Origin: Candidatus Brocadia sp.
GTDB taxonomy: Bacteria; Planctomycetota; Brocadiia; Brocadiales; Brocadiaceae
DNA: 32,000 bases
Direction of reading: 5' to 3'
NCBI GenBank assembly: GCA_021650915.1
Contig: CP091279.1
Location: 3,090,001-3,122,000 of the forward strand
The position numbers were made by a program, and so were the translations under genes. This document shows positions 1 to 32,000 of this stretch, piece after piece (positions within the stretch are counted from its first letter, which is position 1; every line of letters begins with the position of its first letter). Under the pieces are notes generated by a model. The model had not been told where the DNA came from. It made no database searches and saw only the letters and a program-made list of their open reading frames with translations.

Positions 1-1142
1 TCAGGAAGGCTGATATTATTTTTGTTTCTGTCAACACACCCACAAAAACGTATGGTAGCGGAGCGGGTAAAACCGCCGATCTGCAGTATTGGGAAAAAAC
101 CGCAAGAAACATTGTTCGTATTGCAGAATCAGACAAAATCATTGTTGAAAAAAGCACGTTGCCTGTCCGAACTGCGGAGGCTATGGAACGGATTCTCAAT
201 ACGATGAACAAAGGAATCCATTTTGATGTAATCTCGAACCCGGAATTTTTAGCCGAAGGGACTGCCATTTCTGATCTGGAAAACCCGGATCGTGTGCTTA
301 TCGGATCCCATGAAACCGATAAGGGACGCAGGGCAAGGGAAGAAATTGTTGAAATCTACGCCAATTGGGTTCCGAGAGATCGGATTATTACCTGCGATGT
401 CTGGAGTGCAGAACTTTCAAAGCTGGTGGCAAATGCCTTTTTGGCGCAAAGAATCTCCTCAATCAACAGCATCTCCGCCTTATGCGAAAGAACGCAGGCG
501 GATGTCAAAAAGGTGGCGCACGCAATTGGCATGGATTCCCGGATTGGATCAAAATTTCTGAACGCAAGCGTTGGGTTCGGCGGGTCTTGCTTCCGGAAAG
601 ACATCCTGAATTTAGTTTATATTTGTGAGCATTATGGTCTCCATGAAGTTGCACAATATTGGGAGAGCGTCGTAAAAATCAATGAGTACCAGGAAGGACG
701 CTTTGTGAAAACCATGATCCATGCAATGTTCAACACGATTGCTCACAAACGTATTGCTCTCTTTGGTTTTGCCTTTAAAGCGAATACGGGTGATACGCGG
801 GAATCACCGGCTATTTATGTTGTCAGAAAGTTGGTTGAAGAACATGCGCGTGTCGTGATCACTGACCCTGAAGCATTGCGCAATGCGGAGCAAGACTTAA
901 AAGACTTACATGAGTATGTTGAGTTCGAACCTGATCCTTATAAGGCAGCACGGCATGCACATGCTATTGCAGTTACAACGGAATGGGATCAGTATAAGAC
1001 ACTGGATTATAAAAAAATTTTTGAAAACATGGAAAAGCCAGCCTTTCTTTTCGACGGTCGTAATATTTTAGATCATCAAAAAATCCATGAAATCGGCTTT
1101 AACGTTTATCCGATAGGAAAACAGTCTCTTGTCCATTTCTAA
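1..1142 (+). CDS. ugd: UDP-glucose 6-dehydrogenase; 5' end lies outside the window
   Basis: Frame 3 is open from nt 3 (RKADIIFVSVNTPTKTYG..KIIVEKSTLPVRTAEAMERIL) and runs straight into listed ORF 159..1142, so the listed Met is internal. Contains the catalytic-Cys motif GFGGSCFRKD and FAFKANTGDTRESPA, typical of the UDPGDH family. Confidence 0.9.
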   Translation, partial: RKADIIFVSVNTPTKTYGSGAGKTADLQYWEKTARNIVRIAESDKIIVEKSTLPVRTAEAMERILNTMNKGIHFDVISNPEFLAEGTAISDLENPDRVLIGSHETDKGRRAREEIVEIYANWVPRDRIITCDVWSAELSKLVANAFLAQRISSINSISALCERTQADVKKVAHAIGMDSRIGSKFLNASVGFGGSCFRKDILNLVYICEHYGLHEVAQYWESVVKINEYQEGRFVKTMIHAMFNTIAHKRIALFGFAFKANTGDTRESPAIYVVRKLVEEHARVVITDPEALRNAEQDLKDLHEYVEFEPDPYKAARHAHAIAVTTEWDQYKTLDYKKIFENMEKPAFLFDGRNILDHQKIHEIGFNVYPIGKQSLVHF

Positions 1143-1263
1143 TTCTAAACTACGCAAGCGACTCAAAAAAATCCGGCATTCTGTATGTCTCCCTTTCCTA
1201 ACATGAGCTACGTTCGAATCAAATTGAATGTAGCGTCGTTTTTTGATACTATTTTGATGCTCT

Positions 1264-2073
1264 ATGGAACAACTTACTCCCGCAAATTTCTTTAGCAAGG
1301 CGCGCATCCACGTCTTGCTCTTTATCGCAACGTTTTTAACTACCTATTATGTAAATGGTCCCTGGTACTCTGTTACCATCATGATGATACTGCTTTCTCA
1401 CGAATTAGGGCATTTTTTCATGTGTCGCAAGTATCATGTTGCCGCCACAATGCCTTATTTTCTCCCCCTTCCCTTTCCACCCTTTGGCACCTTTGGGGCG
1501 GTAATCAAAATGAAGGGGCTTATCCCCGACAAGAGGGCATTGTTTGATATCGGCGCCACAGGCCCGTTGATGGGTCTCTTCCTTTCCATCCCTGCGATTA
1601 TTATCGGTTTAAACCTCTCGGACGTGCGTCCCGTACCCACCGATACCTCTGATTACCTGGGACTGGGAGAACCCATTCTGTTTTCATTTATATCGAAACT
1701 GGTGTTTGGCCATTTGCCCGATGGAATGGATATTTATCTCCACCCTGTCGCCTTTGCGGGCTGGGCAGGACTCTTTGTCACGGCGCTCAATCTGCTGCCG
1801 ATTGGGCAGCTTGACGGCGGACACATCCTGTATGCCTTATTGGGCAAAAAGAGTGCGATTATCTATCGCATAGGCATCTTTATCTTTTGCGTAATAGCGA
1901 TCCTGGTATATCCCGGCTGGATGGTTTTTGCCATATTGCTCCTTATCTTTGGCTTCAGACATCCGGCTCCCATCGACGAAGTCTCCGGGCTCGACCTCAA
2001 ACGCAAGATACTCGGGATCATCCTGTTCATCGTGTTTTTAGTCTCCTTTACCCCGGTACCCCTGAAATTGTAA
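1264..2073 (+). CDS. M50 family (site-2-protease-like) integral membrane metalloprotease
   Basis: HELGHF (HExxH) lies inside a hydrophobic segment. The second family motif NLLPIGQLDGGH is present, along with multiple predicted TM helices. Confidence 0.85.
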   Translation: MEQLTPANFFSKARIHVLLFIATFLTTYYVNGPWYSVTIMMILLSHELGHFFMCRKYHVAATMPYFLPLPFPPFGTFGAVIKMKGLIPDKRALFDIGATGPLMGLFLSIPAIIIGLNLSDVRPVPTDTSDYLGLGEPILFSFISKLVFGHLPDGMDIYLHPVAFAGWAGLFVTALNLLPIGQLDGGHILYALLGKKSAIIYRIGIFIFCVIAILVYPGWMVFAILLLIFGFRHPAPIDEVSGLDLKRKILGIILFIVFLVSFTPVPLKL

Positions 2074-2094
2074 CTCAGCGTCCGTGTTCAAGCC

Positions 2095-3180
2095 ATGAAA
2101 GCCAAGGTCGTTGTTGCCATGAGCGGTGGTGTTGATAGCAGCGTTGCCGCGCATCTTCTGGTTGAGCAGGGGTATGAGGTCGTAGGCCTGTTTATGCGTT
2201 TGGGTATTGATAAACTCGATACGACAACCAAGACCAAGATTTGCTGCAGTCTGGAGGATGCGCAGGATGCCCGTACCGTGGCGGATCAACTTGGCATTCA
2301 ATTCCATGTCCTCAATTTTAAAGATGCCTTTAACCGTATTATTAATACCTTTTGCACCGAATACCTCAATGGCAGAACCCCCAATCCGTGCATCCTCTGC
2401 AATCAGGATCTCAAATTCGGCAGGTTGCTGGATTTTGCGAAGATGCTGAATGCTGATTTTATTGCAACCGGGCACTATGCAAAAGTTGAAAAGGCGTGCG
2501 ACCGGTATCTCCTGAAAAAGGGTGCCGATTCCCGCAAGGATCAATCCTATGTATTGTTCTCGTTGAATCAGGAGCAGCTCTCACGAACCATCTTTCCTTT
2601 GGGTATGGTAACCAAAGAGGCTGTCCGGGAAATTGCCAGGAACTTAAATTTAAAGACCAAGGATAAACCGGAAAGCCAGGACGTCTGTTTTGTCCTCGAC
2701 AATAACTACCATACCCTTTTATATGAAAGATTCGGGGATCGTATAACTCCGGGACTTCTTAAGGACACGAAGGGAAACGTTCTGGGAAGACATCAGGGGT
2801 TGCCCTTCTTCACCATTGGACAACGCAAAGGGCTTGGCGTTGCCCTGGGTACACCCCGGTATGTTGTCGATATAAACCCGCAGGAGAATACGGTCGTGAT
2901 TGGTACCGATGCCGAACTCTTGGAGAACGAATTGGTGGCATCAGCGATAAATTGGATATCGATTGATAAACTTGATACCCCCTTGAACGTGCAGGCAAAG
3001 ATCCGTTACCATCACGTCGCAGCAGACGCTACCGTTTATCCTGATAAGCCGGATGCGGTGCGTGTTGTGTTCAAAGAACCACAGAGGGCCATCACTCCGG
3101 GGCAGGCAGTCGTTTTTTATGATAACGACACGGTTGTAGGAGGAGGATGGATCGAGAGAAAAAGCGGAAAAACCTCTTAG
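2095..3180 (+). CDS. mnmA: tRNA-specific 2-thiouridylase MnmA
   Basis: PP-loop AMSGGVDSSVAA. Catalytic cysteines sit in TPNPCILCN and QDVCFV. Contains ATGHYA..KDQSYVL and is colinear with MnmA over its full length. Confidence 0.92.
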   Translation: MKAKVVVAMSGGVDSSVAAHLLVEQGYEVVGLFMRLGIDKLDTTTKTKICCSLEDAQDARTVADQLGIQFHVLNFKDAFNRIINTFCTEYLNGRTPNPCILCNQDLKFGRLLDFAKMLNADFIATGHYAKVEKACDRYLLKKGADSRKDQSYVLFSLNQEQLSRTIFPLGMVTKEAVREIARNLNLKTKDKPESQDVCFVLDNNYHTLLYERFGDRITPGLLKDTKGNVLGRHQGLPFFTIGQRKGLGVALGTPRYVVDINPQENTVVIGTDAELLENELVASAINWISIDKLDTPLNVQAKIRYHHVAADATVYPDKPDAVRVVFKEPQRAITPGQAVVFYDNDTVVGGGWIERKSGKTS

Positions 3181-3447
3181 CACGCCTAAAGCTCCCATAC
3201 GATCTCCACACAATGCATTTCGAGGCTTGTGAACAACCCCAAGGGCGGTGAATAATCCCGCCAAAAGCATCCCTGTGACATTTCTGTAAGAGCGGAAAAG
3301 AATTTGACTTATCAATCGTAATGTACTAAAGTAAACATCCTTAAGCCCGTTGTTTTAAGAGAAAAATGGTAGTGCACAGAAAATCTGTATTTCTTGTGGT
3401 ATGAGGGGCAAGGAAAAAGGTTCGTACATTTATGGCTGCGTCACGCG

Positions 3448-4854
3448 ATGGATACTGTTGCCGGTAAAAAGCTAACGACAGACGGATTGTCACGCGAATT
3501 AAGTCGGCTTGTGGGAAAGAAAAACGTGCTTTCCGCACTCGAAGACCGTATCTGTTATTCATGCGATGGCTCTAAACAAAGATACGTACCAGACATTGTG
3601 GTACGACCGCAATCTGCCCAGGATGTCTCTGCAACAGTACAGTTTGCGCATGAAAACGATATGCCCGTGTATCCCCGCGGTGCAGGTTCAGGACTTACCG
3701 GCGGCGCCGTTCCGGTAAAGGGCGGCATCGTATTGGATTTCACCCAGATGAATCACATTGTAGAGATCAGCCCTGAAGACCTGACGGCCACGGTAGAACC
3801 AGGGGTTGTCACCCAAACGTTACAAAATGAGGTTGCAAAACACAAGCTGTTTTATCCACCTGATCCCGCCAGCGCCCCGTTCTCCACGATAGGCGGCAAT
3901 GTAGCAGAGTGTTCCGGCGGAATCACCGGTTTAAAATACGGCGTTACGCGGGATTATATTTTGTCGCTGGAGGTTGTTCTTGCCAACGGCAGCGTTATTC
4001 ACACGGGCCGCAAGACGCTGAAGAGCGTCACGGGTTATGATCTTACCCGTCTTTTTGTTGGCTCAGAAGGCACACTGGGTGTTTTTACCCGGATTACGGT
4101 AAAACTGCTTCCCCTCCCGGAGAAGATCGAGACCCTTCTGGTCTTTTTTGCAACAACACAGGATGCAGTACAATCAGCAAGCCAGATTATTTTCAACAAC
4201 CTCTTACCCCGTGCGATGGAATTTATTGACAAATCCAGCATCACCTGCATTCAGGGATACCGGCAGGAGATGCAAATTCCCGCAGAGGTGAATGCCTTGC
4301 TCCTTATCGATATCGATGGAAAAGAGGCGAGCGTCAAAGCCGAAGCGTCTCTCATAGAGGAAATTGTCAGAAAAAATCATGCAATCCGTGTTGCTTCAGC
4401 AAAGAACGGTCAGGAACGAGATGTCCTCTGGGAGGTAAGGCGCGCCATCTCTCCGGCGCTCTATAATATCGCACCTTATAAAATCAACGAAGACATCTGC
4501 GTTCCACGGAGCAGGATCCTGGAAATATTGGACAGGATAGCCAATATCCACAACCGGTATCCGTCCTTAAAAGTTGCTTGCTTTGGGCATATTGGCGACG
4601 GCAATATCCATGTAAATGTCATGTACGACAAAGGAGATCAGCAAAAGACATTTGCAGAGCGGATGATTGAAGAAATCCTCCGCAACACTGTGGAAGTGGG
4701 GGGGACAATTTCGGGAGAACATGGTATCGGAAATGTGAAATCGGCTTTTCTCTCCTATGAAATTCCTCCCATGGAGTTAGAAATCATGAAAGATATTAAG
4801 CGCCTCTTGGATCCCAAAGGCATATTGAATCCGGGAAAGATGTTTTCCTGCTAA
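3448..4854 (+). CDS. glcD: FAD-linked oxidase, glycolate oxidase subunit GlcD-like
   Basis: FAD-binding PCMH-type motif PRGAGSGLTGGAVP. C-terminal GTISGEHGIG..LDPKGILNPGK is typical of the GlcD/D-lactate dehydrogenase family. The ORF-track start at 3394 is a TTG; I prefer the first ATG at 3448 (MDTVAGKK), but the start is uncertain. Confidence 0.8.
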   Translation: MDTVAGKKLTTDGLSRELSRLVGKKNVLSALEDRICYSCDGSKQRYVPDIVVRPQSAQDVSATVQFAHENDMPVYPRGAGSGLTGGAVPVKGGIVLDFTQMNHIVEISPEDLTATVEPGVVTQTLQNEVAKHKLFYPPDPASAPFSTIGGNVAECSGGITGLKYGVTRDYILSLEVVLANGSVIHTGRKTLKSVTGYDLTRLFVGSEGTLGVFTRITVKLLPLPEKIETLLVFFATTQDAVQSASQIIFNNLLPRAMEFIDKSSITCIQGYRQEMQIPAEVNALLLIDIDGKEASVKAEASLIEEIVRKNHAIRVASAKNGQERDVLWEVRRAISPALYNIAPYKINEDICVPRSRILEILDRIANIHNRYPSLKVACFGHIGDGNIHVNVMYDKGDQQKTFAERMIEEILRNTVEVGGTISGEHGIGNVKSAFLSYEIPPMELEIMKDIKRLLDPKGILNPGKMFSC

Positions 4855-4887
4855 AAAAGGTAAATGTAATGTTAAGGGATTTGGAAT

Positions 4888-4927
4888 CTGCGGTAGTAGA
4901 GCGACGAGCCTCGTCGCTCTACTGCAG
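4888..4927. repeat. GC-rich palindromic hairpin element, copy 1 (related copy at 10989-11024)
   Basis: CTGC(ggt)AGTAGAGCGACGAG c CTCGTCGCTCTACTGCAG gives a ~17-bp stem, followed by AAAGTCGCCGAAGAC. It lies 34 nt after the glcD stop. There is no U-tract, so it is not a canonical intrinsic terminator. Confidence 0.7.
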
Positions 4928-5006
4928 ATAAAAAGTCGCCGAAGACTTGATTTAAATTTGAATTTACCGTTTAACTGAAATTAATGAGAAAAGGAGATAT
5001 TGGTAT

Positions 5007-6194
5007 ATGACGTTATCCAGAATTGCCAGGGAGGTAAAGACGTCGGCAACGCTTGCCATCACCGCCAAGGCCAAACAACTAGCGGCAAAAGGTGTAGATG
5101 TAATTGGTTTTGGCGCGGGAGAGCCCGATTTTGACGTACCGGAAAATGTAAAAAATGCCGCAATCAAGGCTATCAAAGACGGCTACAACAAATATACGCC
5201 TACCGCTGGTGCGCCGGACCTGAAGGAGGCCATCTGTGAAAAGCTGCTTAAGGACAACCAGTTGAAATACACCCCTTCCCAAATCCTTGTGTCTGCAGGG
5301 GCGAAACAAGCCATTCTGAACATTGTGCTCGTCCTGTGTGACTCAGGAGACGAAGCCATCATCCCGTCTCCATACTGGGTGAGCTATTCCGAAATGGTCA
5401 TCATGGCAGGGGCAAAACCGGTATTTCTCAATACCACGGACAGGGAACATTTCAAGATAACCAAAGAAACACTAGCCAAAGTGATAACGCCCCGGACGAA
5501 AATGCTTTTTATGAATAGTCCGAATAATCCGACGGGCATGGTTTATACGGAAAAGGAGTTAAGGGAAATTGTGTGTTTTGCGGTTGAAAAAGGAATTTAC
5601 GTTATCTCCGACGAGATTTACGAAAAGATTTTATATGATGGAGTAAAACACATCAGTCCCGCTACCTTGGGTGACGAATGCTACAAAAAGGTAATTACGG
5701 TAAATGGTTTTTCCAAGGTATACTCCATGACGGGTTGGCGTCTTGGTTATGCCGCCGGCCCTGAAGAAATCATCAAGGCGGCAACGAATATCCAGGACCA
5801 CACAACCTCCGGTGCAAATTCCATTACGCAGAAGGCGGGTGTCGAGGCATTAAAAGGCAATCAGGACCCGGTGATTTTTATGATAAAGGAATTTGATAAG
5901 CGGCGCCGGTATATCGTTGAGCGCCTAAACAAGATCAAGGGCGTTTCCTGCCTGCTTCCGCAGGGCGCATTTTACGTATTCCCCAGGGTATCCGATCTTT
6001 ACAAAAGAAAAATTGCCGGCCAATCCGTGGCGAATTCTTTCGATCTGGTGAACCTCTTGCTCGAAAAGACCTTTGTCGCCTTCGTCCCCGGCGCCCCTTT
6101 CGGAGCGGATGATTACATCAGAATTTCCTATGCAACCTCCATGGCAAATATTGAAAAAGGGATAGACCGGTTTGAGAAATTCTTGGGCAGTTAG
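5007..6194 (+). CDS. aspC: Class I aminotransferase, aspartate aminotransferase-like
   Basis: PLP-lysine motif NGFSKVYSMTGWRLGY plus SPNNPTG and GAGEPDF. AAGGAG lies about 10 nt upstream of the ATG. Confidence 0.88.
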   Translation: MTLSRIAREVKTSATLAITAKAKQLAAKGVDVIGFGAGEPDFDVPENVKNAAIKAIKDGYNKYTPTAGAPDLKEAICEKLLKDNQLKYTPSQILVSAGAKQAILNIVLVLCDSGDEAIIPSPYWVSYSEMVIMAGAKPVFLNTTDREHFKITKETLAKVITPRTKMLFMNSPNNPTGMVYTEKELREIVCFAVEKGIYVISDEIYEKILYDGVKHISPATLGDECYKKVITVNGFSKVYSMTGWRLGYAAGPEEIIKAATNIQDHTTSGANSITQKAGVEALKGNQDPVIFMIKEFDKRRRYIVERLNKIKGVSCLLPQGAFYVFPRVSDLYKRKIAGQSVANSFDLVNLLLEKTFVAFVPGAPFGADDYIRISYATSMANIEKGIDRFEKFLGS

Positions 6195-6375
6195 TGGATC
6201 GTTTCAGAAAAAACACAAAAATAACAAACATGTATGGATATTGAAAAACTTATCCTTTGTGCCAATTCTCTGCGACATCAGCTATGCTATACGATAAAAT
6301 GCTGACAATAAATAGAATAAAGGTAAAAATGAATGTTATATGACTACCAGTCAGACGACAGGATGGTGATGCATG

Positions 6376-6735
6376 TCAATTTATGCTCTGCCTTGAAAAT
6401 CTCTTGCCCTCTCCACATGTCGTCTCGACCCCAAGTATCCGCTGATGGCTGACAAAATCATCCAACCGATCATAGTCTGCATCCAACCCCAATCCCACTG
6501 CCGATAAGACCAGGATATGCCACAATTCCATCCCGTATCTCCTCGTCTTTTTCTTCCCCTCCAGCGCCTTCTCCTCTAAAATCCTGAATACCTCTTCGTT
6601 CAATTCCGGGGTGGCGTAGATATGTTGCAATGCCCTCAGTATTGGCGGTAGTTCATCCCTGCTTTTTAACGGTAGTTTTACTTCCGAAATGGATATGACT
6701 CCAAGTTTCCGTTGTTGTTCAAATCGTTTTCTCAT
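6376..6735 (-). pseudogene. N-terminal fragment of a transposase (ISNCY-like by recollection); truncated remnant
   Basis: The 119-aa ORF has LPLKSRDELPPILRALQHIY..RRYGMELWHILVLSAVGLGLDADYDRLDDFVSHQRILG. This resembles the N-terminal region of ISNCY-type transposases. The catalytic part (~300 aa) is missing and the surroundings are AT-rich. Confidence 0.5.
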
Positions 6736-7333
6736 CTTTTCACGAATGTCCTTTGCCTTTTTTGTTTATGCGTCATTTGAAGATAAACATGATGAAAAAT
6801 GTTATAAGGAATATGATTATGGGTTTTTGCATGTGATTTATACTGGAATAGACAAAATACAGGGTGGAGTGTTCTATGGCGAAAAGGCTGTCAAGTCGGC
6901 CTTTGGTAAGAATAAAGAAAAGGAAAGTAAGTACCTGAAATTACTGAATAAAATAGATCAGTTGGTTGAAGAAATTGCAAAAGTAGCTGGCATCTTTAAG
7001 AGGGAGTCGGAGAAAAAGTATAGAAAGAACAAAAGTATGACTTATAATGTCTATTTGCAAGAGTAATAACATTTGTATTGTAATCGCTCGCCATATTTGA
7101 TAATTTTCTTTTTGCTTATAAGTAGGATAGAACATTGCATAAAAGCAACCTGCGTATCTTTGTGAGTAACTGTACGGATAGAAATAGTGGATGATTATCA
7201 AAGATGGTTCTATTACGATTTACGATAAGGGCTGGAAGGCAAAGGGATACGGGAAGGTGGAACAATAACTTAATTCCGGTTCTACCTTGCTTGTTCTCAA
7301 ACCTTGTGCTGGATCTGTTTAAGCATCTTTTTT

Positions 7334-7364
7334 GCTCGTTCCCAAACGGAGTTTGGGAACGAGC
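7334..7364. repeat. Perfect 14-bp-stem hairpin (palindromic element)
   Basis: GCTCGTTCCCAAAC gga GTTTGGGAACGAGC. It is preceded by a T-run on the plus strand and has no downstream U-tract in either orientation. Confidence 0.6.
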
Positions 7365-7452
7365 CATACTGAAAACAGGGCGCCGAGACCATTGCACTCC
7401 TGAACCATGTTTATTGGCGCAAACAAAGCGAAGGGTAGAGAGATGAGATGAG

Positions 7453-8064
7453 ATGAGATACGTCACAACACTGGTGTTTCTTGCGGCAGCCGCATACGCG
7501 ACATTGCGCTACAATGTGTTTAAGGGAGTTCCCTGGAGCGACTGGTCCACTTACGTCATGAACAAGGCTGTTGCGCTCTCAGCGCTTGCCTTCATGGCAC
7601 TCGAAGTCTTCCGCAGTCGCAGGTACCCTGATCAAGGGGAGTCGTATTTCTTGCGTATTGCCGGTCTGTTCGCTGCCACCCATGTGTTTTTGTCGCTGAT
7701 GCTGCTGTCGCCAGCCTATTACGAAAAACTCTATCAGCAGGACAAACTGACTGTGTCCGCCGGCATGTCACTGGCGCTTGGTGCGGTCACTGCCGCCGCG
7801 ATGTCGCTCGGGGCAATCCGGTCTCGATCGTCGAGTACGGACGGAGTAGTCAATGACCTGGCTGTACTGTGCTTCGTGATTGGTCTCCATGCCATGCTGA
7901 TAGGCTTTGCGGGATGGTTTGCTCCTCTAAAGTGGCCTGGGCTGATGCCACCCATTACGCTCATTTCGTTCCTATTGGGGACGGCGGCGCTTGCCTCAGG
8001 ATTGTGGCCGGGAAGGAAATTTAGCGATTCCCATACCAACAAGCCATCCGACCATACGGACTAA
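7453..8064 (+). CDS. Hypothetical polytopic membrane protein
   Basis: 203 aa with 5-6 hydrophobic helices (LVFLAAAAYATL, AVALSALAFMAL, IAGLFAATHVFLSLMLL, LAVLCFVIGLHAMLIGFAGWF, ITLISFLLGTAALASGLW). It is visibly more GC-rich than its flanks. I recognise no family motif. Confidence 0.6.
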   Translation: MRYVTTLVFLAAAAYATLRYNVFKGVPWSDWSTYVMNKAVALSALAFMALEVFRSRRYPDQGESYFLRIAGLFAATHVFLSLMLLSPAYYEKLYQQDKLTVSAGMSLALGAVTAAAMSLGAIRSRSSSTDGVVNDLAVLCFVIGLHAMLIGFAGWFAPLKWPGLMPPITLISFLLGTAALASGLWPGRKFSDSHTNKPSDHTD

Positions 8065-8277
8065 CGCGCTCTGGTCAATGGTGATGAAGCGGGCTAAGTT
8101 GGGGAAGATACCGTAATGATGTGTAAGGAATAACCCTGTTTCTGGCAAACTGAGAACTAGAAATTATATTCCATGACAACTATTAAATGGTTGGATTAAA
8201 GGAGGGAAATGATATAATAAATAAGTTGTCAACGGTTCAGAATTAAATTTTTCACCTCTTTGCAGGAAAATATTTCT

Positions 8278-9444
8278 ATGACAAAAATCTATATGGACAA
8301 TGCTTCGGGTACACCCATTCACCCGAAAGTGGTAGAGGCAATGATGCCATTCTTAAAGGATGGGTTTGGCAATCCTTCTAATTTGCATCAATTTGGAAGG
8401 GCTACCAACGAGGCCCTCCAGGCGGCGAGGGAGCAGGTAGCCCATCTCATCAACGCAAAACCAAAGGAAATTATATTTACATCAAGCGGCACGGAGGCCA
8501 ACAATTTTGCCCTGAAGGGGATATTGGCCGCGCATAAAAAGAAGGGAAACCATATTATCACTTCAGAAATTGAGCATTTTTCAGTATTGAATCCCTTGAA
8601 ATCATTGGAAAAATCAGGATACAGCGTCACGTGCTTGCCGGTAGACAAGTATGGGGTAGTAAATCCGGATGATGTGAAGAAGGCCATTACCCCTACGACG
8701 ACCATGGTGTCCATTATGTATGCTAACGGGGAGATCGGGACGATTGAACCGGTAAAAGAAATCGGGGCTATTACAAAAGAGAAGGGGATTCTGTTCCACA
8801 CGGATGCCGTTGCCGCAACGGGAAATATCCCGGTCGATGTCAGAGGCGTACCGGTCGATGCCCTGAGTATGTCTGCCAATCAATTCAGCGGCCCTTCAGG
8901 GATTGGCGCATTATATGTACGGGAAGGGGTGCGGATACTTCCCTTCATGGAGGGCGGGGTACAGGAGGGGGGCCGCCGGGCAGGGACAGAAAATATCGTT
9001 GGTATTGTGGGTATGGGAAAGGCGGCGGAGCTGGCAAAGGCCGAAATGACTCAGCGTATGGATAAGGTTCAGAACTTGAGAAACCAGCTAAGAGATGGTA
9101 TAGTAAAGAACATGTCTCACGTGTATATCAACGGACATCCGCTGAACCGTCTCCCCGGGAATCTTAGTTTGTGCATAGAGTATATTGAGGGTGAATCGGT
9201 TTTATTGTTTCTTGATATGCAGGGTATTGCGATCTCCAGCGGGTCTGCGTGCACCTCGCGGTCGCTGAAGGCGTCTCACGTCATCACCGCCACGGGGGTT
9301 GACGCGGCGCTTGCTCAGGGTGCCGTGCTTTTCAGCTTAGGCATTGACAATTCCGCGGATGATGTCAACTATATCCTGGAAAAACTACCGCCTACCGTAG
9401 AGCGATTAAGGCAGATGTCACCGCTATATACAAAAGGAAAATAA
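8278..9444 (+). CDS. nifS: NifS/IscS-family (class V aminotransferase fold) cysteine-desulfurase homologue; PLP-binding His-Lys replaced by Asn-Gln
   Basis: Colinear with IscS/NifS: YMDNASGTP, SSGTEANN, TSEIEHFSV, FHTDAVAATG and the catalytic loop SSGSACTS. Where the family has S-x-H-K-x-x-GPKGxG, this protein reads SMSANQFSGPSGIG. The ORF-track start at 8260 is a TTG; I prefer the ATG at 8278. Confidence 0.88.
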   Translation: MTKIYMDNASGTPIHPKVVEAMMPFLKDGFGNPSNLHQFGRATNEALQAAREQVAHLINAKPKEIIFTSSGTEANNFALKGILAAHKKKGNHIITSEIEHFSVLNPLKSLEKSGYSVTCLPVDKYGVVNPDDVKKAITPTTTMVSIMYANGEIGTIEPVKEIGAITKEKGILFHTDAVAATGNIPVDVRGVPVDALSMSANQFSGPSGIGALYVREGVRILPFMEGGVQEGGRRAGTENIVGIVGMGKAAELAKAEMTQRMDKVQNLRNQLRDGIVKNMSHVYINGHPLNRLPGNLSLCIEYIEGESVLLFLDMQGIAISSGSACTSRSLKASHVITATGVDAALAQGAVLFSLGIDNSADDVNYILEKLPPTVERLRQMSPLYTKGK

Positions 9445-9506
9445 AGTCTTTGGTAACAATTTGGTTTTTTGACAAACTCCAATAAAGACGGTGTTTACCA
9501 TACCGT

Positions 9507-9535
9507 GTAGGGGCAGGTTTGAAACCTGTCCCTAC
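9507..9535. repeat. Hairpin GTAGGGGCAGGTTTGAAACCTGTCCCTAC
   Basis: ~13-bp stem with one G.T pair, 63 nt downstream of the nifS stop. No U-tract. Confidence 0.6.
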
Positions 9536-9538
9536 GAG

Positions 9539-9653
9539 ACAATAGTATACAGACATATTAATTACGAATTATATATTGTGGACAATTATAGTTATATAAC
9601 GCTGCAAAACAGCATTTATATGTTTCGTTATTAATATGTCTGTACAATAGTAT
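9539..9653. mobile_element. MITE-like element: 95-bp body with 14-15-bp perfect terminal inverted repeats, flanked by a 10-bp direct repeat
   Basis: ACAATAGTAT (9539-9548) | ACAGACATATTAAT ... ATTAATATGTCTGT (9549-9643) | ACAATAGTAT (9644-9653). The interior is AT-rich and non-coding. Confidence 0.5.
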
Positions 9654-9655
9654 TC

Positions 9656-9886
9656 CTAGCGCAGCACAGCCGCAACCAAATTTCCTTTATGAAAAGGGGG
9701 GGAGATTGCTTCGGAAAAGGCCCTCGCAATGACACCAACCATGCACTTTGATGGTACACTGCACGTTGTCATTGCGAGTGAAGCGAAGCAATCTTTCGCT
9801 CATAAAAAACGGTACCTCCTGAAAAGGGGGTTTGTGAAAAACTTACAAAAAAAAGAAGTTTCTATACAGTAATACTATAGAGAGAA
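9656..9886 (+). repeat. Structured intergenic repeat, copy A (~230 bp; full copy C at 14595-14824, partial copy B at 11067-11185)
   Basis: Near-identical to 14595-14824 in the same orientation. It contains a two-tier hairpin: AGATTGCTTCG (9703-9713) pairs with CGAAGCAATCT (9784-9794), and CTCGCAATGAC (9723-9733) pairs with GTCATTGCGAG (9768-9778). The 3' module is AAGAAGTTTCTATACAGTAATACTATAGA. Confidence 0.85.
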
Positions 9887-9974
9887 TTTTTCAAAAAGCT
9901 AAATTGTCACAGTCTTTGTAATGTCTTTGAATTTTATAAAAGAGACGCGGGGAAAAAAGACGAGGAGTCAGGTC

Positions 9975-10532
9975 ATGGTGCCCGTTATTACAGAAAAGAA
10001 AAAATATACCTATGAGGATTATCTTAAAACTCCTGATGATAAGCGGTATGAACTTATTACTGGAGAACTGCTCATGACACCATCTCCGGTTCCAAAACAT
10101 CAGTCTGTATCTATTGAACTTGCTTTGAGAATTAAACAATTTACTACAATAAATAATCTTGGCAAAGTGTTTTGCGCTCCCTGTGATGTATATTTTGACG
10201 AGGAAAATGTCGTTCAGCCAGATATCCTTTTTATTTCAAAGAACAGACTGAATAGTATTGGTCAAAAGAATATACAGGGCGCACCGGAGCTCATAATCGA
10301 AATAATTTCGGAATATAGTGTTTACCGGGATATGGTGCAAAAAAAGAAATTGTATGCCCGCTTTGGGGTAAAAGAATATTGGATCGTACTTCCTGATGAG
10401 AAAGAGATAGAGGTTTACATCCTGAAGGATACCCTCTATCAGTCTTACCAGACCTATGGCAAGGCCGATACCCTTGAATCGCCTACATTAAAAGGCTTAC
10501 AAATCGTTTTAAAGGAAATATTTTCAGAATAG
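9975..10532 (+). CDS. Uma2-family (DUF820) PD-(D/E)XK putative endonuclease
   Basis: YEDYLKTPDDKRYELITGELLMTPSP..QPDILFISK..APELIIEIISEYS..KKKLYARFGVKEYWIV is the typical Uma2 pattern. AGGAG lies 7 nt before ATG 9975; the ORF-track start at 9921 sits inside repeat-flanking sequence. The stop overlaps the nifU SD. Confidence 0.85.
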   Translation: MVPVITEKKKYTYEDYLKTPDDKRYELITGELLMTPSPVPKHQSVSIELALRIKQFTTINNLGKVFCAPCDVYFDEENVVQPDILFISKNRLNSIGQKNIQGAPELIIEIISEYSVYRDMVQKKKLYARFGVKEYWIVLPDEKEIEVYILKDTLYQSYQTYGKADTLESPTLKGLQIVLKEIFSE

Positions 10533-10541
10533 GAGTTATCT

Positions 10542-10967
10542 ATGCAATACAGCGCAAAGGTTATGGATCATTTTGCAAATCCCCGGAATGTGGGAGAGTT
10601 TTCTGATGCCGATGGTGTTGGGGAAGTTGGAAATCCGGCATGTGGTGACATTATGCGGATGTCTATCAAGGTCAAGGACAACGTCATCGTTGATGTAAAA
10701 TTCAAGACCTTCGGATGCGGCGCTGCCATTGCCACCAGCAGTATTTCGACGGAAATGATTAAGGGAAAGACCCTGGACGAGGCCCTCCAGCTTACCAATA
10801 AGGCAGTGGCAGAGGCGTTGGACGGATTGCCGCCGGCGAAGATGCACTGTTCCGTGCTTGCCGAGGAGGCTATCGAGGCAGCGATTGATGACTATCTTAA
10901 GAAAACGACCGGCAAAGGTCTTGAAAAAAAGAAACAACACGCTCACGATGATCATCATGGACACTAA
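10542..10967 (+). CDS. nifU: IscU/NifU-type Fe-S cluster scaffold protein with His-rich C-terminal tail
   Basis: All cluster ligands are present: NPACGDIM (Cys, Asp), FKTFGCGAAIA (Cys), PAKMHCSVLAEEA (His-Cys). AGGAG lies 6 nt upstream. The tail is KKQHAHDDHHGH. Confidence 0.92.
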   Translation: MQYSAKVMDHFANPRNVGEFSDADGVGEVGNPACGDIMRMSIKVKDNVIVDVKFKTFGCGAAIATSSISTEMIKGKTLDEALQLTNKAVAEALDGLPPAKMHCSVLAEEAIEAAIDDYLKKTTGKGLEKKKQHAHDDHHGH

Positions 10968-10988
10968 ATAGAAGGAATTCCAAAGCTG

Positions 10989-11024
10989 CGGTTGTAAAGC
11001 GACGAGCCTCGTCGCTTTACACCG
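10989..11024. repeat. GC-rich palindromic hairpin element, copy 2 (see 4888-4927)
   Basis: CGGT(t)GTAAAGCGACGAG c CTCGTCGCTTTACACCG followed by GAAAGTCGCCGATGGTC. It has the same core as copy 1, with paired G>A / C>T changes on opposite arms. Confidence 0.7.
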
Positions 11025-11066
11025 TGAAAGTCGCCGATGGTCTTATTGCCTGCTAAGAATTACATA

Positions 11067-11185
11067 ACACAGCACAGCCACAACCAAAAAAGTTCAACCA
11101 CAAAGACGCAAGGTCTTACACAAAGATCACAAAGAAAACATTACAGAAAAAGAAGTTTTTTGTAGAGTAATACTATAGATTAGAA
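11067..11185 (+). repeat. Intergenic repeat, copy B (shares the 5' CACAGCCrCAACCAAA block and the 3' AAGAAGTTT..AGTAATACTATAGA module with copies A and C)
   Basis: ACACAGCACAGCCACAACCAAA ... AAAAGAAGTTTTTTGTAGAGTAATACTATAGATTAGAA. The middle part differs from A and C. It ends ~20 nt before the tusA start. Confidence 0.6.
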
Positions 11186-11205
11186 CGAATATCGAGAGTT
11201 TTCAT

Positions 11206-11436
11206 ATGAAAGCGGACGAAACCCTGGATTGTTATGGACTCATGTGTCCCATGCCCATTTTTAAAACCTCCGTCAAGATGAAGGACGTAGCAATAGGCAA
11301 GGTGCTTGAAGTGATTGCTACGGACGAGGGGATTAAGAAGGATATTGCCTCCTGGTGTAATACCACAGGAAATGAACTCCTGGAAATCTGTGAAGAGGAC
11401 GGGGAGATACATGTTTTCATCAAAAGATTACAATAA
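11206..11436 (+). CDS. tusA: TusA/SirA-family sulfur carrier protein
   Basis: 76 aa. LDCYGLMCPMPIFKT carries the conserved Cys-Pro-x-Pro persulfide site. Size and layout match the family. Confidence 0.85.
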   Translation: MKADETLDCYGLMCPMPIFKTSVKMKDVAIGKVLEVIATDEGIKKDIASWCNTTGNELLEICEEDGEIHVFIKRLQ

Positions 11437-11503
11437 AACCGTCGCCGGAGAAGCGGATGAAAAAATCCGGCATCCATGCCCTGTCGCCGGAAACCGTTGT
11501 GCC

Positions 11504-12319
11504 CTATTCCGCGTCTTTTCCCTTTTTAATGCTTTTGCGGATTAAATTACGCAGCACAAAACTACGCTCTGCGCCGCCGAGAAGTCGCTTGAGATTGTCA
11601 TACAGGGTCGGGTCTGAGACGAGGGCGCCAAGGGTGCCTTCTCCATTGGCAATCTTTTCCGTAATCACATGCATCGTTTCGGTAGTTTTCATTGCATTTT
11701 CCAGGAGTTGTTTGCCCTTCGGATCGTAGATGAGGGCGGACAATAATCCATCTCCTTTTTGCAACGCCTTAACACTTTCGTCCAATGATGCCGTGATGTT
11801 GTTTAATGATTCTGCAAAGCGGCCATCTTCCAACGTTTTCACGATCGTTGAAAAGGACTCAATCATCCGTATACCCCCTTCAATGACGGTTGCGTAGTTG
11901 ATTGGCTCAGCGCTTTTTATTGAATCTCCGTCCTCCACTCCGGGTTCATGCCATTCTTCAGAGGCAATCTCCACATAGGAATCCCCCGTCACATAGCTTA
12001 GCCACTTAATCGTTGCAACAGAATCGCGGTTGATATTCTTCTGCGCCGATTTGTTTATCTTTAGTATTACTTCAATCCCTGTGCCGGGCAATTCTTTAGG
12101 CAAAACGACATCCTTCACCTGTCCTATTCCCACACCCATAAATCGTACCGGAGCCCCTGCCTTCAATCCATATACATTCACAAACGTTGTCTTAAGGATA
12201 ATCTGATGTTCAAAATATCCCTTCTGCGTGCCGAGAATAAACACCATGACGCCGAACCCTGCCAATGTTACCAGCGTAAAGAGCCCTGCCCGTAGTTCCG
12301 CAAATTGTTCCTTTGTCAT
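11504..12319 (-). CDS. mlaD: MlaD/MCE-domain protein (ABC transporter periplasmic component) with extended C-terminal region
   Basis: N-terminal TM anchor LFTLVTLAGFGVMVFILG. MCE domain YGLKAGAPVRFMGVGIGQV. Last gene of the mlaE-mlaF-mlaD arrangement. Confidence 0.8.
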   Translation of the reverse strand: MTKEQFAELRAGLFTLVTLAGFGVMVFILGTQKGYFEHQIILKTTFVNVYGLKAGAPVRFMGVGIGQVKDVVLPKELPGTGIEVILKINKSAQKNINRDSVATIKWLSYVTGDSYVEIASEEWHEPGVEDGDSIKSAEPINYATVIEGGIRMIESFSTIVKTLEDGRFAESLNNITASLDESVKALQKGDGLLSALIYDPKGKQLLENAMKTTETMHVITEKIANGEGTLGALVSDPTLYDNLKRLLGGAERSFVLRNLIRKSIKKGKDAE

Positions 12320-12331
12320 AAAAACCCCCCT

Positions 12332-13075
12332 TTAATCACAGATCGTACCGCTGATAAAATCTTTCACCGTTTGTATTCCGGAAGCTGCCAGCTCTTCCCA
12401 GGTGCCCACCATAACGATCTTTCCTTCGTGAAGCATGGCGATTCTGTCGGAAACCATCCTCACGCAATGCAGATCGTGAGTCACGACAATGGTAGTAACG
12501 CCCAGTTTCCTTTGTAATTCGAGAATCAATTCATTTATCCGTTGGGCGGTCATGGGGTCTAGGCCGGTTGTGGGCTCATCATAGAGGATAATATCGGGTT
12601 CGGTGGCGATTGCCCTTGCCAGCCCGACCCGCTTCTTCATTCCACCGCTTAATTCGGCCGGCATCTTGGATCCAATACCGCTGAGCCCGACGAGCTTTAG
12701 TTTTTCATCCACCCGTTCCTGAATTTCCTTTTCGGTAAGGTGCAGATGCTCCCGGAGCGGATAGGCAATATTTTGCGACACCGTAAGCGAGTCAAACAGG
12801 GCTGCCCCCTGAAACAACAATCCAATATGTTCGCGCAACTGAAACAGCTCGTTCTCTTTCATTTGCGTTACATTTTTGCCAAAGACAATGATATCACCCT
12901 TGTCAGGCCGTATAAGCCCGATCAATTCCTTAAGCATGACGCTCTTCCCGGAACCACTGCCACCCAGGAGGGACATAATTTCACCCTCCAGGATGGACAG
13001 GTTTATTCCATTATGGACCAGAAGTCCATTAAAGGATTTGTAGACATCTTTAAATTCAATAATCACTTTAGACAT
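12332..13075 (-). CDS. mlaF: ABC transporter ATP-binding protein, MlaF-like
   Basis: Walker A GGSGSGKS, signature LSGGMKKR, Walker B IILYDEPTTGLD, H-loop VVTHDL. Confidence 0.9.
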   Translation of the reverse strand: MSKVIIEFKDVYKSFNGLLVHNGINLSILEGEIMSLLGGSGSGKSVMLKELIGLIRPDKGDIIVFGKNVTQMKENELFQLREHIGLLFQGAALFDSLTVSQNIAYPLREHLHLTEKEIQERVDEKLKLVGLSGIGSKMPAELSGGMKKRVGLARAIATEPDIILYDEPTTGLDPMTAQRINELILELQRKLGVTTIVVTHDLHCVRMVSDRIAMLHEGKIVMVGTWEELAASGIQTVKDFISGTICD

Positions 13076-13102
13076 TGGCTGAAACCACAGATTTTACAGA
13101 TT

Positions 13103-13136
13103 GCACAGATTTTCTTGTCACATCTAAAATCTGTGC
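13103..13136. repeat. 11-bp-stem hairpin with adjacent CACAGATTTT direct repeats inside the mlaE-mlaF spacer
   Basis: GCACAGATTTT cttgtcacatct AAAATCTGTGC. CACAGATTTT also occurs at 13086-13095. Confidence 0.6.
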
Positions 13137-13172
13137 GTTCAAAGCTTTTCCATCGGTCTTATGATTACCTTG

Positions 13173-13949
13173 CTAGAACAAAATCAGAAACAATTTTGTC
13201 AGGAAAAAATCTGAAATCAGGATCAGAATCGATATCGTCACAACGGTAACGGTCGTAGAACGCCCCACGCCTGTTGTTCCGCCGGTGGTGCGCAACCCGA
13301 AGTAGCAACCAATCACGGAGACGAGCACTCCAAAGATTACCGTCTTCCCAATGCCACTCAACAAATCTGAAATGGTAATCGTTGTTAATACGGAATCGAT
13401 ATAAAATGTGCGGTCTATCTCAAGCTCATAGAGAGCAACGATCATGCCTCCGAAGATCCCGACGATGTCTGCCGTAACGGTGAGCAGGGGAAGGGTAATC
13501 ATTCCGGCAAGGATCTTTGGGCTCACCAGCTTTTTGACAGGACTCGCCCCCAGGGCACGCATGGCATCGATCTGCTCCGTTACCTGCATAGCGCCGATTT
13601 CTGCAGCAATACCAGACCCCACCCTTGCGCCCACCATGATGGAGGCCATGACCGGTCCCAGTTCCCTGACAAGAGACAAGGAAACCACGCTGCCAACGTA
13701 TATCTCTGCACCGTACATACGGAGTCCATAAATCGTCTGAAGGGCCATTACCATCCCGGTAAAGAGCGCAATGAGATCAACCAAAAAAAGCGACCCTGCC
13801 CCAAAATTGTCTATTTCCCGGAGGACGAGCTTCAGGTTGAACGGCGGTATAAAAATCCCCGCAAAACCCTTTGCCGCCAATAAGGACATCTGGCCCACCA
13901 AAAGGATCCCTTTTTTACCAGCAGCGTCAATGGATAATAAAATACGCAT
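13173..13949 (-). CDS. mlaE: ABC transporter permease, MlaE-like
   Basis: 258 aa, polytopic. LVRELGPVMASIMVGARVGSGIAAEIGAMQVTEQIDAMRALG is the conserved MlaE/Ttg2B core. Confidence 0.88.
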   Translation of the reverse strand: MRILLSIDAAGKKGILLVGQMSLLAAKGFAGIFIPPFNLKLVLREIDNFGAGSLFLVDLIALFTGMVMALQTIYGLRMYGAEIYVGSVVSLSLVRELGPVMASIMVGARVGSGIAAEIGAMQVTEQIDAMRALGASPVKKLVSPKILAGMITLPLLTVTADIVGIFGGMIVALYELEIDRTFYIDSVLTTITISDLLSGIGKTVIFGVLVSVIGCYFGLRTTGGTTGVGRSTTVTVVTISILILISDFFLTKLFLILF

Positions 13950-14065
13950 ACGTAATTCCCGCAGTTCTGAATAAACACCTTGTCCGTGCCTATTATTTGT
14001 AGACTAATTTGGAAATTATTTTCATCTCACCACAAATCACCGCAAAACGGAATGACTACAAAACC

Positions 14066-14590
14066 TTAGTCCTTGATGTAATGAAAAGACCGTACCATAT
14101 CTTCAAAATCAGCCTGAATCTGATTGAATGAACCGGATGGCGCCCAGCATACCAAGTCGTAAACCTTATCTCCTATCCTGACGATATACGAATCGATCGT
14201 CAATCGGCAATCATCCATTTCTCCCGCTAAAATCATGTGAAGTGCATCCTGATTATCTATCAGCACAGGGTTCTTCGATATGATTTTCTTACCGGTAATT
14301 CCCAAAACAAGGAGTTGTCCGAGCATTTCCATCGAAAATCCTTTATTTTCTACATCGCTTGAGATAATGGCGATCACGGCCTTATATTGTTTATGCCATA
14401 ATGCGATATCTGCTTTATCTGCTGGAACGGGTTCCCAGCCATACTCAGTCCCTGGTATCTTTATTAGATAATTTTTGTCTTGCGGAGAAAAGATACCCTC
14501 TTTGATTTTTATGGTAGCACAACCAGGGACACAGAGAAAAGGTATTATGCTTAAGCAGAAAATTGCTTTTTTTAATGAACTAAAAGACAT
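14066..14590 (-). CDS. Hypothetical lipoprotein, first gene of the mla transcription unit
   Basis: The internal Met at 14590 gives MSFSSLKKAIFCLSIIPFLCVPGC, a signal peptide plus lipobox (VPG-C). The ORF-track extension to 14740 is read out of intergenic repeat copy C (RLLRFTRNDN..), so I discard it. Confidence 0.7.
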   Translation of the reverse strand: MSFSSLKKAIFCLSIIPFLCVPGCATIKIKEGIFSPQDKNYLIKIPGTEYGWEPVPADKADIALWHKQYKAVIAIISSDVENKGFSMEMLGQLLVLGITGKKIISKNPVLIDNQDALHMILAGEMDDCRLTIDSYIVRIGDKVYDLVCWAPSGSFNQIQADFEDMVRSFHYIKD

Positions 14591-14594
14591 AGAC

Positions 14595-14824
14595 CTAGCG
14601 CGGCACAGCCGCAACCAAATTTCCTTTATGAAAGCGGGGAGATTGCTTCGGAAAAGGCCCTCGCAATGACAGCGACCATGCACTTTGATGGCACACTGCA
14701 CGTTGTCATTGCGAGTGAAGCGAAGCAATCTTTCACTCATAAAAAACGGTACCTCTTGAAAAGGGTTTATGAAAAAACTTACAAAAAAAAAGAAGTTTTT
14801 ATACAGTAATACTATATATGAGAA
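14595..14824 (+). repeat. Structured intergenic repeat, copy C
   Basis: Aligns end to end with 9656-9886, with scattered substitutions and small indels. It has the same two-tier hairpin and the same 3' module, AAGAAGTTTTTATACAGTAATACTATATA. Confidence 0.85.
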
Positions 14825-15032
14825 TTCGTTGAGTCCTTTGCGGTAAAGCCATAATACGATTCACCCTCTTTGTTCCCCTTGAAATGGACAATGGTTAGGA
14901 AAAAAGTCGTGCGTCCGCTTTGCTAAAGAAGGATATAAAGGCTTATATCCATAATATTTTATTCTGTCAAGTTTTTTCCTAAAAGAAAGATTGTTGCCGT
15001 GTAAGTTATACCCCAGTTTTCATGAACAATGC

Positions 15033-15061
15033 TTGACATATTGCCGCTGTTTCTTTAACAT
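15033..15061 (+). promoter_or_regulatory. Candidate sigma70-type promoter for moeA-lnt
   Basis: TTGACA (15033-15038), 17-nt spacer, TAACAT (15056-15061). The predicted start is only a few nt before ATG 15071, and there is no SD upstream of moeA. Confidence 0.4.
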
Positions 15062-15070
15062 AAACAAACT

Positions 15071-16270
15071 ATGATTTCTGTCGATACCGCCATAAAAATT
15101 GTTGAAGACACCATTAAACCCCTGCCGGTGAAAACAATACCCTTTGAAAATGCCCTGGGGTTTTGTCTGGCAGAGGACATGCAGTCTGACATCGATATGC
15201 CTCCCTTTAACCGTTCGGCAATGGATGGATATGCCGTCATTGCTGAAGATACGGCGAATGCCCCGGTTGAATTAACGGTCATCGAGGACATTGCGGCGGG
15301 TCATATGCCCACAAAAAAGGTATCGCATGGACAGGCATCCAAGATCATGACCGGGGCCGCAGTTCCCGCAGGGGCGGATGCCGTGGTTAAATTTGAGGAG
15401 ACGGAAGACCTTTCCGTAAGCAACCGGGTAAAGATTCTCAGACCCATAGACAAGGGAAGAAACATCTCAAGCCGTGGAGAGGATATGCAGGTTGGGCAAA
15501 AGGTTCTTTGCAAAGGCATGCCTGTTCGGTCTCAGGAAATTGGTATTCTTGCCACGATAGGGAAATCCCAAGTCAAGGTATTTTCTGCGCCAACGGTAGG
15601 TATCATCTCCACCGGTGACGAACTGGTGGATGTTGGCCTTAAACCCTCCGTTGCACAGATCAGGAATAGCAACGGCTATTCCCTGGCTGCGCAGGCAAGA
15701 CGTATGCATGCAGAGGTTGACCTCTTAGGTATTGTTAAAGACACCAAGGAAGAAATTTCAAGCATGATGCAGTGGGGTTTCCGAAAGGACATCCTGATCC
15801 TTTCCGGCGGCGTCTCTATGGGAGAATATGACCTTGTGGGGGACGTAATGAAGGATTTTAATACCCGGATCTATTTTGAGAAGGTGGCGCTGCGGCCGGG
15901 GAAACCGGTTATTTTCGGTAAAAAAGATACAACCTTTATCTTTGCCTTACCGGGAAATCCTGTGGCATCCTTTGTCACGTTTGAATTGTTTGTCTATCCT
16001 GCTATCCGAAAGATGATGGGGTTTACTCATGTACACAGAACGACCCTCCAGGCATCATTGGAAACGGAAATCCTTGTCAAAAGGAAGCGCCGTGAATACC
16101 GTCCCGCATTCCTTCGCATGCACAACAACACCTGGATGGTCTCTCCGGTAGAATGGCACGGTTCTGCAGACCTGTTGGCAACTACCATGGCCAACTCTTT
16201 GCTCATCGTCCGCGAAGACGCAGAAAGACTTGTCACGGGGCAACTGGTAGATGTTATACCGCTGGAATAA
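15071..16270 (+). CDS. moeA: Molybdopterin molybdenumtransferase MoeA
   Basis: PPFNRSAMDGYAV, IMTGAAVPAGADAVV, IISTGDEL, LSGGVSMGEYD and LPGNPVASFV are colinear with MoeA. Confidence 0.9.
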   Translation: MISVDTAIKIVEDTIKPLPVKTIPFENALGFCLAEDMQSDIDMPPFNRSAMDGYAVIAEDTANAPVELTVIEDIAAGHMPTKKVSHGQASKIMTGAAVPAGADAVVKFEETEDLSVSNRVKILRPIDKGRNISSRGEDMQVGQKVLCKGMPVRSQEIGILATIGKSQVKVFSAPTVGIISTGDELVDVGLKPSVAQIRNSNGYSLAAQARRMHAEVDLLGIVKDTKEEISSMMQWGFRKDILILSGGVSMGEYDLVGDVMKDFNTRIYFEKVALRPGKPVIFGKKDTTFIFALPGNPVASFVTFELFVYPAIRKMMGFTHVHRTTLQASLETEILVKRKRREYRPAFLRMHNNTWMVSPVEWHGSADLLATTMANSLLIVREDAERLVTGQLVDVIPLE

Positions 16271-16273
16271 ACC

Positions 16274-17869
16274 TTGAGCAGAGCAACCGGTGTAAAAATC
16301 CTCGCCCTGTCTTTTTTGACCGTTATCCTCTTATGTCTTTCCTTTCCACCGGCAGACCTTGGCTACCTTGCATGGATCGCCTGTGTCCCGTGGTTCACAC
16401 TGATCGTAACGGAAAAGAAATATACCTGGCTTTATTCCCTGGGAATAGGTGCGGCATTCTTTATTGTCCAGCTTTCATGGCTTCGCCATATCGCCATTAT
16501 TGCCTGGGTATTGCTGAGTTTCTATTGTGCTGCCTATTTTCTTGCCTTTGCGTTCTGCTCCCGGTTTATCACGGCCAGACTGAAACTTCCCCTTGTCGTT
16601 GTTGTGCCCTGTATCTGGACGGCATGCGAATTTGTCCGTTCCTTTCTGCTCTCGGGTTTTCCATGGTTTTTTATCGGACACACCCAGTATCAGTGCCTGC
16701 CAATAATACAGATTGCCGACATTGCCGGTGTCTACGGCATTTCTTTTATCATCATCATGGCCAATGCAGCGATTGCCGACCTGCTCGTCCGGAGCTTTGC
16801 CGGACAAAAACGCGCATTTTTCAGCCTCACGTGCATCCTGCCACCCGTGCTCGTGGCAGCCAGTATTCTTTATGGATTTTCATGGCTCAGGCATTATCAC
16901 CCCAAAGAAGGGCCTGTCGTATGCATGATCCAGGGTAATATACCCCAAGATTTAAAATTTGAGTCTACCGAAGAAGATGAAATACAAATCCTGAAAAAAT
17001 ATACAGACCTATCGATGAGCATACAAGGCACACCAATCGACCTCCTTGTATGGCCAGAGACCATGATGCCGGGAATCCTTAACATCGACCCAGAACTTAC
17101 GGGCAGAAAGATTGACTTCTTATCGCAGCTTACCGCCACGAAACTCGCACAGGAGTTAAACACAAACCTGCTATTGGGGGGCATTGCCCTGACTTTTGTG
17201 GGGAAAGAACAGGTCTACTTTAACAGCGGGTATTACTACAACAGGGAGGGGACGTTGCTCAGTCGCTACGACAAGATTCATCTTGTGCTATTTGGAGAAT
17301 TTACGCCGTTGAAAACATATTTCCCCTTTTTGGCCAATCTCGTTCCTTACGAAATCGGGTTAACGCATGGCAGCAGACGGACCATATTTTCGCTCGACGC
17401 CGTTCAAAACGGGCGTTTTGCGTTTGGTTCTTCTATCTGTTACGAAGATACGGTGCCGTCTCTCATGAGAAAATTCAAGAAGGACGGGGCGGATTTTATG
17501 CTCAATATCACAAATGACGGTTGGTTCCGCGACAGCGCGGAGCTTGATCAGCACCTTGCCATTATGGTATTCCGGGCAGTTGAAAACCGCATCTCGATGG
17601 CACGCGCCGCCAATACCGGCATATCCTCTTTTGTTGCACCCGATGGCACTATCTATGACAAGTTGTCGGACTCTGCAGGAAAATACCGGGAGATCAGCGG
17701 CGTCCTTATCAATCGCATAAAATACGTCGAAAAATACTGTCCTTTCTATGTGCTCTGCGGCGATTGGTTTGCAGTCCTTTGCACAGCAGCAACAGGGATT
17801 ATCCTTATTCTGGCCATAATTAAATTGAGGGTTATTGACATCGGGAAACCGGAATACAAAGGCCATTGA
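16274..17869 (+). CDS. lnt: Apolipoprotein N-acyltransferase
   Basis: N-terminal polytopic domain plus a CN-hydrolase domain with the triad contexts WPETMMP (E), YDKIHLVLFGEF (K) and SSICYEDT (C). TTG start 3 nt after the moeA stop; the exact start is uncertain. Confidence 0.88.
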   Translation: MSRATGVKILALSFLTVILLCLSFPPADLGYLAWIACVPWFTLIVTEKKYTWLYSLGIGAAFFIVQLSWLRHIAIIAWVLLSFYCAAYFLAFAFCSRFITARLKLPLVVVVPCIWTACEFVRSFLLSGFPWFFIGHTQYQCLPIIQIADIAGVYGISFIIIMANAAIADLLVRSFAGQKRAFFSLTCILPPVLVAASILYGFSWLRHYHPKEGPVVCMIQGNIPQDLKFESTEEDEIQILKKYTDLSMSIQGTPIDLLVWPETMMPGILNIDPELTGRKIDFLSQLTATKLAQELNTNLLLGGIALTFVGKEQVYFNSGYYYNREGTLLSRYDKIHLVLFGEFTPLKTYFPFLANLVPYEIGLTHGSRRTIFSLDAVQNGRFAFGSSICYEDTVPSLMRKFKKDGADFMLNITNDGWFRDSAELDQHLAIMVFRAVENRISMARAANTGISSFVAPDGTIYDKLSDSAGKYREISGVLINRIKYVEKYCPFYVLCGDWFAVLCTAATGIILILAIIKLRVIDIGKPEYKGH

Positions 17870-17957
17870 AAGCGACATCCTTTGATAAGGCCTCTTGTGT
17901 TTTGACTTTTTTGCGACTCGTTCAGGCAAAGAGGAATTTCAACCAAAGTTTTTATTC

Positions 17958-17985
17958 TTGACAGTTTAGCGCTGGCTGATATACT
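17958..17985 (+). promoter_or_regulatory. Candidate sigma70-type promoter for the tRNA gene
   Basis: TTGACA (17958-17963), 16-nt spacer, TATACT (17980-17985), about 58 nt upstream of the tRNA 5' end. Confidence 0.5.
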
Positions 17986-18043
17986 TATATGAATGTTGTT
18001 TTGGTTGCACAAGTTGTCTGGCCAAACAGGTATTGGTAAATAA

Positions 18044-18120
<77 letters not shown>

Positions 18121-18270
18121 ATAAAATCAGGGGTCTGCGGCTACACCGCAGTCCTCTCTCCGTACGATTGTGATAAAATTATTATTTTCCCTTGCTTTCT
18201 TTTAAGATGCCTGATATCATCCGTTATGTTGGTTGTATGGCAAGGTCATATTCTCTATTGATGTTATATG

Positions 18271-18312
18271 AAGGCTACAAAGGGCTACAACCTTGTAGCC
18301 TTTTTTGTTTTT
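18271..18312 (+). terminator. Intrinsic-terminator-like hairpin plus T-tract between tRNA and cspA
   Basis: AAGGCTACAA agggctacaacc TTGTAGCCTT followed by TTTTGTTTTT. Confidence 0.55.
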
Positions 18313-18350
18313 ATAGTTTTTTCAGAAGATGAGAGGGGGTGATGTTAAGA

Positions 18351-18551
18351 ATGGCAAACGGGACCGTGAAATGGTTCAATGACAAGAAGGGATTCGGATT
18401 TATTTCTCAGGATAATGGCGATGATGTTTTTGTACATCAAAGTTCTATTCAGTCCGAAGGATTTAGGACCCTTGCAGAAGGGGACAAAGTCGAGTTTGAG
18501 ATCATAAAGGACCAAAAGGGCTACAAGGCCACAAAAGTTGTTAAATTATAA
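18351..18551 (+). CDS. cspA: Cold-shock protein, CspA family
   Basis: [18 protein letters not shown] (RNP1) and DVFVHQSSI (RNP2), 66 aa. I prefer the ATG at 18351 over the GTG at 18339. Confidence 0.92.
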
Positions 18552-18660
18552 ACCCGTAAAAAAGCACACTCTTATATTTAGAGAATAATCAGTTCCTTTA
18601 GATGTGATTTATAAAAATATGGAGTAAGTACTTAACGCATAGTTATAATTACAACCCGGA

Positions 18661-18700
18661 AACCCCAATATCAGTAAAAGGATATTGGGGTTTTTGTTTT
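18661..18700 (+). terminator. Rho-independent terminator of cspA
   Basis: AACCCCAATATC agtaaaag GATATTGGGGTT followed by TTTGTTTT. Confidence 0.75.
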
Positions 18701-18800
18701 GATTTCCAGTTGTTTTCTATCTTCTTTTTGTGCTATATTCTTTAGTGAAAGGACGCACCGCCTTTTCGGTGTCTTATTCTCAAAATGCAGGATTTTTTCC

Positions 18801-19751
18801 ATGAAAAGAGAAGAAAATAAACAAACAAAAATTGCGATTGTAATACCTGTCTACAACAGAAAAGCACATACCTTGAATTGTTTGCGTCAGCTTCAGATGA
18901 TAGATAAAACGGGGATGGATATCACGATTGTTGTCGTAGATGATGGCTCAAGTGACGGTACTTCTGAACTGGTTGCCACTGAATATCCCGAGGTAGTAAT
19001 TCTTCGCGGTGATGGGAATTTGTGGTGGAGCGGAGCGACAAATATGGGGGTTAAATATGCCTTAGACCAGAAGAGTGATTATGTATTAGCCTTAAATGAC
19101 GATGTTGAGTTTCAAGGTGATTTTCTGGTGCAGTTACTCAAAACCGCTAAGAGTTATGACAATACGATTGTTTGTGGAATAGTTTGTGATACTGACAGGA
19201 AAGATAAAATTATGTCTGCTGGTCTCCGTGCAAAAGGATTCCTGAATTACATCTATACCGGTCATTTATCTGGCGCTGACGTTTCTGCTTTGCCAGAAAA
19301 TGAGTTTGCGAGTGATATTACCGCTGGCCGTGCGGTGTTAATTCCAACGGAGGTTTTTCGGGAAGTAGGTTTGTTTGATGCCCAGAAGTTTCCCCATCAC
19401 ATGGGAGATATGGATTTTATATTAAGGGCTAAAAAGAAAGGATTTAAAGTCCTTGTCAATCCCAGGTCTTTCGTATATACAAAGATTGGCGACAATTATT
19501 TCCCAATACAAATAATAGAAAAATCGGTGTGGCAGAATATTAAGGGCTTTTTTCATGTAAAGTCAACGGTTAATTTTCGTACACGATGGAATTTTTATTT
19601 GCGGCATACCCCTTACTTTTTGGGATGGATATCATTTTTGTATTTTTGCTTAAGAATGAGCATTGTAATTATTTATAAGATACTCATGCCAAAACAGATG
19701 CTGGTCCGAGTAATGAAGAAAAGAAGCTTGAAGGTGCAATCTATGAAATAA
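18801..19751 (+). CDS. Family 2 glycosyltransferase with C-terminal membrane segment
   Basis: IAIVIPVYNRKAHTLNCL, VVVDDGSSDGT and the LALNDDVEF (DxD-type) motif. C-terminal hydrophobic WISFLYFCLRMSIVIIY. I prefer the ATG at 18801 (MKREENK) to the ORF-track start at 18699. Confidence 0.85.
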   Translation: MKREENKQTKIAIVIPVYNRKAHTLNCLRQLQMIDKTGMDITIVVVDDGSSDGTSELVATEYPEVVILRGDGNLWWSGATNMGVKYALDQKSDYVLALNDDVEFQGDFLVQLLKTAKSYDNTIVCGIVCDTDRKDKIMSAGLRAKGFLNYIYTGHLSGADVSALPENEFASDITAGRAVLIPTEVFREVGLFDAQKFPHHMGDMDFILRAKKKGFKVLVNPRSFVYTKIGDNYFPIQIIEKSVWQNIKGFFHVKSTVNFRTRWNFYLRHTPYFLGWISFLYFCLRMSIVIIYKILMPKQMLVRVMKKRSLKVQSMK

Positions 19752-19778
19752 TAGCCTTCTGATTTTTTAAAATTTTAG

Positions 19779-19807
19779 TTGATATTAATTAATATAGATG
19801 TTATAAT
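19779..19807 (+). promoter_or_regulatory. Candidate sigma70-type promoter (extended -10) for the riboswitch leader and giant gene
   Basis: TTGATA (19779-19784), 17-nt spacer, TGtTATAAT (19799-19807). Caveat: the region is very AT-rich and overlaps a small hairpin plus T-run (19806-19840) that could be the GT2 terminator. Confidence 0.45.
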
Positions 19808-19860
19808 GCTATTTCATTTTTTAATAGCATCTGTTTTTTTTAAATAAGAGGGTAAGCAGT

Positions 19861-19970
19861 CAAACCGATAAAGGCAAACCCTGAGTGATCAGGGGGCGCA
19901 AAGTAAAGGGTCTTAAACTTACAGGGACGTAGAGACGGAGAACCAGAAAAAGACAGCCTTACTGCCGAAG
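19861..19970 (+). promoter_or_regulatory. GEMM-I-like (c-di-GMP class I) riboswitch aptamer, copy 1
   Basis: AGGCAAACC, then the helix CCCTGA-GUGA(GNRA)-TCAGGG, then GGCGCAAAG. Second helix GTCT-TAAAC-yTAC[AGGGAC]GTAG-AGAC, then AGCCTTACTGCCGAAG. The order and spelling of these blocks match GEMM-I (Vc2: GGCAAACC..GAAA..GGGACGCAAAGCC..AGCGGGGUUACCGA). Matched by eye, no covariance model run. Confidence 0.7.
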
Positions 19971-20011
19971 ATGTTGTGTTGAATATCTTTGCAGTAAGGC
20001 TTTTTTATTTT
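19955..20011 (+). terminator. Expression-platform terminator of riboswitch copy 1
   Basis: AGCCTTACTGC-cg-AAGAT [gttgtgttgaat] ATCTT-t-GCAGTAAGGCT followed by TTTTTATTTT. The 5' arm overlaps the 3' strand of the aptamer. Confidence 0.75.
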
Positions 20012-20204
20012 AATCGGAAAGAGTTGGTTTCAGGCCTTCGCTGATGGTGCAGGCTAAAAACGCTTTTATGCTGCTAAAAAGCAAAAAATGGAGGGTTGTG
20101 AACTCTCCATAACAATTTATTTGCGAGGTAGTTATGAAATAATTTTAAATAATGTGATTGTAATAACTAAGGTTTGATTTGTCCTGCCTCTTTTAAATAA
20201 CAGG

Positions 20205-20314
20205 CAAACCGATAAGGGCAAACCCTGAGTGATCAGGGGGCGCAAAGTAAAGGGTCTTAAACCTACAGGGACGTAGAGACGGAGAACCAGAAAAAGACAG
20301 CCTTACTGCCGAAG
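20205..20314 (+). promoter_or_regulatory. GEMM-I-like (c-di-GMP class I) riboswitch aptamer, copy 2
   Basis: Direct repeat of 19861-19970 at +344 bp, with a few substitutions (for example GGGCAAACC versus AGGCAAACC, and AAACCTAC versus AAACTTAC). Confidence 0.7.
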
Positions 20315-20355
20315 ATGTTGTGTTGAATATCTTTGCAGTAGGGCTTTTTTATTTT
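20299..20355 (+). terminator. Expression-platform terminator of riboswitch copy 2
   Basis: Same hairpin as 19955-20011. The one A>G change in the 3' arm (GCAGTAGGGCT) converts a U-A pair to U.G, so pairing is retained. T-run follows. Confidence 0.75.
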
Positions 20356-20447
20356 AATCGGAAAGAGTTGGCTCAAGATTTTTATCGATGGTGAAGGCAT
20401 ACAAGTAATTTTGGCGCTGTTTAAAAGTAAGAAATGGAGGACTATGA

Positions 20448-23180
20448 ATGTTCCATAACCTTTTTGTTCGTGAGATATCCGTTAAACAGACTATCTTGGG
20501 ATGCAAGGGTAACAAAGTTCTATATACGCTCTTCTTTTCTTGTGTATTTCTTTTCTTTGTTTTTCAGCAAGCTTATGCACAAGATTTAATACCTCCCACT
20601 GTGAGCGCAACGAGTCCTGTCGGGAATGAGGTTGGGGTGGACATCTACAGCGCTATAGCGGTAACGTTCAGTGAGGAGATGGACGCCAATACGATAACGA
20701 CGGCAACGTTTATAGTGACCGATGGGGTAACGCCGGTGGTGGGTACGGTGGACTACGCAGGGACAACTGCTACGTTTACCCCGATAGGGAATCTGTCATA
20801 TGCTACGAATTATACGGCGACGATTACAACGGGTGCGACAGATTTGGCAGGTAATGCACTAGTTGCGAACTATAGCTGGGGTTTTACGGCGGGAGCCGCG
20901 CCTCCTCAGGGCCTCCAGGCGTATTATGCGCTCGACGAGGGAAATGGTACCGTCGCAAATGATTTATCGGGTAACGGGAATGATGGCACTATTAATGGCG
21001 CTGCCTGGTCCACGGGCAAAGGTGGGGGAGGCTTGAGTTTTGACGGAAGCAATGACTCTGTGGCCGTTCCCCGTATGAATAATGATGAAGTCTCTGTTTG
21101 TGCCTGGTTCTATAAAAATACAAATGATCTCACGAGGAATGACGCTCTATTCAGCGGTTATAGGCATAGCTCAAATCAACAACTTCGCGAGGGATTTGAA
21201 TTACGATTTCCTGCAAGCGCCCCCAATAGAATTGAGTTTGTACTCGTGACACAAGATGGAAACGGTGTAAGGACAACAAGGACGACCCGGAGAAGTTTCA
21301 TCAATTCCGCCGGGAGTTGGTATCACGTCGTAGGTACTTACAATAAAACAACCGGTATACAGAAGTTATATGTCAACGGAGAGGTAGTTCATACACAGAC
21401 TCATGTACCAGGGAATACAATCGTGCCACTTGTCTTTTACGCTGATATGCGAATCGGATATTCAAGGGTCAACAACGGTTATTTCAATGGTGTTATTGAC
21501 AATATCCTTCTTTACAATCGTGTCCTTGATGACAAAGAAATAAGGGATTTATACAATGCCTTTACTTTTGGACTGCAGGCACGATATGCATTCAGTGAAG
21601 GGACGGGAATAATTGTCGGTGATTCTTCGGGAAATGGCAATCACGGAAGTATTAGTGGGGGGGCCGCATGGACGTCAGGGAAAAACGGAGGCGGTTTGAA
21701 TTTTGATGGCATTAACGACCGCGTATCAATTCCGCGTATGAACTACGATGAGGTGTCTGTTGGTGCATGGTGCTATAAAAATGCGAACGATGCCAGCAGA
21801 AACGATGCAATTTTTAGTGGATTCCGGAATAATTCCAACGTGCAACTCTGTGAGGGTTTTGAATTGCGATTCCCAGCAAGCGCGCCCAATACTGTTCAGT
21901 TCCTCCTGGTAACCCAGAATGGAAGTGGTGTAAGGACACTGAGGACGGCCCAGTGGGATTTAGGAAATTCCGTGGGAAGCTGGTACCACGTTACCGGTAT
22001 TTATAGCAAAGCAACGGGGGAACAAAGGCTCTATGTGAATGGTCAACTGGTGAATACTCAAACGCATCCTGCCGGGAATACCATTGTGCCGCTTACCCAA
22101 AATTCTGATATGAGGATAGGACATTCATGGGTAAATAACGGGTATTTCCATGGTATTCTTGACGATGTCAGACTTTACAAACAGGTACTGAGCGATCAGG
22201 AAGTATTGGATTTATTTAATAGCCCGACGGTAAGCGCGACGAGTCCCGTGAGCAATGAGACGAACGTGGCGGTCAACGGAGCGATAACGGTGACGTTCAG
22301 CGAGGCGATGGACGCCAATACGCTAACGACGGCGACGTTTAGCCTGACGGACGGAGTGACGCCGGTGACGGGCGCGGTGAGTTATACGGGTACGACGGCG
22401 ACGTTTACGCCGACGGGCAGTTTGTCGTATGCGACCAGCTATACGGCGACGGTTACGACGGGGGTGACGGACCTGGCGGGCAATGCGCTGGGAGCGAATT
22501 ACGTATGGGGATTTACGACAGGGGCGGAGCCTGACGTGACGGCGCCGACGGTAAGCGCGACGAGTCCCGTGAGCAATGAGACGAACGTGGCGGTCAACGG
22601 AGCGATAACGGTGACGTTCAGCGAGGCGATGGACGCCAATACGCTAACGACGGCGACGTTTAGCCTGACGGACGGAGTGACGCCGGTGACGGGCGCGGTG
22701 AGTTATACGGGTACGACGGCGACGTTTACGCCGACGGGCAGTTTGTCGTATGCGACCAGCTATACGGCGACGGTTACGACGGGGGTGACGGACCTGGCGG
22801 GCAATGCGCTGGGAGCGAATTACGTATGGGGATTTACGACAGGGGCGGAGCCTGACGTGACGGCGCCGACGGTAAGCGCGACGAGTCCCGTGAGCAATGA
22901 GACGAACGTGGCGGTCAACGGAGCGATAACGGTGACGTTCAGCGAGGCGATGGACGCCAATACGCTAACGACGGCGACGTTTAGCCTGACGGACGGAGTG
23001 GCGCCGGTGACGGGCGCGGTGAGTTATACGGGTACGACGGCGACGTTTACGCCGACGGGCAGCCTGTCGTATGCGACCAGCTATACGGCGACGGTTACGA
23101 CGGGGGTGACGGACCTGGCGGGCAATGCGCTGGGAGCGAATTACGTATGGGGATTTACGACAGGGCGGAGCCTGACGTGA
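20448..23180 (+). CDS. Giant surface protein, fragment 1: signal peptide, Ig-like (Big_5/SbsA-type) domain, two LamG-like domains, repeat units 1-3
   Basis: PPTVSATSPVGNEVGV..TFSEEMDANTIT..TATFTP..YTATITTGATDLAGNAL (Ig-like). Two copies of LQAYYALDEGNGT..DLSGNGNDGT..GGGGLSFDG.. W.H..G.Y..LYVNGE (LamG/ConA-like). Ends TTGRSLT* after the G-run contraction. Confidence 0.8.
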   Translation: MFHNLFVREISVKQTILGCKGNKVLYTLFFSCVFLFFVFQQAYAQDLIPPTVSATSPVGNEVGVDIYSAIAVTFSEEMDANTITTATFIVTDGVTPVVGTVDYAGTTATFTPIGNLSYATNYTATITTGATDLAGNALVANYSWGFTAGAAPPQGLQAYYALDEGNGTVANDLSGNGNDGTINGAAWSTGKGGGGLSFDGSNDSVAVPRMNNDEVSVCAWFYKNTNDLTRNDALFSGYRHSSNQQLREGFELRFPASAPNRIEFVLVTQDGNGVRTTRTTRRSFINSAGSWYHVVGTYNKTTGIQKLYVNGEVVHTQTHVPGNTIVPLVFYADMRIGYSRVNNGYFNGVIDNILLYNRVLDDKEIRDLYNAFTFGLQARYAFSEGTGIIVGDSSGNGNHGSISGGAAWTSGKNGGGLNFDGINDRVSIPRMNYDEVSVGAWCYKNANDASRNDAIFSGFRNNSNVQLCEGFELRFPASAPNTVQFLLVTQNGSGVRTLRTAQWDLGNSVGSWYHVTGIYSKATGEQRLYVNGQLVNTQTHPAGNTIVPLTQNSDMRIGHSWVNNGYFHGILDDVRLYKQVLSDQEVLDLFNSPTVSATSPVSNETNVAVNGAITVTFSEAMDANTLTTATFSLTDGVTPVTGAVSYTGTTATFTPTGSLSYATSYTATVTTGVTDLAGNALGANYVWGFTTGAEPDVTAPTVSATSPVSNETNVAVNGAITVTFSEAMDANTLTTATFSLTDGVTPVTGAVSYTGTTATFTPTGSLSYATSYTATVTTGVTDLAGNALGANYVWGFTTGAEPDVTAPTVSATSPVSNETNVAVNGAITVTFSEAMDANTLTTATFSLTDGVAPVTGAVSYTGTTATFTPTGSLSYATSYTATVTTGVTDLAGNALGANYVWGFTTGRSLT

Positions 23181-26046
23181 CGGCGCCGACGGTAAGCGCG
23201 ACGAGTCCCGTGAGCAATGAGACGAACGTGGCGGTCAACGGAGCGATAACGGTGACGTTCAGCGAGGCGATGGACGCCAATACGCTAACGACGGCGACGT
23301 TTAGCCTGACGGACGGAGTGACGCCGGTGACGGGCGCGGTGAGTTATACGGGTACGACGGCGACGTTTACGCCGACGGGCAGTTTGTCGTATGCGACCAG
23401 CTATACGGCGACGGTTACGACGGGGGTGACGGACCTGGCGGGCAATGCGCTGGGAGCGAATTACGTATGGGGATTTACGACAGGGGCGGAGCCTGACGTG
23501 ACGGCGCCGACGGTAAGCGCGACGAGTCCCGTGAGCAATGAGACGAACGTGGCGGTCAACGGAGCGATAACGGTGACGTTCAGCGAGGCGATGGACGCCA
23601 ATACGCTAACGACGGCGACGTTTAGCCTGACGGACGGAGTGACGCCGGTGACGGGCGCGGTGAGTTATACGGGTACGACGGCGACGTTTACGCCGACGGG
23701 CAGTTTGTCGTATGCGACCAGCTATACGGCGACGGTTACGACGGGGGTGACGGACCTGGCGGGCAATGCGCTGGGAGCGAATTACGTATGGGGATTTACG
23801 ACAGGGGCGGAGCCTGACGTGACGGCGCCGACGGTAAGCGCGACGAGTCCCGTGAGCAATGAGACGAACGTGGCGGTCAACGGAGCGATAACGGTGACGT
23901 TCAGCGAGGCGATGGACGCCAATACGCTAACGACGGCGACGTTTAGCCTGACGGACGGAGTGGCGCCGGTGACGGGCGCGGTGAGTTATACGGGTACGAC
24001 GGCGACGTTTACGCCGACGGGCAGCCTGTCGTATGCGACCAGCTATACGGCGACGGTTACGACGGGGGTGACGGACCTGGCGGGCAATGCGCTGGGAGCG
24101 AATTACGTATGGGGATTTACGACAGGGGCGGAGCCTGACGTGACGGCGCCGACGGTAAGCGCGACGAGTCCCGTGAGCAATGAGACGAACGTGGCGGTCA
24201 ACGGAGCGATAACGGTGACGTTCAGCGAGGCGATGGACGCCAATACGCTAACGACGGCGACGTTTAGCCTGACGGACGGAGTGACGCCGGTGACGGGCGC
24301 GGTGAGTTATACGGGTACGACGGCGACGTTTACGCCGACGGGCAGTTTGTCGTATGCGACCAGCTATACGGCGACGGTTACGACGGGGGTGACGGACCTG
24401 GCGGGCAATGCGCTGGGAGCGAATTACGTATGGGGATTTACGACAGGGGCGGAGCCTGACGTGACGGCGCCGACGGTAAGCGCGACGAGTCCCGTGAGCA
24501 ATGAGACGAACGTGGCGGTCAACGGAGCGATAACGGTGACGTTCAGCGAGGCGATGGACGCCAATACGCTAACGACGGCGACGTTTAGCCTGACGGACGG
24601 AGTGACGCCGGTGACGGGCGCGGTGAGTTATACGGGTACGACGGCGACGTTTACGCCGACGGGCAGCCTGTCGTATGCGACCAGCTATACGGCGACGGTT
24701 ACGACGGGGGTGACGGACCTGGCGGGCAATGCGCTGGGAGCGAATTACGTATGGGGATTTACGACAGGGGCGGAGCCTGACGTGACGGCGCCGACGGTAA
24801 GCGCGACGAGTCCCGTGAGCAATGAGACGAACGTGGCGGTCAACGGAGCGATAACGGTGACGTTCAGCGAGGCGATGGACGCCAATACGCTAACGACGGC
24901 GACGTTTAGCCTGACGGACGGAGTGACGCCGGTGACGGGCGCGGTGAGTTATACGGGTACGACGGCGACGTTTACGCCGACGGGCAGCCTGTCGTATGCG
25001 ACCAGCTATACGGCGACGGTTACGACGGGGGTGACGGACCTGGCGGGCAATGCGCTGGGAGCGAATTACGTATGGGGATTTACGACAGGGCGGAGCCTGA
25101 CGTGACGGCGCCGACGGTAAGCGCGACGAGTCCCGTGAGCAATGAGACGAACGTGGCGGTCAACGGAGCGATAACGGTGACGTTCAGCGAGGCGATGGAC
25201 GCCAATACGCTAACGACGGCGACGTTTAGCCTGACGGACGGAGTGACGCCGGTGACGGGCGCGGTGAGTTATACGGGTACGACGGCGACGTTTACGCCGA
25301 CGGGCAGCCTGTCGTATGCGACCAGCTATACGGCGACGGTTACGACGGGGGTGACGGACCTGGCGGGCAATGCGCTGGGAGCGAATTACGTATGGGGATT
25401 TACGACAGGGGCGGAGCCTGACGTGACGGCGCCGACGGTAAGCGCGACGAGTCCCGTGAGCGATGAGACGAACGTGGCGGTCAACGGAGCGATAACGGTG
25501 ACGTTCAGCGAGGCGATGGACGCCAATACGCTAACGACGGCGACGTTTAGCCTGACGGACGGAGTGGCGCCGGTGACGGGCGCGGTGAGTTATACGGGTA
25601 CGACGGCGACGTTTACGCCGACGGGCAGCCTGTCGTATGCGACCAGCTATACGGCGACGGTTACGACGGGGGTGACGGACCTGGCGGGCAATGCGCTGGG
25701 AGCGAATTACGTATGGGGATTTACGACAGGGGCGGAGCCTGACGTGACGGCGCCGACGGTAAGCGCGACGAGTCCCGTGAGCAATGAGACGAACGTGGCG
25801 GTCAACGGAGCGATAACGGTGACGTTCAGCGAGGCGATGGACGCCAATACGCTAACGACGGCGACGTTTAGCCTGACGGACGGAGTGACGCCGGTGACGG
25901 GCGCGGTGAGTTATACGGGTACGACGGCGACGTTTACGCCGACGGGCAGTTTGTCGTATGCGACCAGCTATACGGCGACGGTTACGACGGGGGTGACGGA
26001 CCTGGCGGGCAATGCGCTGGGGTCGAATTACGTATGGGGATTTACG
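22216..26046 (+). repeat. Tandem array of 12 near-identical 321-bp (107-codon) coding repeats
   Basis: Junction motif GGGGCGGAGCC begins at 22521, 22842, 23163, 23483, 23804, 24125, 24446, 24767, 25088, 25408 and 25729 (period 321, or 320 at the two contracted junctions). The only other variants I found by eye are gtgAcg/gtgGcg (T/A), agtttg/agcctg (synonymous) and aat/gat in unit 11. Confidence 0.95.
23147..25105 (+). CDS. Giant surface protein, fragment 2: repeat units 4-9 (listed Met start is an artefact)
   Basis: Six near-identical 107-aa units. The first residues, MGIYDR, are the YVWGFTT codons read in the shifted frame. No SD and no signal peptide. Confidence 0.6.
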   Translation: MGIYDRAEPDVTAPTVSATSPVSNETNVAVNGAITVTFSEAMDANTLTTATFSLTDGVTPVTGAVSYTGTTATFTPTGSLSYATSYTATVTTGVTDLAGNALGANYVWGFTTGAEPDVTAPTVSATSPVSNETNVAVNGAITVTFSEAMDANTLTTATFSLTDGVTPVTGAVSYTGTTATFTPTGSLSYATSYTATVTTGVTDLAGNALGANYVWGFTTGAEPDVTAPTVSATSPVSNETNVAVNGAITVTFSEAMDANTLTTATFSLTDGVAPVTGAVSYTGTTATFTPTGSLSYATSYTATVTTGVTDLAGNALGANYVWGFTTGAEPDVTAPTVSATSPVSNETNVAVNGAITVTFSEAMDANTLTTATFSLTDGVTPVTGAVSYTGTTATFTPTGSLSYATSYTATVTTGVTDLAGNALGANYVWGFTTGAEPDVTAPTVSATSPVSNETNVAVNGAITVTFSEAMDANTLTTATFSLTDGVTPVTGAVSYTGTTATFTPTGSLSYATSYTATVTTGVTDLAGNALGANYVWGFTTGAEPDVTAPTVSATSPVSNETNVAVNGAITVTFSEAMDANTLTTATFSLTDGVTPVTGAVSYTGTTATFTPTGSLSYATSYTATVTTGVTDLAGNALGANYVWGFTTGRSLT

Positions 26047-29000
26047 ACGACCGCTGTTGCGCCTCCCCAGGGCCTGCAGGCGTATTATCCGTTTGATGAG
26101 GGAAATGGGACGGTTGCAAGCGATTCATCGGGTAGTGGTAACAATGGCGCCATCAGTGGGGCAACCTGGACTACCGGTAAGAGTGAGGGGGGATTGAGTT
26201 TTGATGGGATTAATGATTATGTTGACCTTGGTGATCCGTTGTCACTCCAGCTAGGGAATGTCTCTGTTTCTGCCTGGTTTAAAACCACGGCTACGAGTGG
26301 CGTAATTGTTCGTAAGCGAGCGTATGGATATGGCCTTGATGTATGGAGTTCAGGAAGGATTTCTTTTTGGATTTATAATTCTGCTGCGACCCTATTCAGA
26401 GCGAGTTCCCCGCTTGCCTATAATGACAATGTATGGCACCACGCAGTTGGTGTTTACGACGGTTCCACAGTTAAGTTATATATAGATGGTAATCAGGTTG
26501 CCTCAGCAAGCGCAGGGACGATCTTTTACGGAGCGGGAGGAATTGCAATAGGCCGTGATGGAAATTCCAGCGGGTCTTATTTCGGAGGTTTGTTAGATGG
26601 GGTAAGCATTTATGATCAGGCGTTGAGTTCGCAGGACGTAATGAATTTATTTAATAACCCCGGATTGTTCGATGCAACGCCACCCACCGTGAGCGCAACG
26701 AGCCCGGCCAATAATGAGACGGGAGTGGAACTCAATAGTCCCGTCACTGCCACGTTTAGCGAGACGATGAATGCATCGACCATAAATGCGGCCACGTTCA
26801 CCGTAAACAGCGGGAATGGCCATATTGACGGGACGGTGTCCTACAGTGGAGTCGTGGCCACCTTTACACCCACAAGCAATTTGACGTATGGTGTTACCTA
26901 CACGGCAACGATTGCCACGGCCGTAAAGGATGCTGCCGGCAATGCACTAGCTGCAAACTACACGTGGAGCTTTACCGCAGGACCTCCTGACATGGTGCCG
27001 CCAACGGTAAGCGCAACGAGTCCTGCTGCGGATGAGATGGGGGTAACCATTTATGACTCCATTACTGCTACATTCAGTGAGGCAGTGGACCCAACGACAA
27101 TAACGACGGCCACGTTTAGCGTTACCGATGGAGTTACACCGGTGACGGGCACGGTGAGCTATACAGGGACGACGGCGACGTTTACGCCGGCGAGCAGCCT
27201 GGCATATGCGACCAGCTATACGGCAACCATTACAACGGGCGTAACCGATCCGGCGGGTAATGCCATGGCCTTGGATTACAGTTGGGGCTTTACCACAGGA
27301 CAGCCAGATGTGTCTCCACCGACGGTAAGTACAACGAGTCCGGCAAACAATGAAGTCAATGTAGCCGTTAGCAAAGTGATAGCGGTGACGTTCAGCGAGG
27401 TGATGGACGCCAATACGCTAACGACGGCGACGTTTAGCCTGACGGACGGTGTGACGCCGGTGGCGGGCGCAGTGAGTTATACGGGTACGACGGCGACGTT
27501 TACGCCGACGGGCAGCCTGTCGTATGCGACCAGCTATACGGCAACCATTACAGCGGGGGTGACGGACCTGGCGGGCAATGCGCTGGGGTCGAATTACGTA
27601 TGGGGATTTACGACGACCGCTGTTGCGCCTCCCCAGGGCCTGCAGGCGTATTATACGTTTGATGAGGGAAATGGGACGGTTGCAAACGATTCATCGGGTA
27701 GTGGTAACAATGGCGCCATCAGTGGGGCAACCTGGACTACCGGTAAGAGTGAGGGGGGATTGAGTTTTGATGGGATTAATGATTATGTTGACCTTGGTAA
27801 TCCGTTGTCACTCCAGCCGGGCAATGTCTCTGTTTCTGCCTGGTTTAAAACTACGGCAACGAGTGGCGTAATTGTTCGTAAGCGAGCGTATGGATATGGT
27901 CTTGATATCGTGAGTTCAGGAAGGATATCTTTTTGGATTTATAATTCTGCCGGCACTCTTTTCAGGGCGCAATCTCCGCTTGCCTATAATAACAATGTGT
28001 GGCACCATGCAGTTGGTGTTTACGACGGTTCCACAGTTAAGTTATATATAGATGGTAATCAGGTTGCCTCAGCAAGTGCCGGGACGATCTTTTACGGGGC
28101 GGGAGGAATTGCAATAGGCCGTGATGGAAATTCCAGCGGTTCTTATTTCGGAGGTTTGTTAGATGGGATAAGCATCTATGATCAGGCGTTGAGTTCGCAG
28201 GACGTAATGAATTTATTTAATAACCCCGGATTGTTCGATGCAACGCCACCCACCGTGAGCGCAACGAGCCCGGCCAATAATGAGACGGGAGTGGAACTCA
28301 ATAGTCCCGTCACTGCCACGTTTAGCGAGACGATGAATGCATCGACCATAAATGCGGCCACGTTCACCGTAAACAGCGGGAATGGCCATATTGACGGGAC
28401 GGTGTCCTACAGTGGAGTCGTGGCCACCTTTACACCCACAAGCAATTTGACGTACGGTGTTACCTACACGGCAACGATTACCACGGCCGTAAAGGATGCT
28501 GCCGGCAATGCACTAGCTGCAAACTACACGTGGAGCTTTACCGCAGGACCGCCTGGTTCAATAATACCTTCAGTAATCAAAACCCTTCCCGTTAGTAATG
28601 CAGCCAATGTGGCAGTTAACAGCGCTATCAACGTTATATTCAGCCAGGTGATGGATGCATCAACTATTAATACGTCCACATTTACCGTAAGTGACGGGAA
28701 CACCAATATCGAGGGGATGGTTTCCTGTAGTGGAATGACGGCCACCTTTACTCCATCAGGCAGTTTGGCGTATGCCGCCCCCTATACCGTAACGATCACC
28801 ACGGGGGTAAGGAGTTCATCAGGCAGCGCCATGGCTGAGGATTATACGTGGGGCTTTACTGCTGTGAGTGCACAGGAGGAAATGATACCCGACTGGACAA
28901 ATGTACTCTATAGCCCATTTCAACTCGTGTCTCCAACGGAGGTTACCAATCCGGTACAGAAGGGAAGCGACGTAACAGAGTATCCGGCAGATATGGTTGC

Positions 29001-30468
29001 AGATACGTTTCTTTTTTACGAGAACAATACCTGGTATATGTTCAATGAAATCTTAGGCAGTGGACATAATGGTGATCTTGCTGTTTCTCTGAGTTCCGAT
29101 GGATTGCACTGGACGTATCAACAGTTTGTGCTTGATGAGCCTCATCATCTTTCATACCCCCAGGTATTTAAATTTGGCGGTGAGTATTATATGCTGCCGG
29201 AGACGTCTGCCGTCAATGAAATAAAACTCTACAAGTCTACGGATTTCCCCTATACCTGGACACCCGTGTCTGTCCTTATCAGTGGCAAGGCATTTGTTGA
29301 TTCATCCATCTTCCGATATAACGGTAAGTGGTGGATCTTTACGGGTAATGCAACGATTAGTGATTGTTATTTGTATTATTCTGACAATCTGACCAGCGGG
29401 TGGATTGAGCATCCCATGAGTCCGCTTGTAACTGGCGATCCCAATAAGACGCGGCCTGCCGGGAGGGCCTTTGTGTACGACAACAACCGGGTCATTCGAA
29501 CCGCGCAGAACGGCGAATTCGTGAGGGTCTTTGAGGTTGATACCCTGACGACGACACAATATGCGGAGCATGAGATACCCGAGAGCCCCATTCTGAATAA
29601 AAGCGGGAGTGGTTGGAATGCAACGGGTATGCATCAGTTCGACCCGTGGTGGACGGGAAATCACTGGATTTGTTCGGTTGATGGGAGAAGCGGTAGTTAT
29701 AATACCTGGTCTGCGGGGATATACCTTTCATCACAACCGTCTTCTCCGAATGGCATTATTAATAGCCCTGCTGCTAATGTGACGATCGACAAAGGGGATT
29801 CAGTGCTATTTTCCGGCACGGGGAGTGATCTGGGCGGTAATCTGCCGCTGGGTTACCGGTGGAAGTTCGGTCCGGGTTCCGGAATTCCTGATTCCCTGCT
29901 GGAGGATCCTGGTCTAACGCAGTTCAATATCGCGGGCACTTTTACGGTTAGCTTTACCGTCACGGATGCCCTGGGAATTTATGATCCTACCCCCGGGATA
30001 CGGACCATTTCCGTTCTCGGCGCCTCTACTCCGATTCCGATGACGAACTGGAGTCTGTGGTATGTGGACAGCCAGGAGTCGGTAGGGGAGAATGCACCGG
30101 CAGTCAATGCCTTTGATGAGAATCCCGGTACGTACTGGCATACGAAATGGTTTCAGGGTTCTGATCCATTGCCCCATGAGATTCAGATAAATCTGGGGGC
30201 GGTGTATAATGTCAGTGGTTTCAGATATTTACCGCGCACAGATGATGAGGATAATGGCCGGATTAAGCACTGGGAGTTCTACGTGAGTATGGATGGGACG
30301 AATTGGGAGAGTGCAGTGGCTACGGGGATTTTTGTTAATGATGCCCTGGAAAAGGAGGTCTTTTTTCCGCAAAAGGCAGGGCAATATGTGCGCCTGAGGG
30401 CGTTGTCCGAGGTTAATAATAATCCGTGGACATCCATGGCAGAGATTACCGTATTGCAAAGCCAGTAA
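25072..30468 (+). CDS. Giant surface protein, fragment 3: repeat units 10-12, LamG, 3 Ig-like, LamG, 2 Ig-like, GH-like beta-propeller, PKD, F5/8 type C (discoidin) domain
   Basis: Propeller-like: ADTFLFYENNTWYMFNE..HHLSYPQVFKFGGEYYMLPETS..IKLYKSTDFPYTW..VDSSIFRYNGKWWIF..RPAGRAF..VIRTAQN. PKD: VLFSGTGSDLGGNLPLGYRWKFG..FTVSFTVTDALG. Discoidin: AVNAFDENPGTYWHTKW..PHEIQINLG..VSGFRYLPR..GRIKHWEFYVS.DGTNW..YVRLRALSE. Confidence 0.8.
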   Translation: MGIYDRAEPDVTAPTVSATSPVSNETNVAVNGAITVTFSEAMDANTLTTATFSLTDGVTPVTGAVSYTGTTATFTPTGSLSYATSYTATVTTGVTDLAGNALGANYVWGFTTGAEPDVTAPTVSATSPVSDETNVAVNGAITVTFSEAMDANTLTTATFSLTDGVAPVTGAVSYTGTTATFTPTGSLSYATSYTATVTTGVTDLAGNALGANYVWGFTTGAEPDVTAPTVSATSPVSNETNVAVNGAITVTFSEAMDANTLTTATFSLTDGVTPVTGAVSYTGTTATFTPTGSLSYATSYTATVTTGVTDLAGNALGSNYVWGFTTTAVAPPQGLQAYYPFDEGNGTVASDSSGSGNNGAISGATWTTGKSEGGLSFDGINDYVDLGDPLSLQLGNVSVSAWFKTTATSGVIVRKRAYGYGLDVWSSGRISFWIYNSAATLFRASSPLAYNDNVWHHAVGVYDGSTVKLYIDGNQVASASAGTIFYGAGGIAIGRDGNSSGSYFGGLLDGVSIYDQALSSQDVMNLFNNPGLFDATPPTVSATSPANNETGVELNSPVTATFSETMNASTINAATFTVNSGNGHIDGTVSYSGVVATFTPTSNLTYGVTYTATIATAVKDAAGNALAANYTWSFTAGPPDMVPPTVSATSPAADEMGVTIYDSITATFSEAVDPTTITTATFSVTDGVTPVTGTVSYTGTTATFTPASSLAYATSYTATITTGVTDPAGNAMALDYSWGFTTGQPDVSPPTVSTTSPANNEVNVAVSKVIAVTFSEVMDANTLTTATFSLTDGVTPVAGAVSYTGTTATFTPTGSLSYATSYTATITAGVTDLAGNALGSNYVWGFTTTAVAPPQGLQAYYTFDEGNGTVANDSSGSGNNGAISGATWTTGKSEGGLSFDGINDYVDLGNPLSLQPGNVSVSAWFKTTATSGVIVRKRAYGYGLDIVSSGRISFWIYNSAGTLFRAQSPLAYNNNVWHHAVGVYDGSTVKLYIDGNQVASASAGTIFYGAGGIAIGRDGNSSGSYFGGLLDGISIYDQALSSQDVMNLFNNPGLFDATPPTVSATSPANNETGVELNSPVTATFSETMNASTINAATFTVNSGNGHIDGTVSYSGVVATFTPTSNLTYGVTYTATITTAVKDAAGNALAANYTWSFTAGPPGSIIPSVIKTLPVSNAANVAVNSAINVIFSQVMDASTINTSTFTVSDGNTNIEGMVSCSGMTATFTPSGSLAYAAPYTVTITTGVRSSSGSAMAEDYTWGFTAVSAQEEMIPDWTNVLYSPFQLVSPTEVTNPVQKGSDVTEYPADMVADTFLFYENNTWYMFNEILGSGHNGDLAVSLSSDGLHWTYQQFVLDEPHHLSYPQVFKFGGEYYMLPETSAVNEIKLYKSTDFPYTWTPVSVLISGKAFVDSSIFRYNGKWWIFTGNATISDCYLYYSDNLTSGWIEHPMSPLVTGDPNKTRPAGRAFVYDNNRVIRTAQNGEFVRVFEVDTLTTTQYAEHEIPESPILNKSGSGWNATGMHQFDPWWTGNHWICSVDGRSGSYNTWSAGIYLSSQPSSPNGIINSPAANVTIDKGDSVLFSGTGSDLGGNLPLGYRWKFGPGSGIPDSLLEDPGLTQFNIAGTFTVSFTVTDALGIYDPTPGIRTISVLGASTPIPMTNWSLWYVDSQESVGENAPAVNAFDENPGTYWHTKWFQGSDPLPHEIQINLGAVYNVSGFRYLPRTDDEDNGRIKHWEFYVSMDGTNWESAVATGIFVNDALEKEVFFPQKAGQYVRLRALSEVNNNPWTSMAEITVLQSQ
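25810..28551 (+). repeat. Segmental duplication inside the giant gene: ~1.18-kb block (end of an Ig unit + LamG + Ig domain) present twice, offset 1566 bp
   Basis: 25810-26985 aligns with 27376-28551. The ORF track shows identical shadow ORFs at 26012/27578 and 26616/28182. Scattered substitutions only. Confidence 0.8.
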
Positions 30469-30645
30469 TCACCCTTTTGCCGAAGGGATTAGTTCAGGCA
30501 TTTATACTGATTGCTTTGGTGAACGCATAAAGAAAGCCATCCCTGTCAGGGTATAAAACCCCGACAGGGATGATTTGCTAATCTCATGCTTTGGATCGTA
30601 TTGTTTCCGGCCTGTTCTGGTTTGGTTGCCATTCGGCGTATTTTC

Positions 30646-30665
30646 AAATCCCACCGGGATTTTTT
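30646..30665 (+). terminator. Candidate intrinsic terminator downstream of the giant gene
   Basis: AAATCCC acc GGGATTT followed by TTT. An additional 9-bp-stem hairpin without a T-tract lies at 30539-30571 (ATCCCTGTC..GACAGGGAT). Confidence 0.45.
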
Positions 30666-31184
30666 CTCTTCCGTATTCTTTTTCGTTTCATTTCATTGCA
30701 GCAGTTCTGAGGTAACCATTATTATTTTTACTCTCTCTTCGAAGGTTTCCAATAAATCACCGGCTTCTTATGGAAGGGGTAAATCAGGATACGCTGGAGA
30801 ATCAATTTGCAGTTGATAAATACCGTAACAAACATTACAATCTTCCATACGCCGATATTCAGTTGGAGTCAAATCCCGCAAATAATCTTCATGATTGTTT
30901 AGTATAGCTCATATGGTTTTTCAGAAGCGTACCATAAATAACCCAGTGTCGCCCACCGCAGCAAACCTCACCTCTTATTTGACTGAACTTACGAAGAAGT
31001 AAGGAGGAAGTAAAAAAATATGAAATAAGAAAGATTGAGCACTGCAAAACGATAGGAAAGTAATTTTAATCAGGGTAAATTTGTTTTATACGGGCATGGA
31101 TTCCCTTCAAACCAAGAATATCTCTTGTGGAGGTTTTAAAAAAAAGATACTTTACCGATTATCATCAGGACGATTTTTTAAAAT

Positions 31185-32000
31185 ATGAAAATTAAACTTA
31201 CAAAAGAGACAGTTTTTTTCCCGTTAGGAATAGTATTTATTTTTGCTGGCATAATTTGTAATACCTGGTTACTTGCCCGGTTTAGCCCTGACGGCATCTT
31301 TGATTTCTCAACAAAATTAAAAATCTGGATTATCGAAGTTTTTTGTATTGCGGTTGGTTTCTGCCTTATCAAATATAGATCTTCCATTAAACTGCCCAGA
31401 TATCGGGAAATACTATTTTCCTTCGTAACGTTTCTCTTGTTTATCCTTCTTTTCGAAGGGGGATTACGGGTTTTTTATTTCATTAAACATAAGACAAAAG
31501 AGAGCGAGATGGACTTTGCAGATTATCTTGGTTGGGAAAGTACTCCGGATAATTTCTGGAAGCGGGAGGTCAAAGGATACGGAGAGATAAAATATTCCAC
31601 GACAAGATATGGTTTTCGGGTATTTGGTGATGTTGATAGCAAAAAAACGAAAATATTTGTTATTGGGGATTCATTTACCCAGGGTACGACAGTTTCTGAC
31701 GGAGAAACCTATTATGATTATTTAAGAAAAAGCAATGAAGATATCGAAATATTTACTTATGCCTGTGGCGGATATGGTTCATTGCAGGAGTATATGATCC
31801 TTGACAAATACTATGATGTAATTAAGCCGCACGTAATTCTGTGGCAGTTTTGCAGCAACGACATCATTAATAATGACTTTGATCTTGAATCTGCCAGTTT
31901 TCGAAACAACAATCAAATGAGAAGGCCGTACCTGCAGGATGGCAAAATTAAATGGTTATATCCAAAGCAAAAGAGCGGGTGGTTAGTTCAAACTTCGTAT
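31185..32000 (+). CDS. Membrane-anchored SGNH/GDSL-family hydrolase (3' end outside window)
   Basis: Absent from the ORF track because it has no stop in the window. ATG 31185 follows in-frame TAA 31179-31181 and stays open for 272 codons to nt 32000. Three N-terminal hydrophobic helices, then FVIGDSFTQG (block I), ACGGYGSLQE (block II) and FCSNDIINND (block III). Confidence 0.7.
   Translation, partial: MKIKLTKETVFFPLGIVFIFAGIICNTWLLARFSPDGIFDFSTKLKIWIIEVFCIAVGFCLIKYRSSIKLPRYREILFSFVTFLLFILLFEGGLRVFYFIKHKTKESEMDFADYLGWESTPDNFWKREVKGYGEIKYSTTRYGFRVFGDVDSKKTKIFVIGDSFTQGTTVSDGETYYDYLRKSNEDIEIFTYACGGYGSLQEYMILDKYYDVIKPHVILWQFCSNDIINNDFDLESASFRNNNQMRRPYLQDGKIKWLYPKQKSGWLVQTSY

Follow-up and report, generated by a model that had tools for sequence, protein, structure and literature searches.

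Two predicted class-I c-di-GMP riboswitches in series ahead of a giant surface-protein gene in Candidatus Brocadia

The 5' leader of a gene for a giant Ig-like/lectin surface protein in the anammox bacterium Candidatus Brocadia probably carries two complete canonical class-I c-di-GMP riboswitches in series, a reading to which we assign a probability of roughly 0.8. In the window (the whole stretch of 32,000 nucleotides that was analysed), two complete units, each consisting of an aptamer and an intrinsic terminator, lie 344 nt apart on the + strand. The order on this strand is promoter, unit 1, unit 2 and a signal-peptide gene, as detailed below.

19779 to 19807, + strand: putative sigma-70-like promoter, TTGATA-17 nt-TATAAT with an extended -10 TG, 11/12 hexamer matches
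19864 to 19970, + strand: predicted class-I c-di-GMP aptamer 1; P1, 19866-67 with 19966-67; P2, 19874-75 with 19898-99 and 19879-84 with 19889-94, capped by a GUGA loop; P3, 19902-19912 with 19952-19963, with a distal insertion of ~39 nt; pocket nucleotides (Vc2 numbering) G20 = 19873, A47 = 19900, C92 = 19965
19950 to 20011, + strand: predicted intrinsic terminator 1 (inverted repeat I1), -29.1 kcal/mol, z = -7.1; lower stem, 19955-19965 (AGCCUUACUGC) with 19991-20001; upper stem, 19967-75 with 19982-90; tail, U6 (20001-20006), then A, then U4
20012 to 20200, + strand: inter-unit spacer, a diverged relic of a leader, RBS and CDS start (alignment A1, repeat families D2 and D5)
20090 to 20094, + strand: relic RBS in the spacer, a GGAGG copy
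20102, + strand: relic start codon in the spacer, ATG changed to ACT
20208 to 20314, + strand: predicted class-I c-di-GMP aptamer 2; pocket nucleotides (Vc2 numbering) G20 = 20217, A47 = 20244, C92 = 20309
20294 to 20355, + strand: predicted intrinsic terminator 2, -28.8 kcal/mol, z = -6.8; lower stem, 20299-20309 with 20335-20345, one G.U replacing an A-U of terminator 1; tail, U6 (20345-20350)
20436 to 20450, + strand: RBS GGAGG (20436-40) and ATG (20448), from the sequence and the ORF list
20448 to 30468, + strand: putatively regulated gene for a predicted secreted protein of ~3,340 aa (Pfam)

An earlier note on this DNA had described the two units as a direct repeat of 167 bp. The repeat is real and extends beyond these limits, since 19857-20054 aligns with 20201-20398 without gaps at 92% identity; within the 167-bp block the copies differ by 3 mismatches (19872 A/G, 19919 T/C and 19997 A/G). 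A fainter similarity (alignment A1) spans the whole unit of ~344-346 nt and takes in a degraded promoter copy, an RBS, a start codon and ~10 codons. The aptamer blocks named in the note were recovered in both copies by sequence inspection, namely GGCAAACC, a 6-bp helix CCCUGA/UCAGGG with its GUGA cap, GGCGCAAAG, GGGUC-UUAAAC and AGCC..CUGCCGAAG. Covariance-model matches, conserved pocket nucleotides and covariation in relatives all bear out the proposed GEMM-I (c-di-GMP-I) class.

Each aptamer is followed, as had been proposed, by a strong hairpin and U-run of its own (-29 kcal/mol, z = -7 relative to shuffles, U6), the hairpin sequence reading AGCCUUACUGC...GCAGUA(A/G)GGC, then U6, in both units. 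The claim that the 5' arm of the terminator is taken from the 3' strand of the aptamer also holds: this arm overlaps the 3' strand of P3 plus C92. Because the two structures draw on the same nucleotides, aptamer and terminator are predicted to be mutually exclusive in each unit, an exclusion which implies that both units would be ON switches. For unit 1 the terminator conformer folded at -48.9 kcal/mol, and enforcing the aptamer gave -27.8 kcal/mol; for unit 2 the two values were -52.3 and -29.0 kcal/mol, so that the terminator conformer is favoured by ~21-23 kcal/mol over the aptamer. The ON logic put forward earlier is also supported by analogy, this architecture being the one described for the Bc3-5 ON switches (PMC4759541).

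We propose that transcription would begin at a single promoter, near 19814, and that both units would lie on one transcript between this promoter and the gene. Within each unit, the ligand-pairing C92 and the 3' strand of P3 would also supply the 5' arm of a terminator of high stability. In the absence of ligand the terminator would form and RNA polymerase would stop at ~20006 or ~20350, while bound c-di-GMP would keep P3 and C92 in the aptamer, so that no terminator would nucleate and transcription would proceed. Full-length mRNA would require read-through at both units, and a steeper c-di-GMP response with a lower basal level than for a single switch would therefore be expected. The sharper response foreseen in the earlier note agrees with a published interpretation of serial read-through (PMC9481103), but the term "AND-like" is loose, both inputs being one ligand. 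Inverted repeat I2 relates the 3' arm of terminator 1 to the 3' strand of P3 in unit 2 and, the units being near-identical, one may speculate that the freed arm could pair with that strand in a read-through transcript. Such pairing, if true, would couple the two decisions beyond simple multiplication.

One of the closest known systems is Bc3-5 of Bacillus thuringiensis, a triple-tandem c-di-GMP-I riboswitch in the 5'-UTR of cspABCDE whose architecture and digital behaviour were demonstrated experimentally, more units giving a more stringent and more digital response (PMC4759541). In both systems complete and almost identical c-di-GMP-I riboswitches follow one another, each equipped with an intrinsic terminator of its own, and the Bc3-5 terminator likewise has nucleotides in common with the ligand-pairing C, P1 and the 3' side of P3, so that c-di-GMP turns transcription ON. 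They differ in that Bc3-5 comprises three units and comes from Bacillota, whereas the Brocadia locus comprises two, comes from Planctomycetota and is known from sequence alone. The Brocadia target is moreover a single gene, for a ~3,340-aa protein with Big_5, LamG and discoidin domains, and its aptamers have a P2 with a GUGA loop and a P3 with a distal insertion of ~39 nt.

Upstream of the gene, the + strand has no good promoter match other than that at 19779-19807, for which a start is expected near 19814 and which is intact in the diverged lineage L254. No promoter was called before unit 2 by a sigma-70 consensus scan; the homologous stretch reads AAATAA..GTAATAA, in which the -35 hexamer is gone and -10 position 6 is no longer T. 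A weak unit 2 promoter could escape such a scan, and promoters of Planctomycetota are poorly characterised. In the inter-unit spacer this degraded promoter copy comes after the relic RBS, which itself sits in a 10-bp hairpin (fold of 20080-20125: -13.5 kcal/mol, z = -3.45). The arrangement most probably originated by tandem duplication of a ~345-nt segment holding promoter, aptamer, terminator, RBS and first codons, after which the RBS and start codon decayed in the upstream copy and the promoter in the downstream copy. Two further candidates were rejected at this locus. A translational layer acting through a structured RBS hairpin was dismissed on the z of 0.3 obtained for the real RBS region against shuffles, only the spacer relic being structured, and a small upstream ORF starting from the conserved GATGGTG.AGGC after each terminator was dismissed on its lengths (22 vs 6 codons) and on the lack of usable RBS spacing.

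The duplication clearly took in non-regulatory sequence as well (promoter, RBS, CDS start), and unit 1 could be its decaying by-product with only unit 2 functional, or else unit 2 could have its own promoter, in either case without action in series. Compatible with this reading, the window and L254 are 100% identical from ~20175 onward while unit 1 has diverged, making it the more variable copy. We nevertheless hold it to be unlikely. In L254, terminator 1 is 100% identical and the changes in aptamer 1 are confined to position 43 and the distal P3 insertion, leaving the aptamer core and the whole terminator unchanged, whereas identity is 85% in the leader and spacer alongside, and the spacer next to unit 1 has a 31-nt indel. 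Every difference between the two units that falls within a helix keeps pairing. The promoter copy before unit 2 has suffered the losses given above, and unit 1 stands between the sole good promoter and the gene, where its terminator of -29 kcal/mol would block expression unless regulated.

Conservation was considered for both units of the proposed series. Unit 1 and unit 2 are 97.4% identical in the aptamer and 97.1% in the terminator, against 61-66% in the flanks; this near-identity could stem from recent gene conversion instead of selection. Besides the window, three independent assemblies carry the tandem; a second assembly has it in identical form, and a diverged Brocadia lineage keeps it. 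For this test of conservation, only the same- or sister-lineage assemblies (L001, L253 and L254) were of use. The cassette, a canonical GEMM-I aptamer fused to a conserved terminator AGCCUUACUGCCGAAG..GCAGUAAGGCU6, occurs upstream of secreted or surface protein genes at 11 Brocadiales-like genome loci. Besides the gene of the Ig-like/lectin giant, it precedes genes for TPR, CHRD, 3D-domain, CarboxypepD_reg-repeat, C25 peptidase and BNR proteins. Across 14 Brocadiales cassettes pairing stands at 96.8% for the aptamer pairs, 5 of which have changed on both sides, with covariation that includes P2, and at 96.4% for the terminator, compensatory GCCUUGCUGC/GCAGCAAGGC included. We put at about even odds that the cassette would define a Brocadiales-wide, lineage-specific c-di-GMP regulon.

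For homologues of the downstream gene, a metagenome scan using the N-terminal 400 aa as query returned only relatives of ~30-37% identity, matched via LamG, and an aptamer was present at 0/80 of these loci. None was found with the full-length homologues L250 and L251 (the best two in long contigs, 47-50% identity), nor with the short-contig homologue L252; each of the three is either a paralogue or a homologue lacking this regulation. In two other anammox-type genomes, the 4 kb upstream of homologous LamG/Big_5 genes contain no aptamer, and the association of the riboswitch with this gene is consequently lineage-specific.

Both aptamers exceed the Rfam gathering score (E-values over the whole window, 1e-13 and 3.5e-13) and reach 96.8 and 94.6 bits for aptamers 1 and 2, respectively, with R1, a covariance model built here from relatives. 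Pocket positions were assigned from the Rfam alignment plus the sequence, the roles of G20, A47, C92 and the C44-G83 pair being those described for Vc2 of Vibrio cholerae (PMC4744006). Equivalents of the interhelical C44-G83 pair appear by sequence as C19897-G19956 and C20241-G20300, and both columns are invariant in 14/14 Brocadiales sequences. In addition to these nucleotides, the Brocadia aptamers share with Vc2 a GNRA-capped P2 and a UAAAC-containing P3 (PMC4744006). They differ from it in carrying G43 instead of A43, in their shorter P1 and longer P3, and in having a transcription terminator as expression platform. G43 is a normal variant, since 42/121 sampled related aptamers carry it. 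Aptamer 2 departs from aptamer 1 at two sites, 20216 (position 19, A to G) and 20263, where a U.G becomes a C-G inside the distal P3 hairpin. The P2 tetraloop is GUGA here and GCGA, GUAA or GCAA in relatives, the UUAAAC stretch, in which the earlier note placed a putative P3 receptor for this tetraloop (type 1 docking), falls in the portion of P3 left unpaired by the model, and P1 is short (2-3 base pairs only). The MFE fold of the isolated aptamer fails to give P3 (z = -1.7), as is usual with folds that depend on ligand and tertiary contacts.

The earlier note had named Rfam family RF01051. A significant match to the clan was obtained, with RF03167 rather than RF01051 as top family. RF03167, "c-di-GMP-I-GGC", scores highest for both copies (66.1 and 64.3 bits for aptamers 1 and 2, gathering score 59), and another family of the same clan (CL00126) also passed its own threshold and was masked by clan competition. 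Taken at face value, this label would make the units a c-di-GMP-I-GGC variant with an altered pocket and a ligand that may be other than c-di-GMP. The variant was defined by Weinberg et al. 2017. Here "GGC" is taken as presumably standing for G20/G47/C92; the other literature found to mention the name gives no definition, and position 47 as the defining site is read from the RF03167 model consensus. That consensus, GACGCGAAg, departs from canonical CGCAAAG at one core position, equivalent to Vc2 A47. The flanks here are nearly identical to the consensus (CGAnAAAGGCAAACC ... AGCCnnnCUGCCGAAG), but both copies read CGCAAAG, with A and not the consensus G at this presumed diagnostic position, and are thus most probably not the variant. 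Among 121 related aptamers sampled from genomes, A47 was found in all and G47 in none. The RF03167 label was moreover given to 19/19 A47 aptamers tested, and fully canonical GGGACGCAAAGCC aptamers from Rokubacteria and Deltaproteobacteria received it at 71.8-76.5 bits, above both copies. As canonical aptamers from other phyla pass too, the RF03167 threshold is non-discriminating, and the label tracks overall similarity to the lineage of the model, not the variant nucleotide. We rejected it at face value and regard the variant reading as very improbable. In viral contigs, scanned to calibrate the DNA pattern, most "G47" matches had no P2 helix and were situated in seemingly GC-rich coding sequence.

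With A47, G20, C92 and C44-G83 present and the RF03167 label non-diagnostic, both RNAs are best described as canonical class-I c-di-GMP (GEMM-I) aptamers, predicted to bind c-di-GMP. That they would instead sense 3'3'-cGAMP (GEMM-Ib), or be promiscuous among cyclic dinucleotides, is scarcely credible even though the units differ at position 19, beside G20, as G20, whose change to A is presumably what alters selectivity in GEMM-Ib, is retained in both copies (19873 and 20217) and a surface-protein target suits c-di-GMP biology. GEMM-I variants binding c-AMP-GMP do exist and can adjoin c-di-GMP versions, their selectivity involving a change at a key nucleotide of the pocket, one in direct contact with the base of the ligand, though its position is not named in that account (PMC9481103). 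For annotation, top-hit pipelines will over-report c-di-GMP-I-GGC, a variant class with a possibly different ligand, because Rfam clan competition gives this name to canonical c-di-GMP-I aptamers.

The novelty claimed in the earlier note was overstated, c-di-GMP-I tandems before surface proteins being the most frequent type of tandem riboswitch known. Sherlock et al. 2022 counted 347 c-di-GMP-I doublets and 12 triplets, more than for any other class of riboswitch, and account for such tandems by binary lifestyle switches (PMC9481103). The Brocadia locus resembles their pseudo-cooperative doublets, in which several aptamers for the same ligand each have a separate expression platform. In our own sample, ~22/100 c-di-GMP-I genome loci had a second aptamer on the same strand within 1.1 kb. 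The locus offers a fresh instance of a well-known arrangement, and RNA biology gains from it one further c-di-GMP-I tandem without any change of concept.

In anammox sludge, c-di-GMP levels correlate with EPS production and granulation (PMC11224092). The literature searched yielded no paper on riboswitches of anammox bacteria, nor one describing a c-di-GMP riboswitch or other c-di-GMP effector in them. If the regulon is true, the doubled switch on the adhesin-like gene of 3,340 aa would tie intracellular c-di-GMP directly, and in digital fashion, to cell aggregation or granulation in anammox reactors. A giant adhesin-like gene gated by riboswitches would also offer a concrete, testable target in genetically intractable organisms, and read-through at two defined terminators could possibly serve as an in-situ reporter of c-di-GMP from metatranscriptomes.

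The gene itself encodes a protein with a predicted signal-peptide-like N-terminus (..FLFFVFQQAYA/QD). Pfam domains comprise ~18 Big_5 Ig-like repeats, Laminin_G_3 (LamG), a GINT1_N-like domain and a C-terminal F5/8 type C (discoidin) domain. What the earlier note took for a single gene of ~10 kb is, as assembled, three ORFs (20448-23180, 23147-25105 and 25072-30468), the breaks being two identical 1-nt deletions in a G4 run. At the repeat junctions this run reads GGGG in 9/11 cases and GGG in 2/11 (at 23157-23166 and 25082-25091); adding a G at both of the latter gives one ORF of 3,340 aa. The gene contains 11.9 copies of a 321-bp unit, 99% identical to one another.

On reading the sequence, two complete aptamer plus terminator units were found in tandem at 19861-20371 ahead of a giant gene, as an earlier note had described. 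The Rfam scan of the whole window returned three matches above the gathering score, the two aptamers and one tRNA, while clan competition suppressed two lower-scoring matches of the same clan. The features concerned are as follows.

18699-19751: glycosyltransferase gene, preceding the riboswitch promoter
19779-19807, + strand: sigma-70-like promoter upstream of unit 1 (TTGATA-17-TATAAT, extended -10 TG, 11 of 12 hexamer positions)
19864-19970: aptamer 1 (Rfam RF03167, 66.1 bits)
20208-20314: aptamer 2 (Rfam RF03167, 64.3 bits)
Both units: terminator lower stem, AGCCUUACUGC with GCAGUA(A/G)GGCU
Both units: terminator upper stem, GAAGAUGUU with AAUAUCUUU
20448-23180, 23147-25105 and 25072-30468, + strand: ORFs of the giant gene

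For both aptamers the best Rfam family is RF03167, "c-di-GMP-I-GGC", and not RF01051. In the printed alignment the RF03167 consensus reads ...GGGACGCGAAgCc... and both window copies ...GGGGCGCAAAGUA...; the consensus departs from the canonical CGCAAAG at only one core position, A47 in the numbering of the Vibrio cholerae aptamer Vc2, at which both copies have A. The ligand-contacting G20, A47 and C92 are present in aptamer 1 (19873, 19900, 19965) and aptamer 2 (20217, 20244, 20309), and the sequence of each also allows the interhelical pair C44-G83 (19897-19956 and 20241-20300, respectively). What these nucleotides do in the c-di-GMP-I aptamer has been described (PMC4744006). We also scanned a genome collection with an aptamer pattern in which positions 43 and 47 could each be A or G. 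The 121 matches, in 120 loci, comprised 79 A43/A47 and 42 G43/A47 sequences and none with G47. G43 is thus a common natural variant, and position 43 is A in the sister lineage L254. When 16 loci (15 from the scan and one viral contig, L035) were submitted to Rfam, every A47 aptamer received the RF03167 label. Canonical A47 aptamers from many phyla did so with scores of 60-76 bits, the gathering score being 59 (window, L035, L050-L161), fully canonical GGGACGCAAAGCC aptamers from Rokubacteria and Deltaproteobacteria MAGs reaching 71.8-76.5 bits. RF01051 was assigned to a single one of the 20 aptamers tested (L161, 7273-7371), the only one not reading CGCAAAG there. Consequently, the RF03167 label mirrors overall sequence similarity to the lineage of the model and not the variant nucleotide, and annotation by top Rfam match will over-call the GGC variant class. 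Membership of the window aptamers in that class was rejected, given their A at the Vc2 A47 position and the non-specific label. The c-AMP-GMP subtype, whose selectivity nucleotide we take to be position 20, changed from G to A, is made less likely by the G at this position in both copies. Selectivity in that subtype hinges on a changed pocket nucleotide in contact with the ligand base (PMC9481103). We conclude that both RNAs are, as judged from their sequence, canonical class-I c-di-GMP aptamers.

The strong hairpin and U-run noted earlier behind each aptamer are a long hairpin followed by U6, with folding energies of -29.1 and -28.8 kcal/mol, about 7 SD below shuffled controls. The terminator 5' arm (19955-19965) consists of the P3 3' strand plus C92, so that aptamer and terminator are mutually exclusive. 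Since the terminator conformer of the full unit is about 21-23 kcal/mol better than the enforced aptamer secondary structure, termination is the predicted default state of each unit. If the ligand stabilises the aptamer fold while the RNA is being transcribed, the terminator would be prevented from acting, making each unit a probable ON switch. The same mechanism was proposed for Bc3, Bc4 and Bc5, the triple-tandem riboswitch of Bacillus thuringiensis (PMC4759541), which together with the shared P3 strand and C92 and the conformer energies supports the ON direction proposed in the earlier note.

The promoter ahead of unit 1 is the one good match. A weak second promoter may lie upstream of unit 2, where the duplicated copy reads AAATAA..GTAATAA and was not called as a promoter. 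In the simplest model, one transcript would pass both terminators, and the need to read through two of them in series would lower the basal level and steepen the response to a single ligand. The sharper response anticipated in the earlier note agrees with the "pseudo-cooperative" category of tandems (PMC9481103), into which this serial model falls, and with Bc3-5, for which such behaviour was demonstrated experimentally (PMC4759541). The terminator 1 3' arm (19991-20009) is also complementary to the unit 2 P3 3' strand/terminator 5' arm (20291-20309; inverted repeat I2), and pairing between the two units is conceivable in read-through transcripts.

The repeat finder matched 19857-20054 to 20201-20398 at 92% identity with an offset of 344 nt, and detected an inverted repeat forming the hairpin downstream of each copy. 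The direct repeat first described is thus real but was drawn too small: in an alignment of both units (A1), weaker similarity reaches upstream across the promoter region and downstream as far as the first 10 or so codons of the gene, taking in the RBS and the start codon. Because similarity extends beyond the aptamers in this way, the pair arose when some 345 nt, comprising the whole leader and the first part of the gene, were duplicated in tandem. The upstream copy has ACT in place of the ATG start codon at 20102, and its frame ends within a few codons. This relic RBS/start codon (20088-20110), now part of the spacer, lies inside a 10-bp hairpin, AUGGAGGGUU/AACUCUCCAU; the fold of 20080-20125 has -13.5 kcal/mol (z = -3.45), and the RBS in use, at 20436-40, is unstructured.

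The two units are 97.4% identical in the aptamer, 97.1% in the terminator and 61-66% in the flanks, and where they differ within helices pairing is kept, U.G becoming C-G in the distal P3 hairpin and A-U becoming G.U in the terminator. The whole leader is 100% identical in a second assembly, GCA_000987375.1, so the tandem is not an assembly artefact. This genome, presumably Ca. Brocadia fulgida, also contains one of the window's proteins unchanged. It is among listed anammox genomes (PMC10156729). At its N-terminus, the target protein shares 99% identity with a protein whose name assigns it to Candidatus Brocadia sp. Outside the repeat region of the giant gene, window and GCA_000987375.1 differ only by a 1-nt indel at 18518, inside the stretch where the cold-shock gene of the latter maps. 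In the window, a small cold-shock-domain gene (about 18340-18590) lies between a tRNA-Met (CAU) gene (18044-18120) and the glycosyltransferase gene. Both units are present, 378 nt apart, in a diverged lineage (L253 and L254, both assemblies of Candidatus Brocadia sp.), with terminator 1 100% identical to the window and aptamer 1 94.6% identical, its internal changes confined to position 43 and the distal insertion of P3; identity drops to 85% in the neighbouring leader and spacer, which carry a 31-nt indel. Against L254, identity is 100% from about 20175 onward (unit 2 into coding sequence; 20175-20480 compared) and only 85-95% upstream, a jump that suggests a recombination or gene-conversion boundary within the spacer.

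The genome scan yielded 14 copies of the same aptamer with the same terminator sequence in 11 loci, from MAGs of Brocadia, Brocadiaceae, Scalinduaceae and unclassified Planctomycetota. In their alignment, aptamer pairs are 96.8% paired, five being changed on both sides, and the terminator is 96.4% paired, with a compensatory change in the Scalinduaceae copy. In the Kuenenia copy (L100) the platform differs. The genes behind the cassettes code for proteins with a signal peptide and TPR, CHRD, 3D, CarboxypepD_reg, Peptidase_C25 or BNR domains. One of the 11 loci, L143 from a Lake Tanganyika Planctomycetota MAG, carries a second complete tandem of this cassette (6115-6206 and 6662-6752, 547 nt apart) before a gene for a protein of >397 aa without Pfam match, and in another MAG (L161) two cassettes 7 kb apart (94-181 and 7273-7371) precede genes for a 1,284-aa C25 (gingipain-like) peptidase and a BNR-repeat protein. 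Two Brocadia MAGs (L085, 1454-1944; L111, 4213-4730) have the cassette ahead of a conserved lysine-rich protein of 89 aa that contains CxxC...CxxC motifs and matches no Pfam family; this protein may be a small regulator of zinc-ribbon type, controlled by c-di-GMP.

The giant gene encodes about 18 Big_5 repeats, four LamG, a GINT1_N-like and a discoidin domain (Pfam). As assembled, it comprises three ORFs, whose two junctions lie in identical 181-nt stretches 1,925 bp apart, in an array of 11.9 copies of a 321-bp unit at 99% identity (inside 22224-26048). Of the 11 repeat junctions, nine read ACAGGGGCGG; the ORF breaks (23157-23166 and 25082-25091) have ACAGGGCGG instead, with GGG for the GGGG of the other nine, that is, two identical 1-nt deletions. 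With one G put back per break, a single ORF of 3,340 aa with a signal peptide results. Real frameshifts are possible, yet the GGG runs are most likely consensus errors in the repeat. Two other anammox-type genomes have homologues of 47-50% identity, but no aptamer precedes these, so riboswitch regulation of the giant gene would be lineage-specific.

Our literature search turned up no paper on anammox riboswitches. In Brocadia, the matrix is known to include abundant surface proteins of Ig-like type (PMC7482068), and in anammox sludge EPS and granulation reportedly correlate with c-di-GMP (PMC11224092). Observation and interpretation in the earlier note were essentially correct; this is a known kind of tandem, newly found in an under-studied phylum, and is of value to anammox biology rather than to that of RNA. 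The c-di-GMP-I type is the most numerous recorded in tandem, with 347 doublets and 12 triplets (PMC9481103). About 22 of 100 sampled loci with one aptamer had another in the same orientation within 1.1 kb. Doublets 90-190 nt apart start to start occur in many unrelated MAGs (L116, L137, L148, L070, L090, L084, L099, L065 and others), including Armatimonadota, Acetothermia, Anaerolineales, Syntrophomonadaceae and Acidobacteria; some may be dual-aptamer arrangements, since their spacing is too short for a full intervening terminator.
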